Positions 1-64,000 of a DNA stretch of 64,000 nt are shown in pieces. The first letter of the stretch is position 1; every line of letters starts with the position of its first letter. Made by a program: the position numbers and the translations under genes. The DNA comes from an uncultured Actinomycetota bacterium. Lineage in GTDB: Bacteria > Actinomycetota > Actinomycetes > JAHEKZ01. The notes under the pieces are model-generated. The model ran no database searches. It saw only the letters and a program-made list of their open reading frames with translations, and was not told the origin of the DNA. The stretch lies in NCBI GenBank assembly GCA_963829525.1, contig CAWHIJ010000003.1:1792001-1856000 (forward strand), read 5' to 3'.

Positions 1-130
1 GCGGATCCGGTGGTCATCGTTGCCGCACGATACCCAAGTGAGCCGCGCCGCCTCCCTGCCGCCCTCGGTGCGGCGCCCTCCATGGCGGGTGCTGGTCGGC
101 GTACGCTGGCGTGGTCTGCAAGGAGGGTCG

Positions 131-973
131 ATGATCGAGCTTGAGGGGCTACCGCCGCTCAACCAGCCGGTGCTCATCGCTGCGTTTGAGGGCTGGAACG
201 ACGCAGCCGAGGCAGCAACCGGTCTGATCGACCACGTCCTGGGTGAGTTCCCCGGACAGCGGTTTGCTGACGTCGATCCCGAGGACTACTACGACTTCCA
301 GGTCAACCGTCCCGTCATCTCGGTAGGTGAGCGGGGTGTCCGGGAGATCACCTGGCCAGCCACCTCAGCGTATGCGGTAGCTGTTCCCGGAGGCCCCGAC
401 CTGGTCATCGTCCGCGGGATCGAACCGAGCATGCGCTGGCGTACGTTCATCAACGAGATCATCGGCCTGGCCTTCGAGCTCGATGTTGACCGCGTTGTGA
501 CAATAGGAAGCCTGCTGGCCGACACGCCGCATACTCGGCCAGTGCCCGTCACCTCGGTCGCCTCCGATCCAGCGCTCGCTGAGCGCCTCGGTGTCGAGCT
601 GACCCGCTACGAGGGTCCAACAGGAATCGTTGGTGCCCTTACAGAGGGATTCACCCGAGCCGGTATCGAGACGCTGTCCTTCTGGGCGGCGGTCCCGCAC
701 TACGTGGCCCAGTCACCGTGCCCCAAGGCGACCCTCGCTCTGCTACGCGCGCTCGAGGACGCACTGGACCTCACCATCCCTCCCGGCGACCTTGAGGAGG
801 AGGCTCTTGCCTGGGAGCGTGGCGTCGACGAACTGGCCCATGACGACGAGGAGGTCGCTGACTACGTGCGGTCGCTCGAAGAGGCCCGAGACACTGCAGA
901 TCTACCCGAGGCAAGCGGTGATGCCATCGCCCGCGAGTTCGAGAGATACCTCCGTCGACGCGACGACCCCTAG
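131..973 (+). CDS. PAC2 family protein (proteasome assembly chaperone-like)
   Basis: AAFEGWNDAA, DPEDYYDF, PHTRP and WAAVPHY motifs; AGGAGG RBS before ATG 131. Confidence 0.9.
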   Translation: MIELEGLPPLNQPVLIAAFEGWNDAAEAATGLIDHVLGEFPGQRFADVDPEDYYDFQVNRPVISVGERGVREITWPATSAYAVAVPGGPDLVIVRGIEPSMRWRTFINEIIGLAFELDVDRVVTIGSLLADTPHTRPVPVTSVASDPALAERLGVELTRYEGPTGIVGALTEGFTRAGIETLSFWAAVPHYVAQSPCPKATLALLRALEDALDLTIPPGDLEEEALAWERGVDELAHDDEEVADYVRSLEEARDTADLPEASGDAIAREFERYLRRRDDP

Positions 974-998
974 TCACCGTCGGTCGTCGTCACCGTCG

Positions 999-1057
999 GT
1001 CGTCGGGGTCTGGCGTCCTTGACCGATGGTCCCTGGTCCAGGCCTCGACCCCACGAC
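999..1057. terminator. Imperfect hairpin between convergent PAC2 and mshC genes
   Basis: GTCGTCGGGGTC...GACCCCACGAC arms; overlaps a 16-bp tandem duplication GTCACCGTCGGTCGTC (973-1004). Confidence 0.35.
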
Positions 1058-1058
1058 G

Positions 1059-2294
1059 TCAGTCCTCGCGCAGCCTGACGCCCAGCAACGCATTGGTCGC
1101 CTCTGCCATCTGCCGAGGTGCCTCGGCGTCGTCGCCAGCGCCAGACGCCACCTTCTCGGCCCACATGTCTACGCCCGCCAGAGCCGTGGGTGCGTCAAGA
1201 TCGTTGGCCAAAGCGGCGCGAACTGCCTCCACCACCGGGCCAGCCGACGGCCCGCGGTCGGCCGTGGCGGCAAAGGTCCAGCGATGCAGCCTGTCCTCGC
1301 CCTGCGCCAAGTCGCGGTCGTTCCAATCCCAGTCGCTTCGGTAGTGATGGGCCAGCAGGGCCAGCCTGACCGCCATGGGATCGTGCCCATCGTCACGGAG
1401 GCGCGAGACAAAGACCAGGTTGCCCTTCGACTTCGACATCTTCTGGCCACCCAGGCCCACCATTCCAGCGTGGACAAAGTGCCGGGCAAACGGTCGGTCG
1501 TCGGTCAGCAGGTGCGCCTGGGAGGTCCCCATTTCGTGGTGCGGGAAGATCAGGTCACTGCCGCCTCCCTGGACGTCGAACCCGTTTCCCAGATGGTGGA
1601 GCGCGATAGCGGTGCACTCGATGTGCCAACCGGGGCGCCCATGGCCGAAGTGGGTGTCCCAGGCAGGTTCACCTGGGCGTTCGGCCTGCCACAGCAATGG
1701 ATCGAGCGCGTCGCGCTTGCCCTCCCGCTCCGGGTCTCCGCCTCGCTCACCGAAGAGCTTGAGCATCGTCTCGCGGTCATACGAGCTGACGAAGCCGAAG
1801 TCAGCATCGTTGCCGGTGGAGAAGTAGACGTCCTTGTCGACGCGATAGGCGGCTCCGGAGGCCAGCAGCTCATCAATGCGCTCGACGACCAAGGGAATCG
1901 ACTCAACTGCGCCGATGTACTCCCGCGGCGGCAGAACGCCGAGCGCGGTCATGTCATCGCGAAAGAGCGCGGTCTCGGCTCTGGCTAGCTCGCTCCAGTC
2001 CTGCCCGGTTGCCACAGCACGCTCGAGCAGCGGGTCGTCCACGTCGGTCACGTTCTGCACATAGTGAATGTCGTGACCGTTATCCATCCAGACTCGTTGG
2101 ACGAGGTCGAAGGCGATGTAAGTGGCGGCATGACCCAGGTGCGTCGCATCGTAAGGCGTGATGCCACAGACATAGAGCCGCGCGGTCGCCTCTGGCGACG
2201 TTGCCCGGACAGACTTCGAGGCTGTGTCGTAGAGCGACAGGACGCGGCCATCGCCTGGGATGGACGGCACGGGCGGCTGCGACCAGGTTTCCAC
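1059..2294 (-). CDS. mshC: Cysteine:GlcN-Ins ligase (mycothiol biosynthesis)
   Basis: [32 protein letters not shown] and KMSKS motifs; lacks the CysRS anticodon domain. Confidence 0.96.
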
Positions 2295-2319
2295 GACGCG
2301 TGAGCCTAGCGGGGCGCGT

Positions 2320-3057
2320 TCAGAAGGGTGGCCAAGGGATCGCTGGCCAGTCGGGGGAAGGCTGCGGGTGCCGGCCGTTACCGACCAGTTGACGGCCGCG
2401 TTTCAGCAGGATCTCGATCTCGTCGTCATCCAGAAGCTCACGCAGGACGCCGATGGCACCGCCATCTGATGTCATTCTCTGGAGCCAGTTCTCGATGTCT
2501 TTGACCAGGGACTCGGGGATAGGAAGGCCTCGCCACTGCCATAACACCGTGCGCAGCTTGTCGTCGACGGCGAACGAGACGCCGTGGTCGATCCCCCAGA
2601 TCGTTCCGTCAGCGGCGGGCAGCAGGTGCCCGCCCTTGCGGTCACCATTGTTGATCAAGGCGTCGAAAACCGCGATCCGTCTGAGCGCTGCATGATCACT
2701 TTGAACGAGAGCCACCAGGTCCACGCTCTCGTCGACATCCACCCACACCTGCACCATGCCGGGACCAACCGGTCCCTCGCGCCAGACAGTCGGTGGGACG
2801 ATCGCCCACCCCAACGACTCTGCAACGGCGTAGGCGGCGACCTCCCGCCGGCTCAAAGTGCCGTCCGGAAAGTCCCAGAGCGGACGTTCCCCGGCTCTCG
2901 GCTTGTATATGACCAGGGGAGCTTCGGCATCCGACGGTTTGCCAGCCTCATCGGATGCGAGCACCAAACGACATAGCAGGCTGCCGTTGGAGGCGTCGAT
3001 GAGTTGGCCCACCACATCGAGCTCGCCCCTCTTCAGCTCCTTTAGCGTGACCTTCAT
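2320..3057 (-). CDS. SCO1664 family PI3/4-kinase-like protein
   Basis: [28 protein letters not shown] and C-terminal WPAIPWPPF; ATG overlaps the upstream stop. Confidence 0.88.
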
Positions 3058-3587
3058 CGCCTGCGATAGCCGTTGGCCCGCGGGCAGATGTGCCCTTCTG
3101 GGTCCAGGGGAAGGGTGCAGAACGGGCACGGCGGGCGACCAGCGGCTACGACAGACTCTGCGCGTACGACGAACGCCCGCGCCATGGCGCCGGTGATGCG
3201 TACGGTCAGCACGTCGCCGCTGAGTTCGTCGTCATCCTCCGCAGGCTCAGAGGACGCCTCGATGAGCACGCGCTCGGCGTCGGCGTCCCAGGCGATACGC
3301 AGCACAGCGACCCTGAAGTCCTCTTCGACCGGTGTCTGGAGAGGCGCGTCATCACGGTCCTCCGGCTGAGCCACCACGGGGATGGGGAGCGCGCTGCTCG
3401 CGCGCCTCGTGAGGAGATCGAGCATGGCATCCATACGCTCTGCGAGGACTCGCACCTGTTCCTTTTCGAGAGCGGCGCTCGTGGTGCGCGATCCGTCTTG
3501 CGCCTGGATGAAGAACGTGCGTTGTCCGGGAGGTCCCACTGTTCCGGTCACGAAGCGTTCGGGGTCCACATAGCTGTGCATGGTCAT
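3054..3587 (-). CDS. DUF3090 family protein
   Basis: GTVGPPGQRTFFIQA; C-terminal GRPPCPFC...GHICPRANG. Confidence 0.9.
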   Translation of the reverse strand: MTMHSYVDPERFVTGTVGPPGQRTFFIQAQDGSRTTSAALEKEQVRVLAERMDAMLDLLTRRASSALPIPVVAQPEDRDDAPLQTPVEEDFRVAVLRIAWDADAERVLIEASSEPAEDDDELSGDVLTVRITGAMARAFVVRAESVVAAGRPPCPFCTLPLDPEGHICPRANGYRRR

Positions 3588-4297
3588 GGCTTCCTCCTGC
3601 CCCGCGGGCTCGGGCCGGCGCCACCGCCCACTGCCGCATCCTCGCTCTTGCGTGTCCTGCGTCGTCGTTTGGGCGGATGCAGTGCTGAGACATCTCCGCC
3701 CGAGTCGTTCATGCGCTCGACGAATGGTCGAGTGTCGCCGTAGCGCACGACACTCAACGATGCCGGGTCTACAACAATGCGCTGGAAGAGGTCCAGGTGT
3801 AGCCCGAGGGCATCGGCAAGCACCGCCTTGATCACGTCACCGTGCGATACCACCGCGTAGACCGCTTCAGGTCCAAGCTCGGCATTCCATCGCCGTACTG
3901 CCGCCACAGCCCTGCACTGCATCGCCGCGAGCCCCTCGCCCTCACTGCCGGGGAATCGCGCGTTGCTTGGATGCTGCTGCACGACCTTCCAGAGCGGGTC
4001 CTTGGCGAGGACCTTCAGTGACTTTCCTGTCCAGTCGCCGTAGCGCACTTCGGCGATGTCTTCGTCGAGGTGCACGGGAACCTCGCGGTCACCGAGCAGG
4101 ACGGTGGTGGTCTGCCGACAGCGCTCAAGAGGGCTCGTGACCACTGCCGTCAGCGGGACGTCCGCGACTCGAGCTCCAAGAGCAGCCACCTGCTCTTGAC
4201 CAACGTCGTCAAGCACGACGCCAGGCGTCCAACCGGCCAGGGTGCCTGAAGAGTTCGCCGTCGTTCGACCATGACGGATGAGGAGGGCTGTTGGCAC
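3584..4297 (-). CDS. MSMEG_4193-family histidine phosphatase / putative phosphomutase
   Basis: LIRHG, SPLERC and VSHGDVIK motifs; conserved position beside DUF3090. Confidence 0.88.
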   Translation of the reverse strand: MPTALLIRHGRTTANSSGTLAGWTPGVVLDDVGQEQVAALGARVADVPLTAVVTSPLERCRQTTTVLLGDREVPVHLDEDIAEVRYGDWTGKSLKVLAKDPLWKVVQQHPSNARFPGSEGEGLAAMQCRAVAAVRRWNAELGPEAVYAVVSHGDVIKAVLADALGLHLDLFQRIVVDPASLSVVRYGDTRPFVERMNDSGGDVSALHPPKRRRRTRKSEDAAVGGGAGPSPRGRRKP

Positions 4298-4343
4298 AGC
4301 CCCACCCTAAGTGGGCGCTGACGGTGACACGAATCAGGCTGAG

Positions 4344-5174
4344 TTAGACAGAGACAGTGGCGTCCAGAACACCGACCGACAGAAGAATCAGTACCAGTAT
4401 GCCGAGCGCCACCCGGTAGATGACGAAGGGCAGGAAGGACCTCGTCCGCAGGTACCGGAGCAACCAGGCGATGACTGCATAGCCGACGAAGAACGCGACG
4501 ACTGTTGCCACGATCGTCTTGGCCATCCCTGGCTCGGCGCTGGCACTGACGTCGGGCAGCTGGAAGATCGCGGACGCAACGACGGCCGGGATGGCGAGCA
4601 GGAACGCGTAGCGCGTGGCCGCCTCGCGGCGGTACCCGAGCCCGAGGCCCATGCTGATCGTGGCACCGGACCGGGAGACGCCTGGAACCAGAGCAAGCAT
4701 CTGCGCGGCTCCATAGAGGAGCGCATCCCGGAGGTTGAGCCGGTCGAGAGGGCGCGCATTAGCCCCCAGACGGTCCGCGATGCCCAGGATCAGGCCAAAG
4801 ACGATCAGGTTGGCCCCGATGACCCAGAGGTTGCGAAAAGTTGTCTGGATCGTGTTCTCGAGCACGACTCCGGCGATGGCGATCGGCAACGTACCGATGA
4901 TGATGTACCAGCCCATCCGGGCGTCGATGTGGCCCCGAAGCGACGGGCGCCACAAGGAACGGGTCCAGGTGCTGGCAATCCGCCAGATGTCCTTGGCGAA
5001 GTAAAGGATGACAGCCAGTTCGGTGCCGATCTGGGTCACCGCGGTGAAAGAGGCACCGGGATCAGGTCGTCCGAAGAGTTGCGGAAAGATCGCCAGGTGG
5101 GCGCTGCTGGAGATCGGCAAGAACTCCGTGAGTCCCTGAAGAGCTCCCAGCAGGATCGCCTCAAGCCAGCTCAC
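4344..5174 (-). CDS. uppP: Undecaprenyl-diphosphate phosphatase
   Basis: QGLTEFLPISSSAH and PGVSRSG motifs; start placed at GTG 5174 (uncertain). Confidence 0.93.
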   Translation of the reverse strand: MSWLEAILLGALQGLTEFLPISSSAHLAIFPQLFGRPDPGASFTAVTQIGTELAVILYFAKDIWRIASTWTRSLWRPSLRGHIDARMGWYIIIGTLPIAIAGVVLENTIQTTFRNLWVIGANLIVFGLILGIADRLGANARPLDRLNLRDALLYGAAQMLALVPGVSRSGATISMGLGLGYRREAATRYAFLLAIPAVVASAIFQLPDVSASAEPGMAKTIVATVVAFFVGYAVIAWLLRYLRTRSFLPFVIYRVALGILVLILLSVGVLDATVSV

Positions 5175-5252
5175 CTGGGCCCACACAGGGCTTTGTTGGG
5201 GATCCGCATGGCGTCGGACTCTACCCACCCGTGATCGCTAGGCTCACGCGGC

Positions 5253-6257
5253 ATGGAGCAACGACATCTGGGCACCGCGGGACTGAGTGTCTCCCGGCTC
5301 GGCTTGGGGACGATGACCTGGGGTCGTGACACCGACGAGCACGAGGCTCGGGACCAGCTGAGCCACTTCTGTGAGGCGGGTGGAACACTCGTCGACACCG
5401 CAGACGTCTACGTCGATGGAGCGGCCGAGCGCATTCTCGGGACGCTCATCAACGATGTGGTGCCTCGGCGGGACGTCATCATTGCCACCAAGGCGGCAAG
5501 CCGGCCCGGCACCGACCGCAGATTCGACGCCTCCCGCGGCTATCTCCTCTCGTCGCTCGACGCCTCTTTGCGGCGGCTGGGCACTGACTACGTCGACCTC
5601 TGGCAGTTCCACGCATGGGACCCCAACACGCCGATCGACGAGACGTTGTCGGCGGCAGACGAGGCCGTGCGCTGCGGCAAGGCTCGCTACGTCGGCATCT
5701 CGAACTACTGCGGCTGGCAGACCGCCTGGGCCTGTTCGTGGCAGCAGGCCTTCCCTGGCCGGGCCCCTCTGGTAGCCAGCCAGATGGAGTACTCACTGCT
5801 GCAGCGGGGCATCGAGCGGGAGGTTCTGCCGGCGTTGACGCACGCCGGGGCTGGGGTCCTGGCTTGGTCGCCGTTGGGCAGAGGCGTCCTCACCGGCAAG
5901 TATCGAGCCGGAACGCCGTCCGACTCACGAGCAGCATCGGAGCATTTCAGCGACTTCGTGCGTCCCTTCATGGACGACCGCAGCAGACACATCGTCGATG
6001 CGGTGTCGACGGCGGCGAGCGGTCTGGGGGTTGCTCCGCTTGAGGTTGCCTTGGCATGGGTCCGGGACCGACCTGGGGTGGCGGCGGCGATCGTCGGGGC
6101 GCGAACGGCTGCACAGCTTCTTGGTTCACTCGGAGCTGAGGGTCTGGAGCTTCCCGATGAGATCGTGGCTGCGCTCGACGAAGTGTCAACGCCAGCTCGC
6201 AGCTACCCCGAGCACGGCTGGAACCAAAAGGTGGTTACCTCGTCGGAGGACTTATGA
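5253..6257 (+). CDS. Aldo/keto reductase
   Basis: LGLGTMTWG, DTADVY, SLRRLGTDYVDL and WSPLGRG motifs. Confidence 0.93.
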   Translation: MEQRHLGTAGLSVSRLGLGTMTWGRDTDEHEARDQLSHFCEAGGTLVDTADVYVDGAAERILGTLINDVVPRRDVIIATKAASRPGTDRRFDASRGYLLSSLDASLRRLGTDYVDLWQFHAWDPNTPIDETLSAADEAVRCGKARYVGISNYCGWQTAWACSWQQAFPGRAPLVASQMEYSLLQRGIEREVLPALTHAGAGVLAWSPLGRGVLTGKYRAGTPSDSRAASEHFSDFVRPFMDDRSRHIVDAVSTAASGLGVAPLEVALAWVRDRPGVAAAIVGARTAAQLLGSLGAEGLELPDEIVAALDEVSTPARSYPEHGWNQKVVTSSEDL

Positions 6258-6475
6258 GCTCTCGTGGCGTGGAGTTTGAGACATGGCGGCTCGACTTCCC
6301 GCGGACAACCAGCCGTGCCGAGATTCGTCAGGTGCTCACCGAGCACGCTGAATACGGTCGCTGGGAGCTGTGGCGGGTTCGCCGCTATGTCGACGGTCGG
6401 TGCATGGTGTGGTTGCGCAGACGTCGGCATCGGATCGCAAAGGCGACTGTTGAGAGGTGGCCTCAGGGGCGCTGA
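6254..6475 (+). CDS. DUF5703 family small protein
   Basis: LTEHAEYGRWEL.RVRRY.DG...VWLRRR; ATGA overlap with the upstream gene. Confidence 0.8.
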   Translation: MSSRGVEFETWRLDFPRTTSRAEIRQVLTEHAEYGRWELWRVRRYVDGRCMVWLRRRRHRIAKATVERWPQGR

Positions 6476-6481
6476 GCGGCT

Positions 6482-7816
6482 TCAGGCCAGGTCAAGAAAG
6501 CGATCGAGCACTCGGGCACCGAACTCCAGCGCATCGACCGGTACCCGTTCATCGACTCCGTGGAATAGGTCAGCGAAGGCGAGCGAGGGAGGAAGCCGCA
6601 ACGGAGCGAAGCCGTAGCCAGGGATCCCCAGCATCGCGAACGCTTTGGCGTCAGTTCCGCCGCTCAGGGTGTAAGGAACAGCCCGAGCCTGGGGATCGTG
6701 TTCGAGGAGGGACTTGACCATGGCGTCGACGACTGGCCCCTCGAAGGGTGCCTCAAGAGCGATGTCATCGACCAGTGTGCTGCGGGTGATGTCAGGGCCA
6801 AGGAGGCCATCGATCGTTGCGAGGAACTCTTCGCGCCGACCTGGCAGAAATCGCCCATCGACGACCGCGGTGGCCGACCCAGGGATCACGTTCGTCTTGT
6901 AGCCGGCCTCCAGCATCGTCGGTGCCGCGCTGTGCCGCAAGGTGGCCCCGATCATTGGCGCGATGGGTCCGAGCTGATCCACGACTGCTTCGGGAGGGGT
7001 GCCGTCGGGAAGACCGAGTGCGGATCGAACCTCGACAAGGAAGTTCTCAACGGTTGCAGTCATCGTCACGGGGAACTCGTGCGAGCCGATCCTCGCCACG
7101 GTCTCGGCGAGCCTCGTGACGGCGTTCTCACGGTTGACCATCGAGCCATGACCAGCTCGACCCTCAGCGGTGAGCTGCATCCACGAAATGCCCTTCTCCG
7201 CCGCCTCGATCAGATAGAGGCGCAGGTTGTCATCGACGGTGAAGCTGAAGCCGCCCACTTCTCCGATGGCCACACCGACTCCCTCGAAGAGATCAGGGCG
7301 GTGTTCAACGAGCCAGTGCGAGCCGAACAGCCCACCGGCCTCCTCATCTGCGAGAAAGGAGAGCACCAGCGGACGGCGTGGTCGGCGACCGGAGCGCAGC
7401 CGGTCTCGTACGACCGACAGGATCATTGCGTCCATGTCCTTCATGTCGACGGCACCGCGTCCCCACACCATCGGAACGCCGTTGTCCTCGTGGATCTCGG
7501 CGGCGAACGGTGGGTGCGTCCAGTCGTCAGCGTTGGCGGGGACGACGTCTAAGTGTCCATGCAGGAGGAGAGCCGACTCGTTCGAGTCGGCTCCGTCAAC
7601 GCGAGCGAACACGCTCGTGCGACCGGGGGCTGACTCCACAAGCTCGGGATCGAGGCCGACCTCCGCGAGAAGGCCAGCGACGTACTCGGCCGCCTCATGT
7701 TCCTGCGAGCGCGGGTCGTCGCCGTAGTTGCTGGTGTCGAACTGGATGAGCCGCTGGCACAACTCGACGACTTCGCGGGCCGGGTCACTCTCGGTCGATG
7801 TCTCTACGTCGGTCAC
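6482..7816 (-). CDS. M20/M25/M40 family metallo-hydrolase
   Basis: HGHLDVVPA, GRGAVDMK, ADEEAGG and FHGVDE motifs; start GTG 7816 inferred. Confidence 0.92.
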   Translation of the reverse strand: MTDVETSTESDPAREVVELCQRLIQFDTSNYGDDPRSQEHEAAEYVAGLLAEVGLDPELVESAPGRTSVFARVDGADSNESALLLHGHLDVVPANADDWTHPPFAAEIHEDNGVPMVWGRGAVDMKDMDAMILSVVRDRLRSGRRPRRPLVLSFLADEEAGGLFGSHWLVEHRPDLFEGVGVAIGEVGGFSFTVDDNLRLYLIEAAEKGISWMQLTAEGRAGHGSMVNRENAVTRLAETVARIGSHEFPVTMTATVENFLVEVRSALGLPDGTPPEAVVDQLGPIAPMIGATLRHSAAPTMLEAGYKTNVIPGSATAVVDGRFLPGRREEFLATIDGLLGPDITRSTLVDDIALEAPFEGPVVDAMVKSLLEHDPQARAVPYTLSGGTDAKAFAMLGIPGYGFAPLRLPPSLAFADLFHGVDERVPVDALEFGARVLDRFLDLA

Positions 7817-7897
7817 TCCCCTATCGTGCACCTTCCTCATGGCGTGCGGCCCGATTTCAGCGCTCCAGGTGCCGTTGATAGTGTTGCGGCTCACCTC

Positions 7898-7982
7898 GTC
7901 CGAGTGGCGGAATCTGGTAGACGCGCTAGCTTGAGGTGCTAGTGCCCGAAAGGGCTTGGGGGTTCAAGTCCCCCCTCGGACA
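7898..7982 (+). tRNA. tRNA-Leu(GAG)
   Basis: Acceptor stem GTCCGAG/CTCGGAC, anticodon arm CTAGC-TTGAGGT-GCTAG, long variable arm, GGTTCAAGTCC T-loop; CCA not encoded. Confidence 0.96.
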
Positions 7983-8118
7983 CGACCGCTGACCCAAAGC
8001 AGGGCCTCCTGAGTCCTGACGTCCGATGAGTGGGCATCGTGCCCCCGCGCGCCAACTGCGGAGGTAGATCCGCGAACTAGCGACTCCAGGTCCGTCCCGA
8101 GCCGACGATCACGTTCGC

Positions 8119-8484
8119 TCAACCGAAAGCGTCGAACAGTCCGCTGACGAGCGTCACCAAGGTCACGAAGGCGAACACCAGGGCGTTGACGATGATGGCC
8201 GCGAGTGCCGTGGCCTCAGCGTGACGGCGGGCGCTCCAGCCCAGAAGCATCCCGGTGACTGGCAGGGCGGCTACGACCATCCAGAGAATGACGACGCGCC
8301 AGGCGGCATCCCATCCGGTCAACGGGTCCGCGATGGACGGGTCCAGTCCGAGCGCGTACCCAAGGACGAAGCCGACGGTGAGCGCCACCGGCGTCGCCGC
8401 CACTGCTACCCACGCCAGCACGATCCGCCACGGTGTGTGGCTGTCGGAGGTGGTCGGGCCTCGCGGCATCGTGTAGGTGCTCAT
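8119..8484 (-). CDS. Hypothetical membrane protein (about 3 TM)
   Basis: AAGGAGGAG RBS; three hydrophobic segments. Confidence 0.75.
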   Translation of the reverse strand: MSTYTMPRGPTTSDSHTPWRIVLAWVAVAATPVALTVGFVLGYALGLDPSIADPLTGWDAAWRVVILWMVVAALPVTGMLLGWSARRHAEATALAAIIVNALVFAFVTLVTLVSGLFDAFG

Positions 8485-8631
8485 GACTCCTCCTTCCCAA
8501 CTTCCCCCTGTACCTCAATCATGGGCCAGACATGTCGTGCCGCCCAGGGCCACATGACCCGGAAGCTCGACTGCTCAGGGACCACCGTGGCTACTCGCTC
8601 CACACGGTGCGGACCAAGCCCGGGAACGACA

Positions 8632-8666
8632 GACATCCGCCCTCACGAGGTGTGAGAGCGGATGTC
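8632..8666 (-). terminator. Hairpin terminator downstream of the peptide pair
   Basis: Minus strand GACATCCGCTCTCAC-ACCTC-GTGAGGGCGGATGTC: 15-bp stem, fully paired (one G-U) only on the minus strand. Confidence 0.7.
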
Positions 8667-8697
8667 GCCTGTTGCTTGAGAGCGTGAAACCGTCTCG

Positions 8698-8802
8698 CTA
8701 GTTCGCCCACTTCTTGCCGGCGCCGACAACCGAGGCCAGTGCGAGCACCGTTGTGGCGCTCCCGAGCACGGAAACAATCACGCGGGACTTCAGTTCATTC
8801 AT
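8698..8802 (-). CDS. 34-aa hydrophobic peptide B (MNELKSRVIVSVLGSATTVLALASVVGAGKKWAN)
   Basis: Translated by hand; AAGGGG RBS 7 nt before ATG; paralogous to peptide A. Confidence 0.8.
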   Translation of the reverse strand: MNELKSRVIVSVLGSATTVLALASVVGAGKKWAN

Positions 8803-8815
8803 AGCGAAGCCCCTT

Positions 8816-8920
8816 TCAGTTCATCCACTTGGTTCCGGCACCGACGATCGACACCAGGACCGAGACCACGGTGACCGCAGATGCCGATTGCAGCACGGTC
8901 TTGAGTTTCCCTGAGTTCAT
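8816..8920 (-). CDS. 34-aa hydrophobic peptide A (MNSGKLKTVLQSASAVTVVSVLVSIVGAGTKWMN)
   Basis: Translated by hand; AAGAAGGGG RBS; same length and C-terminal motif as peptide B. Confidence 0.8.
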   Translation of the reverse strand: MNSGKLKTVLQSASAVTVVSVLVSIVGAGTKWMN

Positions 8921-9068
8921 GTCCACCCCTTCTTTGGCGTTCCATGGCTGCGACGTCAAGTCGCGACTTCGTTTGCCGTTTCAGGATGGAGCAAGATTCG
9001 GCCAACGCAGCGAGCCGAATGGGTGACAGAGCGTTGTTGGGCGTGGCATTCAGGGCCCCCCAAGATGA

Positions 9069-10160
9069 CTAGTCCTCACCACCCACCGTCGTATCCACCA
9101 CTCCCGTGCGCACGTCGGGCCGGGTCGACCGGTGACGGTGCAGCATTAACGCCCCACCAGCAAGGACCAAGAAGACCAAACCGGCCGCCAACAGCGCCAT
9201 CGCGGCACCAACTGCCTCACCAACCCAGGTGACGGTCAGCACTACAGCGGCGACGGTGGCTGCTGCGATGTACGGCCAGAGCGACCTCAGCAGGTACACA
9301 GCCAACGAAACTGCGATCAGGGTGATGAGAGCCAGGCGCTGTGACCATGCGTCCTCGGGGATGTTCGCGGATGCGAAGAGCGCAAGCAACAGACCAAGCG
9401 ACGTGACCAGGATCTGGTTTCGCATAAGAGAACTGAACGTGCCGACAAGCGCCCAGGCGAGACCCACGGCAAGAAGGGTCCACTGGATGACGATGGCCTC
9501 GTCGGGCATCGTGAGCTGGACCATACCCATGACCGCTGCCACAGATGCGACGACCAACCCGATCTCACCCAGAGGCGTGTCAGCCCGGAGTCGGGCCACC
9601 AGTAGCACGGCAGAAGCCGCGAGAGCACCCAGCACCACCGCCGTCCAGGCTTCGTTGCCCGTGACGTTCTCGTTGTTGGCGAGCATCGCGACCATCACGG
9701 TTCCGAAGGCTCCAAGGGCGCCGAAACTGAACAGCGTACCGCTGAGCCTCCGAAGGGTGTCACCGTTCGGAACGTCGGCCCACGGTCGGCCATGTGTGAA
9801 GAATGAAAGGCTGCCAGCGACCGCCAAGAGGGCGAGCGTCGTGCCAGCCATCACCGCGACCCGAGCCATGAAGGACATGTCGCCCCACTGCTGCGCCACG
9901 ACGACGATGCCTGCCGCCACGACCAGCGCGGCCCCGAGGTAGGCCCCGATTTCAGCGAGTCTGGCAGCGATCCCCGCACGAGGTGCCGCCAGCATCGATG
10001 GCTTTTCGTCCGGACGGTTCTCACTGGTCAGGGCAGCCAACACAGCCCGCGCCTGCGCCTCCGTGATCGTTCGGTCAGCCACCAACTTCTCGAACGGCGG
10101 TGGAAACAAACCACTTGGGTCTCGGTTGAGTTCTGGATTCATGGACACATCGGTGAGCAT
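9069..10160 (-). CDS. Multi-pass membrane protein (DUF2157-like)
   Basis: ITEAQA N-terminal motif, AEIGAYLGAALV, many TM segments; GGAGG RBS. Confidence 0.7.
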   Translation of the reverse strand: MLTDVSMNPELNRDPSGLFPPPFEKLVADRTITEAQARAVLAALTSENRPDEKPSMLAAPRAGIAARLAEIGAYLGAALVVAAGIVVVAQQWGDMSFMARVAVMAGTTLALLAVAGSLSFFTHGRPWADVPNGDTLRRLSGTLFSFGALGAFGTVMVAMLANNENVTGNEAWTAVVLGALAASAVLLVARLRADTPLGEIGLVVASVAAVMGMVQLTMPDEAIVIQWTLLAVGLAWALVGTFSSLMRNQILVTSLGLLLALFASANIPEDAWSQRLALITLIAVSLAVYLLRSLWPYIAAATVAAVVLTVTWVGEAVGAAMALLAAGLVFLVLAGGALMLHRHRSTRPDVRTGVVDTTVGGED

Positions 10161-10205
10161 TGTCCTCACCTCCAACTAAAGGCTAGATCAACACCCTGGT
10201 GGGGG

Positions 10206-10835
10206 TCAGCGGCGAAGGTCCCGCCATGAGGTCAAGACAGCTGCCAGCAGAAACTCGACGGCGTCGTCGACGGTTCGCTCTGTGGCTTCCCTGCTCTTGA
10301 CCATCTGCCAGCTCAACGTCTCCAGCGCCGACGGTACAAAGGGCACCGCGTGCGATGCGAAGTCCCCCGATCTGACCCCCTGCTCGAGCATGAGGTTGAT
10401 AGCGGCATGCCATCGGGCACGTGCAACTTGCGCCCTGGTGAGTCCTTCAGCCTTCACCAGGGCATCGTTCAACCCGCGCAGGTCGAAGGGCATCGTGCGG
10501 TACCACTCCAGGTCCCAAGCCACGTAACCAGCAAATCTGTCGATCACTGATCCAGTCGCGTTTGCTGATGCCACAGCGTGGCCAGCGGGGACGTCCATGT
10601 CGTAGACAGCGAGCTCAGCGAGCATCGCCCGCTTAGAGGCGAAGTGCTTGAAGAGCGATGGCTGACGAATGCCCACTTGCTCAGCGATCTGCCGTGTCGA
10701 CGCCCCGCGGAATCCGTGTGTGGCGAACAAGCGAGAAGCCTCGAGCAGAATCCGGTCCCTGGTCGCCCAGCGAGAGGGCCGCTTTGTGCGCAGATCAAGC
10801 ACGTGTCGCTCGGCGTTCTCAACAACTGCGGACAC
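10206..10835 (-). CDS. TetR/AcrR family transcriptional regulator
   Basis: ILLEASRLFATHGFRGASTRQIAEQVGIRQPSLFKHFASK HTH; start GTG 10835 inferred. Confidence 0.88.
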   Translation of the reverse strand: MSAVVENAERHVLDLRTKRPSRWATRDRILLEASRLFATHGFRGASTRQIAEQVGIRQPSLFKHFASKRAMLAELAVYDMDVPAGHAVASANATGSVIDRFAGYVAWDLEWYRTMPFDLRGLNDALVKAEGLTRAQVARARWHAAINLMLEQGVRSGDFASHAVPFVPSALETLSWQMVKSREATERTVDDAVEFLLAAVLTSWRDLRR

Positions 10836-10869
10836 GCCGCTTTTCCCCCGTAGAACGACCCTGCCGTCA

Positions 10870-10889
10870 AGGCTATCGATTGATACCCT
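10870..10889. promoter_or_regulatory. Candidate TetR operator (imperfect palindrome)
   Basis: AGGCTATCGA|TTGATACCCT, 8 of 10 positions pair; about 35 bp upstream of the inferred tetR start. Confidence 0.45.
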
Positions 10890-11126
10890 AGCGCTACCTA
10901 CCTCCACCCTGATCACTTACCATCCGGCAGGTTCGCCTAATCCAATATCCGCGGTCGGCGAACACCCGCCTTCTCGGTACAACAGCAACATCTGCTGCCT
11001 TTGCGTCGGCATCGGCGCAATGCCGAAGGGCGAGCCTCCCGCGCTTCCAGTGCACAGAGCCGCGTCGTCGCCTAGGGTCGTGGGAGGCCACCACCGGTCG
11101 TTCGAGCGGCGTCAAGCGGAGGAAGT

Positions 11127-12788
11127 ATGTCTCGTCACCTCACCTGGGCCGTCGGTCAACTGACTCAGGGTGAGCGAGCGGCACTGGAAGCAACAAGCCA
11201 GTTGCTCCGCGAGGCAGGATGGCTGACGTCCCTGGACGGTGCCCCCGATGCCTCACCAGCAGCGGTACTGGTCTGGACGAACTCGGCTCTCTCGGCTGAG
11301 GCTGCTGACGTCATCTCCGCGGCGCGCGGCAGCCGAACTCCCGTCTTCCTGCTGGGATCGACTTCAGGCGCCGACCTGCCGGATTTGAACGAGGCGTCCG
11401 GCGTTGCAGCCGATCTCTGGTCGCGCCCGCATCGCGCCCGTGTTCGGCCCGCTGGCTCCGAGGCCTGGCTCGGGCGAGTCGCCCCAATGGGTGAGCCGTT
11501 GGAGATCTTCACGCCCGTCCTGGCGGTGGAAAAGGTCAGGGAGAATGTTCAGATTTGGGCGACCGCCCAGCTGGGATTGACCGCGCACCCGGTCGCGACC
11601 TGGAACCCTGAGAACCACATCGGCATGGTGTCGCTCCGGCCGTGTGCCGACCAGCCGGACGATGTTGCCGCCTTCGCACGCTTGCTGCACCTCGTCCTCC
11701 GTCGTTCCCTCGGGGTCGATCCCGAAGAAGTCTCACCCTTGGTTGTCGGCCTACTCGGATTTGGAGCGATCGGTGCAGAGCATGCTCGCGCCGCCCAAGC
11801 CCTTCCCGGGATGAAGCTTGGGTCGCTCTGTGATCGTTCAGCTGAACGCCTTGCGGACGCCCACCAGCTGTTCCCCGGCGTCACGACCACCGACGATCCG
11901 GCTGCCTTGCTGGCAGATCCCTCTCTCGACGTCATCGTCGTGTCGACTCCCCCGGACTCACACGCCGACTGGGCAGATCGCGTGATGGCGGCCGGGAAAG
12001 ACGTCATTGTCGAGAAGCCGTTCGCCCTCACCATTGAGGATTCCGACCGGGTCCTGGCCACGGCACAGCGCACGGGGCGGCGAGCTGTGGTCTACCAGAA
12101 TCGGCGCTTTGATCCGGACTTCCTCACCATCGCGCACATGGTTCATGGGGGCGAGCTCGGCGAGGTATTTCATCTTGAGGCATTCATCGGTGGCTTCGGA
12201 CACCCCTGCAACTACTGGCACTCCGATGAGTCCGTGTCCGGAGGCGCGTTGTACGACTGGGGCTCGCACCTGATCGATCAGATCCTCAGTCTGCATCCCG
12301 GTCCGCTCGCGCACGTCACCTGCATTGAGCACAAACGGAAGTGGCACGACGTCACCAACGCCGACCACACCACTGTTGCGCTTCGCTTCCAGGACGGCAC
12401 TGAGGCGGTCTTCGTCCACTCCGATCTCGCAGCTGCGCTCAAACCACGTTGGTACCTCCTCGGCACCGAGGGTGCGATCACCAGCACGTGGAGAAACGAA
12501 AGCGTCGTTCGGCGGAACGCTGTCGGTACGTTGGACGAAGACGTGTTGGCCGTGACTGACTCGCCCCCTGAGCTCACCTACATCGACCCCCTCGGCTCGC
12601 AAACAGCACTCAAGCAGATCACTCCCGAGCCCCACGCCTTTCATCGAGAGTTCGTCGATGCCGTTCGCTACGAGTGGCCGATGAGTGTCACCGCCGTGCA
12701 GTCGCGGCGGGTGGTTGCTGTCATGGAGGCCGCACGGGCCTCCGCGCGCGCACAAGGAATTCCCATGTCGGTCGACGGGGACGCGTGA
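11127..12788 (+). CDS. Gfo/Idh/MocA oxidoreductase with an extra ~200-aa N-terminal domain
   Basis: GFGAIG, VEKPF, YQNRRFD and LYDWGSH motifs; GGAGG RBS. Confidence 0.85.
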   Translation: MSRHLTWAVGQLTQGERAALEATSQLLREAGWLTSLDGAPDASPAAVLVWTNSALSAEAADVISAARGSRTPVFLLGSTSGADLPDLNEASGVAADLWSRPHRARVRPAGSEAWLGRVAPMGEPLEIFTPVLAVEKVRENVQIWATAQLGLTAHPVATWNPENHIGMVSLRPCADQPDDVAAFARLLHLVLRRSLGVDPEEVSPLVVGLLGFGAIGAEHARAAQALPGMKLGSLCDRSAERLADAHQLFPGVTTTDDPAALLADPSLDVIVVSTPPDSHADWADRVMAAGKDVIVEKPFALTIEDSDRVLATAQRTGRRAVVYQNRRFDPDFLTIAHMVHGGELGEVFHLEAFIGGFGHPCNYWHSDESVSGGALYDWGSHLIDQILSLHPGPLAHVTCIEHKRKWHDVTNADHTTVALRFQDGTEAVFVHSDLAAALKPRWYLLGTEGAITSTWRNESVVRRNAVGTLDEDVLAVTDSPPELTYIDPLGSQTALKQITPEPHAFHREFVDAVRYEWPMSVTAVQSRRVVAVMEAARASARAQGIPMSVDGDA

Positions 12789-13768
12789 CGTCCACTGACA
12801 CCGGCGCCGTTCGCTGGGGCTTTCTTGGTGCCGGCTTTGTTGCCTCTCGGGCGGTGGGACCCGCGGTCCATGCCAGTCCCTATGCACAGCTCGAAGCCGT
12901 GGCTGCACGAGATGCTGATCGAGCGAAGGCCTTAGAACCCCAAGGAATGGCTACCGATGGCTACGAAGCGATCTTAGATGATGACTCGGTTGAGGCCGTT
13001 TACGTATCCCTCACCAACGAAGCGCACCTACGCTGGATCACCGCAGCCCTAGGTGCTGGTAAGCACGTGCTATGCGAGAAGCCGATCACGCTCGATGCCG
13101 AAGAGTGCCGCCAAGCATTCAGCGCCGCGCGCTCTGCTGGCCTGCTGCTCGTTGAGGCTGTCTGGACCCAGTGGCACCCGCGAACACGACGCGTTGATGC
13201 CATCGTTGCCGCAGGCGATCTCGGCGAAGTTCGCAGCATCGATTCATCGTTCACCTTCGATGGGGTCCCAGCTGATAACTACCGACTCAATCCGAGCCGT
13301 GGTGGCGGTTCGCTCCTGGACGTGGGCCCATACCTCCTGCGGCCCGCCGTCACGTGGATAGATGGGGAGTGGGAGGTCGAAGTTGCCGGCCGCACGACCA
13401 GCCAGACGGGTGCTGACCTACGCACCAGCGCGACTCTGACCACCTCGACTGGTGCCAGGACCGAAGTCCTCTCCTCGTTCCTCGACGCAGAGCACCAGAG
13501 CTTGCAGGTCCATGGCACTTCCGCCGCAGTCACATTCGGGTCGCCTGCCATCACCAGCTGGCGCGAGGCCGCAAGCATCGAGATCACCGACGGCGCTCGC
13601 TGCTGGACCGAGCGCTTTCCGGCTTGTGATGCTTATGAACTGATGGTGAGCTCGGTCTCACAACGAATCCGTGGCGACAGCGATGCCTACGTGACCAGCG
13701 AAGAGGAGTCCGTCAGCTGTATGACCCTCATCGACCTGATCGACGATGCATGCGAGAACGCCGCATGA
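12785..13768 (+). CDS. Gfo/Idh/MocA oxidoreductase
   Basis: RWGFLGAGFVA, KHVLCEKP and GGGSLLDVGPY motifs; GTGA overlap. Confidence 0.9.
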   Translation: MTSTDTGAVRWGFLGAGFVASRAVGPAVHASPYAQLEAVAARDADRAKALEPQGMATDGYEAILDDDSVEAVYVSLTNEAHLRWITAALGAGKHVLCEKPITLDAEECRQAFSAARSAGLLLVEAVWTQWHPRTRRVDAIVAAGDLGEVRSIDSSFTFDGVPADNYRLNPSRGGGSLLDVGPYLLRPAVTWIDGEWEVEVAGRTTSQTGADLRTSATLTTSTGARTEVLSSFLDAEHQSLQVHGTSAAVTFGSPAITSWREAASIEITDGARCWTERFPACDAYELMVSSVSQRIRGDSDAYVTSEEESVSCMTLIDLIDDACENAA

Positions 13769-14625
13769 ACGCCTTCGAGTGGCCAGCTGACTCTTGGGTG
13801 GAGCCGGTCGATCAACCTGTCAGCGACGGCACCTCGCTCGCTGTTCGTCTACTCCCCGGCGACGGTCATCCGTTTGTCCTGGTGCACGGGCTGGCGTCAA
13901 ACGCTCTGCTCTGGCGAGGTGTCGCCGAGCAGCTCAACAGCCGTGGGCACCCGGTGGCGTGCGTCGACCTGAGGGGTCATGGACGTTCGGAGCGACCCCA
14001 TGAGGGCTACACCACCGCGGCGGCTGCTCACGACCTCGGAACTCTGCTCACCACCCTCGAATGGGACGATCGGCGTCCCATCGCGGCCGGACAGTCGTGG
14101 GGTGGGAATGTTGTGCTTCGCGCAGCGCACGACGACCCCCACTGGGGCGGTGTTGTCGCGGTCGATGGTGGGTGGATCCACCTTCGACGCCGGTTCGACT
14201 CGTTCGACGTGTGTTGGAAGAACCTGGCGCCGCCTGATCTGGGCCAACGCGCCCCGGAGGAGGTCCTGGGCTTCATCAGCGCGATGGTAGCGACGTGGCC
14301 CAGTGGAGCCGTGGAAGCTGTCGTCGGCAATTTGGAACTCGTCGCGGGACGGGTGCGCAACCGGCTCGCCCGCGATCACCACCGCTCGATCCTGCACTCG
14401 CTCTGGGCCGACGACCCGACGGAGCTGTACCGGGCCATCGCCGCGCCGGTACATCTCATGGTCGCGGGAAGCACGAGCTCGGCAGATGTTGACGAAGCTT
14501 CGGCCGCGCTGCCGGACGCTACCGTCAGCTGGCACCCGGACGCGCACCATGACATCCACCTGCAACATCCCGAGGTAGTCACCGATCACCTGCTCGGCCT
14601 CCTCACACGCGTGGAAGGATCTTGA
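13765..14625 (+). CDS. Alpha/beta hydrolase
   Basis: VHGL, DLRGHGRS, GQSWGG nucleophile elbow, C-terminal His. Confidence 0.88.
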   Translation: MNAFEWPADSWVEPVDQPVSDGTSLAVRLLPGDGHPFVLVHGLASNALLWRGVAEQLNSRGHPVACVDLRGHGRSERPHEGYTTAAAAHDLGTLLTTLEWDDRRPIAAGQSWGGNVVLRAAHDDPHWGGVVAVDGGWIHLRRRFDSFDVCWKNLAPPDLGQRAPEEVLGFISAMVATWPSGAVEAVVGNLELVAGRVRNRLARDHHRSILHSLWADDPTELYRAIAAPVHLMVAGSTSSADVDEASAALPDATVSWHPDAHHDIHLQHPEVVTDHLLGLLTRVEGS

Positions 14626-14628
14626 GCC

Positions 14629-15906
14629 GTGAGTCGCATCGTGCTGATGGGTTCAGGTGAGACGGCACCAGCGATGGTCAAGACCCACCGTGCCGTCCTT
14701 GCCGCATCCGGTGACGGTCCGGCCGTCATGTTGGACACCCCCTATGGCTTTCAGGTCAACGCCGACGACCTCACGAATCGCACCCTTCGCTACTTCGAAG
14801 AATCCGTCGGTCAGAAGGTCACGCCCGCCAGTTGGCGTCGGTCCGACATCCCGGCTGCCGAGAGGGAGCGGGTTCTTGCTCAGGTGAGCCGAGCAGCTTG
14901 GCTTTTCGCCGGCCCCGGTAGCCCCACGTACGCGTTGGACCAATGGCATGGCACACCCTTGGTTGGCGCCATCGGAGACGTCGTCGACCGTGGCGGCACG
15001 GTCGTTCTGGGCAGTGCCGCCGCGGTAACGGCCGGACGCTGGGCCCTACCCGTCTACGAGATCTACAAGGTGGGAGTGGCGCCCTTCTGGGCTGAGGGTC
15101 TTGATCTACTCACCCGGTTCCTCGACCTTCCGGTTGCAGTGGTCCCGCACTACGACAACGCCGAGGGCGGGACCTACGACACCCGCTTTTGCTACCTCGG
15201 CGAGGAACGGCTCGAGCTGCTGGAACAAGACCTACCGGAGAATGCGGCAGTGCTTGGCATCGACGAGCACACAGCAGTCATCGTCGATCGTGGTGCGAGT
15301 ACCGTCGAGGTCTCCGGGGTCGGCCACCTCACGGTGCGCCGCCATGGGCAAAGTGAACTGGTGCCCTCCGGTTCGGTCCTCAATGTCGACGAGCTTGCCG
15401 CAATCGTGGCCGGGATCCGCCACGTGCCGGGTGGGTTCTCAGGACCGGGTGCCAGTGCCGATGAGGCTGAGCAACTGCCCGTCCCGCCGTCGCTGGATAC
15501 CGATGTCTCAGTGCAACGCAAGCTCTTTGATGCGGCCATGACAGACCGTGATGTTGATGCAGCCGTGGCTGCGCTGCTGGGTCTCGACGACATCTTGGTC
15601 GCATGGTCGGCCGACACGCTGCAAAGTGACTCGCTCGACCGCGGACGCCGTGAGCTTCGGGCCATGGTGGTCCGACTCGGCGAGTTGGCTCGATCTGGGG
15701 CAGCAGACCCGTCGGCGGCTCTCGCACCTGTTGTCGACGCTGTGCTTGCCGCCCGCAGGTCAGCGCGTGAGGAGAAGGACTTTGCAACCAGCGACAGGCT
15801 ACGCGATGCCCTTGTTGCTGGCGGCATCGTGGTGATGGACACCCCGAGCGGCTCGACCTGGTCGATGCAAGGACCCGACGACGAAGGGCCCGGTTCCGCA
15901 CCGTGA
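14629..15906 (+). CDS. Peptidase S51/cyanophycinase-like domain fused to a CysRS-like C-terminal domain
   Basis: GSAAA, VPHYDN and GIDEHTA; C-terminus R..AREEKDFATSDRLRDAL...GI...D...GSTW. Confidence 0.75.
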   Translation: MSRIVLMGSGETAPAMVKTHRAVLAASGDGPAVMLDTPYGFQVNADDLTNRTLRYFEESVGQKVTPASWRRSDIPAAERERVLAQVSRAAWLFAGPGSPTYALDQWHGTPLVGAIGDVVDRGGTVVLGSAAAVTAGRWALPVYEIYKVGVAPFWAEGLDLLTRFLDLPVAVVPHYDNAEGGTYDTRFCYLGEERLELLEQDLPENAAVLGIDEHTAVIVDRGASTVEVSGVGHLTVRRHGQSELVPSGSVLNVDELAAIVAGIRHVPGGFSGPGASADEAEQLPVPPSLDTDVSVQRKLFDAAMTDRDVDAAVAALLGLDDILVAWSADTLQSDSLDRGRRELRAMVVRLGELARSGAADPSAALAPVVDAVLAARRSAREEKDFATSDRLRDALVAGGIVVMDTPSGSTWSMQGPDDEGPGSAP

Positions 15907-15927
15907 GGTGAGGAACCGGGCCCTTCG
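15882..15927. terminator. Bidirectional hairpin terminator
   Basis: CGAAGGGCCCGGTTCC-G-CACC-GTGA-GGTG-A-GGAACCGGGCCCTTCG between convergent genes. Confidence 0.8.
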
Positions 15928-15952
15928 CGAAGCCTGGTATCAGGCCCCGAGA

Positions 15953-16156
15953 TCAGGCGAGACGGACGTTCTCCGCCTGCGGACCCTTCGGGCCCTGCGT
16001 GATTTCGAACTCGACGCGCTGGTTCTCTTCAAGGGTGCGGTACCCGTCCATCGTGATGGCCGAGAAGTGAACAAAGACGTCGGCTCCGCCGCCGTCTTGC
16101 TCAATGAATCCGTAACCCTTTTCAGCGTTGAACCACTTAACGCTGCCTACTGCCAT
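15953..16156 (-). CDS. Cold-shock protein (CspA family)
   Basis: [15 protein letters not shown]...DVFVHFSAI; 67 aa. Confidence 0.96.
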
Positions 16157-16327
16157 GAAACTCTCCAACTCTTGATGCTGCCACTCCCGCAGGCTGCGGG
16201 GGCGGGGTTGCGGCACCGAGAGTGCCCGCGAGTCTTTCCGCGAGCGTTTCGGAGAAACGAGACGACGGAAAACTTCTACAACCAACCATGACGTTACCAC
16301 GGGCGCCACCTGAGGGGACGAAGCCAC

Positions 16328-17833
16328 TCACGTCAGGTCGGTCGAAGCTGGTGCCACAGGAGCAGTCGGGTCGATCGCCTGGATCTGGATGGACTGGACC
16401 AGACGCGGATCGTGCGGCGCCATCGATACCGCTATCCGGACCCGACCCGCCCTCTCCTGCCCGCTCATCAGCCAGCTGGCCGTCCCAGGCGATGGACAGG
16501 TCACGGTGTCTGGGACAACATCCAGACTCCCGTGCGAACGATGGAGAGCGCGCCAGATCGCCACCCGCTCGGTCCATGGCATGTCCATCTCGACGTTTTC
16601 GGCGCACATCGCCCGTAAGGTCGAGGCGGCCTCCCCGTCGGGGTCTGATCCCCGTAGCCAGTCAGTGACCGACCTCTGGGCGGAATCGAGCATCGACAGA
16701 CTCACTGGTGGTGGGTGCAGTGGCGCCCCAAGCTGGGTCACGAGATCAGCAAGCGCAGCGGTCGCGACCGTCGACATGGGGGCGTAGGTGCTGTTGGCGA
16801 GGGCCACAATCCCGAGGCCAGAGACGGGGTGCCACCGCATGTGGGAGCCAAATCCGGGGTAACCGCCGGAGTGGTAGACACTACGGCCCCACGACCGGAA
16901 GGTTTCGAAGAGGCCGAACCCGTACCCGGTCACTTCTGGGGCGGCCTCTGATGAGCCGGCAGAAGTTGCGGCCACCATTCGCTGGGTGACCTGCATCTCG
17001 GCCAGCGATGACGCCTGCAGCGGGAGCGCGCCCTCCGCTGAGAGCCCCCGTCGGTCTTGTCGGTGCACAGATTGCAACAAGCCAACCCAAACAGCCAGGT
17101 CGCTCACGGTGCTCAAGATTCCGCCCATCGGCGAGAAGGCGCCGGGGCCGGCGATCGGTTCTTCGACCCATCCAGTGCTGCGCCGTACGTAGCCGTTGGC
17201 GACAGTCTTGCCCCGAAGGCCGTCGGGGTCGAAACCACTTGAAACCATTCCGAGGGGCTGTAACAGCTGGGACTCGACGACCTCGATGTACGTGCGTCCG
17301 GTGACGTTTTCGATCACAAGTCCAAGCAGGGCGTATCCCAGATTCGAGTACTCAAACCGCAGCCCAGGCGGCCAGAGCGGAGTCAGCCCCCGTGCAACCA
17401 GGGCACGAAACGCGGAGACCGGGAGGTCCTGCTGCCGGTCTCCCCACGGGTCGTCACTGAGAAAGCCGCCGCCCATGGTCAGCAGTTGGCGCACGGTGAT
17501 CTCACGCGCAGCGGCTCCACCGGCCGCCAGCTCCGGAACGAAGTCGACCACCGGTGCATCGAGGCTGAGCACACCGTCGTCGCGCAGCCGCAACAACACG
17601 GCGGCGGTGAAGCTCTTGGTCATCGACGCGATCCGAAAGACCGTCGCACGATCTGGAGCCGGCCCAGCGGGCAGCGCGAGTGAACCGAGGCCCCGGGAAC
17701 AGACGATCGCTCCCTCAGACACGACTGCGTAAGCCATGCCCGGCGCCGATCCAGCGTCCATACTCCGCAGAAAGTGCGGGTCCACGACGGCCGCGACGCG
17801 AGCGTCATCGAGGTCTGCGATGGTCCAGGTCAC
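16328..17833 (-). CDS. Serine hydrolase (beta-lactamase/class C family)
   Basis: FRIASMTK (SxxK), YSN and HSG motifs. Confidence 0.88.
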   Translation of the reverse strand: MTWTIADLDDARVAAVVDPHFLRSMDAGSAPGMAYAVVSEGAIVCSRGLGSLALPAGPAPDRATVFRIASMTKSFTAAVLLRLRDDGVLSLDAPVVDFVPELAAGGAAAREITVRQLLTMGGGFLSDDPWGDRQQDLPVSAFRALVARGLTPLWPPGLRFEYSNLGYALLGLVIENVTGRTYIEVVESQLLQPLGMVSSGFDPDGLRGKTVANGYVRRSTGWVEEPIAGPGAFSPMGGILSTVSDLAVWVGLLQSVHRQDRRGLSAEGALPLQASSLAEMQVTQRMVAATSAGSSEAAPEVTGYGFGLFETFRSWGRSVYHSGGYPGFGSHMRWHPVSGLGIVALANSTYAPMSTVATAALADLVTQLGAPLHPPPVSLSMLDSAQRSVTDWLRGSDPDGEAASTLRAMCAENVEMDMPWTERVAIWRALHRSHGSLDVVPDTVTCPSPGTASWLMSGQERAGRVRIAVSMAPHDPRLVQSIQIQAIDPTAPVAPASTDLT

Positions 17834-17889
17834 CGGCCCAGCGTGCCACGCCGCTCCATGTCCTGCCCGCAATTGCCGATGGTGGGGAC

Positions 17890-18693
17890 ATGAGCCAATC
17901 TGCCCGCTTCTCCCGGCCCCTGCTCGCCTGCGTCGCCGCCCTCAGCCTGGTGGTGCCGCTTGCGGTGTCAGCCTCGCTGCCGGTGAGCGCCGCCGACAGC
18001 GCCCCCTACGTGGCCAACGATGTACCGGTGGCCAAAGGGTGCATTGTGCTCGGGCGCGCCTGGGCTGGCGTCAAGGTGTGGATGGTGCAACGCCGCCTCG
18101 GCACCACCGAGGAGCTGGACAGATATGGGCGAGAGACGCTCAGCGCAGTCACCGCCTTCCAGGAGCGGCGCGGGCTTCGTCCCACTGGGAAGGTCAACCG
18201 CCGAACCTGGAATGCCATGGGATTTGACCGTCCGTTCTGTATGGACAGGTTTACTACGCAGCCAACTGTCCGAGCGCGCGCTACCACCGACGAGCACATC
18301 GAGGCGATGATTGCTTGGGCTGGAAGACAGGTGGGACGGCGCTACATCTGGGGTGGTGCTGGACCGTTGGGCTATGACTGCTCGGGGCTGGCCCTTCAGG
18401 CCATGCATGCGGGCGGACGCGTCCTGCCGACCATCACCACCTACCTCCATCAGCGTCGCGACTTTGCCACTGCCTCGGCGATCTTCAACTCAGGGCTTCG
18501 TCAGGTGCCGCTCGCGGATCGCAAGAGGGGCGATCTCGTCTTCTATGGGCCCCAGGGATCAATCTCGCATATGGCGATCTACCTCGGCCACGGACGCGTG
18601 ATCGAGGCGGTTCGACCGGAGGTAAGGCTGCACTCTCTGTGGCAGCACGATGTGCCGCTCAAGTCCCGCGTTGTGCGTCCGTTCGGTCGATGA
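17890..18693 (+). CDS. Secreted NlpC/P60 peptidase with peptidoglycan-binding domain
   Basis: Signal peptide, AVTAFQ...GL.PTG PG-binding motif, YDCSG, GDLVFY, HMAIY. Confidence 0.9.
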   Translation: MSQSARFSRPLLACVAALSLVVPLAVSASLPVSAADSAPYVANDVPVAKGCIVLGRAWAGVKVWMVQRRLGTTEELDRYGRETLSAVTAFQERRGLRPTGKVNRRTWNAMGFDRPFCMDRFTTQPTVRARATTDEHIEAMIAWAGRQVGRRYIWGGAGPLGYDCSGLALQAMHAGGRVLPTITTYLHQRRDFATASAIFNSGLRQVPLADRKRGDLVFYGPQGSISHMAIYLGHGRVIEAVRPEVRLHSLWQHDVPLKSRVVRPFGR

Positions 18694-18716
18694 AGCCGAA
18701 TGGTCTCGCCGGACCG

Positions 18717-19103
18717 CTAGAGCTCTTCATCCTGCCACAGCCCATCGGACAGGTGCATCCGCAGCGGCACGAAGCGCATCACCCCGGGCGCCGAACTGAG
18801 CACGGTGTTGAGCTCGGCCATGAGGTCGGCAAATCCTGGCGCTGAACGGTGGGCTGTCATCCCGTCCTCGCCGTTGAACCACTCGTGCAGCCAGACAACC
18901 TCAGGTTCATCGGGGTCGAGCGAGATGCAGAAGAACTCGGTGGCAGGCTCTTCAGGCAGCCGGTCGATGTAACGGTGCAGCGCGTCGAGCAAGGCCGCTC
19001 GCCCCCCTGATTCGGCCTGAAGCCGCACGACAAGACCCTGCCGGTCGGGAAGCAACCGCGTTCGCGGGGCACCATTCGCGTCACGTTCCAATGCACCACT
19101 CAT
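18717..19103 (-). CDS. ABM-domain (putative quinol monooxygenase) protein
   Basis: EP.T...SLDPDEP..VWLHEW...AHRSAP.F pattern. Confidence 0.7.
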   Translation of the reverse strand: MSGALERDANGAPRTRLLPDRQGLVVRLQAESGGRAALLDALHRYIDRLPEEPATEFFCISLDPDEPEVVWLHEWFNGEDGMTAHRSAPGFADLMAELNTVLSSAPGVMRFVPLRMHLSDGLWQDEEL

Positions 19104-19166
19104 AGGACATCTCTACCACTTGTTCGCCGGCGACACCCAGGGCTTAGCGGCTCAATCAGAGCCGCG

Positions 19167-20105
19167 TCACCAACCGAAGTCCTCGCCCAGAAGCTCAGTA
19201 AGCTCGCGGTTGAATGGCTCGTAGTAGGCGGCCAGTCGCTCACGGGTTTCAGGGAGAATCTTGGGGTTGCCCTCTCGGGCGTTCCTGGCGCCCAAGTCCA
19301 CGGCATGGTGATCTAGGCCGAGGTGGTCCTCGATGCGCCGAAACGCACCGGCCGCATCGTTCTTGAGCGCCTCAAGCGGAAGTACGAGTAACTGTTCCCT
19401 CGGGAAGTACTCAAAGTAGATGCGCAGCTGTTCGGCATATCGGCCGCGTGCGAGATATGTATGGTGATCATGATCGAAGCTGTAGTGATCGGGAACCGCC
19501 AGCCACTCATTCGTCACACCCGACAGCCGTCCCTCCTCCGCGTCTATCGCCTGCTCAAAGGTCGGGAGGTCCTCCGTTCCTGCCACGACCCGGTCAAAGT
19601 AGTTGGAGTGGGCTCTGGACACCGGCTCGCGAAGGATGGCGATTAGACGCGCCTGGGGAGCGGTCTCCCTAATCCGCGCCGCTGCGGCCGGGTGAAACAG
19701 GTAGTAGGGCGACGTCTCCCCAACCTGTGCTGCCCCAGCACGCCTGCGTCGGGCGTTGCGTGCCAGCCTCGTGGGGAAGTGTGAGAGATACCAGTCGGCT
19801 CCTCTTCCGTAGTTGATGTCGAAGAAGTGGGGACTCTTTCGACGCTGAACACGCGGGAACATCGGCATCACTTGAGGATGTTCAACGAGCCAGTTGGCTA
19901 CAGATGTCGTGCCACCCTTCTTCGCCCCGATCACCAAGAAGTCCGGCATCTGACGATGCCTGGCAGTCGCCGATCCGTAGGTGCGGGCTGAGTCTCGTAG
20001 GAAGTTGGCTAGCTCTGTGGGTGCGCCACGTCTGACACGATTCCATCGAGTTGACTTGCGCATACCTCCGATCGGCTCGGCCCCTGGGCTCGGAGCGACT
20101 CCCAT
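19167..20105 (-). CDS. PAPS-dependent sulfotransferase
   Basis: PDFLVIGAKKGGTTS (5'-PSB) and LREPVSRAHS (3'-PB); AGGAAGG RBS before ATG 20105. Confidence 0.9.
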   Translation of the reverse strand: MGVAPSPGAEPIGGMRKSTRWNRVRRGAPTELANFLRDSARTYGSATARHRQMPDFLVIGAKKGGTTSVANWLVEHPQVMPMFPRVQRRKSPHFFDINYGRGADWYLSHFPTRLARNARRRRAGAAQVGETSPYYLFHPAAAARIRETAPQARLIAILREPVSRAHSNYFDRVVAGTEDLPTFEQAIDAEEGRLSGVTNEWLAVPDHYSFDHDHHTYLARGRYAEQLRIYFEYFPREQLLVLPLEALKNDAAGAFRRIEDHLGLDHHAVDLGARNAREGNPKILPETRERLAAYYEPFNRELTELLGEDFGW

Positions 20106-20277
20106 GCTGACCTTCCTACCTTCCTGAAGCAATATCACTTGGGGCACCACAATCTCGCACACCATACGGTCGAGACACCCTCGCGACACCTCGTCACCCA
20201 TTTGGTCGCATCGTGGGGGTCATCCATTTGTTTGCTCGGTAAACGGTAAACTCGGTCGCCAGGAGCGAGGGGGGTGA

Positions 20278-21228
20278 ATGGGCGTGTCTGGTGCGTATGG
20301 GCCCGATATCGTCATTGCCGGGTCCGCCCGCTCGGGGACTTCGTCACTTGCCTCCTGGCTGAGCAGCCACCCCTGTGTCGACCCGGGGGCCATCAAGGAG
20401 CCCAACTTCTTCAGCCGCGAGACCGATCGCGGGTTGGACTGGTACGACAGGCTCTACGAGCCGCGGCGTCCAGACCTGCTCAGGCTAGATGCGAGCATGT
20501 CTTACACCTTCAAGCAATTCCCGAACGCTCTTCGCGACCTCGTCGCAGAATCGCCCAGGGCGGTCGTCATTTACGCCGTTCGGCATCCAATCAGACGACT
20601 GTTATCGCACTACCAGCTCCACAGGGACTACTTTGGCAGTGATCCAGCCCAATCCCTTGGGCAGGCTCTTGCCCCTTCGGGGCGGTACGTCAGTGTCTAC
20701 ACCGGTGCGAGCGACTACGCGTTCTGGCTGCCTCAACTAGCCGAGCACGTGGACCCTTCGAACCTCATCATCGTTCCTTTCCCGGTCATCACCGGGGCTC
20801 GTAAGAAGTTGGCTGAAATGCTTTGTGCGGCGACGGGCTTAGCCGAAGAACCGCTGCTGCAACAGACCGCTGCCACAGACGAACACCGAAACCATGTGGT
20901 CCAGTTTCGCGGTGGCGGGGTCCGCAAACTCCGCAGAGTGGTCCGTCGCGCCGGCCTCTACCCGACCGTCCGTCGCACGCTGGGTGCCGACCGGTTACGC
21001 CGTCTCCGGTCGCTGGCGACACGCCAAGCGGAGACAGAAAGCCTCACCGATGCTCTTGCTACCTGCTCCGCGGATCAACTCGACCAGCTTCGCAAGCTGT
21101 ACGAAAGCGCACGAACGTCGACCGCCGAGGCATTGGCGCTGCAGGACTCCAGGCTCGGTCTTCAGTGGGCACGGGATTGGCACATCGAGTGCCCCGAGAT
21201 TGCCGCGGGCTCGGAGGCTCGCTGGTGA
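20278..21228 (+). CDS. PAPS-dependent sulfotransferase
   Basis: IAGSARSGTSSL, KEPNFF, DASMSY and VRHPIRRLLSHY motifs. Confidence 0.88.
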   Translation: MGVSGAYGPDIVIAGSARSGTSSLASWLSSHPCVDPGAIKEPNFFSRETDRGLDWYDRLYEPRRPDLLRLDASMSYTFKQFPNALRDLVAESPRAVVIYAVRHPIRRLLSHYQLHRDYFGSDPAQSLGQALAPSGRYVSVYTGASDYAFWLPQLAEHVDPSNLIIVPFPVITGARKKLAEMLCAATGLAEEPLLQQTAATDEHRNHVVQFRGGGVRKLRRVVRRAGLYPTVRRTLGADRLRRLRSLATRQAETESLTDALATCSADQLDQLRKLYESARTSTAEALALQDSRLGLQWARDWHIECPEIAAGSEARW

Positions 21229-22418
21229 ATACCGCCTCGCAATCGGTGGCCGCGACGTCGCTCATCACGCGAGTTAGACCGATCTGGCCGGCTCCGACCA
21301 ACCTCCGTGTGAATCGGCGTGCTGGCAATTTCGAAGTTGGCTCGCAGAACTACCTCGTCCTGCCGAGCCTCCGACGGCCCGTCCTCCTTCTGCCCTCTCG
21401 GAGCCCGGCCGCTTCCGGTGCCATCGTCAGATTCGATGACGGGCAACGGGGAAAAGCCTTGGTACGAATCCTCGCCTGGGCTCAGGCGAAGGGTCTGTTG
21501 TACCGGCTGCCCTTGGCTCGGTTATCCGTCAGTGATCGGGCCGGGTGCCCGCTGGACGTCGTGGCGCGCACCCTCCCCGATGCCGACACGATCGTGGTAC
21601 GCCTCGGCCGCCCGCGCCATGGCAGGGCAGTAGTTCTCAATGCCCTTGACGCCGGTGGGCGATCGCTGGCGTTCGCAAAGTGTGCCTGGGGTGACCGGGT
21701 ATCCGACCTTCGGAGGGAGCAGACCAGCCTTACCACCATTGCTGACCATCCCGTTCCCGGCATCCGAACCCCGAAAGTGCTCGGATTGATCGAGCAAGGA
21801 GACTTCGCGGCGCTCGTGCTAGAGGCGCTCAGCCCGCAATCTGCTGCTGCTGAACCATCGGGTGTCCCAATCGTGGAGATGAGAGCCTTTGCCGAGCGTC
21901 ACGGGTGGCAGTCGAGCAGCCTGCGACTGACCCCAGCAATCGGTCGCCTGAGTGAGGGGATCAGCGCCATCCGAGACCCCGAGGAGCGAAAGTGGCTGGA
22001 GAGAGAACTGGATCGCCTAGTCACCGAACGAGGCGACATCGACACCAGGACAGGGTCATGGCACGGAGATTGGGTTCCATGGAACATGGCTCGAGACGCC
22101 GACGCCGTTCTTCTCTGGGATTGGGAGCATTGCGAGGATGGAGTGCTACCCGGGTTCGATCACCTGCACTACCTGGCCCAAGATCTTCGACTGCGCGAAG
22201 GACCAACCGAGAGCGCAGAGGACGCCTGGGTCTACAGCGCTCGTAAGGTCCTGGCGACCAACTGGGATGTACACCATGAAGAGGCGGACGCAGCTATCCG
22301 CACCTACCTCCTGGTGGTGAACCTCCGGTACGTCGCCGATCGCCAGGGGGCTCCTGACAGTAACGCTCGGCGCGCGGGTTGGTCGCGACAGCTGCTTGAG
22401 CGGCTCGGGGAGGTCTGA
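21225..22418 (+). CDS. APH/choline-kinase-like phosphotransferase
   Basis: AFAK, WHGDWVPWN and WDWE motifs; GTGA overlap. Confidence 0.7.
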   Translation: MNTASQSVAATSLITRVRPIWPAPTNLRVNRRAGNFEVGSQNYLVLPSLRRPVLLLPSRSPAASGAIVRFDDGQRGKALVRILAWAQAKGLLYRLPLARLSVSDRAGCPLDVVARTLPDADTIVVRLGRPRHGRAVVLNALDAGGRSLAFAKCAWGDRVSDLRREQTSLTTIADHPVPGIRTPKVLGLIEQGDFAALVLEALSPQSAAAEPSGVPIVEMRAFAERHGWQSSSLRLTPAIGRLSEGISAIRDPEERKWLERELDRLVTERGDIDTRTGSWHGDWVPWNMARDADAVLLWDWEHCEDGVLPGFDHLHYLAQDLRLREGPTESAEDAWVYSARKVLATNWDVHHEEADAAIRTYLLVVNLRYVADRQGAPDSNARRAGWSRQLLERLGEV

Positions 22419-23566
22419 TGGGCTCCCCGAACAGTCTGCGAATCCTCCACGTAAGCGAGGTTCACTGGGGTGGCGTTGTCGTTCTCTTAAGGCACTTCGC
22501 AGCTGAGCAAATCGCACAAGGTCACGAAGTGCACGTCCTGGCCCACCCGGACATGCCCGATCTCGGGCCTGGTGTCACGATTCACAGATGGCACCTTGAT
22601 CGCCGCCGACCAACTACCTACTTGAAAGCCATTCGTCAGTATCACGCGGCGGTCAGAGTCGTTGTGCCAGATGTCGTCCATGTCCATTCCTTCGTCGCCG
22701 GCTTCCTCTGTCGCTTTCCTCTCACCAAGCCACCACGCTCTGCCGCAGTCGTCTATCAACCCCATGCATGGGCCGACACCGTCTTCTCAAATCCCCTGAT
22801 CTCAGCCACGGTGAGGCAGTCCGAGCGTCTTTCAGCTCGTCGTACCGATCTCGTGGTTGCGAATTGTGAGGATGAACTGCGACGCGGTGAAGCACTCGGT
22901 GTTCGAGTGCCCGGGCGAGCGCTTGGTGTCGCCGTGGATTTGGCAACGTTCAGGCCACCGACCCCGGCCGAACGAGAGTCGGCTCGAAAGGCGCTCGGTC
23001 TTACCGAGGAACGGATAGCCCTCATCCTGGGTCGCCTGGTCCGGCAGAAAGGGCAGGACCTCTTGTTGCCGGTATGGGCCGCTCATCGTCCCGCTGACAC
23101 CACACTCGCGCTGGTCGGTCCGGGAGATCCTGGCTGGGTTGAACACTTCGCGGGCAGCCAATGGGGAAGGACCGTATTCGCCCCGGGACCGACCGACAAC
23201 GTTCTCCCTTGGCTCTGGGCAGCCGACGTGCTGGTTCTTTGCTCACGATACGAGACAGTCGGACTCGTCGTCGCCGAAGCGATGTCCGTCGGACTGCCCG
23301 TGGTAGCTACCCGAGTAGACGGTGCTCAAGAGGTTTTGCTTGATGGCGTGGAGCAGCCGGCTGGGGCGGTCGTCGAGTCCGCTGACATGGATGGTGTCAT
23401 CCGCGAACTGACCCGACGCCTTGAGGACCCTGACCTGCACCGAAGTGAGGCAGCCGCCGGGCCACTCCGAGCCAAGGTTCGGTTTGCGCCGAACGCGGTC
23501 GCTGAGCGTCTCGTGGCCGCCTATCGAGAAGCGATCAAGTACGCAGACGAAAGGAAGGGTCTGTGA
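22418..23566 (+). CDS. Glycosyltransferase family 4
   Basis: GRLVRQKG and SRYETVGLVVAEAM (Ex7E) motifs. Confidence 0.9.
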   Translation: MGSPNSLRILHVSEVHWGGVVVLLRHFAAEQIAQGHEVHVLAHPDMPDLGPGVTIHRWHLDRRRPTTYLKAIRQYHAAVRVVVPDVVHVHSFVAGFLCRFPLTKPPRSAAVVYQPHAWADTVFSNPLISATVRQSERLSARRTDLVVANCEDELRRGEALGVRVPGRALGVAVDLATFRPPTPAERESARKALGLTEERIALILGRLVRQKGQDLLLPVWAAHRPADTTLALVGPGDPGWVEHFAGSQWGRTVFAPGPTDNVLPWLWAADVLVLCSRYETVGLVVAEAMSVGLPVVATRVDGAQEVLLDGVEQPAGAVVESADMDGVIRELTRRLEDPDLHRSEAAAGPLRAKVRFAPNAVAERLVAAYREAIKYADERKGL

Positions 23567-24489
23567 CCCAAACTCGACCGAACTTCCTAGTGGTGGGGGC
23601 CGCTCGGAGTGGGACAACCGGCCTCGTTGAGGGTCTGAGGTCCCACCCCCGCGTGTTCGTGACCGATCCCAAGGAACCGCACTTCTTCGCGCTGCACGAG
23701 ACTGGTGCACACTTCACAGCACCTGGTGACCAACACACGATCAACCGCGTGGCAGTGACAGAGCGACAGGCATACCTTGATCTCTACCCACAGGTCCACG
23801 ACTACCTAGCTCTTGGCGACGCTTCGGTCTCCACGCTCTACTACGCCGAGACAGCCGTACCCGCCGTGCTCGAAATGAATCCGGAAATGAAGCTCGTCGT
23901 CATGCTGCGTGAACCGGTTGCACGCGCGTTCTCCAGCCATCAGTACATGCGGGCACGGGGTCTGGAGCCCGTCGAGGACTTTCTCGACGCGGTTGCACTG
24001 GAGGAAGAGCGCAAACGGGCGGGCTGGCATCACATTTGGCACTACACGGCTATGAGCCATTACAGCGACTCCCTCAGAGTCCTGTACTCCGCCTTCCCAC
24101 GAGAACAGGTTGGAGTGTGGTTCTACGACGATTTGAGTTCAGACTACGAGGCAACGGTCAGCCAGATTCTGCGATTCCTTGAGGTACCGCACATAGAAGG
24201 AGAGGCCTCCGGTATCCCCCGAGTCAACGTCTCAGGCCAGCCGAAGTACGCCGCACTGCACAAGGCCATCTCGGTGGCAACCGCCAACGACAGGCTCCGC
24301 TCGTTCGTCAAGAGCAGGACGTCCTACCGGCTCCGCGAGCGGGTACGGCGCGCAGCCCTTAGGTCAGACCCACTGCCGGCCGAGGCTCAGCACAAGCTTG
24401 GACCGCAGTTCCAGACCGATCTGGTGAAGCTCCGCGAACTTATCGATGGACCGGTTCCACGATGGCTTGAGTCGGCGGCGACCCGATGA
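23563..24489 (+). CDS. PAPS-dependent sulfotransferase
   Basis: PNFLVVGAARSGTT, PKEPHFF and LREPVARAFS motifs. Confidence 0.9.
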   Translation: MTQTRPNFLVVGAARSGTTGLVEGLRSHPRVFVTDPKEPHFFALHETGAHFTAPGDQHTINRVAVTERQAYLDLYPQVHDYLALGDASVSTLYYAETAVPAVLEMNPEMKLVVMLREPVARAFSSHQYMRARGLEPVEDFLDAVALEEERKRAGWHHIWHYTAMSHYSDSLRVLYSAFPREQVGVWFYDDLSSDYEATVSQILRFLEVPHIEGEASGIPRVNVSGQPKYAALHKAISVATANDRLRSFVKSRTSYRLRERVRRAALRSDPLPAEAQHKLGPQFQTDLVKLRELIDGPVPRWLESAATR

Positions 24490-25658
24490 GGGTGCTTCAA
24501 CTGCACAACCATCATTCGTCGCTTGGCGGGGCGATGGAGGTCTTGGCACATGAAGCTCAGCTGCTTACCGACGCTGGCCACAACGTGGAGCAATTCACAC
24601 TCCCATCTGCAGAGCAACTGGGTCTCTCGCCGCTTCGTGCGGGGGGTAAAGCCATCTGGAATATCGAAGCTCAGAAAGAGACCACACGCCGAATCCGCTC
24701 CTTTCGGCCAGATGTAGTCCATGTGCATACGCCATTTCCGCTGATGTCGCCCTCGGTATTCCGGTCAGCGCACGCGGCCGGGGTGCCGGCCGTCACCACA
24801 CTGCACAGCTACCGTTGGTCGTGTGTAGTCGGAACCTGCGTGCGCGACGGTTCCATATGCGAGGACTGCGTGGGATCGAAGCTCAAACTGTCGGGAATTC
24901 GCCACTCCTGCTACCACGAAAGCCGACTTGCCACGACGGCCCTGACTTTGGGGCTGGGCGTGCACCGCGCGGTTGGAACAACACAGCGCGCCATCACTCG
25001 GTATCTCACGCTCACCAGCTTCATGCGAAGACTGATGATTCGTGACGGCTACCCGGCAAGCAGGATCCTGGTTAAGCCCAATTCTGTGCCTGACCCCGGA
25101 GTCGCCGGACGACGCTTGACAGGCACCCGGTTTGTCTTCATTGCGGCCCGCCTCATCGAGATCAAGGGGATCCGGACCCTGCTCGACGCCTGGGCCAGGG
25201 CCGACACCAGAGAGCTTCGCCTCGTCATTGCCGGCGACGGTGAGTTGCGGTCCTTGGTAACAGAACGCGCCGCGTCCGATTCCTCGATCGAGTATCTCGG
25301 ATGGCTCGCAGAGGATGCCGTCACCCAGCGCATGCGTGACGCAGAAGCGGTTCTGGTCCCATCACAGTGGTACGAGGGCTTACCGCTGGTCATCCTGAGA
25401 AGCTTGTCGGTGGGTACTCCACTCCTCGTGTCGGATCTGGAGAACATCGCCGAAGATGTGGTCGGCGATGGTGTTGGTTGGAGCTTTCAGACCGGCAACG
25501 TCGCCGATCTCGAGCGTCACTTGTCCGATCTTGCCAATCACCCGGAGCGAAGCCTTTCCCTGCGGGAGCGAGCCCGCAACAACTACGAGTCTCGATACTC
25601 ACCAGCGGTTGATCTCGTGCGCCTCGAAGACATCTATCGCGAGGTGTCGCGCAGTTGA
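24486..25658 (+). CDS. Glycosyltransferase family 4
   Basis: RLIEIKG and PSQWYEGLPLV; Cys-rich segment typical of a GT4 subfamily. Confidence 0.9.
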   Translation: MRVLQLHNHHSSLGGAMEVLAHEAQLLTDAGHNVEQFTLPSAEQLGLSPLRAGGKAIWNIEAQKETTRRIRSFRPDVVHVHTPFPLMSPSVFRSAHAAGVPAVTTLHSYRWSCVVGTCVRDGSICEDCVGSKLKLSGIRHSCYHESRLATTALTLGLGVHRAVGTTQRAITRYLTLTSFMRRLMIRDGYPASRILVKPNSVPDPGVAGRRLTGTRFVFIAARLIEIKGIRTLLDAWARADTRELRLVIAGDGELRSLVTERAASDSSIEYLGWLAEDAVTQRMRDAEAVLVPSQWYEGLPLVILRSLSVGTPLLVSDLENIAEDVVGDGVGWSFQTGNVADLERHLSDLANHPERSLSLRERARNNYESRYSPAVDLVRLEDIYREVSRS

Positions 25659-25720
25659 GGCAGCTTGCCGGTCGTGGCCGTGTCGACGCCATGAATCCTG
25701 TCGGCAGCACCTCCGAGTGC

Positions 25721-26530
25721 CTAGCGCTCACTCCGCCCGGTCGCATATAGGGCCACTGCTGCGGCTGCACCAATGTTCAGGGAGTCCACGCCATCAGCCA
25801 TCGGGATGCGCACATGCCGAGTGACCGCGGCGAGGGCGTCAGGGCTAAGGCCATGGCCCTCGCTGCCCAGGAGCAGGGCTAGTCGCTGGGGTGGGTCAGC
25901 GGCCACCCTGTCCAGCGGTTCGGCGTGCGGGTGCGGCGTCAAAGCAAGAAGCTCCCATCCTGCGGCCGAAAGGTCGGTCAGCAGTTGTGGCCAGGAGCTT
26001 GCCCGAGTCCAGGGAAGAGCGAAGACCGCACCCATCGATACCCGCACCGACCGTCGATACAGCGGGTCAGCGCAGGTCGGGTCGACCAGGACGGCATCAA
26101 AACCGAGTCCTGCCGCAGAGCGAAAGACTGCGCCGACATTGGTGTGATCGACGAGTCCCTCGAGCACCACAATGCGCCGTGCCTGGCGCACCACTTGTTC
26201 GACGGTGGGCAACGGAGTCCGCGACATCGCGGCAAGCGCGCCGCGGTGTACCCGATATCCGGTGATCTCGTTCACCGTTGCCTCCTCTCCGACAAGGACA
26301 ACGGTGCCAGCCGGGAGATTCAGATCCCCGATTGCCTCGAGCCACCGCGGCGTGGTCAGCACCGAGCGAATGGGGTAGCCGGCGAGCAGCGCACGCGCGA
26401 TGACCTGGTGACTCTCGGCCATGAAGAGCCCCTCTGCGGGCTCCTTGCGGCGCCTGAGCTTCACATCGGTGAGCTCGCGATAGTCCGCGACGCGTGGATC
26501 TGCGACGTCGGTGACCTGAGAGACCTCCAT
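25721..26530 (-). CDS. TrmH/SpoU family RNA methyltransferase
   Basis: DHTNVGAVFRSA, GSEGHGL and VDSLNI SPOUT motifs. Confidence 0.92.
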   Translation of the reverse strand: MEVSQVTDVADPRVADYRELTDVKLRRRKEPAEGLFMAESHQVIARALLAGYPIRSVLTTPRWLEAIGDLNLPAGTVVLVGEEATVNEITGYRVHRGALAAMSRTPLPTVEQVVRQARRIVVLEGLVDHTNVGAVFRSAAGLGFDAVLVDPTCADPLYRRSVRVSMGAVFALPWTRASSWPQLLTDLSAAGWELLALTPHPHAEPLDRVAADPPQRLALLLGSEGHGLSPDALAAVTRHVRIPMADGVDSLNIGAAAAVALYATGRSER

Positions 26531-27279
26531 CACCGCACCAACATGAACAGTGCGATGAGACCGACCACGATGACGAACGACCGGAGGGCGGCCGGTGGCA
26601 GCCTCCTGCCGTAGTGGGCTCCGAGGAAGCCACCAGCGGTCGCCCCCACGACCAGGACAAGCGCGATTGCCCAGTCGATGTCGGCCAGCAGGATGAAGAC
26701 GACAGCGGCGACCGCGTTGACGACGGCTGCGAGCACGTTCTTCAACGCGTTGACGCGCTGCAAATGCGCGTCGACCAGAGCTCCAAGAATGGCGATCAGC
26801 AGGACACCCTGTGCGGCACCGAAGTAGCCCCCGTAGATCCCGACGAGGTAGACCGCTCCCCACGCCACCGGTCCACCGAGTGCGTAGGTGTCGTGCTCGA
26901 CCGCAAGCCGTCGTGATAGCCACGGTTGAAGGGCCACAAGCGCCACGCCCAGCCCGACCAGCGCGGGAACGATGGAGTCAAAGGCGGACTCAGGGAGAAC
27001 GAGAAGCAGTATGGCTCCAGTGAGCCCCCCGAGCACGGACGCTGGCACGAACCGCCTGATGCGGGCTCGCTGAGTCGAGAGCTCTTGTCGGTAACCGACG
27101 CTACTTGCTACCGATCCGGCAACCAGGCCAACGGTGTTGGTCACATTCGCCGTCAGCGGTGGGACGCCGAGGGCCACGAGCGTCGAGAACGTCACCAACG
27201 TCCCCGACCCCACGAGGGCATTGATGCCCCCTGCCGCTACGCCCGCAGCCAGGATCGCCAGCCACTCCCACCAGACCAT
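26530..27279 (-). CDS. TauE/SafE (TSUP) family membrane transporter
   Basis: GINALVGSGTL, YGGYFGAAQG and NALKN motifs. Confidence 0.88.
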   Translation of the reverse strand: MVWWEWLAILAAGVAAGGINALVGSGTLVTFSTLVALGVPPLTANVTNTVGLVAGSVASSVGYRQELSTQRARIRRFVPASVLGGLTGAILLLVLPESAFDSIVPALVGLGVALVALQPWLSRRLAVEHDTYALGGPVAWGAVYLVGIYGGYFGAAQGVLLIAILGALVDAHLQRVNALKNVLAAVVNAVAAVVFILLADIDWAIALVLVVGATAGGFLGAHYGRRLPPAALRSFVIVVGLIALFMLVR

Positions 27280-27379
27280 GAAGGCACATGCTAGGCGTCG
27301 AGCAGTCACAGCCACGCTGCAGCGTGCTGCCGTCTCCGGTGCGTCAAGCCTGACTCGGCCGATGCCGATGCATATGATC

Positions 27380-28516
27380 ATGAGCCCGACGCGCCCCATG
27401 CGCCACCGGGTGGCCGCCGCTGCCCGTTCACGCCTGACGGTGCTCCTCTGTGCGTCGGTGTTGGCACTCGTGGTGATCCCGGGGTCAGCCGGTGCCGAGA
27501 CGTCGGACGAGGTTCGGGCCAGGGCTGCCGTGGTTGCCGAACGGGTCACCGCCCTGCAGGACGAAGTGGATGCCGCCAGTTCGGAGTACCGGAAGGCCTT
27601 GCGGAGCCTGTCCGGGGCGGTCACCAAGGAGGTCAGCGCTGATGCTGCGGCCGACGCGGCCTCGCGCGCTGCTCTGCTGGCTGACCAGGATCGTGTCGCT
27701 GCCGTTCGAGCACTCGAACAGTCTGGCGGTTCCCTCGCCATGTTGGACGGCCTGCTCACCTCGGGGAGCCCCAGTGACTTGGCAGCGCAGATGAAGATCT
27801 CGACCGAGGTACTCCATGTGCTCGCTTCCGGATCTGAGTTCCTCGACTCAGCGGCGTGGCAGAGTTCACATCTTGCCGAACGGCAAGAGCACGGCACCAA
27901 GGCCAGCATGGTGACGGTGGCAGATGTCGAGGCTGCGTACCGGCGGCTCGACGGGCTGCTCACCGAGCAGGAAGAGGTCCTTGCGACGCTGGATGATCAA
28001 GCCAGTGACCTAGCCCGAGCCGAGCAGGCGCAGGCCAGAGTTGATGCCGAACGCGCAGCGGCGGCCGCTGCTGCTTCCGCTGCATCGGGGGAGGCCACCG
28101 CAGGTGGAATCCCCAAGTCCTTCTTGACCCTCTATCAGACTGCCGCTTCCACGTGCTCGGGATTGCCATGGCCTGTCCTAGCCGCAATTGGTCAGGTGGA
28201 GAGCGGTCACGGGACCAACACCGGGCCGTCGCCGGCAGGAGCAATGGGCCCGATGCAGTTCCTGCCCAGCACCTTCGCTGCCTACGCCGTAGATGGTGAC
28301 GAAGATGGCGTGGCCGACATCTGGAGTCCGGCTGACTCGATCTACAGTGCTGCCAACTACCTCTGCGCCAACGGAGCAGGAAACGGACCACGTGGCCTGT
28401 ACAGCGCCATATACCACTACAACCATGCCGACTGGTACGTGCTCATGGTCATGCGGGTAGCGGGAGAACTGGCCACCCGATTCGGTGAGCCGGTGCCGAT
28501 AGCCCAGGCTCCGTAG
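27380..28516 (+). CDS. Secreted coiled-coil + lytic transglycosylase protein
   Basis: Signal-like N-terminus, Ala-rich coil, LAAIGQVES, GAMGPMQF, YNHA; start uncertain. Confidence 0.85.
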   Translation: MSPTRPMRHRVAAAARSRLTVLLCASVLALVVIPGSAGAETSDEVRARAAVVAERVTALQDEVDAASSEYRKALRSLSGAVTKEVSADAAADAASRAALLADQDRVAAVRALEQSGGSLAMLDGLLTSGSPSDLAAQMKISTEVLHVLASGSEFLDSAAWQSSHLAERQEHGTKASMVTVADVEAAYRRLDGLLTEQEEVLATLDDQASDLARAEQAQARVDAERAAAAAAASAASGEATAGGIPKSFLTLYQTAASTCSGLPWPVLAAIGQVESGHGTNTGPSPAGAMGPMQFLPSTFAAYAVDGDEDGVADIWSPADSIYSAANYLCANGAGNGPRGLYSAIYHYNHADWYVLMVMRVAGELATRFGEPVPIAQAP

Positions 28517-28562
28517 TCGCCGCCGACACGACCGATTGCACACCCTCAGGCACCAACGAGGA

Positions 28563-29138
28563 CTATGGGTCAACGCGCATGAACCACACGTGGGGGCCTT
28601 CGCCCGGCATGTCCTGTTCTTCGACCACTTCGAACCCGAAGCGCTCGTAGTACGGGACATTGCCGGCCACTGAAGTCTCCAAGAATGCGCCAGCCCCAGC
28701 TGCGGCTGCGAGGTCGAGGCCGTGCCGGATCAGTGCACCGCCGAGCCCGTCTCCCTGCGCATCCGGATCGACACCGAGCACTTCGAGGTACCACGCGTCA
28801 CCGGGAACAAAGGACTCGATCCACGCCCACGTCTGTTCCGCGTTCGGTACCCCAAGGTCCTCGCTTGCCAGCCCGCTACCGGGAAACGGAGAGGAGTCCA
28901 CGACACGGACGCCTGGCGGTACCCACACCGCGACTGCTCGACAGCCGCCGGCCTCCCAGACCATGCCTCGCTCGGTCGGTGCCGCATAGATCCGCTGGGC
29001 AAACTTGGCGATATCGCCCGAGAGCCCCGCACCGCCAAACGACCACTGGAAGATCGGGTCGGCCCTGAGCGACCGACCGAGCACACTCGCCAGGCTAGGA
29101 AGCTCGGCAAGGGTGGCCCGCCTGATGACGGTGCCCAA
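28563..29138 (-). CDS. GNAT family N-acetyltransferase
   Basis: WYLEVLGVDPDAQGDGLG and LETS...NVPYYERFGF; TTG start inferred. Confidence 0.85.
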   Translation of the reverse strand: MGTVIRRATLAELPSLASVLGRSLRADPIFQWSFGGAGLSGDIAKFAQRIYAAPTERGMVWEAGGCRAVAVWVPPGVRVVDSSPFPGSGLASEDLGVPNAEQTWAWIESFVPGDAWYLEVLGVDPDAQGDGLGGALIRHGLDLAAAAGAGAFLETSVAGNVPYYERFGFEVVEEQDMPGEGPHVWFMRVDP

Positions 29139-29139
29139 A

Positions 29140-30033
29140 TCAGGCAGGGTCGGCGCTTGTGCGGAAGGCCTGACCGAGCTGGGCCATGGCGCCGGAGAGC
29201 TCAGCCGGCAGAATCCAGAGTTTGTTCGACGGGCTGTTCGCGATCTGTGGAAGCGCTTGCAGGTACTGGTAGGCGAGCAGCTTGGGGTCAGGATCAGCGC
29301 GGTGGATGGCATCGAACACTGTTTGGATGGCCGACGCCTCGCCCTCAGCCCGCACGATGGCCGCTCGAGCCGCCCCTTCGGCCTCCAAGATGGCCGACTG
29401 CTTGGCACCCTCCGCTGTCAAGATCGCCGACTGCCGAATACCCTCCGCGGTCAAGATGGTGGCCCGCTTCTCGCGCTCGGCCCGCATCTGGATCTCCATC
29501 GCCTGCTGAACCGATGCAGGTGGGTCGATCGCCTTGATCTCAACTCGGTTGACTCGAATCCCCCACTTCCCGGTGGCTTCGTCGAGAACACCTCGAAGCC
29601 CCAAGTTGATGTCCTCACGCGAGGTGAGCGTGCGCTCGAGGTCCATGCCACCAGCGACGTTGCGCAACGTCGTGACGGTGAGCTGCTCGATGGCCTGGAT
29701 GTAGTTGGCGATCTCGTAGGTGGCCGACTTGGGGTCGGTGACCTGGAAGTAGATGACCGAGTCGATGCTGACGACGAGGTTGTCAGCAGTGATTACTGGC
29801 TGCGGCGGGAATGAGACCACCTGTTCGCGGAGGTCGATCAGTGGCCGTACTCGGTCGACGAAAGGGATGACGAGCGTCAGCCCTGGGGAGAGAGTCCGGT
29901 GGTACTTGCCCAGGCGCTCGACAATCCCGGCGCTCGCCTGCGGGATGATCCGGATCGCCTTGGCAAGGACGATCAGCACAAAGAGCGCGACGATCGCGAC
30001 GACGATCCAGACGGCGTAGTTCTCCATGCTCAC
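29140..30033 (-). CDS. SPFH/band 7 (stomatin-like) protein
   Basis: IVERLGKY...PGL..VIPFVD, QPVITADN and QMRAEREKRA motifs. Confidence 0.93.
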   Translation of the reverse strand: MSMENYAVWIVVAIVALFVLIVLAKAIRIIPQASAGIVERLGKYHRTLSPGLTLVIPFVDRVRPLIDLREQVVSFPPQPVITADNLVVSIDSVIYFQVTDPKSATYEIANYIQAIEQLTVTTLRNVAGGMDLERTLTSREDINLGLRGVLDEATGKWGIRVNRVEIKAIDPPASVQQAMEIQMRAEREKRATILTAEGIRQSAILTAEGAKQSAILEAEGAARAAIVRAEGEASAIQTVFDAIHRADPDPKLLAYQYLQALPQIANSPSNKLWILPAELSGAMAQLGQAFRTSADPA

Positions 30034-30488
30034 TCCCCTGTCGAACCGGAGACCGGTTCAGTGTTGGGGGCGTCGACGACCGCCGTCGCCCCTTCAATGG
30101 AAATCACCACAAGGTCCGCACCCGCCTGGAACTCCGTACCAGGGTGGCGGACCCGCGCTGACCAGATCTCCCCGCCGATCTTGACCCTCCCCCCTCGGGC
30201 GTCGACACGCTCCACGACCAGCGCACCGGCCCCGATGAGCGCGTCGACGTTGGTATCGGTTCCCTCAGTCTTGAGCATCCGCAGTCCCATGGGACGGAGG
30301 ACGAACAGCGTCAGCATCGCCGCGAAGACCGCGGCCAGACCCTGCGCCAGCACTGGAGCACCGAAGGCCGCGACGATGGCGCCTGCCACCGCTCCCACCG
30401 CAAGGCTCGCAAAAACGAGGTCAAGCGTGAGCGCCTCGATGCCAAGGAGCACCAACGCTCCGAGAACCCACCATCCCCATTCAGGCAT
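30030..30488 (-). CDS. NfeD family protein
   Basis: TM N-terminus + GRVKIGGEIWSAR OB fold; upstream of SPFH gene. Confidence 0.9.
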   Translation of the reverse strand: MPEWGWWVLGALVLLGIEALTLDLVFASLAVGAVAGAIVAAFGAPVLAQGLAAVFAAMLTLFVLRPMGLRMLKTEGTDTNVDALIGAGALVVERVDARGGRVKIGGEIWSARVRHPGTEFQAGADLVVISIEGATAVVDAPNTEPVSGSTGE

Positions 30489-30547
30489 GTCGCGAGCGTA
30501 GCGCTCCACTCGGCACGAGGTGGCCGAAGGTCCGATAGCGTCGGCGC

Positions 30548-31729
30548 GTGGCCGAGGACATGGCGTGGACAGCTGCTCGCATCCGGGCCAGCGACCTCGG
30601 CTCGGAGTCTGTGCGGCGCTCGGTTGCTGACCTCGACCATGCGATGGGCAGGGTGCTCGTCAGCGACCTGCACTCGTTGGTCGACCTCCCTCCCTTCGAT
30701 ACATCTGCGATGGACGGGTGGGCAGTCCTCGGTCAGGGCCCCTGGACGGTGGTGGGTGAATGTCGCGCCGGCGACCCACCACGCGCGTTGGACCAGCGGG
30801 AGTGCGTGCGCATCAGCACCGGCGCTATCGCTCCTGCCGGTTCAACTGTTCTGCGCAGCGAAGAGGGCCAGGAGCTGAACGGAGTGGTGACGTCGACCCA
30901 CTTCACGCCTTCGAAGGGGAAAGACATCCGGCAGCGCGGTGAAGAAGTGCGCACCGGTGAGCGAATTCTGCAGAAAGGTCAGCTGCTCACTCCTCCCGCA
31001 CTGGGGCTCGTGGCCGCTGCGGGCCTCGACACCGTCGAGGTCGTTCCACTGCCCCGGGTGGCCGTACTGGTCCTTGGCGATGAACTCGCCCACCAGGGGC
31101 TGCCGGTCGATGGACACGTGCGCGACGCTCTGTCGCCGCAGCTGCCTGCCTGGGTCTCGGCGATGGGAGCCGAGCTGGTGGCGCTCACGCGAGTCGCCGA
31201 CTCGCAGACCGCCACTCAAAGTGCGTTGGACAGCGCCGACGCGGACGTCGTGATCACCACCGGAGGCACGGCTCGCGGGCCAGCTGACCATATTCGGAAC
31301 GCCGTCGAGGCTACCTCCGGGAGGTGGCTCGTCGACGGTGTAGCCGTACGCCCTGGGCATCCCATGAAGCTCGCCGTGCTCAATGGGGAGCGTGCCCTTG
31401 TTGCGCTGCCCGGCAATCCGTTAGCAGCCCTCTCCGGCCTGGTCACCTTGGCCTGGCCACTGCTGGACGCGTTGGCCGGCCGAACCCCACGTCCCTCACT
31501 TCATCGACCCCTCGTTGCAGGTGTCGATGCTTCGCCAGGCGCCCACCGCCTTGTCCCTGGCGAGATGGAGGCTGGCGCGGTACGCCTGACCACCCGACGT
31601 GGACCGGCAATGTTGTCGGGCATGGCGACCGCCGACGTTCTGGCGGTCGTCCCTCCGGGGGCACGCGCCGAGGCTGGGAGCAACGTGGAGGTGCTCGCGA
31701 TGCCGTGGGGGTCTGGACTGCTCGTGTGA
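30548..31729 (+). CDS. moeA: Molybdopterin molybdotransferase
   Basis: LPPFDTSAMDGWA, ITTGG, VRPGHP and LPGNP motifs. Confidence 0.9.
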   Translation: MAEDMAWTAARIRASDLGSESVRRSVADLDHAMGRVLVSDLHSLVDLPPFDTSAMDGWAVLGQGPWTVVGECRAGDPPRALDQRECVRISTGAIAPAGSTVLRSEEGQELNGVVTSTHFTPSKGKDIRQRGEEVRTGERILQKGQLLTPPALGLVAAAGLDTVEVVPLPRVAVLVLGDELAHQGLPVDGHVRDALSPQLPAWVSAMGAELVALTRVADSQTATQSALDSADADVVITTGGTARGPADHIRNAVEATSGRWLVDGVAVRPGHPMKLAVLNGERALVALPGNPLAALSGLVTLAWPLLDALAGRTPRPSLHRPLVAGVDASPGAHRLVPGEMEAGAVRLTTRRGPAMLSGMATADVLAVVPPGARAEAGSNVEVLAMPWGSGLLV

Positions 31730-31732
31730 GAC

Positions 31733-32536
31733 TCAGGGCAGTGATGCGCTCGGGGGCAACAGGGCCCTGGCAAAGTATCGGCCCGAATGCTCGGACAGGA
31801 GCAACGGAAGCCCGAAGGTGGCAGTGAGCCACGGGGTGGTGACCACCTGGTCGAGGGGACCGGCAGCGACGATGCGACCCCCACGCATCAGCAGAGCGTG
31901 GGTGGTGTGCTGCGGGATCTCCTCGACATGGTGGGTCACCAAAACCATCACCGGGCCATCTGGGGTCGATGCGACCATGGAGAGCCGACCGAGCAGATCC
32001 TCCCGTGAGCCGAGGTCGAGCCCAGCGGCTGGCTCATCGAGAATCAACAGCTCGGGATCGGTCATGAGTGCTCTGGCGATCTGGACACGTTTACGCTCGC
32101 CCTCGCTCAGGGTCCCATAGGTACGTTGGGTGAGAGGGCCAGCTCCCAGCCGGGCCAAGAGGTTTTCTCCCCGTTGGATGTCCATCGACAAGTAGCTCTC
32201 ACGCCATCGACCCGTCACGGCGTAACCAGCGGACATCACGACGTCGAGAACCCGCTCGTCGAGTGGAATCAGCTCCGCAAGCGCGGCGCTGGTAAGCCCG
32301 ATGCGAGGTCGGAGCTCGAAGACGTCCACGGCCCCCAGTCGTTCTCCCAACACGCTGGCGCTGCCGGCCGTCGGGTGCATGCGCGCCGAAGCGATCTGCA
32401 ACAAAGTCGTCTTACCGGCACCGTTGGGGCCAAGGATCACCCACCGCTCACCCTCCTCGACCCTCCAGCTGACCTGGTCGAGGATTCGGGTGCCGCCGCG
32501 AACCACCGTCACATCGCGGAGTTCGAGAACGGACAC
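31733..32536 (-). CDS. ABC ATP-binding protein (YlmA/ModF-like)
   Basis: GPNGAGKT, LSEGE and LILDEP motifs. Confidence 0.9.
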   Translation of the reverse strand: MSVLELRDVTVVRGGTRILDQVSWRVEEGERWVILGPNGAGKTTLLQIASARMHPTAGSASVLGERLGAVDVFELRPRIGLTSAALAELIPLDERVLDVVMSAGYAVTGRWRESYLSMDIQRGENLLARLGAGPLTQRTYGTLSEGERKRVQIARALMTDPELLILDEPAAGLDLGSREDLLGRLSMVASTPDGPVMVLVTHHVEEIPQHTTHALLMRGGRIVAAGPLDQVVTTPWLTATFGLPLLLSEHSGRYFARALLPPSASLP

Positions 32537-32599
32537 ACAACCAACCTAAGCCCGACACCCTGTGCGGGCCTCGACGGACGCGCGGCCTACCGTTGCCGG

Positions 32600-33349
32600 G
32601 TGTCTGTCGCACTGCTCCAGCAAGCCGCCTCTCACGCGGCCTGGTTGAGCGCAGTGCTCCGGGGATCCGTCGGCGTCGAACAGACGCTGGATGTTCTCAG
32701 TGCTGGCGCTGAACCACCGATGTTTGTGTTCTTGGACACCGCCGACCCATTGACCCTGCCCTTCGCCGTTGCTGAGTGGCGTCGACGTGGCGTCGCCGGA
32801 TGGCTCTACCTGCCACTCGCACCTGGCGATGCCGCAGCGATCCCCGGTCCCGGGTCCTTCTCAGCGGCCGCGCTCGACAAGGGCGTGGCACTGGTTACGG
32901 CCGGGGCACCTCTTGTTGGCCTTATCCCGCATCAATCCGGGCGCGGCTTGCTTTGGGAAGAGCACGAGACCTCCGGACCCGGTCGACCACCCCTCGAGTC
33001 ACCCGCTGAGGCTGACCGCCTGCTGCTCGAGGCACTCAACCGCGCGGTAACGGCGCTGGAGACCCACGACCTGGGCAGCTGGCGCGATGAGGCTGACGCC
33101 CTGCGCGACCAATGGGCGGGGTCGGAGCCCATGCCACCAGGAACTGACCCGAGAAGTGAGCGGATTGCGCAACGGAGCCGGCGAATCCTGGAATTGCTTG
33201 AGCGCGCGACCTCTGATGACGGTGGAAGCCGAACGGCTGCAGATGTGGCCATCCGCCGGTCTGCCTTTGCCGACTTGTCCCGGGCCGCGCGACAGGCCCA
33301 CGCCGTCGCATGGAACACCGGTCTCCGTCGAGCGGCCGAGCCTGGGTAG
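32600..33349 (+). CDS. Hypothetical protein
   Basis: ORF fills the gap before serB; TACCGT 6 nt upstream of GTG 32600. Confidence 0.6.
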   Translation: MSVALLQQAASHAAWLSAVLRGSVGVEQTLDVLSAGAEPPMFVFLDTADPLTLPFAVAEWRRRGVAGWLYLPLAPGDAAAIPGPGSFSAAALDKGVALVTAGAPLVGLIPHQSGRGLLWEEHETSGPGRPPLESPAEADRLLLEALNRAVTALETHDLGSWRDEADALRDQWAGSEPMPPGTDPRSERIAQRSRRILELLERATSDDGGSRTAADVAIRRSAFADLSRAARQAHAVAWNTGLRRAAEPG

Positions 33350-33361
33350 CGTTGATTCGCC

Positions 33362-34630
33362 ATGAATGATCTCCACCTTTCACCGCTGACACCAGAGCCG
33401 CATCCCACAGAGGTCACCGTCACCGGGACTGCTGTCCTGTTGACGATTTCAGGTCCAGACCGTCCAGGGGTCAGCCGAACCTTCTTCTCGGCGATGGACG
33501 CGCTGCCCATCTTGGTTCTTGACGTCGAGCAGGTCGTGACCAGCGGACAGCTCATCCTTGCCTCGCTGATGGTCCCTGACCCCGCAGCACACCAGAGCCG
33601 GACGGACATCACCACCACCCTGGATGCAATCGAGACCACTGCCATGGCCGTCGTGGCAGGTTTGGGTCTTTCACTCCAACGTGAGCGCCGACCAGCGGCA
33701 GAAGGCGCAGCGGTGCCTGCACAGACGCATGTGACGGTGCTCGGCTCGCCGCTTCGACCAGGGGCGCTGGCGACGATCGCGCGCACTGTGGCCGAGTGCG
33801 ACGGGAATATCGAGAACATCGAACGGCTCGCCGCCTATCCGGTGACCGCGATCGAGCTTCACGTATCCGGAGCCGACCAGCAGGTCCTGCGTCGACGTCT
33901 GGCCGCCGAGGCTGCAAACTCCTCGATCGATGTGGCCGTCCAAGCGGCCGGACTGCACCGACGTGCCAAAGGTTTGGTCGTCATGGACGTCGACTCCACC
34001 CTGATCCAGGGTGAGGTCATTGAGATGCTCGCTGCGCATGCCGGATGCGAGTCACAGGTAGCTGCAATCACCGAGTCAGCAATGCGAGGTGAGATCGACT
34101 TCACCGAGTCGTTGCGGCGCCGGGTCCGCCTGCTGGCTGGTCTGGACGCCGGCGCCCTTGACTCAGTTGCCTCATCTGTTGTGCTGACGCCGGGTGCGCG
34201 GACTCTCATCCGTACCCTCCGGAGGCTGGGCTACCGGTGCGGCATCGTCAGCGGCGGATTCGACGTCGTCACCGATCACCTGGCCGCTGAGCTCGAGTTG
34301 GATTTCTCACTGGCCAATCGTCTTGAAGTGCGCGATGGGGTCCTGACCGGAGAAGTGCTGGAACCCATTGTCGACCGCGCGGCAAAAGCAGAGGCGCTCC
34401 GCGCCTTCGCCAGGGCCGCAAACGTGCCGTTGGCTCAGACCGTCTCCATCGGAGACGGTGCCAACGACCTGGACATGCTGCAGACGGCCGGGCTGGGTAT
34501 CGCGTTCAACGCCAAGCCGCTGGTGCAAGCGGCCGCTGACACCTCGGTCAATGTGCCGTACCTCGACACGATTCTCTTTCTGCTCGGGATCAGCAGGGCT
34601 GAGGTCGAGGTGGCCGACGGCGATTGGTGA
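33362..34630 (+). CDS. serB: Phosphoserine phosphatase with ACT domains
   Basis: GPDRPGV ACT motif, MDVDSTLI, SGGF and GDGANDLDM. Confidence 0.95.
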   Translation: MNDLHLSPLTPEPHPTEVTVTGTAVLLTISGPDRPGVSRTFFSAMDALPILVLDVEQVVTSGQLILASLMVPDPAAHQSRTDITTTLDAIETTAMAVVAGLGLSLQRERRPAAEGAAVPAQTHVTVLGSPLRPGALATIARTVAECDGNIENIERLAAYPVTAIELHVSGADQQVLRRRLAAEAANSSIDVAVQAAGLHRRAKGLVVMDVDSTLIQGEVIEMLAAHAGCESQVAAITESAMRGEIDFTESLRRRVRLLAGLDAGALDSVASSVVLTPGARTLIRTLRRLGYRCGIVSGGFDVVTDHLAAELELDFSLANRLEVRDGVLTGEVLEPIVDRAAKAEALRAFARAANVPLAQTVSIGDGANDLDMLQTAGLGIAFNAKPLVQAAADTSVNVPYLDTILFLLGISRAEVEVADGDW

Positions 34631-34634
34631 CTGG

Positions 34635-35105
34635 CTAACGGGCGACGACGACCTCGTCCAGAGATGCCGTTCCTGGTCCCCAATCGCGCCACGCACCGGC
34701 TGAACGCAGAATCGCGAAGGTCGACGTCTTCATCGTCACCGGAACGCCAGACAGCAGGCCTGCGAGCTCCTCGATCCCCTCATTGTGACCGACCAGCAGC
34801 ACGTCCCCCGCGCTCTCAGGCAGCTGGCACACGACCGCCAGCAGCTCATCGCTGCCCGCAAGGTAGAGCTCAGGCGAGATGCGTTGCTGACCGACGCTCA
34901 GCGACCGGCACGCCGACTGCCATGTCTGTTGCGCACGCAGTCCTGAGGACACCAGGGCCAGGTCAAAGGTCGGTATGCGCTCTGCGAGCTCCCTGCCGGC
35001 TACTGGAGCCTCGCGCAGACCACGCTCACTCAGCGGCCGGTCATGATCACTTACGCCCTCGGGGTAGGCAGACTTTGCGTGCCGAAGAAGAACGAGGGTG
35101 GGCAT
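34635..35105 (-). CDS. SixA-like histidine phosphatase
   Basis: LLRHAKS, DHDRPL and VGHNEG motifs. Confidence 0.88.
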   Translation of the reverse strand: MPTLVLLRHAKSAYPEGVSDHDRPLSERGLREAPVAGRELAERIPTFDLALVSSGLRAQQTWQSACRSLSVGQQRISPELYLAGSDELLAVVCQLPESAGDVLLVGHNEGIEELAGLLSGVPVTMKTSTFAILRSAGAWRDWGPGTASLDEVVVAR

Positions 35106-35108
35106 GGC

Positions 35109-35876
35109 TCAACCTCCGATCGCGTGCACTCCGCCATCGACGTGGATGATCTCCCCCGTCGTTGCCGGGAACCAGTCAGAGAGCAGCGCCACCGCCCCCT
35201 TGGCGGCCGGCACCGGATCGTTGACATCCCACCCGATGGGTGCGCGAGCCGTCCACATCGCCTCGAACTGCTTGAATCCTGGAATGCTCTTGGCCGCCAT
35301 CGTACGGATCGGCCCTGCCGCAACAAGGTTCACCCGGACCCCCTCACCACCGAGATCGCGGGCCAAGTAGCGCGACGTGGACTCGAAGGCGGCTTTGGCT
35401 ACGCCCATCCAGTCGTACGTCGGCCACGCAACGGTGGCGTCAAAGGTGAGTCCAACCACCGAGGAACCTGGCGTCAGGAGGGGACGGCAGGCAACTGTCA
35501 ACGATTTCAGCGAGAACGCTGAGATCTGCATCGCCACGGCAACGTCGGCCCACTCGGTGTGGAGGAAGTTCCCGCCGAGCGCACCTGCCGGAGCGAACCC
35601 GATGGAGTGCAGCACCCCGTCCAGAGCGTCAACGTGGGCTCCGACGCGTTCGGGGAGCGCGGCCAGATCTTCGTCGGAGGTGACGTCGAGCTCGATGACC
35701 GGCGCCTCTGCGGGGAGCCGCTTGGCGATCCGCTCGACGAGGCGCAGGGTGCGCGCCTGCGAGCTGAGCACGATCGTCGCCCCTTGCTCTTGAGCAAGAC
35801 GGGCCACGTGGAAGGCGATCGAAGCCTCGGTGAGCACTCCGGTGACAAGTACTCGCTTGTTGGCCAGCAACGACAT
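35109..35876 (-). CDS. fabI: Enoyl-ACP reductase (FabI/InhA)
   Basis: SIAFHVA, HSIGFAP, YDWMGVAK and AGPIRTMA motifs. Confidence 0.95.
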   Translation of the reverse strand: MSLLANKRVLVTGVLTEASIAFHVARLAQEQGATIVLSSQARTLRLVERIAKRLPAEAPVIELDVTSDEDLAALPERVGAHVDALDGVLHSIGFAPAGALGGNFLHTEWADVAVAMQISAFSLKSLTVACRPLLTPGSSVVGLTFDATVAWPTYDWMGVAKAAFESTSRYLARDLGGEGVRVNLVAAGPIRTMAAKSIPGFKQFEAMWTARAPIGWDVNDPVPAAKGAVALLSDWFPATTGEIIHVDGGVHAIGG

Positions 35877-35968
35877 GCCTGCTCCTGCACTCGGGGGTTG
35901 AACCGCTCGGGTGGGACCGCTCGGGGATGAACGAGGTGTTTCGGGGTGATCGTAGGGGTTCGCAGCTA

Positions 35969-36673
35969 TCAATGGCCCATGCCCAAGCCTCCGTCGACGG
36001 GAATGACTGCTCCGGTGACATAAGCAGCGCCATCGCTGGCCAGAAAGGTGACGACGGAGGCGATCTCGCTCGGCGACGCATATCGGCCGAGCGGGATCTG
36101 ACCCATGATCTGGGCTTTCCGCTCTTCGGAGATCTCCGCGGTCATGTCGGTCTCAACAAAGCCAGGAGCCACGACATTGGCGGTGATTCCGCGCGACCCG
36201 AGCTCGCGCGCCGTCGAGCGGGCAAACCCGATGAGACCCGCCTTTGCTGCGGCGTAGTTCGTCTGGCCCGCTGAACCCAGCGTGGCGACGACGGACGAGA
36301 TGAAGATCAGCCGCCCACGCTTCATGCGCAGCATCCCCTTGCTGGCTCGTTTGGCGACCCGGAACGAACCCACCAGGTTGGTCTGCAGCACGATGTCGAA
36401 GTCTTCGTCTGTCATGCGGAGCAACAGCGTGTCCCTGGTGATGCCGGCATTGGCGACCAGCACCTCCACGGGCCCCTGGTGTTCCTCGACGGCAGCAAAT
36501 GCGGTGTCGAGGGAGCCAGGATCGGTGACGTCAGCGCGTACGGCAAAGACGCCTTCCGGCGGCTTCCCCGACCGGTAGGTGATCGCGACGTCGTCACCGA
36601 GGGCGACAAAGGCCTGCGCCACCTCCCAGCCGATTCCGCGGTTACCGCCAGTCACCAGTACCGAACGCGCCAC
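35969..36673 (-). CDS. fabG: 3-oxoacyl-ACP reductase
   Basis: TGGNRGIG, NAGITRD, YAAAK and DGGLGMGH; upstream of fabI. Confidence 0.95.
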   Translation of the reverse strand: MARSVLVTGGNRGIGWEVAQAFVALGDDVAITYRSGKPPEGVFAVRADVTDPGSLDTAFAAVEEHQGPVEVLVANAGITRDTLLLRMTDEDFDIVLQTNLVGSFRVAKRASKGMLRMKRGRLIFISSVVATLGSAGQTNYAAAKAGLIGFARSTARELGSRGITANVVAPGFVETDMTAEISEERKAQIMGQIPLGRYASPSEIASVVTFLASDGAAYVTGAVIPVDGGLGMGH

Positions 36674-36812
36674 GACTACTCCTTCCACGCCTGGGCACGG
36701 CAGACGCCGTACCGGGCCGAAACGCTACCGGCCTGCGGCGAGATCGGGATCATGCAGGTAGGTTCAGAGCATCGCCAACAAGGCCCCCAACGGGCCAGTG
36801 ACTGGAGGTCAG

Positions 36813-38330
36813 GTGAGCGTGCACACCCCGGACGCCATCGATGAGGAGTTCAGGTCGTTGCCGTTGCAGGCTCTGGCTGATGCCGCGCTGCAAGTCGCTC
36901 GTGATGGGGGCGCGACGTACGCCGCATTCCGGTTGGAGCGCATCCTGGGAACGTCACTACGACTGCGGGATGCCGACGTCGAGGGCGCCAACGACACCGA
37001 GGACGTCGGGTACTCCATCCGAGTCATCGTCGACGGAACGTGGGGCTTCGCCGCTGACGTCGACCGCTCGCCTGAGGCTGTTGTGCGTACCACCCGCCGC
37101 GCCCTCGAGCTGGCCAAGATCAGCGCACCGGTCAACACCGAACCGGTCGACCTGGCTCCAGAGCCCGCCCACCAGGGCACGTGGCGGTCGTCCTACGAGA
37201 TCGATCCGTGGTCGGTTCCTCAGGAAGACAAGCTCGCCTTGCTCCAGGACTGGAGTCGACGTCTGTTGGCTGCACCCGGTATTGACCACGTCGACACGTC
37301 CCTTTTTGCGGTCAAGGAGAACAAGTTCTACGCAGACTCATCCGGAACCGTGACCACCCAGCAGCGGGTGCGCATGTTCCCTGAGTTCGACGCGGTGGCG
37401 ATCAACGCCGATACCGGAGCATTCGAAACCATGGGAACGATCGCCCCCCCTGTCGGCCGGGGCTGGGAGTACCTCACGGGCCCTGGCTACGACTGGGCCG
37501 CCGAACTCGCCAGCCTGCCAGGTTGGCTCGTCGAGAAGCTCAACGCCCCCAGCGTCGAGCCGGGACGCTATGACCTCGTGATCGACCCGAGCAACTTGTG
37601 GCTGACCATCCACGAGTCCATCGGCCATGCTACAGAGCTCGACCGAGCACTTGGATACGAGGCTAACTACGCCGGAATGTCCTTCGCCACTCCCGACAAG
37701 CTCGGCACCCTGCAGTACGGCTCCCCAATCATGCACATCACCGGCGATCGAACTGTCGAGCACGGCCTGTCCAGCATCGGATGGGATGACGAGGGCGTCC
37801 AGACCCAGTCCTTCGACATCATCAAGGACGGCGTGCTCGTCGGCTATCAGCTCGACCGCAGAATCGCCTCGCGCGTCGGGTACCAGCGATCGAACGGCTG
37901 CGCGTTCGCCGACTCTCCAGGCCACGTTCCCATTCAGCGCATGGCCAACGTCAGCCTCCAGCCAGCCGCCGACGGGCCGTCGACGGAGCAGATGATCGCC
38001 GATGTCGAGGACGGTCTCTACATCGTCGGCGACAAGAGCTGGTCCATCGACATGCAGCGCTACAACTTCCAGTTCACCGGCCAACGCTTCTTCCGGATCA
38101 AGTCCGGCCAGCTCGCCGGACAGGTCAAGGACGTCGCCTATCAGGCGACCACCACCGACTTCTGGGGTTCGATGGCCGTCGTTGGCAGTCCGGAAACCTA
38201 CGTTCTCGGTGGAGCATTCAACTGCGGTAAGGCCCAACCCGGCCAAGTCGCACCCGTCAGCCACGGTGCGCCATCGGCCACCTTCACCGCCGTCAACGTC
38301 CTCAACACTGCAGCCGAGGGTGCCCGATGA
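36813..38330 (+). CDS. tldD: TldD metalloprotease subunit
   Basis: IHESIGH..E.D (HExxxH), QRMAN and CGKAQPGQ motifs. Confidence 0.9.
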   Translation: MSVHTPDAIDEEFRSLPLQALADAALQVARDGGATYAAFRLERILGTSLRLRDADVEGANDTEDVGYSIRVIVDGTWGFAADVDRSPEAVVRTTRRALELAKISAPVNTEPVDLAPEPAHQGTWRSSYEIDPWSVPQEDKLALLQDWSRRLLAAPGIDHVDTSLFAVKENKFYADSSGTVTTQQRVRMFPEFDAVAINADTGAFETMGTIAPPVGRGWEYLTGPGYDWAAELASLPGWLVEKLNAPSVEPGRYDLVIDPSNLWLTIHESIGHATELDRALGYEANYAGMSFATPDKLGTLQYGSPIMHITGDRTVEHGLSSIGWDDEGVQTQSFDIIKDGVLVGYQLDRRIASRVGYQRSNGCAFADSPGHVPIQRMANVSLQPAADGPSTEQMIADVEDGLYIVGDKSWSIDMQRYNFQFTGQRFFRIKSGQLAGQVKDVAYQATTTDFWGSMAVVGSPETYVLGGAFNCGKAQPGQVAPVSHGAPSATFTAVNVLNTAAEGAR

Positions 38331-39706
38331 GACCACACGAGATCGTCGAAGCCGCTTTGGCACAGTGCACCGTTGATGCTATGACGGTGATCTGCGAGGA
38401 GCACTCGCAGACCAACCTCCGGTGGGCGGCCAACACACTGACCACCAACGGGGTCATGCGCAGTGTCGATATCACTGTTGTCGCAGTGGCCGGAAGCGGG
38501 GCGGGGCGGGCGGCTGGTGTCGCCAACGCAAGCGTGGCTGACGCGTCTGACATCGCGGCGATCGTCGCTCGCGCTGAGGCAGTCGCAAAGGCCAGCGACC
38601 CCTCGCCTGATGCTGGCGACCTAGTCGCCGGGGCGACGTCGGACACCTTCGACACTCCTCCTGAAGAGACCTCCCCTGACGTCTTTTCCCAGTTTGCACC
38701 GGCACTCGGTGACTGGTTCGGGCGAGCGAGGGGCGCGGAATACGAGCTCTTCGGCTTTGCCGAGCACGAGGTGACGACCACCTATCTGGGCAACACGGCG
38801 GGTCTTCGCCACCGCCACGTCCAGCCGACCGGACGGTTGGAGATCACCGGGAAGTCCGACGGGCGCAAGCGGTCGACGTGGGTTGGCCGGTCGACGCGGG
38901 ACTTCCTTGACATCGACGTCCAGGATCTCGACGCCGAGGTACGCAAACAGCTGGGCTGGGCTGAACGTTCCATCGCCCTCGATCCCGGACGGTACGAGGT
39001 GCTGCTGCCACCGTCAGCAGTCGCCGATCTTATGGTCTATCTGTATTGGACGGCCACAGCTCGCGATGCCGCTGAAGGACGCACCGTGTTCTCTCGTCCC
39101 GGCGGTGGGACGCGGATCGGCGAACGGCTCACCGAGAGTCCCCTCTCGCTGTTCAGCGATCCCGCCTACCCCGGCATGCAGTGCGCTCCCTTTGTCGTGG
39201 CTCACGCGTCTGGCTCGACGGAGTCGGTCTTCGACAACGGCCTTCCGCTGCAGCGGACCGCCTGGATCGACAGCGGTGAGCTCACAGCGCTTGGCCAGAC
39301 CAGACACTCCGCGACGCTCACCTCTGGCGCACTCACCCCGATGATCGACAACCTCGCACTCGAAGTGGCGGATGCCCGGTCGTCGACTGCCGACCTCATT
39401 GCAGGCACTGAGCGGGGCCTGCTGCTCACGACTCTCTGGTACATCAGAGAGGTCGACCCGCAGACCCTTCTCCTCACTGGGCTGACGCGAGACGGTGTCT
39501 ACCTGGTCGAGGGAGGCGAGGTCGTCGGCGCCGTCAACAACTTCCGTTTCAACGAAAGTCCCGTCGATCTACTCTCGCGCGTAGTGGGGGCCTCCTCGAC
39601 CGAGGTCACCCTTCCGCGCGAGTGGAGCGACTTCTTCACGCGCGTCGCCATGCCGACGTTGCGAGTTGCTGACTTCAACATGTCCACCGTGAGTCAGGCC
39701 TCATAG
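38327..39706 (+). CDS. TldE/PmbA-like subunit
   Basis: NLRWAAN, TGLTRDG and NNFRFNESP; coupled to tldD. Confidence 0.88.
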   Translation: MRPHEIVEAALAQCTVDAMTVICEEHSQTNLRWAANTLTTNGVMRSVDITVVAVAGSGAGRAAGVANASVADASDIAAIVARAEAVAKASDPSPDAGDLVAGATSDTFDTPPEETSPDVFSQFAPALGDWFGRARGAEYELFGFAEHEVTTTYLGNTAGLRHRHVQPTGRLEITGKSDGRKRSTWVGRSTRDFLDIDVQDLDAEVRKQLGWAERSIALDPGRYEVLLPPSAVADLMVYLYWTATARDAAEGRTVFSRPGGGTRIGERLTESPLSLFSDPAYPGMQCAPFVVAHASGSTESVFDNGLPLQRTAWIDSGELTALGQTRHSATLTSGALTPMIDNLALEVADARSSTADLIAGTERGLLLTTLWYIREVDPQTLLLTGLTRDGVYLVEGGEVVGAVNNFRFNESPVDLLSRVVGASSTEVTLPREWSDFFTRVAMPTLRVADFNMSTVSQAS

Positions 39707-39737
39707 GGTCCAAACTCACGCTTCGGGCTTGAATGCG

Positions 39738-39950
39738 CTACGCGTCCTCGAGGCGAAAGCCGATTTTGATGCCCACCTGCCAGTGGCGCACCTCTCCCCC
39801 ATCGATCTGTCCTCGTACCTCGGTCACCTCAAACCAGTCGAGGTGTCGCAGGGTCTCGGAGGCTCGGGAGACGCCGTTGCGGACCGCGGCCTCCATGCTC
39901 TCGGTTGACGTTCCGACGATCTCGGTCAGTCGGTAGGTGCGATCGGCCAC
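39738..39950 (-). CDS. Dodecin (flavin-binding)
   Basis: EIVGTS...LDWFEV...WQVGIKIGFRLE. Confidence 0.93.
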   Translation of the reverse strand: MADRTYRLTEIVGTSTESMEAAVRNGVSRASETLRHLDWFEVTEVRGQIDGGEVRHWQVGIKIGFRLEDA

Positions 39951-40022
39951 GGGGTTCTCCTCGATGTGGGTGGGGCAAGCGTGACCGATCTTGCCACCTG
40001 CTGAATGGGCGAAGGTGACCAG

Positions 40023-40343
40023 TTAAGAAGCGCGCCGCTCGGATCCGCTCGGCAGCTCACGGTCGGCTCCGGGTCGAAGGGAATCGGGCGCGTCCTCGAT
40101 CGGCTCTCGCCCGCCGTTGGCGAAGACCACTGCGATGTACGGAATGATCAAAGCTCCCGCAACGAAGACCCAGCGCAGCCACCCCGTCGTTACGACCGCC
40201 AGAAGGAAGCAAATGATTCGGATCGTCATCGAGATGACGTAGCCGCGAACTCGCGTCGCCTGGTCGTCGGCCACGCTCTTGCGGGCGGTGGTGATCCGGA
40301 TAGCCGGCGCCTCCGCAGGTCGCCTCGCAATACTCCAACGCAT
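40023..40343 (-). CDS. DUF3099 family membrane protein
   Basis: ITTA...YVISM.IR..CF...PYIAVVFAN pattern. Confidence 0.85.
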   Translation of the reverse strand: MRWSIARRPAEAPAIRITTARKSVADDQATRVRGYVISMTIRIICFLLAVVTTGWLRWVFVAGALIIPYIAVVFANGGREPIEDAPDSLRPGADRELPSGSERRAS

Positions 40344-40420
40344 GTCAGCCTCCGCATTGACGGTACGCCCCCGAGCGTGGCCCGGCCATTCGATCTTTGA
40401 TGACGGCTGAGCGGCCCGCG

Positions 40421-41416
40421 TCAGCCTCCGATGGCCGACATCGGACGGGGTGGCTGCAGAAATGTTGGGTCGTCAATCCCGTGCCCAGCGCGCTTGGTAG
40501 CCAAGCACTCCTTCATGAAGGCCACTACCTCATCGTCGGAAGCTCCTGAGCGCAGCGGGCCTCGAAGGTCTGTCTCACCTTGGGAGAAAAGGCAGTTGCG
40601 CAGCTGGCCGTCGCTGGTGAGCCTGACTCGGTCGCAGGAGGAGCAGAACGGCCGGGTGACAGATCCGATGACGCCGACTGTGCCGCGCGGTGAGCCGTCA
40701 GCTGCCAGAACAGTCCAGGTCTCAGCCGGCTCACTGCCCCTGGGGGACTTGGTCGGTTCCAGCGAGTAGGCGGCGTCAAGCTGGGTGAGAATTTCCTTCG
40801 CTTCCACCATCTCGGTGCGTGACCAGGCCTTGTGCGCGTCCAGAGGCATCTGCTCGATGAAGCGGAGGGCGAGTCCGTTCTGCAGGGCCCACTCGACCAA
40901 CGAAAGAACCTCATCGTCATTGACCCCTCGCATGAGGACGGTGTTGATCTTCACCGGAGCAAGACCCGCTTCCTGGGCGGCGGCGATTCCAGAGAACACG
41001 TCAGCGATTCGATTCCGACGGGTGAGGGTGAGGAACCGTTCGGCCAAGAGCGTGTCCAGTGAGACGTTGATCCGGGTAAGACCAGCGTCTTTGAGTGGCT
41101 TGGCGCGCGTCGTGAGCCCGATCCCATTCGTCGTGAGCGAGAGCGAAGGCGGATCGGGAAGAGCGGCGACGCCGGCAATGATCTCTTCGAGGTCCGGCCG
41201 GACAAGTGGCTCCCCACCGGTGAACCGCACTTCTTGAACACCCTGGTCGACTGCCAGCCGAACGACTCTCACCAGTTCGGCTGCCGAAAGAAGCTCGTCA
41301 CCAGGAATCCAGTTGAGGCCCTCCGGTGGCATGCAATAGGTGCAACGGAGGTTGCATCTGTCGGTGACCGATACCCGCAGGTCAGTGGCCACGCGGCCGA
41401 ACGCATCTACCAACAT
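40421..41416 (-). CDS. moaA: GTP 3',8-cyclase
   Basis: CNLRCTYC, FCSSCDR.R...C and C-terminal MSAIGG. Confidence 0.96.
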   Translation of the reverse strand: MLVDAFGRVATDLRVSVTDRCNLRCTYCMPPEGLNWIPGDELLSAAELVRVVRLAVDQGVQEVRFTGGEPLVRPDLEEIIAGVAALPDPPSLSLTTNGIGLTTRAKPLKDAGLTRINVSLDTLLAERFLTLTRRNRIADVFSGIAAAQEAGLAPVKINTVLMRGVNDDEVLSLVEWALQNGLALRFIEQMPLDAHKAWSRTEMVEAKEILTQLDAAYSLEPTKSPRGSEPAETWTVLAADGSPRGTVGVIGSVTRPFCSSCDRVRLTSDGQLRNCLFSQGETDLRGPLRSGASDDEVVAFMKECLATKRAGHGIDDPTFLQPPRPMSAIGG

Positions 41417-41422
41417 GCCAAC

Positions 41423-41432
41423 AGGCTACCTT
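41423..41432. promoter_or_regulatory. Overlapping back-to-back -10 elements (bidirectional leaderless promoter)
   Basis: TAGCCT (minus, 41428-41423) and TACCTT (plus, 41427-41432), each 6 nt from a start codon. Confidence 0.6.
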
Positions 41433-41438
41433 CGATAC

Positions 41439-42236
41439 GTGCTCGCGCTCCTCCGGCAACCGCGTTGGGTTGGCCTCGCCGCTGTGACACTGGCGTTGTG
41501 TGTTCTCTTTTGGTGGCTCGGTACCTGGCAGTGGGGTCGCCACGTCGATCGGTCAGCGCGCAACGACGCCATCGAGGCAGCCGTCAACGACGAACCGGCA
41601 CCTCTCACGAGCGTTGTCCCAGAGCCAAACATCCTGAACGACGAGGCTGTTTATCGCCCAGTGACGGCCACCGGCACCTATTTGGCTGATGCCCAGCTTC
41701 TGCAGCGAAACCCCCTGGGCCGCTCTGGCTTCGATGTGGTCACGCCACTCTCCCTGTCGAGCGGAGGGACCCTTCTGGTCGACCGCGGCTGGATCTCCTC
41801 ATCTGCGACCGACACCAACACTGCGGCGGCCGATGTGACGCCTCCGACGGGCCAAGTGGACGTCACAGTCCGACTGCGAGGTCCGCAGGAGTCGTCGGGC
41901 CGCGAACCGCCACCTGGCCAGGTGTACGACATCATCCCCGCGCAACTTGCCGACGGGCTTCCAGCGCCCGTCTACACGGCCTACGGCGAGCTCCTCAAGC
42001 AAGATCCAGCACCTGACCCCGACCTCGAGCTCGCGGGCCCTATCGACACCGGGATCGGAATCCATCTGTTCTATGCGATCCAGTGGTGGCTCTTCATCGG
42101 AATCGCGATTGTCGGGTACTTCACCCTGGTGCGTCGAGAGAGCAAAGAGCTTCAGGAGGGCCGAACCCACGTCGGCACCGACACGCAGCCAGGAATTGCC
42201 GACCAGGACGGTGGTCAGACCGGTCCGCTCAACTAG
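41439..42236 (+). CDS. SURF1 family protein
   Basis: LGTWQW.R, GF.VVTPL, LVDRGW and H..YAIQWW motifs. Confidence 0.9.
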   Translation: MLALLRQPRWVGLAAVTLALCVLFWWLGTWQWGRHVDRSARNDAIEAAVNDEPAPLTSVVPEPNILNDEAVYRPVTATGTYLADAQLLQRNPLGRSGFDVVTPLSLSSGGTLLVDRGWISSSATDTNTAAADVTPPTGQVDVTVRLRGPQESSGREPPPGQVYDIIPAQLADGLPAPVYTAYGELLKQDPAPDPDLELAGPIDTGIGIHLFYAIQWWLFIGIAIVGYFTLVRRESKELQEGRTHVGTDTQPGIADQDGGQTGPLN

Positions 42237-42272
42237 GCTCGGGTTTCTACGACAGCACCGGAGGCAACACCG

Positions 42273-43031
42273 ATGGATCTCGGACTCACAGACCGGGTCT
42301 TCGTGGTCACAGGTGGCAGCCGTGGCCTAGGCCGTGCCACGGCGGAGGTGCTTGTTGGCGAGGGGGCCAAAGTCGTCCTGGCCGCCCGTGACGCGGACAC
42401 ACTGAACGAGACCGTTGCATCCCTCGGGCCAGACCGTGCCTTCGGGGTCCCCACCGACCTCACCGTTGCCGGTGCCGAGCAACGGCTCATTGCCGCTGCG
42501 GTCGCAAGGTATGGCCGGATCGATGGCGGGCTGCTTTCCTGCGGCGGTCCCCCGGCCGGGACCGTTCTGGAGACCACAGACGACGTCTGGCGGTCAGCAT
42601 TTGAGTCGGTCTTTCTAGGGCCGCTGCGCGCCGCTCGGGCACTCGCCTCCACGATGGATGATGGCGGCGCGCTCGCCTTCGTTCTCAGCAGCTCAGCGCG
42701 TGAACCGATTCCGGGGCTTTCGGTGTCCAACGGTCTCCGGCCAGGACTTTCCGGCATCGTGAAGGACTTGGCGGACGAGCTTGCACCCCAGGCCATTCGG
42801 GTCAACGGACTGATGCCCGGACGGATAAACACCGACCGAACGAGGGAATTGGACGCCAAAGCTGGCCGGGGCGACTCCGCTCGTCGACGGCAGGAGAGCC
42901 TGATCCCGCTCGCACGATACGGAGACCCGATCGAGTTCGGGACGGTGGCTGCGTTCGTCCTCTCGGCCGCCGCGTCCTATCTGACCGGCGCGCTGATTCC
43001 CATCGACGGCGGCGCCCGCCGCTCGCTGTAA
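42273..43031 (+). CDS. SDR family oxidoreductase
   Basis: TGGSRGLG, GGPP, SNGLR and DGG motifs. Confidence 0.9.
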   Translation: MDLGLTDRVFVVTGGSRGLGRATAEVLVGEGAKVVLAARDADTLNETVASLGPDRAFGVPTDLTVAGAEQRLIAAAVARYGRIDGGLLSCGGPPAGTVLETTDDVWRSAFESVFLGPLRAARALASTMDDGGALAFVLSSSAREPIPGLSVSNGLRPGLSGIVKDLADELAPQAIRVNGLMPGRINTDRTRELDAKAGRGDSARRRQESLIPLARYGDPIEFGTVAAFVLSAAASYLTGALIPIDGGARRSL

Positions 43032-43045
43032 GGCCCGTTGCTCTG

Positions 43046-44470
43046 TCAACGTTGTTCGCGGGGTGGTGGGTCGGGGTTGGTGGGGATTGGTCGGGGTTGG
43101 TGTATTGCCAGGGTTGGGTGAGGTATTTGCGTCCGGTGGGGGTGGTCCAGGTCATGATCCCGGTGGGGTGGAGTTCGGCGTTCCATCCGGGGGTGTGTTT
43201 GAGGCGGTGGTGCCGCCGGCACAAGACGGCAAGGTTGGTCGCTGCGGTGGGGCCTTGCGGCCAGGGCACGGTGTGGTCGAGGTCGGTGCCGGCGCTGTCG
43301 GCGGAGCGGCGGCAGCCGGGGAACCGGCAGGTCACATCCCGGGCGCGGACGGCCCGGTCCAGCCCTGCTGACGGCCGGTAGCGGTTCTCGGCGAGGTCGG
43401 TCAGGATCCCGGTGGTCGGGTCGGTCAGCAACCGCCGAGATGCTGACAGGGGTTCCCATCTCAGAGCCGGTGCCGGCCCCAGTGCCAGACCCGGTGCCAG
43501 ACCCAGTGCTGGTGTCAGTCCCGATCTGGGCCCCAAGCCCTGATCGCAGCAACTCTGCTACTTCGGTGGCGGTGACCGGTCCCAGTCCGGGAACCCAGCC
43601 GGGTTGGTCGCTGTCTCCGGTGATCGTGTCGGCGGGCACGATCACCTGCAGGTTCACCGCAGGTGGCTGGGTGCGTCCGAGGAGCAGGTCGACCATCGTG
43701 TCGGCGCGGCGTTGGTCCATGGTCCGGGCATCACCGGCGTCGCTGCCGCCCAGCTGCTGGGCGCAGCTGGTCAGCGCTATCTGGATCTGTCTGGCCTGCA
43801 CCGAGGGGAGCAGCGCCCACAGCTCGCTCATGCCGTCCTCACCGGGGGTGATGACCACCCGCCGGTCCCCCATGGCTTGTTGCCGGCGAACCTCAGCCGC
43901 CCCGGGGTCCGCGGCGATCACCTTCCGGCGCAGCCACTCCCGCAGCTGCGGCGCGGTCCGGGACCGACCGGGGACGGTGGCGTAGCCGACGGCATCGGCG
44001 GCTAGCGCCTCGACCTGTCCGGTGGTCACGGTGGCGGGATCGGAGCCGGGGTGCAGGTGGCTGAGCTGCTCGACGATCACCGCGACCTTGCGGGCATCGA
44101 CCCGGCCGGCCCGCCACGCCGCAGCGACCACCGGCAGGCCGGCGACCCGGCACGCAGTGTCATACCGGGCCACCGCGGCCATCTTCGTCCACCCCAGCAG
44201 CACCCCGATCTCATCGGGAACATACGTTTCGCGGCACTGCTGCGACCACATCGGGTCACCTCCGGCGACCACTTCGGCCCGGTCAGCGGCCCGCGCCCGG
44301 ACCCCCATCTGCACCATGATCTGCGCTTGGTGAGCGGCCAACATCTGCGCTGCCTGCTCACACGCCACCAGCTCGTCGCGAAGCGCATCATCACCGAGCC
44401 GCGCGACCGACATCGCAGCACCGAGCAGCCGATCAACCTGCTCGACGATGCTGACCGTGGAGGAGTTCAT
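43046..44470 (-). pseudogene. DUF222 (13E12-repeat) HNH endonuclease, frameshifted
   Basis: DUF222-like RTMDQRRAD in the main frame; HNH domain (RDVTCRFPGC..DLDH..NLAVLCRRHHRLKH) in a shifted frame from about 43437. Confidence 0.82.
43463..43510. repeat. 4 x 12-bp degenerate coding tandem repeat (GTGS linker)
   Basis: agagccggtgcc / ggccccagtgcc / agacccggtgcc / agacccagtgct. Confidence 0.75.
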
Positions 44471-44585
44471 GCACCACACTCTGCCAGCCACCACCGACAA
44501 GACGGCGCGAGTTTCCCCAGGCACAGCCTGCCGAAACTCGACCCACCTCACCTCACACTAAACGCCCAAATCCGGCACCCAAAGA

Positions 44586-44699
44586 TGCACTCGACGAGCA
44601 GCGACGTCAACCTGATGTGCACTCGACGAGCAGTGGCGTCAACCTGATGTGCACTCGAGAAGCAGCGACGTCAACCTGATGTGCACTCGACAAGCAGCG
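44586..44699. repeat. 32-bp tandem repeat, about 3.6 copies
   Basis: TGCACTCGACGAGCAGCGACGTCAACCTGATG units start at 44586, 44618, 44650 and 44682 (partial); no spacers. Confidence 0.95.
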
Positions 44700-44703
44700 G
44701 GGC

Positions 44704-46584
44704 CTAGAGCTGAGGCGCCAGCTGGGTGCGGTACAGATCTGCGTAGAGCCCAGCATGGTCCAGGAGAGTGTCGTGGTCACCACGTTCGACCACACGGCCA
44801 CCGTCGACCACAAGGATCTGATCTGCGGCACGCACTGTCGACAGCCGGTGGGCGATCACCAGAGACGTGCGCCCCTCCAGCGCAGTGTCCAGTGCCTCCT
44901 GAACGTAACGCTCGGACTCACTGTCCAGGTGAGCGGTCGCCTCATCCAAGATCACGACGGCCGGCGACTTCAGCAGCAAGCGGGCAATCGCGAGACGTTG
45001 CTTCTCTCCCCCGGAGAGTCGGTGCCCACGATCGCCTACGACGGTGGCAAGGCCCTCCGGGAACGAGCGAACGAGGTCTTCGATGCGCGCCGAACGCAGC
45101 GCCTCCCATATGTCGGCCTCGGTGGCCGCGGGAGCGGCATAGCGGAGGTTCGCCTCAATCGTGTCGTGGAAGAGATGCGCATCCTGCGTGACGACGCCGA
45201 CCGAACGCTGCAGCGAGCTCAACGTCATGTCTCGGACGTCAACTCCACCGACCATTACCTGTCCGTCAGTGACGTCGTACAACCTGCTCACCAAAGAAGT
45301 GAGCGTGGTCTTGCCCGCACCCGAGGGACCGACCAGCGCCACCATTTGGCCCGGGGCGACCTCAAAGCTGATGTCGTTCAGCACCGGTCCTGAAGGTGCG
45401 CCGCCGGTACGTGCCACTACCTCCAACGACGCAAGCGACACGTCCTCGGCGCGAGGATAAGAGAACGAGACGTGGTTGAAACGCACCGAAGCTGGACCGA
45501 TGGGAATTTCGACGGCATCCGGCTTGTCGGCGATCATTGGCTTGAGGTCGAGCACCTCGAAGACTCTCTCGAAGCTGACAAGCGCCGTCATGATGTCGAC
45601 GCGGACGTTCGACAGGGCCGTGAGCGGGCCGTAGAGGCGACCGAGGAGCGCCGCAAGAGCAACAAGAGTTCCCACCGTAAGGGCCCCATCAATGGCTAGG
45701 AGTCCCCCGACTCCGTACACAAGAGCTGTTGCCAAAGATGCGATCAGAGTGAGCGCTGTGAAGAAGGCTCGGTTGGCCATCGCGATCTGGATGCCGACGT
45801 CGGCCACCCTCCGAGCTCTACCGCTGAACTCGGTCGCCTCTTCGTCGGGGCGGCCAAAGAGCTTGACCAACAGTGCCCCTGAGACGTTGAACCGCTCAGT
45901 CATCGTCGAGCTCATCTCAGCATTGAGCTGCATCGCCTCACGGGACATCTCGGCGAGGCGCCGTCCCACGTAGCGCGCCGGTACCAAGAAGATCGGGAGC
46001 AGCACCAGCGCCGCCAGGGTGATCTGCCAGGAGAGGGCCAGCATGGCGATCGTGACGACCACCAGGCTGATTGCGTTGGAGACCACACTCGAGAGCGTTG
46101 TCGTGAACGCCTGCTGGGCCCCGATGACGTCACTGTTGAGACGGGAGATCAGGGCACCGGTCTGCGTTCGGACGAAGAACGCCAGGGGCATGCGCTGTAC
46201 ATGGTCAAAGACCTGGCTGCGAAGGTCGTATATCAGCCCCTCACCGATCCGGGCTGAGTACCACCTGAGGATGAGCGACAGCAGAGCATCAAAGACCGCG
46301 AGGCCAGCGACGATCAGGGCAAGCGTGACCACCACCTGCTTGTTGCCAGGGGTTACCCCGTCGTCGATCAAGCGCAGAAGGAGGAGCGGGCTGGCCACCA
46401 CCAGGAGGGCGTCAACGACGGTGAGGATGAGGAAGTAGGTGATCGGACCTCGGTAGGGTCGGGCGTATCCAGCGACTCGCCGCACCGTTCCTGGTGTCAG
46501 CTTCTGCTCAGCGACACTGCCGTCGCGCGCAAAGGAGCGCAGCGTCGACCAGCTGTGCATGCTCAAAGGTCCTCCGGCTGGCAT
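44704..46584 (-). CDS. ABC exporter, fused permease/ATPase
   Basis: TM domain + GPSGAGKT, LSGGEKQR and ILDEAT. Confidence 0.93.
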   Translation of the reverse strand: MPAGGPLSMHSWSTLRSFARDGSVAEQKLTPGTVRRVAGYARPYRGPITYFLILTVVDALLVVASPLLLLRLIDDGVTPGNKQVVVTLALIVAGLAVFDALLSLILRWYSARIGEGLIYDLRSQVFDHVQRMPLAFFVRTQTGALISRLNSDVIGAQQAFTTTLSSVVSNAISLVVVTIAMLALSWQITLAALVLLPIFLVPARYVGRRLAEMSREAMQLNAEMSSTMTERFNVSGALLVKLFGRPDEEATEFSGRARRVADVGIQIAMANRAFFTALTLIASLATALVYGVGGLLAIDGALTVGTLVALAALLGRLYGPLTALSNVRVDIMTALVSFERVFEVLDLKPMIADKPDAVEIPIGPASVRFNHVSFSYPRAEDVSLASLEVVARTGGAPSGPVLNDISFEVAPGQMVALVGPSGAGKTTLTSLVSRLYDVTDGQVMVGGVDVRDMTLSSLQRSVGVVTQDAHLFHDTIEANLRYAAPAATEADIWEALRSARIEDLVRSFPEGLATVVGDRGHRLSGGEKQRLAIARLLLKSPAVVILDEATAHLDSESERYVQEALDTALEGRTSLVIAHRLSTVRAADQILVVDGGRVVERGDHDTLLDHAGLYADLYRTQLAPQL

Positions 46585-46620
46585 GAGGCGAATAGGGAGA
46601 GGTCCTCACCCTAGGAGGCG

Positions 46621-46647
46621 CAACACCGCACCCGCCGAGACCCTTCC
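46621..46647 (-). promoter_or_regulatory. Possible SigR/SigH-type promoter for the ABC exporter
   Basis: Minus strand GGAAG-N18-GTTG versus consensus GGAAT-N18-GTT. Confidence 0.3.
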
Positions 46648-46680
46648 CTGCTACGCGTTCTGCGAACGCCGCATAGGGGA

Positions 46681-46887
46681 CTAGGACCTTCCGCGGGTAG
46701 GCCCACCGCGACCGCGGAGGGTCGCACCCGACTCAAGGAGGACGCGGTGTACGAACCCGTAGGACCTGCCGGTCTCGGCAGCGATGGACCGAATGCTGCG
46801 TCCGCTCTCATACTGCTGGCGAAGTTCGTCTGACAGGGTTCCCCGCTCATCACCGGTGATGCGCCGGCCCTTCATCAGCTGTGCCAC
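46681..46887 (-). CDS. Small HTH DNA-binding protein, Gbn/SCO1839-like nucleoid-associated protein
   Basis: SIRSIAAETGRSYGFVHRVL.ESG.TLRGRGG; GAGGAGG RBS. Confidence 0.85.
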   Translation of the reverse strand: MAQLMKGRRITGDERGTLSDELRQQYESGRSIRSIAAETGRSYGFVHRVLLESGATLRGRGGPTRGRS

Positions 46888-46979
46888 GTCCGCCTCCTCG
46901 TCTGGTGCCTGGTCACCTCCGATGATGCGGGATGTGCGGAGGTCCGGCCACTTGAAAGCGCACCGGCGAGGTGGCCAGG

Positions 46980-48578
<1,599 letters not shown>

Positions 48579-48639
48579 CGGTTCAGTATGACGAGGGCCA
48601 AGTCACCCCGACGAATCGGTTTCGCCGGTCGGACGAGCC

Positions 48640-48958
48640 TCAGACGTTGAAGCCGAGGGCCCGCAGCTGTTCACGACCGTCATCGGTGATCTTGTCGGGG
48701 CCCCAAGGCGGCATCCAGACCCAGTTGATTCTGACCGCGTCCACGAAAGGGCTCAGCGCGACTTGAGTCTGGTCCTCGATGACGTCGGTCAGCGGACATG
48801 CAGCCGAGGTCAGGGTCATGTCGATGATGGCAGTGTTTGCTTCATCGACAGTGATCCCATACACGAGGCCGAGGTCGACGACGTTGATCCCGAGCTCTGG
48901 GTCAACCACATCACGCATCGCCTCTGTCAGGTCGTCGCCAGTGGCGGTGACGGTTGCT

Positions 48959-48966
<8 letters not shown>
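48640..48966 (-). CDS. sufT: SufT/DUF59 Fe-S assembly factor
   Basis: VVDPELGINVVDLGLVY, TLTSAACP and PPW motifs. Confidence 0.9.
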
Positions 48967-51550
<2,584 letters not shown>

Positions 51551-51554
<4 letters not shown>

Positions 51555-51883
51555 GTCAGATCACTGCTCCTGGTGGCGACGAAGACGGTGCCGTCCTCGA
51601 TCTTGACGGGGTAGACGGGGACGGGCTCGGTGGCCGGCAGCGACAGTGGGCGTCCGGTTCGTAGGTCGAACTGCGAGCCGTGCAGCCAACACTCGAGGGC
51701 ACAGCCGTCGACCTCACCTTCAGCGAGTGAAACCTGTCCGTGAGAGCAGATGTCGTTGATGGCGAATACCTCGCCCTCGGTAAGGACCACCGCAATGGTG
51801 ATGCCGTCGACAACGGCCTTGCGTGGTTCGCCATCGGTGAGGTCTGCGAGTGGGCAGACGGCTGCAAAGTGATCGGTGCTCAT
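51551..51883 (-). CDS. Rieske-type ferredoxin
   Basis: CSH...CWLHGSQFDLRTG. Confidence 0.93.
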
Positions 51884-53064
51884 GAAGCAATAGCCCTCTC
51901 CAGCTCGGTCTCCAGGGCGGCAGCCAGGCGCTCGGTCACGAAGGGGACACCGATGCGGTCTCGCAGCTCGGCAAAAAAGCCAGTGACGACCAGTCGGCGC
52001 GCCTCCAGCTCAGGAATGCCCCGAGCCATCAGGTAGAAGAGCTGGTCGTCGTCGAGCCGCCCGGTGACACTTGCATGGCCAGCGCTCGCGACATCCCCGG
52101 TTTCGATCTCCAAGTTGGGGACGGAGTCCGCGCGCGGACCATCGGAGAGCAGCAAGTTGCGGTTGATCTCGTAGGTCTCGGTACCGACCGCCCCGGCTCT
52201 GATCAGAACATCGCCGATCCAGACCGAGTGCGCACCTTCGCCGATCAAGGCACCTTTGTAGTTCACGTTGCTACGGCAGTGCGGCTCGCTGTGGTCGACG
52301 AATATCCGGTGCTCGTGGTGCTGGTGGGGGTCGGTGAAGAAGAGCCCGAGCAGCTCGATGTCTCCCCCGGGGCCAGCGAACGTCACTTCAGGCGTGATCC
52401 TTAGGACCTCGCCGCCGAGTGACACCACGACGTGGACGACCCGTGAGTCGCGGCCGACCTCTATGTGGTGAGCGGACAGGTGAACGGTGTCAAGGTCCCA
52501 GTCGAGCAACGACACAACCGTGAGGTGGCCCTGGTCACCAACCTTGATTTCGAGATTGTCGGCATACGTCGCTGATCCCACATGGTCCAGTACCACGACG
52601 GCGGACGAGAACGCCTCGACCTCAAGCAGTATGTGACCGAAGTCAGCACCGGCCGCACTGCTGCCATGCGCGCGCACCACGATCGGCTCGGTGAGCTGCG
52701 TGTCCTGCGGCACAGTGAGCACGGTTGCCGTCGCGGCCGCGGAGAAGGCAAGTGCCGCGACACGTTCTGCTGGTACACCAACAGTCCCCAGCCTTGGGTC
52801 GCGTTGTGCGCCCCGATGAGCGACCCGCTCGACCTTGACATCGCTCGGCGCCTTCACCTCAACGGTGACGCTCCCGGACCCGACAACAGCCCCGACATCC
52901 TCGGTGAGCAGATCGCGAAGTTGAGCCATCGGGGTGAACCGCCACTCCTCTTCACGCCCCACGGGGACCGGGAAGTCTGCGGGGTTCGTCGACCGCAGAC
53001 GTTCACTGCGGTCAACAGCGGGAACATCCGGGCGCGTGCCGGACTTCTGGGACAACGGAGCCAC
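51880..53064 (-). CDS. sufD: Fe-S assembly protein SufD
   Basis: EEWRFT, PNLEI, AGHAS and LFYLMARGI motifs. Confidence 0.95.
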   Translation of the reverse strand: MAPLSQKSGTRPDVPAVDRSERLRSTNPADFPVPVGREEEWRFTPMAQLRDLLTEDVGAVVGSGSVTVEVKAPSDVKVERVAHRGAQRDPRLGTVGVPAERVAALAFSAAATATVLTVPQDTQLTEPIVVRAHGSSAAGADFGHILLEVEAFSSAVVVLDHVGSATYADNLEIKVGDQGHLTVVSLLDWDLDTVHLSAHHIEVGRDSRVVHVVVSLGGEVLRITPEVTFAGPGGDIELLGLFFTDPHQHHEHRIFVDHSEPHCRSNVNYKGALIGEGAHSVWIGDVLIRAGAVGTETYEINRNLLLSDGPRADSVPNLEIETGDVASAGHASVTGRLDDDQLFYLMARGIPELEARRLVVTGFFAELRDRIGVPFVTERLAAALETELERAIAS

Positions 53065-53066
53065 GG

Positions 53067-54479
53067 TCAGCCCACCGCCCCTTCCATCTGCAGCTCGATC
53101 AACCGGTTGAGCTCTAGGGCGTACTCCATGGGCAACTCGCGGGCAATCGGCTCCACGAAGCCGCGAACGATCATTGCCATCGCCTCGTCCTCGGTCATTC
53201 CGCGACTCATCAAGTAGAAGAGCTGGTCTTCGGAAAGCTTGGTAACCGTCGCCTCATGACCCATCGACACATCGTCTTCACGGATGTCGGCGTACGGATA
53301 GGTGTCGGAGCGGCTGATGTCGTCGACCAGCAGCGCATCGCACTTCACCGTCGACTTCGACCCGTGACACCCTTCCTTGATCTGGACCAGGCCACGGTAC
53401 GAAGTGCGTCCACCACCACGAGCCACCGATTTGGAGATCACGTTCGAGGAGGTGTTCGGGGCCGCGTGCACCATCTTTGACCCGGCATCTTGGTGCTGTC
53501 CCTCACCTGCGAAGGCGACCGAGAGGGTCTCACCCTTCGCGTGCTCACCGACGAGCCACACGGCCGGGTACTTCATGGTGACCTTGGAGCCGATGTTGCC
53601 ATCGACCCATTCCATCGTGGCGCCCTCGTGAGCAACGGCTCGCTTCGTGACGAGGTTGTACACGTTGTTCGACCAGTTCTGGATGGTGGTGTACCTGCAT
53701 CGGGCATTCTTCTTCACGATGATCTCGACAACAGCTGAGTGAAGTGAGTCGCTGGAGTAGATCGGAGCCGTACAACCCTCGACGTAGTGCACGTAGGCAC
53801 CTTCATCGACGACGATCAGCGTGCGTTCGAACTGACCCATGTTCTCGGTGTTGATCCGGAAGTAGGCCTGCAGGGGGATCTCCACGTTGACGCCCTTGGG
53901 CACGTAGATGAAGGATCCGCCAGACCATACGGCGCTGTTCAAGGCTGCAAACTTGTTGTCGCCAGAGGGAATCACGGTGCCGAAGTACTCGCGAAAGAGC
54001 TCAGGCTGCTCGCGAAGCGCCGTGTCGGTGTCGAGGAAGAGCACGCCCTGCTGCTCGAGGTCCTCGCGGATGGTGTGGTAAACCACCTCGGACTCGTACT
54101 GCGCCGCAACGCCCGCAACCAGACGCTGCTTCTCAGCCTCGGGGATGCCCAGCTTGTCGTAGGTGTTCTTGATGTCCTCGGGAAGCTCTTCCCATGACGT
54201 TGCCTGTCTCTCCGTGGAGCGGACGAAGTACTTGATGTTGTCGAAGTCGATCCCGGTGAGGTCCGACCCCCACGTGGGCATGGGTTTCTTGCCGAACAGG
54301 CGCAATGCCTTCAGTCGGTAGTCGAGCATCCACTCTGGCTCGTTCTTCTTCGACGAGATGTCGCGGACGACCGCTTCAGACAGCCCGCGTTGGGCGGCGC
54401 TGCCAGCAGCGTCTTGGTCGTGCCATCCGAACTCGTAGGTGCCGAGTCCGTCGAGCTCTGGATGGGCCGTGGTGCTCAT
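53067..54479 (-). CDS. sufB: Fe-S assembly protein SufB
   Basis: [15 protein letters not shown] and [11 protein letters not shown] motifs. Confidence 0.97.
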
Positions 54480-55246
54480 GCGGAGGTCCTCTCCGTCGTG
54501 GGTGAATCCATGGGTGACCTTCTGACCGAAATCGGGATGACTGTGGTGCACACGCCGTCACCGTTGGCAATCGTGGCGAGGCGTTGGACATGGCGCCCCA
54601 ACAGCCTGCCGAATGCCTCGGTCTCGGCTTCGCAGAGCTGGGGGTACTGCCCTGCGACGTGAGCCACGGGGCAGTGGTGCTGGCACACCTGAACCCCTGC
54701 CGGCGCAGGATCGACACTGGTGGCGAATCCGAGGTCGCCCAAGGCGGCCGCGAACGCGTGCACCTGGTCGCTCTCTGAGGCCAGTCGCCAGTCGTTACCG
54801 AGGATGCCCCTGAGCCGTGCCTCGAGCGCAGCGCCTCGTGACTCGGCAAAGGCCATGACCGCATCGTGTCCGCCAAGTGCTTCGACGAAGGCGAGCGCTT
54901 CTACCGCGAGCTCGTCGTACTCGGCGGGGAACTGTGCGCGTCCCTCTGCTGTCAGGGCGAAGGTGCGAGCGGGACGACCTCGGCCGCGGGCGGGCCGGGG
55001 ACCGTATGGCGGCCGATCGGTGGCCTCGACCATGCCGTCTGCGCTCAGGCTGTCGAGATGACGGCGCACTGCGGTGGAGCTGATTCCCAGACGACCCGCC
55101 AGGAGTGACGCGGTTGCCGGGCCCTCGTTCAAAAGTGACGCCGCCACCCGGTCACGTCCGGCACCATCAGCAACGGCATCGTGCGAGCGGTGGCGGCTCC
55201 CAGCTATGGGAGTCGGGCTGCTGGAAGCCGGGCTGGCGATTTTCAC
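54476..55246 (-). CDS. sufR: Suf operon repressor
   Basis: HTH AVRRHL, RGRP and CQHHCP..LC..C Fe-S ligands; heads the suf operon. Confidence 0.88.
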
Positions 55247-55259
55247 AACTCCATTGTTG
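55246..55259. promoter_or_regulatory. SufR box candidate
   Basis: CAAC-TCCATT-GTTG (CAAC-N6-GTTG) flanked by TTTT/AAAA, at the sufR start. Confidence 0.6.
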
Positions 55260-55310
55260 CGTAAAAGGCCGCCTCCCGCACCTCCGGGGGTGCTTCCCTA
55301 GGCTCTGGGC

Positions 55311-56252
55311 GTGTCCGAACCCCATCCGGTCCCTGCCGACCGGCCAGCGCTCGTGGTCTCTGGCCTCGTCAAACGCTACGGCGATCGTGCTGTGGTCGAC
55401 TCGCTCGACTTGGTGGCCGATCGCGGTGCTGTGACAGCAGTTCTTGGCCCCAACGGTGCCGGCAAGACCACGACCCTGGAGATCTGTGAGGGTCTTCGTC
55501 GCCCGGATGCCGGAACCGTTGAGGTGCTCGGCAGAGCACCGCAAGACGAAGCGCTGCGCTCAAGAGTCGGCGTGATGCTGCAGGAGGGGGGCGTCTATGG
55601 CTCGGTGACCCCACGCGAAGCCTTGCGGCACGCGGCTGCGCTCTATCGGCGGCCACAGCCTGTCGCTGACCTGATCCAGGCCCTCGGCCTTGGCGAGGTG
55701 TCTGCTCTCCCCACGCGCCGGCTCTCCGGAGGCCAACGGCAGCGTTTGGGCGTGGCGCTCGCGATCGTCGGTCGGCCCGAACTGCTCTTCCTCGACGAGC
55801 CCTCCGCGGGGCTCGACCCGCAGTCGCGGCACGCGGTGTGGGATCTGATCGGCTCGCTCCGGACCGCCGGTGTCGCCGTTGTCCTGACCACGCACTACCT
55901 CGAGGAGGCCGAGCAGCTGGCAGACCACGTGGTGATCGTTGACCACGGACGCACAATCGCTGCCGGGAGCCCCCAGGACCTTGTCGCGACAGCGGCATTG
56001 GCCACGCTCCGCTTCACCACCGATCCGGACTTGGACGTTGCTGAGCTCCAGGCTCGGCTGCCTCAGGGCAGCACCGCTGCTGAGACCGCGCCTGGCAAGT
56101 ACCTGGTCGCTACTGCACATCTCACCGACGCCATCGCGCAGGTCACCTCCTGGTGTGCGCAAAACGGCGTCTCCCCGACCAGCATCAACTCTGAGCAACG
56201 CACCCTCGAGGACGTCTTCCTGGAGCTCACCGGAGAGGAGTTGCGCCCGTGA
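55311..56252 (+). CDS. ABC-2 transporter ATP-binding protein
   Basis: GPNGAGKT, LSGGQ, FLDEP and TLEDVFL motifs. Confidence 0.92.
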   Translation: MSEPHPVPADRPALVVSGLVKRYGDRAVVDSLDLVADRGAVTAVLGPNGAGKTTTLEICEGLRRPDAGTVEVLGRAPQDEALRSRVGVMLQEGGVYGSVTPREALRHAAALYRRPQPVADLIQALGLGEVSALPTRRLSGGQRQRLGVALAIVGRPELLFLDEPSAGLDPQSRHAVWDLIGSLRTAGVAVVLTTHYLEEAEQLADHVVIVDHGRTIAAGSPQDLVATAALATLRFTTDPDLDVAELQARLPQGSTAAETAPGKYLVATAHLTDAIAQVTSWCAQNGVSPTSINSEQRTLEDVFLELTGEELRP

Positions 56253-57016
56253 TCGATGTCACTCCTCAACCAGCGGCAGCCCCCAGGCTCAGCAGAGTGT
56301 TGGCCCACGCCCGACTCGAGCTCACGATGCTCATGCGCAATGGCGAGCAGCTGCTCCTCACAGTGGTGCTGCCCGTCGGGTTGCTTCTGGTTCTCACGCT
56401 TACCGAGATCATCGACATCGGTGGCGACACCCGACTGCAACGCCTGGGCCTCGTCGTCCCCAGCATGTTCGCCCTCGCGGTGTTATCCACGTCCTTCACT
56501 GCCCTGGCGATCCAGACCGGCTTCGAGCGGCGATACGGCGTTTTACGCCGTATCGGCACGACCCCGCTCTCGAAGGGCGACATTCTGGCCGGCAAAGCGG
56601 TCGCCGTGCTGGCAATAGAGGCCGCCCAGGTCGTGGCGCTGGGCGCGTTGGGTGCTGCGCTCGGATGGCGACCAGACCCGGTTGGCCTGCTCTTGGCAGT
56701 GCCGCTGATCCTCCTCGGCAGCGCCACCCTCGCCTCGTTGGCACTTCTTCTGGCCGGCGTCGTACGGGCCGAGGCCACGCTGGCCGTCGCCAACCTCGCC
56801 TATTTGGTGCTGGCCAGCGCTGGAGTCGTCGTCCCGGTCGCCAAGGCTCCTTCGAGTATTCAGCCGCTGCTCGATTTGCTCCCGTCGGCAGCCCTTGCCG
56901 AGAGCCTGCGAATGGCAACGATCGCCGGCACCGTCGACTGGTCCTTGGTCCTCGTACTCGTGGTGTGGTGCGCCGCCGGCACTTTGGCCGTCGGTCGCTG
57001 GTTCCAGTGGGACTGA
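56249..57016 (+). CDS. ABC-2 transporter permease
   Basis: RNGEQLLLT, FERRYG.L, about 6 TM, FQWD end. Confidence 0.9.
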   Translation: MIDVTPQPAAAPRLSRVLAHARLELTMLMRNGEQLLLTVVLPVGLLLVLTLTEIIDIGGDTRLQRLGLVVPSMFALAVLSTSFTALAIQTGFERRYGVLRRIGTTPLSKGDILAGKAVAVLAIEAAQVVALGALGAALGWRPDPVGLLLAVPLILLGSATLASLALLLAGVVRAEATLAVANLAYLVLASAGVVVPVAKAPSSIQPLLDLLPSAALAESLRMATIAGTVDWSLVLVLVVWCAAGTLAVGRWFQWD

Positions 57017-57148
57017 GCCCGTTCTCGACGCCAGGCCAGGCGAAAACTTGTTCAGATGTTGTGCATCCATGCCCAGCCCGTCGGGAGAAGAGAGGCGTAT
57101 CAGACGGTCAGCCGGACGGGCGCCGTCACCGACGAGGGAGTCTGCTCC

Positions 57149-57961
57149 ATGTCAGCATCACGTACCCGCCGCGCAGGGGCCGTCTTGGCTCTTGCGCTCC
57201 CCCTAGCCTTGTTCCCCTTGGCATCTGCCAACGCAGCCGAAGACGCCCAGGTCTCAGTGCTCCACGGCATCCCAGACCTGACCGTTGATGTCTACGTCAA
57301 TGGCGACCTGACGCTCGACGACTTCAAGCCGGGCGACCTTGCCGGGCCGCTAGCCCTTCCGGCTGACACGTACTCCGTCGAGATCACCGACGCCAAGGAC
57401 AAGAAGACCGTGCTTCTCGGCCCGGCAGACGTCACCGTTGCCGCGGGCGGCAACTACACGATTGTCGCCAACCTGGATGCAAAGGGAAACCCGACGGTCA
57501 CCCCGTTTGAGAACGACATCTCCGAGGTTGCAGCAGGCGAGGCGCGGGTGACCGTTCGCCACGTGGCTGCAGCGCCGAAGGTCAACATCGAGGCGAACGG
57601 TGACGTCCTGGCTCCCGGACTCGTCAACGGTGACGAGGCTGTGGCAGATGTGCCAGCCGACTCCTATGACGTCGCGATCGTTCCGGCCAGCGGCGGAGCC
57701 GCTGTCTGGCAAGAGAATGTCGACCTTGCGGAGGGCGTGAACACGATCGCCTATGCGTGGGGATCGCTTGCCGATGGTTCCTTCGCCGTCGCGGTGCAGA
57801 CCATCGATGGCCTGCACTCGGCCCCGGGTGCGGTGCACGCCGGCGAGGTCGGGCTCGCTGACGGTGGTGCCGGCACCAGCCCATGGTTGATCGGTGCACT
57901 CGTTGGGTCACTCCTGGTCGGATCGGCCGCGGCTGTTCGCCTCGTCCAGGTCCGCAGCTAG
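57149..57961 (+). CDS. DUF4397 domain secreted protein with C-terminal anchor (probable sortase substrate)
   Basis: Signal peptide, HGIP...VDVYVNG, RHVAAAP, C-terminal PGAVHAG + TM + basic tail. Confidence 0.82.
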   Translation: MSASRTRRAGAVLALALPLALFPLASANAAEDAQVSVLHGIPDLTVDVYVNGDLTLDDFKPGDLAGPLALPADTYSVEITDAKDKKTVLLGPADVTVAAGGNYTIVANLDAKGNPTVTPFENDISEVAAGEARVTVRHVAAAPKVNIEANGDVLAPGLVNGDEAVADVPADSYDVAIVPASGGAAVWQENVDLAEGVNTIAYAWGSLADGSFAVAVQTIDGLHSAPGAVHAGEVGLADGGAGTSPWLIGALVGSLLVGSAAAVRLVQVRS

Positions 57962-57989
57962 TCGGTCTCGTACCGGACAGCTGACGACC

Positions 57990-58676
57990 ATGCGTCGGAC
58001 ACGCTCCACTGTCACCGCGGCGGCCGCACTTGCGGTCGCCGCGGTGACAGCCGTGTCCGCATCGGTGGCGTTAGCCACGGCCGGTAGCAACGATCGCCCT
58101 GAGTTCGAGCGATCACCGGCCGCCAGCGAGACCTCAGAGCCGACGCAATCTCCTGAGAGACGGGGCGGCTCTGAGCGGCACGGCTCAGCACCGACAACGT
58201 CCGCCCAGATTCTGGATACCGCAGCGGAAAGCCCGGCGCCCACACGTCTGACCATCAACGCACTCGACGTAGACGCCCCCGTTGTTCCCTCTGGCGTCAC
58301 CAGAGCTGGAAACGCCGAGATACCGGGCGACGGTGACGTGGTGGGCTGGTACGAGTTCGGTAGTTCCCCCGGTGACACCGAGGGAAGCGCGGTGCTGATC
58401 GGGCACCGCGACACCGAGGCCGAGGGGCCAGGCGCGCTCTTCGACCTCGACATGATCGAGCGCGGCGACACCATCACCGTTCGTTCGGGCAAGACCCAGT
58501 TCCGGTATGTCGTCGTTGCGCTCCGAAGCATCGACAAGGACGGGCTCCCTAGCACCCTCTTCCGGCGAGGTGGGCCGCACCAACTCGTTGTGATTACCTG
58601 CGGAGGCGCCTACATTCCCGAAGCTGGCGGCTACCAGGAGAACCTGATTGCAGTCGCAGTCCCGGAGGACCGATGA
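57990..58676 (+). CDS. Class F sortase
   Basis: VGWY, PG..GSAVLIGHRD and LVVITCGG motifs. Confidence 0.88.
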   Translation: MRRTRSTVTAAAALAVAAVTAVSASVALATAGSNDRPEFERSPAASETSEPTQSPERRGGSERHGSAPTTSAQILDTAAESPAPTRLTINALDVDAPVVPSGVTRAGNAEIPGDGDVVGWYEFGSSPGDTEGSAVLIGHRDTEAEGPGALFDLDMIERGDTITVRSGKTQFRYVVVALRSIDKDGLPSTLFRRGGPHQLVVITCGGAYIPEAGGYQENLIAVAVPEDR

Positions 58677-59332
58677 GCTCATCGGTCCTTCTACGGTTCC
58701 CGAATCGCGCTACCGTGGTTGACGTGGATCCGCCCTCAGTGGCGGACGGCCCCCTGGGAGGGTCGTCCGGCCCCCCTCGAGACTCGGTGACCGACAGCGC
58801 GGTCGGCGTCGCGTTTGCCGATGGTCAGGAGTGGGCGCTGGAGGAGGCATACCGCCGCTGGGGAGCATTGATCCACTCGGTCGCGCAGCGAGCCACCGGC
58901 AGCACACATGATGCCGACGATGTCGTGCAGGCCGTGTTCGTGTCCGCGTGGCGCGGCAGACACCGCTACTCGCCCGACCATGCCGCCCTTCCCGCCTGGC
59001 TCTTGGGAATCACCAAGCGACGGGTCGCCGACCACTGGGAATCACGCACCCGAGAACAACGTCGCATTGATGCTGCTGGACGTGCATCCGAATTGGTCCC
59101 TGCGGCTGAAGACTCTTTGGAGAAGGTCGCTGACCGGGTGCTCATCGCCGATGAGCTCTCGCGTCTTGACCAGCCACAGAAAGAGATCATGGAACTTGCG
59201 TTCTTCGACGACCTGACGCACCACCAGATCGCCGAACGCCTCGCAATGCCCCTGGGAACGGTCAAGAGCCACATTCGGCGCAGCCTGATGCGCCTGAGGA
59301 GCAGATTGGAGGTCGACGGTGTCGCAGTCTGA
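58673..59332 (+). CDS. ECF RNA polymerase sigma factor (SigK-like)
   Basis: DADDVVQAVFVSAW, WLLGI and PLGTVKSHIRR; alternative leaderless start GTG 58724. Confidence 0.9.
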   Translation: MSSSVLLRFPNRATVVDVDPPSVADGPLGGSSGPPRDSVTDSAVGVAFADGQEWALEEAYRRWGALIHSVAQRATGSTHDADDVVQAVFVSAWRGRHRYSPDHAALPAWLLGITKRRVADHWESRTREQRRIDAAGRASELVPAAEDSLEKVADRVLIADELSRLDQPQKEIMELAFFDDLTHHQIAERLAMPLGTVKSHIRRSLMRLRSRLEVDGVAV

Positions 59333-60071
59333 GATCCATGCCCCGGTCGACCTCCTGGCCTTGCACGCCATGGGCGATCCGCTCCCTGACGCCATCGGCC
59401 GTCACGTGGCCGGCTGTCGCCAGTGCCAGGCCGAGCTCAATCAGTGGTCGGAGGTCATCGACACAGCACGCTCGACGACGGCTGACGATGTGCCACGCAG
59501 TCCGTCTCCTGAGGTCTGGCAGGCGATTACCGATGAACTTGGCCTCCTCTCGACCGCCCAAGAGCCGTCCAGCTCGTCAGCCCCGGTCGCGCAGGTTGTT
59601 TCGATCGACAATCGGCACCGCCGCTGGCCAACGAGCTGGCTCGTTGCTGCCTCAGTTGCCGGAATCCTCGGTGGCGCGCTTCTCACCGCTGGTGGCGTTG
59701 CGCTCAACGACTCCGAGCCCGAACCGCAGCCGGTCGCCGGTCCTGTTGTCGCCAGCACGTCACTCGCGGCTCTGCCGAAGCACGAGGGGGGTGGGGAAGC
59801 AGAGATCGTTTCCACCCCGAACGGTAAAGAGCTCGTCGTCGACGTATCAAACTTAAGTACCGGAGACGGCTTCTACGAAGTGTGGCTGATCGATCCCGAG
59901 ACCTTTCAGATGATCGGCCTCGGGGCCCTGGCCAACGATGCGGGTCGGTTCCCGATCCCCGATGGTCTCGACCTCAGCCAATACACCGTCGTCGACGTGT
60001 CGTTGGAGCCCTTCGACGGAGATCCGGTGCACTCACGCGACTCGGTGGTCCGAGGAGAGCTTTCTACCTGA
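59319..60071 (+). CDS. Anti-sigma factor (RskA-like, ZAS motif)
   Basis: HVAGCRQC (HxxxCxxC), TM segment, YEVWL and VSLEP. Confidence 0.88.
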   Translation: MSQSEIHAPVDLLALHAMGDPLPDAIGRHVAGCRQCQAELNQWSEVIDTARSTTADDVPRSPSPEVWQAITDELGLLSTAQEPSSSSAPVAQVVSIDNRHRRWPTSWLVAASVAGILGGALLTAGGVALNDSEPEPQPVAGPVVASTSLAALPKHEGGGEAEIVSTPNGKELVVDVSNLSTGDGFYEVWLIDPETFQMIGLGALANDAGRFPIPDGLDLSQYTVVDVSLEPFDGDPVHSRDSVVRGELST

Positions 60072-60089
60072 CGCAGTTACCCTGACCTG

Positions 60090-61136
60090 GTGACCGCACC
60101 ATCGTTTGAAGCCCTGCCAGCGGCTCAGTCAGTTGCTGAGCCAGGTGTCGCGGGTCAATCGCGAAGCCGGGCTGTCGGCACCGTTGGTCGGCGCATCCTG
60201 TTTGCGAACGTGGTTGCCGAAGTTGGGATCGTCGTCACCGGTGGCCTGGTCCGACTCACTGGCTCAGGTCTGGGGTGTCCAACCTGGCCCGAGTGCACTG
60301 ACGACAGCCTCGTCCCCGTTACGTCACAGTCGGAGGGCTTCCACAAGTTCATCGAGTTCGGCAACCGCCTCCTGACCTTCGCGGTGCTGATCGCGGCCGT
60401 GGCTGCACTGGTCGTGGTTCTCCGGCCATGGCTCGCCAAGCGGCTCCCCGGCATTTCTTTGCTCGGCGAGCCTGGACCGGTACGCCGTCCACTCGTGGGG
60501 ATGGCTGTTGCTGTCAACCTCGGGATCGTCGCTCAAGCTGCACTCGGTGGCATTACCGTGCTGCTCAATTTGAACCCTGCAGTCGTCGCTGCCCACTTCT
60601 TGCTCTCGATGGCGATGATTGCAGCCGCCTATCTGCTGTACCGTCGCGGCTCCGACCCAGGTGATCGGCCCATGACCATCGTCGTACGACAAGAACTGCG
60701 TTGGGTCGCTTATGCCCTGGTTGTCTTCTGCGTCGCAGTCCTGGTGCTCGGCACCGTCGTGACCGGTTCGGGACCGCACTCGGGCGACGCAGATGCGATC
60801 GCCAGGTTCGGTCTCGACGTCCGCATGGTCAGCTGGCTGCACGCCGACATGGTGATGCTCTTCCTGGGTCTGGCCCTCGCCTACACTCTCGGCGCGCGCC
60901 TGTCCGCCGCTCCCAGCCATGCCATGCGTGCTGGACTTGCTCTGTTGTTGGCTTGTCTGGCGCAGGGTGCGATCGGGTACACCCAATACTTCACTGGCGT
61001 ACCTGTCCCCTTGGTTTCGCTGCACATGCTCGGAGCATGCCTGGTGTGGGTGGCAACGCTGGAAGTTCTGGTCAGCACCCGCACCCGGGGAGCCACCACC
61101 GAACGCGCGGCCGAGCGCTCAGTCGTCGTCTCCTGA
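60090..61136 (+). CDS. ctaA: Heme A synthase (COX15/CtaA)
   Basis: RLTGSGLGCPTWPEC, IEFGNR and GSGPHSGD motifs. Confidence 0.9.
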   Translation: MTAPSFEALPAAQSVAEPGVAGQSRSRAVGTVGRRILFANVVAEVGIVVTGGLVRLTGSGLGCPTWPECTDDSLVPVTSQSEGFHKFIEFGNRLLTFAVLIAAVAALVVVLRPWLAKRLPGISLLGEPGPVRRPLVGMAVAVNLGIVAQAALGGITVLLNLNPAVVAAHFLLSMAMIAAAYLLYRRGSDPGDRPMTIVVRQELRWVAYALVVFCVAVLVLGTVVTGSGPHSGDADAIARFGLDVRMVSWLHADMVMLFLGLALAYTLGARLSAAPSHAMRAGLALLLACLAQGAIGYTQYFTGVPVPLVSLHMLGACLVWVATLEVLVSTRTRGATTERAAERSVVVS

Positions 61137-61724
61137 GCTGTTGTCCACCTGGCTGATGCCCGACGGCACCCCCGAGATGCAACGCACCTGGAGCGTTACC
61201 TCATTGGAGCTACTCGCGAACTTGATCTCGGCCTCGGCCGCCGGCCCGCGCTGTACCTCGTCGACGCGGTAGCCAACCGCGGGACTCCAAGACCTCAGGG
61301 TCACCGAGCCCGAAGTGCAGGCTGCCACGACACTGCCACCACGGGAGGCGATGGTGCGCGCGACCGTCTTGGGCGCTGAACTGGACGACTTCGTCGGCGC
61401 TGGTTTCGGAGAGGATGAGCTCGTTGGGGCCTGCGACGGCTTGGTGGTCGACTGAGATGTCGGCTGCTGTGTCTCCTTGCCTGTTGGCTTGCTGCTGGGC
61501 TTGTTTAGTGGCTTCGGCTTGGTGGGGGACGACTTATCGGGGGTCGGCGTGGCCGCGGGACCGGCCGTCGAAAGGCGTGACGCCACCTCACCTGAACTGA
61601 GGACGGGCATGGACGCCGGTGTCACGGCGTTTCCGACCATCTGAACGGCGACCCAGCCACTCACAATGGCGACGACAACGAACGCCACCCATAGGGCCGT
61701 CGTTCCTGCTCGCGACCTCGGCAT
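61119..61724 (-). CDS. Hypothetical membrane-anchored/secreted protein with Pro/Ser/Thr linker
   Basis: N-terminal TM, low-complexity linker, C-terminal GG.V.A.C...SWSPA.GY domain; GGAGG RBS. Confidence 0.72.
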   Translation of the reverse strand: MPRSRAGTTALWVAFVVVAIVSGWVAVQMVGNAVTPASMPVLSSGEVASRLSTAGPAATPTPDKSSPTKPKPLNKPSSKPTGKETQQPTSQSTTKPSQAPTSSSSPKPAPTKSSSSAPKTVARTIASRGGSVVAACTSGSVTLRSWSPAVGYRVDEVQRGPAAEAEIKFASSSNEVTLQVRCISGVPSGISQVDNSSGDDD

Positions 61725-61784
61725 ACCTCCAGTGTGCGCCCTGCTGCCCACCGAACAGAGCACCGGGGCAGATACGCTCAGAAC

Positions 61785-62471
61785 GTGGCTCACGTATTGG
61801 TCATCGAGGACGACCCTTCCATCCGCACTGCCGTCCTCCGCGCCCTGGACGACCTCGGCCACGCCGTCACCAGCGCCCCCGACGCCCTGACGGGCCTCCG
61901 CTCTGCCGTCGAAGAGGCCCCGGACATCATCGTGCTCGATCTGGGCCTGCCCGACCTCGACGGTTCTGAAGTTCTCCGGATGTTACGGGCCGTCAGCGAG
62001 ATACCCGTCATTGTGGCAACGGCGCGAGACGATGACCCCACGGCTGTTCGGGCGCTAAATGCCGGAGCCGACGACTTCCTCGCCAAACCCTTTACCGCCG
62101 CCCAGCTCGACGCCCGCATTCGCGCCGTTCTGCGCCGGTCGCAGGCACCCGGGACACCGAGTGATCTGGTCGTCGACGGCCTTCGGCTCTCCCCTACCGG
62201 ACGCACAGCCCTGCTGGATGGAGAGTCGCTGGATCTGACGCCACGGGAGTTCGACCTCCTGCACTACCTGATGGAGCGCCCTAACGTCGTGGTCGGCAAG
62301 CGGGAGCTCATGACAGAGGTCTGGCAATTGCCGCCCTCCGGCGCCGACAAGACTGTTGACGTTCACCTGTCCTGGCTGCGACGCAAGCTGGGCGAGACGG
62401 CAGCCGAGCCGCGGTTGCTGCACACGGTGCGGGGTGTGGGCATCAAGCTCGCACCGCCGGCCGAGGGCTGA
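61785..62471 (+). CDS. OmpR-family response regulator
   Basis: IEDD, LDLGLP, KPF, LTPREF and TVRGVG motifs. Confidence 0.94.
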   Translation: MAHVLVIEDDPSIRTAVLRALDDLGHAVTSAPDALTGLRSAVEEAPDIIVLDLGLPDLDGSEVLRMLRAVSEIPVIVATARDDDPTAVRALNAGADDFLAKPFTAAQLDARIRAVLRRSQAPGTPSDLVVDGLRLSPTGRTALLDGESLDLTPREFDLLHYLMERPNVVVGKRELMTEVWQLPPSGADKTVDVHLSWLRRKLGETAAEPRLLHTVRGVGIKLAPPAEG

Positions 62472-62474
62472 CCG

Positions 62475-63752
62475 TTGCGTCGGCGCCTCCTCCTGACGGT
62501 CACCGCCACCTCGGTTCTGATCCTGCTGGCCTTCCTCGTCCCGTTGGCCATTTTGGTTCAGTCGGTCGCGGAGACTCGCGCCACTTCGGCTGCCATTCTC
62601 CGGGTGCAGTCGTTGGTCCCCTTCGTGGGGGAAGCGTCGCGGAACGACCTCGAGCGCACCGTCGATCTCATCAACGCCGACGCCGGACCCCCGGTGACCG
62701 TCATCCTGCCTAGGACCGGTCAGGTCGGGGCACCGGCGCCCAGCTCCGATGCGGTCAAACTGGCCCTCACGGGCCGGACGGTCGTGGTCGACACCGAGGC
62801 GGGCCGCGAGGTTGCCGTGCCGATCGGCGGCCTCAAGGACGGAACAGCCGTCATCCGCGTCCTCGTCGGCCAGGACCAGCTCAACGAAGGGGTGCTCCGG
62901 GCCCGCCTGGCGCTCTTGGGACTGGCCATCATTCTTCTCTTGCTTGCCATCGCCGTCGGGGACACCCTCGCCCGATCGTTCGTTCGACCCCTCGAGGCAG
63001 CCGCCGACACCGCAGGACGTCTCGCCGGTGGTGACCTCGACGCCCGGGTCACCCCAGCAGGCCCTCCGGAGACTCGGTCGGTCGCCATCGCGCTCAACCG
63101 TCTCGCGGCGCGGATTATCGATCTCCTCCACGCTGAGCGTGAGGCCGTCGCTGATCTGAGCCACCGGCTGCGCACACCGGTCACAGCGCTGCGGCTGGAC
63201 GTTGAGTCTTTGCCGCCTGGTCCCGATCGAGAGCGCTTGGCCGATGATGTCGGCTCACTGACACGCTCGATCGATGCGGTGATCAACGAGGCCCGCCGAC
63301 CCATCCGCGAGGGGATCGACGGTCGCTGCGATGCGACCGAGGTGGTGGGATCACGAATCGCGTTCTGGTCGGCACTCGCCGAGGACGAGGCGCGTCCGGT
63401 CCAAACCTCCCTGCCGACCGAGCCCGCCGTGGTGGCCAGCACGGGGACAGACCTCGCCGCAACCGTCGATGCCTTGCTCGGGAACATCTTTGCCCACACC
63501 CCGGCCGGAACGCCGTTCAGCGTCACCCTGGTCAAGGTTGGCGACGGCGCAGTGCTCACGGTTGCGGACTCGGGCCCGGGGTGGCGCCTGGCTCACCCTG
63601 AGGGCCGCGGCCGGTCCAGCGCCGGATCTACCGGGCTCGGACTGGACATCGCAGCTCGTACGGCAGCTGCGTCAGGCGGAGGATTGGAGCGGCACGAGGG
63701 CGGCGATGGCGGCGCGATCGTGACCGTTCGCCTCGGCGGAGCTGGTGACTAG
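62475..63752 (+). CDS. HAMP-domain sensor histidine kinase
   Basis: 2 TM, HAMP, DLSHRLRTP, DSGPG and GLGL motifs. Confidence 0.92.
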   Translation: MRRRLLLTVTATSVLILLAFLVPLAILVQSVAETRATSAAILRVQSLVPFVGEASRNDLERTVDLINADAGPPVTVILPRTGQVGAPAPSSDAVKLALTGRTVVVDTEAGREVAVPIGGLKDGTAVIRVLVGQDQLNEGVLRARLALLGLAIILLLLAIAVGDTLARSFVRPLEAAADTAGRLAGGDLDARVTPAGPPETRSVAIALNRLAARIIDLLHAEREAVADLSHRLRTPVTALRLDVESLPPGPDRERLADDVGSLTRSIDAVINEARRPIREGIDGRCDATEVVGSRIAFWSALAEDEARPVQTSLPTEPAVVASTGTDLAATVDALLGNIFAHTPAGTPFSVTLVKVGDGAVLTVADSGPGWRLAHPEGRGRSSAGSTGLGLDIAARTAAASGGGLERHEGGDGGAIVTVRLGGAGD

Positions 63753-63757
63753 GTCGC

Positions 63758-64000
63758 TCAGAACGTGGGAAGCAGCGGGTCGACCCCGACCATCACGAAG
63801 AGCAGCGTCAAATAGGTGATCGACCAGTGGAAGAGCCGCATGGGGCGCCATTGGGCCTCCGGCAGCCCGGAGAGCACGCGGCGTCGTAACCCGATAACCG
63901 AGCCGAGGAAGACCGCGCCCAGAACCACAGCGACTGCCAGGTAGGCGATGGTCATTCCCGCAACCGGCCACAACACCAAAGACGCCGCGATCATTGCCAG
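63758..64000 (-). CDS. ctaB: Heme o synthase (protoheme IX farnesyltransferase), 3' part only
   Basis: PMRLFHWSITYLTLLF...VDP C-terminus; truncated by the window edge. Confidence 0.8.
   Translation of the reverse strand: MAMIAASLVLWPVAGMTIAYLAVAVVLGAVFLGSVIGLRRRVLSGLPEAQWRPMRLFHWSITYLTLLFVMVGVDPLLPTF

Follow-up and report, generated by a model that had tools for sequence, protein, structure and literature searches.

Small membrane regulators of sensor proteins are exemplified by the MgrB-PhoQ and SafA-PhoQ pairs of E. coli and Salmonella. TnaC and SpeFL are ligand-sensing arrest peptides of their operons, and the paired SMR transporters EbrAB and YdgEF, together with the dual-topology EmrE, are oppositely oriented four-helix proteins that transport substrates. 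We know of no input for most of the sensor domains that c-di-GMP enzymes carry in the membrane, MASE9 included. Here we describe two adjacent genes, pepA and pepB, in a stretch of 64,000 nucleotides from an uncultured Actinomycetota bacterium (hereafter, the window), which encode peptides of a family commonly found directly before the gene of a membrane GGDEF-EAL enzyme of the MASE9 type. A conserved, dedicated micropeptide in front of such an enzyme would be a concrete candidate partner for the MASE9 sensor.

The pair consists of two minus-strand reading frames of 34 codons (Table 1). The AAGGGG Shine-Dalgarno sites (8931-8926 for pepA and 8814-8809 for pepB) are located 5-7 nt before the ATG. 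The two frames, their AAGGGG sites and the 13 nt between the frames (8815-8803) are as given in a preliminary description of this DNA made from the sequence, which had also correctly pointed out the synonymous codon differences between the two tails (GGT/GGC, GGA/GGC). Its statement that the pair is unannotated holds in part: public protein sets already contain pepB letter for letter, taken from the 2,941,646-base contig of this very genome, whereas the clusters related to it are nameless or carry the name 'hypothetical protein'. Neither peptide belongs to a Pfam or NCBIfam family, the sole match being to SecE and sub-threshold (E = 0.013, 15.9 bits against a cut-off of 22.7), and the nearest clusters in the ESM Atlas are nameless proteins of 32-34 aa at 0.88-0.89, which is under the evidential level. 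In the own genome, the family profile matched pepB with an E-value of 5.9e-17 and pepA with 1.1e-12 (range 1e-12 to 1e-17). Four metatranscriptome runs yielded short, low-depth contigs on 8254-8490, 8909-9065, 9325-9632 and 9758-9929 as well as on the tRNA; no contig from these runs covered 8698-8908, although contigs cannot prove absence and the libraries may contain DNA. Judged by their conservation, pepA and pepB are real genes for peptides of ~34 residues.

Table 1. Features of the pepA/pepB cassette and its surroundings in the window
Feature	Position	Strand	Description
pepA	8920-8816	-	MNSGKLKTVLQSASAVTVVSVLVSIVGAGTKWMN; 34 aa, stop codon within the span; C-terminal end VGAGTKWMN; first of the pair
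pepB	8802-8698	-	MNELKSRVIVSVLGSATTVLALASVVGAGKKWAN; 34 aa, stop codon within the span; C-terminal end VGAGKKWAN; second of the pair
Cassette leader	8921..9088	-	Conserved, ~150-170 nt upstream of pepA
Leader motif TCACCCATTCGGC	9026-9014	-	Within the cassette leader
Near-palindrome GGACTAGTCA	9075-9066	-	In the leader; overlaps the stop codon of DUF2157, the gene upstream
GC-rich hairpin	8625..8678	-	Closes the window cassette; from fold and conservation
121-aa ORF, four predicted membrane helices	8119..8484	-	Downstream of the cassette; no family; outside the conserved unit
DUF2157 membrane protein, 368 aa	9069..10175	-	Upstream of the cassette; PF09925, E 4e-8
TetR regulator	10206-10916	-	Further upstream of the DUF2157 gene; TetR_N, E 5e-14
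tRNA-Leu(GAG)	7898..7983	+	Convergent with the cassette; part of the conserved flank

A search for homologues, suggested in the preliminary description, recovered relatives retaining the motif: within the family 18 of 19 other genomes were positive, and class-wide 56 of 401. A profile of four sequences hits relatives at E-values of 1e-9 to 1e-19 per genome. All 59 distinct copies start with ATG behind a Shine-Dalgarno site, run to 30-36 codons and carry the G-A-G-x-K-W tail without exception. Among 47 aligned sequences the invariant columns are L22, G27, A28, G29, K31 and W32, which corresponds to a C-terminal motif L-x4-G-A-G-x-K-W ending 0-4 residues from the C-terminus; pepA and pepB both conform to it. 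By this evidence the paired-peptide pattern is far beyond chance, and the peptides constitute an actinobacterial small-protein family, defined by the present analysis, of which we found no description in print. The selection on the tail that had been suspected earlier is borne out by pooled dN/dS values of 0.165 for 17 first-peptide sequences and 0.18 for 33 second-peptide sequences (~0.17 overall), with 0.07-0.09 for codons 23-32 and 0.20-0.27 for codons 2-22. Variation among orthologues is found at third positions (summed entropy of 12.8, 9.5 and 38.6 for codon positions 1, 2 and 3, respectively). These substitution patterns indicate that purifying selection acts on the peptides themselves, most strongly on the GAGxKW tail. 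Despite such strong selection, gene calling picks up these ~34-codon genes only now and then and names them at best 'hypothetical protein', which amounts to an annotation gap. Peptide genes reach up to 11 copies per genome, with tandem amplification and some arrays beside tRNA genes; dispersed extra cassettes lie in unrelated neighbourhoods, and other extra copies are also present in the genus studied here. A count of 11 exceeds what a simple stoichiometric partner would need, an observation that goes against the reading we favour below.

The peptides share a layout of a short basic N-terminal end, a hydrophobic helix of ~20 residues and the GAGxKW tail with 0-4 further residues. The best 19-residue hydropathy is 1.96 for pepA and 2.23 for pepB (family mean 2.12, minimum 1.54), the make-up of a membrane helix, in agreement with the membrane-type peptides proposed earlier, and the hydrophobic moments are 0.08 and 0.16, respectively (family mean 0.16). 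No copy in the family contains Cys, Pro or Tyr, and a double-glycine leader is likewise missing throughout. The distribution of charge around the helix depends on the position of the gene in the pair. First peptides have a more positive N-flank than C-flank in 26 of 27 cases, as do all 11 peptides from single-copy loci, and second peptides show a more positive C-flank in 22 of 27, with four ties and one reversal; pepA (+2 at the N-flank, +1 at the C-flank) and pepB (+1 and +2) follow suit. Because of this opposite bias, which amounts to a difference of only about one unit per flank, we propose that the two peptides form an antiparallel pair. Small hydrophobic peptides that come in pairs and in multiple, tandemly amplified copies, in some arrays beside tRNA genes, might also be expected of a type I toxin, a leaderless two-peptide bacteriocin or a modulin-like pair that damages membranes and whose spread near tRNAs would be selfish or competitive. 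We regard this explanation as highly improbable: with hydrophobic moments of 0.08-0.16 the helix has no amphipathic character, neither immunity nor transporter genes appear repeatedly beside the cassettes, the short tail is under strong purifying selection, and the family occupies a stable, vertically conserved place before a signalling enzyme in at least eight families (see below).

In this genus the peptide pair appears as a portable cassette of ~460 nt, self-contained in the window with a leader motif, two peptide genes and a terminal hairpin. The window leader can be aligned with those of the cassette copies in genomes G007, G008, G006 and G004, showing long invariant runs. Of 29 distinct cassette leaders in the family, 25 carry the motif CACCC[AG]NN[CT]GG at a distance of 85-138 nt upstream of the first ATG, against a background of 0.0056 per 200-nt window; its strict form occurs seven times in the genome versus 0.53 expected, and TCACCC[AG]TT[CT]GGC is found 105-108 nt before the first ATG at both peptide loci of this genome. 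Neither a BldD box nor an ECF promoter could be fitted to the motif. A simple promoter scan of the window cassette gave no sigma-70-like site, and Rfam searches returned tRNAs only, both for window positions 7900-10300 (E up to 1), with no riboswitch or other RNA family, and for 12 related loci (E up to 0.1); across these regions the leader has no c-di-GMP-I riboswitch (RF01051).

At the other end of the cassette, RNA of the minus strand from 8697 to 8615 folds at -40.9 kcal/mol (z = -5.1, with none of 200 shuffles as good). The hairpin noted in the preliminary description is hence real, but its strand-specificity is partial, the plus strand folding at -35.9 (z = -4.0). The stem is kept in all five cassette copies, and the copy in G004 carries an A-T to T-A swap involving both arms. 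Since the hairpin lacks a T-run, it is not listed by a simple terminator scan; it is a likely factor-independent terminator lacking a U-run, or else a stem that stabilises the RNA.

Four genomes carry a window-type cassette beside a tRNA-Leu/M20 peptidase flank, which is conserved in all four, and the G007 and G008 copies retain 85-87% nucleotide identity. In these two genomes 69-79 nt separate the cassette from the tRNA block, and no co-directional gene precedes the convergent tRNA. The neighbours of the window cassette differ among genomes, and the GGDEF-EAL enzyme is not nearby. G007 and G008 lack the 121-aa ORF here, and in G006 it is unmatched. The upstream multi-TM (DUF2157) protein and the TetR regulator, which had been put forward as the nearest candidate partners, adjoin the cassette in only two of the four carrier genomes, namely this one (G000) and G006, and not in G007 or G008. 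Not being conserved beside the cassette, the DUF2157, TetR and 121-aa proteins were rejected as local partners.

The family has a conserved home elsewhere. The gene order agmatinase, pepA, pepB, GGDEF-EAL and DUF5317 was found in 13 of the 21 own-family loci examined, representing all five genera. In seven other families the peptide gene or genes lie immediately upstream of the orthologous enzyme gene (41-59% identity), with DUF5317 adjacent, at 19 of 20 loci; several carriers from these families, G104 among them, have near-complete genomes in one or a few contigs. A survey of GGDEF neighbourhoods had been among the earlier suggestions, and the alternative raised along with it, that the peptides are small modulators of a membrane protein, fits this home upstream of a membrane enzyme. 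On this distribution, the position directly upstream of, and co-directional with, the membrane GGDEF-EAL gene is both ancestral and the commonest in the family. The genome under study has a single canonical operon (G000:C3, ~2.215 Mb), one MASE9-like gene, one DUF5317 gene and four peptide genes. As the window pair is situated ~414 kb from the only MASE9-like and DUF5317 genes and not upstream of the enzyme, and the second pair is, the comparison identifies the window pair as a second, paralogous, dispersed copy of the canonical pair; its pepB shares 82% identity with the one lying ahead of the GGDEF-EAL gene in the same genome. Given this distance, the link between the window pair and the enzyme rests on paralogy and the shared upstream motif.

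The N-terminal multi-helix domain of the enzyme matches MASE9 (PF20972) with 31.8 bits in L065, above the cut-off of 24.3, and falls below it in three enzymes, that of the present genome (21.0 bits, or 21.4 in a genome-wide search) and two others (19.0 and 17.5 bits). Charged and polar residues are conserved inside the helices of this MASE9-like domain. MASE9-GGDEF-EAL is among the architectures listed by Galperin and Chou, according to whom ligand binding by MASE9 probably takes place within the membrane; the available excerpt of their preprint names no peptide partner and does not mention DUF5317 (bioRxiv 10.1101/2021.11.05.467447). For Streptomyces, the membrane-bound RmdB is described as a phosphodiesterase, and a peptide partner goes unmentioned in the accessible part of that report (10.1101/2020.04.24.060822). 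Titles and abstracts of the literature found on small membrane proteins with diguanylate cyclases or phosphodiesterases contain no such peptides.

The junction between pepB and the enzyme gene has features of its own. In 11 of the 13 own-family canonical loci, the first in-frame start codon of the enzyme falls inside the Lys-Trp codons of pepB. A hairpin of 14 bp, with compensatory changes in 6 of its 14 pairs, follows pepB in 11 canonical loci, beginning ~10-14 nt after the stop codon; its location at this junction also fits a cis-regulatory role, which speaks against the reading we favour. Under such a cis-acting scheme the peptides would serve as leaders or arrest peptides: the ribosome, positioned or stalled as it translates the tail, would block the hairpin and so set read-through into the enzyme gene, in the way TnaC and SpeFL act on their operons. 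The proximity of the conserved residues to the stop codon (0-4 codons), the compensated hairpin, its counterpart after the window pair and the overlap of the enzyme reading frame with the end of pepB would all be accommodated by this scheme. We nevertheless judge it improbable, because the hydrophobic body is selected too (dN/dS of 0.20-0.27 in codons 2-22) and always has the composition of a membrane helix, pepA carries the same tail yet precedes pepB rather than a hairpin, the Trp codon lies at varying distances from the stop codon, and in the other families the start of the enzyme is 50-190 nt further downstream. Moreover, the G007 and G008 cassettes persist without a co-directional gene before the convergent tRNA.

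DUF5317 is present in 53 of the 56 peptide-positive genomes; in the three remaining ones, two peptide matches are weak and sit within long ORFs, and the third is at the end of a contig. In most loci a gap of 0-3 nt separates the enzyme and DUF5317 genes, consistent with translational coupling. Among the 401 genomes, DUF5317 occurs in 183 and the peptides in 56, so the module exists without recognisable peptides, unless these have diverged beyond the profile, which goes against the reading we favour. The peptides could also partner something other than the MASE9 enzyme, be it DUF5317 alone, or serve the membrane more broadly, for instance in membrane stress or the organisation of lipid domains, with linkage to the enzyme reflecting co-expression: DUF5317 accompanies them as faithfully as the enzyme does and is coupled to it in translation, and up to 11 copies per genome, some in dispersed cassettes with unrelated neighbours, are compatible with a wider role. 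This possibility is unlikely in our estimation. It is at odds with the peptide gene always adjoining the membrane-domain end of the enzyme and with the placement of the enzyme start within the Lys-Trp codons of pepB in 11 of 13 own-family loci; in addition, DUF5317 occurs in f17 genomes as a second paralogue next to a membrane HD_5 protein, where a pattern search gave no GAGxKW ORF, an observation that also counts against the reading we favour.

The preliminary description had favoured a peptide signalling system by analogy with SHP and ComS, pheromone precursors that are exported and cleaved, the active C-terminal fragment then being taken up again, and whose receptor gene is usually adjacent. 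Under this idea the peptides would be exported or processed, with cleavage in the membrane, for example by DUF5317, and sensing of a short KW piece from outside by MASE9, in a quorum-type control of c-di-GMP. The basic N-terminal end, hydrophobic core and conserved C-terminal end, as well as the multiple variant copies per genome, would suit such signals, and DUF5317 has two invariant Asp residues in G-D contexts, which may resemble those of intramembrane aspartyl proteases. The signalling analogy found no support in the genome, though: no protein with an Rgg C-terminal domain (RGG_Cterm) was found in the 97% complete assembly, in a search for which a Lactococcus control was positive, nor did any ABC exporter, peptidase or modifying enzyme turn up repeatedly next to the cassettes. 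The family further has no Cys, Pro or double-glycine leader. An AlphaFold model of DUF5317 (pLDDT 80.7) gave no Foldseek match below E 5 and nothing protease-like, and VIA-align returned generic helical-hairpin matches only (Z up to 7.1) and no fold assignment; our literature search found no paper on DUF5317. We consider export and processing distinctly improbable.

The reading we prefer, to which we give about an even chance, is that the peptides are membrane-embedded modulators of the c-di-GMP module, forming an antiparallel pair, with the window cassette acting in trans. Both peptides would insert into the cytoplasmic membrane with the Lys-Trp at the lipid-water interface, pepA and pepB in opposite orientations, and V-V-G-A-G would offer a face of small residues for packing against another helix. 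As such, they may bind the membrane part of the module, either the MASE9 domain or DUF5317, and thereby tune synthesis or breakdown of c-di-GMP. The window cassette, with the same control element upstream, would contribute in trans either a higher dose of peptide or a different version of the first peptide. That a portable cassette keeps its own motif and hairpin and multiplies to up to 11 genes per genome argues for action in trans, as does its retention in G007 and G008, where no co-directional gene comes before the convergent tRNA. A more daring form of this proposal, which we put forward as a long shot, would make the antiparallel heterodimer the intramembrane ligand of MASE9 and the extra cassettes, driven by the shared upstream element, a code of dosage or of variants by which c-di-GMP levels are set. 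At its boldest it would add cleavage by DUF5317 that frees a KW fragment and so links cell-to-cell signalling with c-di-GMP. The dispersed cassettes supply natural variants for experiments, and as the carriers seen are all uncultured, work on function would first need a surrogate host.

Like SHP/Rgg and ComS/ComR of streptococci, pepA and pepB are short ORFs with a basic N-terminal end, a hydrophobic body and a conserved C-terminal end; they occur in another phylum, however, their conserved neighbour is a membrane enzyme and not a cytoplasmic receptor, and we found nothing that points to export or processing. With TnaC and SpeFL they share a length in the range of ~24-34 codons, critical residues near the stop codon and an adjoining downstream RNA element, which in the present case may control the next gene, but they differ in being membrane-helix-like throughout, paired, and retained in places with no gene downstream. 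Leaderless or two-peptide bacteriocins and modulins are set apart by the low hydrophobic moment of pepA and pepB (0.08-0.16) and the lack of a recurring transporter or immunity gene. The resemblance to EbrAB, YdgEF and EmrE lies in adjacent paralogous genes with an opposite Lys+Arg bias across the helix, whereas pepA and pepB have a single helix each, whose orientation is predicted from a difference of one charge. The partner enzymes, whose N-terminal domain matches PF20972 above the cut-off in L065 and below it in the enzyme of this genome, resemble known MASE9 enzymes in the MASE9-GGDEF-EAL architecture. As for MgrB and SafA, a single helix of a few dozen residues is co-encoded or co-controlled with a membrane sensor, and helix-helix contact is proposed; there is no sequence relation by Pfam or NCBIfam, and where the target of MgrB and SafA is a histidine kinase, the putative target of pepA and pepB is a MASE9 c-di-GMP enzyme, addressed by a conserved pair of peptides that is also carried in dispersed cassettes.

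The two minus-strand 34-codon ORFs of the window, pepA and pepB, are present as the preliminary description had them: AAGGGG stands 5-7 nt ahead of each ATG, 13 nt separate the genes, and both encode the tail S-[IV]-V-G-A-G-x-K-W-x-N with differing synonymous codons. The long, GC-rich hairpin 22 nt past the pepB stop is also real (-40.9 kcal/mol, z -5.1 by RNA folding), but the strand specificity ascribed to it holds only partially, because the opposite strand folds too, if less well. Neither peptide matched a Pfam or NCBIfam family. A profile of four peptides found strong matches (E 1e-9 to 1e-19) in 18 of 19 other genomes of the same taxonomic family, a tally that takes in the unpublished-flagged genomes G025 and G033; the lone genome without a match is 76% complete. 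These matches are mostly tandem pairs, ~115 nt apart, with up to 11 copies in one genome. Every one of 59 distinct peptide genes from the fetched loci has an ATG, a Shine-Dalgarno site and 30-36 codons, and L22, G27, A28, G29, K31 and W32 are invariant in a 47-sequence alignment. Third codon positions hold most of the variation. Pooled Nei-Gojobori dN/dS was 0.165 for whole first peptides (n = 17) and 0.18 for whole second peptides (n = 33), with 0.07-0.09 in the tail (codons 23-32) and 0.20-0.27 in the hydrophobic body (codons 2-22) of both sets, values drawn from non-independent sequence pairs at a near-saturated dS of ~1.1. The preliminary description had named a lack of motif-keeping homologues and a dN/dS near 1 as grounds for dismissal; instead, the homologues keep the tail, and pepA and pepB belong to a family of real genes under selection.

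Coordinates of the peptide genes and associated features (window positions unless a contig or locus is named; G000 is the genome carrying the window)
Feature	Location	Strand	Remark
pepA	8920-8816	-	34-codon ORF
pepB	8802-8698	-	34-codon ORF
Conserved cassette	9088-8624		leader, pepA, pepB, hairpin
TCACCC[AG]TT[CT]GGC	9014-9026	-	heads the window pair
TCACCC[AG]TT[CT]GGC	G000:C3 ~2215342	-	heads the second pair
Near-palindrome GGACTAGTCA	9066-9075	-	upstream cassette edge; overlaps DUF2157 stop codon
121-aa ORF	8119-8484	-	four hydrophobic segments; no family
Metatranscriptome contigs	8254-8490		overlap the 121-aa ORF
Second peptide pair	G000:C3:2215029-2215246		
Canonical operon region (L042)	G000:C3:2205100-2225099		
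Tandem peptide array, G009	G009:C70:16095-17350 (L033, L045)		three repeats of a pair, period ~510-530 nt
Tandem peptide array, G005	G005:C8:43358-44140 (L031)		
Additional micro-ORF	L081:7085-7174	+	
Additional micro-ORF	L082 ~7079-7159	+	

The peptides are linked to a conserved c-di-GMP module. In 13 of the 21 own-family loci examined (the window and 20 fetched regions), representing all five genera, a single strand carries agmatinase, pepA, pepB, a ~710-aa protein with GGDEF and EAL domains after a multi-helix N-terminal part of ~260 residues, and a ~210-aa DUF5317 protein. Across the class, a 47-sequence profile detected the peptide in 56 of 401 sampled genomes (G054, flagged as unpublished, included), two other families being rich in it (13/22 and 8/12 genomes). 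Seven other families contributed 20 fetched loci; in 19 of these an orthologous enzyme (41-59% identity) directly follows the peptide gene or genes, with DUF5317 adjacent, the sole exception being an extra peptide copy in genome G208. DUF5317 occurs in 53 of the 56 peptide-positive genomes vs 183 of 401 overall (counting the unpublished-flagged G042, G048, G054, G060, G308 and G372; alignments and locus analyses exclude such genomes). The own-family operon sits, in G000 and at syntenic loci, among polyamine/GABA-related genes: agmatinase, a spermidine/putrescine-type ABC transporter, an aldehyde dehydrogenase, an FAD oxidoreductase, a saccharopine-dehydrogenase-like gene and an aminotransferase, several of these names being our reading of the sequences rather than Pfam results. 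The surroundings further include small GAF proteins as well as a second EAL protein. In two distant families an additional, different micro-ORF separates the GAGxKW peptide from the enzyme; its product is far less hydrophobic and ends ...WGAGHKW in one family and ...VTGHKFG in the other.

At the junction between pepB and the enzyme gene, the first in-frame start codon of the enzyme falls inside the pepB Lys-Trp codons in 11 of 13 canonical loci, as the GTG of AAG-TGG in 10-11 and as an ATG within AAA-TGG in one; the enzyme start of other families is displaced 50-190 nt downstream. A 14-bp hairpin follows the pepB stop by ~10-14 nt in the 11 canonical loci examined, with compensatory changes in six of its pairs, and the sequence right after it varies codon-wise like coding sequence, as judged by inspection. 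Together, these features suggest translational coupling of pepB and the enzyme, possibly with control of read-through into the enzyme gene. Read from that start, the covarying hairpin of canonical loci L026-L042 lies within the first ~20 codons of the enzyme ORF.

The window pair, by contrast with this arrangement, is not adjacent to the GGDEF-EAL enzyme. Syntenic comparison delimits a self-contained cassette, found with 85-87% nucleotide identity in genomes G007 and G008, which keep the tRNA-Leu/M20 flank and are without DUF2157 or TetR, and with 76% identity in G004, in another genomic context. The flank of tRNA-Leu(GAG) and M20 peptidase is common to the syntenic loci; the upstream DUF2157 and TetR genes are confined to G000 and G006. 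The G006 cassette (L087/L041, G006:C115) looks like a decaying copy: pepA is kept, while the middle of pepB is deleted (~36-nt alignment gap) and its N-terminal part altered. Further extra copies in the genus adjoin unrelated genes, namely histidine ammonia-lyase, DUF2252, D-Tyr-tRNA deacylase and GAF proteins. A rival reading would make the peptides cis-acting leader or arrest peptides. In G007 and G008, however, a convergent tRNA comes ~70 nt after the hairpin, leaving no co-directional gene for a purely cis-acting leader. Between the G000 cassette and tRNA-Leu lies the 121-aa ORF, absent in G007 and G008 and unmatched in G006, which looks like a recent insertion beside the tRNA gene. Metatranscriptome contigs reach into this ORF; on the peptide genes themselves there are none, which does not speak against their transcription. 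The tandem arrays of G009 and G005 comprise five or six peptide genes; that of G009 has DUF2252/DUF1348 on one side and a histidine ammonia-lyase gene on the other, with three tRNA genes ~0.5 kb away.

Most leaders of the family share an upstream element. Of 29 distinct family cassette leaders, 25 have CACCC[AG]NN[CT]GG at 85-138 nt (mostly 104-112 nt) ahead of the first ATG, against a background of 0.0056 per 200-nt window. The stricter TCACCC[AG]TT[CT]GGC is found seven times in G000 vs 0.53 expected; one stands ahead of each of the two peptide loci, 105-108 nt from its first ATG, and the other five lie elsewhere in the genome. A looser form occurs 22 times vs 9.4 expected, 15 of the 22 appearing intergenic. 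The motif may be the signature of a small regulon or of a particular kind of promoter. Since related words stand in either orientation upstream of peptide loci in other families, a putative DNA site fits better than an RNA element; Rfam gave no match in the cassette leaders searched. The near-palindrome at the upstream cassette edge reads TGACTAGTCA in other copies, and its core GACTAGTCAT is invariant in five aligned copies, including those without DUF2157.

The peptides have the composition of one transmembrane helix flanked by very short ends (best 19-residue hydropathy 1.96 for pepA, 2.23 for pepB, family mean 2.12). An amphipathic or heavily modified peptide does not fit, given a hydrophobic moment of 0.08-0.16 and the absence of Cys, Pro and Tyr from every family copy. 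The flank charges of the two partners are opposed. The N-flank is the more positive in 26 of 27 first peptides (mean net charge N +2.3, C +1.0) and in 11 of 11 single-copy loci, and the C-flank in 22 of 27 second peptides (four equal, one reversed; N +0.9, C +2.15); the window pair fits, with +2/+1 for pepA and +1/+2 for pepB. By the positive-inside rule, this bias predicts opposite membrane orientations for the partners. Less probable alternatives are an exported signal, and a toxin or bacteriocin.

Among 1.84 billion protein cluster representatives there were 83 matches (E up to 0.001), nearly all of 29-103 aa with the match region at the C-terminal end. Five of the 14 cluster members listed (ten proteins looked up) are named 'hypothetical protein' and the rest are nameless. 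All relatives that carry a title are metagenome-assembled genomes, with the label Actinomycetes, Candidatus Nanopelagicales or Sporichthyaceae. Literature searches found no published description of the family. Three features are new here: the structure of the dispersed cassette, the upstream motif shared between leaders, and the opposed charge bias of the partners.

As to the partner, the enzyme N-terminal domain scored 31.8 bits against PF20972 (MASE9) in one orthologue, above the cut-off of 24.3, and 17.5-21.0 bits, under it, in three others including that of G000. An alignment of 24 orthologues has invariant polar or charged positions within the helices (for example, G-E-L-R, D-D, F-N-x-x-Q-Y and D-x-R). 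The peptides might, less probably, partner something other than MASE9. Fold comparison with a structure model of DUF5317 gave nothing informative. G000 has one MASE9-like and one DUF5317 gene vs two peptide pairs. Six f17 genomes hold a second DUF5317 paralogue by Pfam profile (L122-L127), matching the G000 protein at 30-35% identity in three of the six loci (tblastn) and adjoining a membrane protein that carries an HD_5 (HD-GYP-type) domain in the three loci Pfam-scanned for the neighbour; a pattern search found no GAGxKW ORF at these loci. DUF5317 therefore seems to be a general partner of membrane c-di-GMP enzymes, and the peptides partners of the GGDEF-EAL branch only. The best reading of these genomic patterns is that the micropeptides would be embedded in the membrane and would adjust the c-di-GMP module by binding to its membrane part; extra peptide, or a variant of it, would come in trans from the window cassette, driven by the same control element. 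Passages on MASE9 by Galperin and Chou (bioRxiv 10.1101/2021.11.05.467447), which leave DUF5317 unmentioned and name a single studied protein, describe an eight-segment membrane domain occurring with HD-GYP and GGDEF-EAL outputs, whose ligand is proposed to bind within the membrane.
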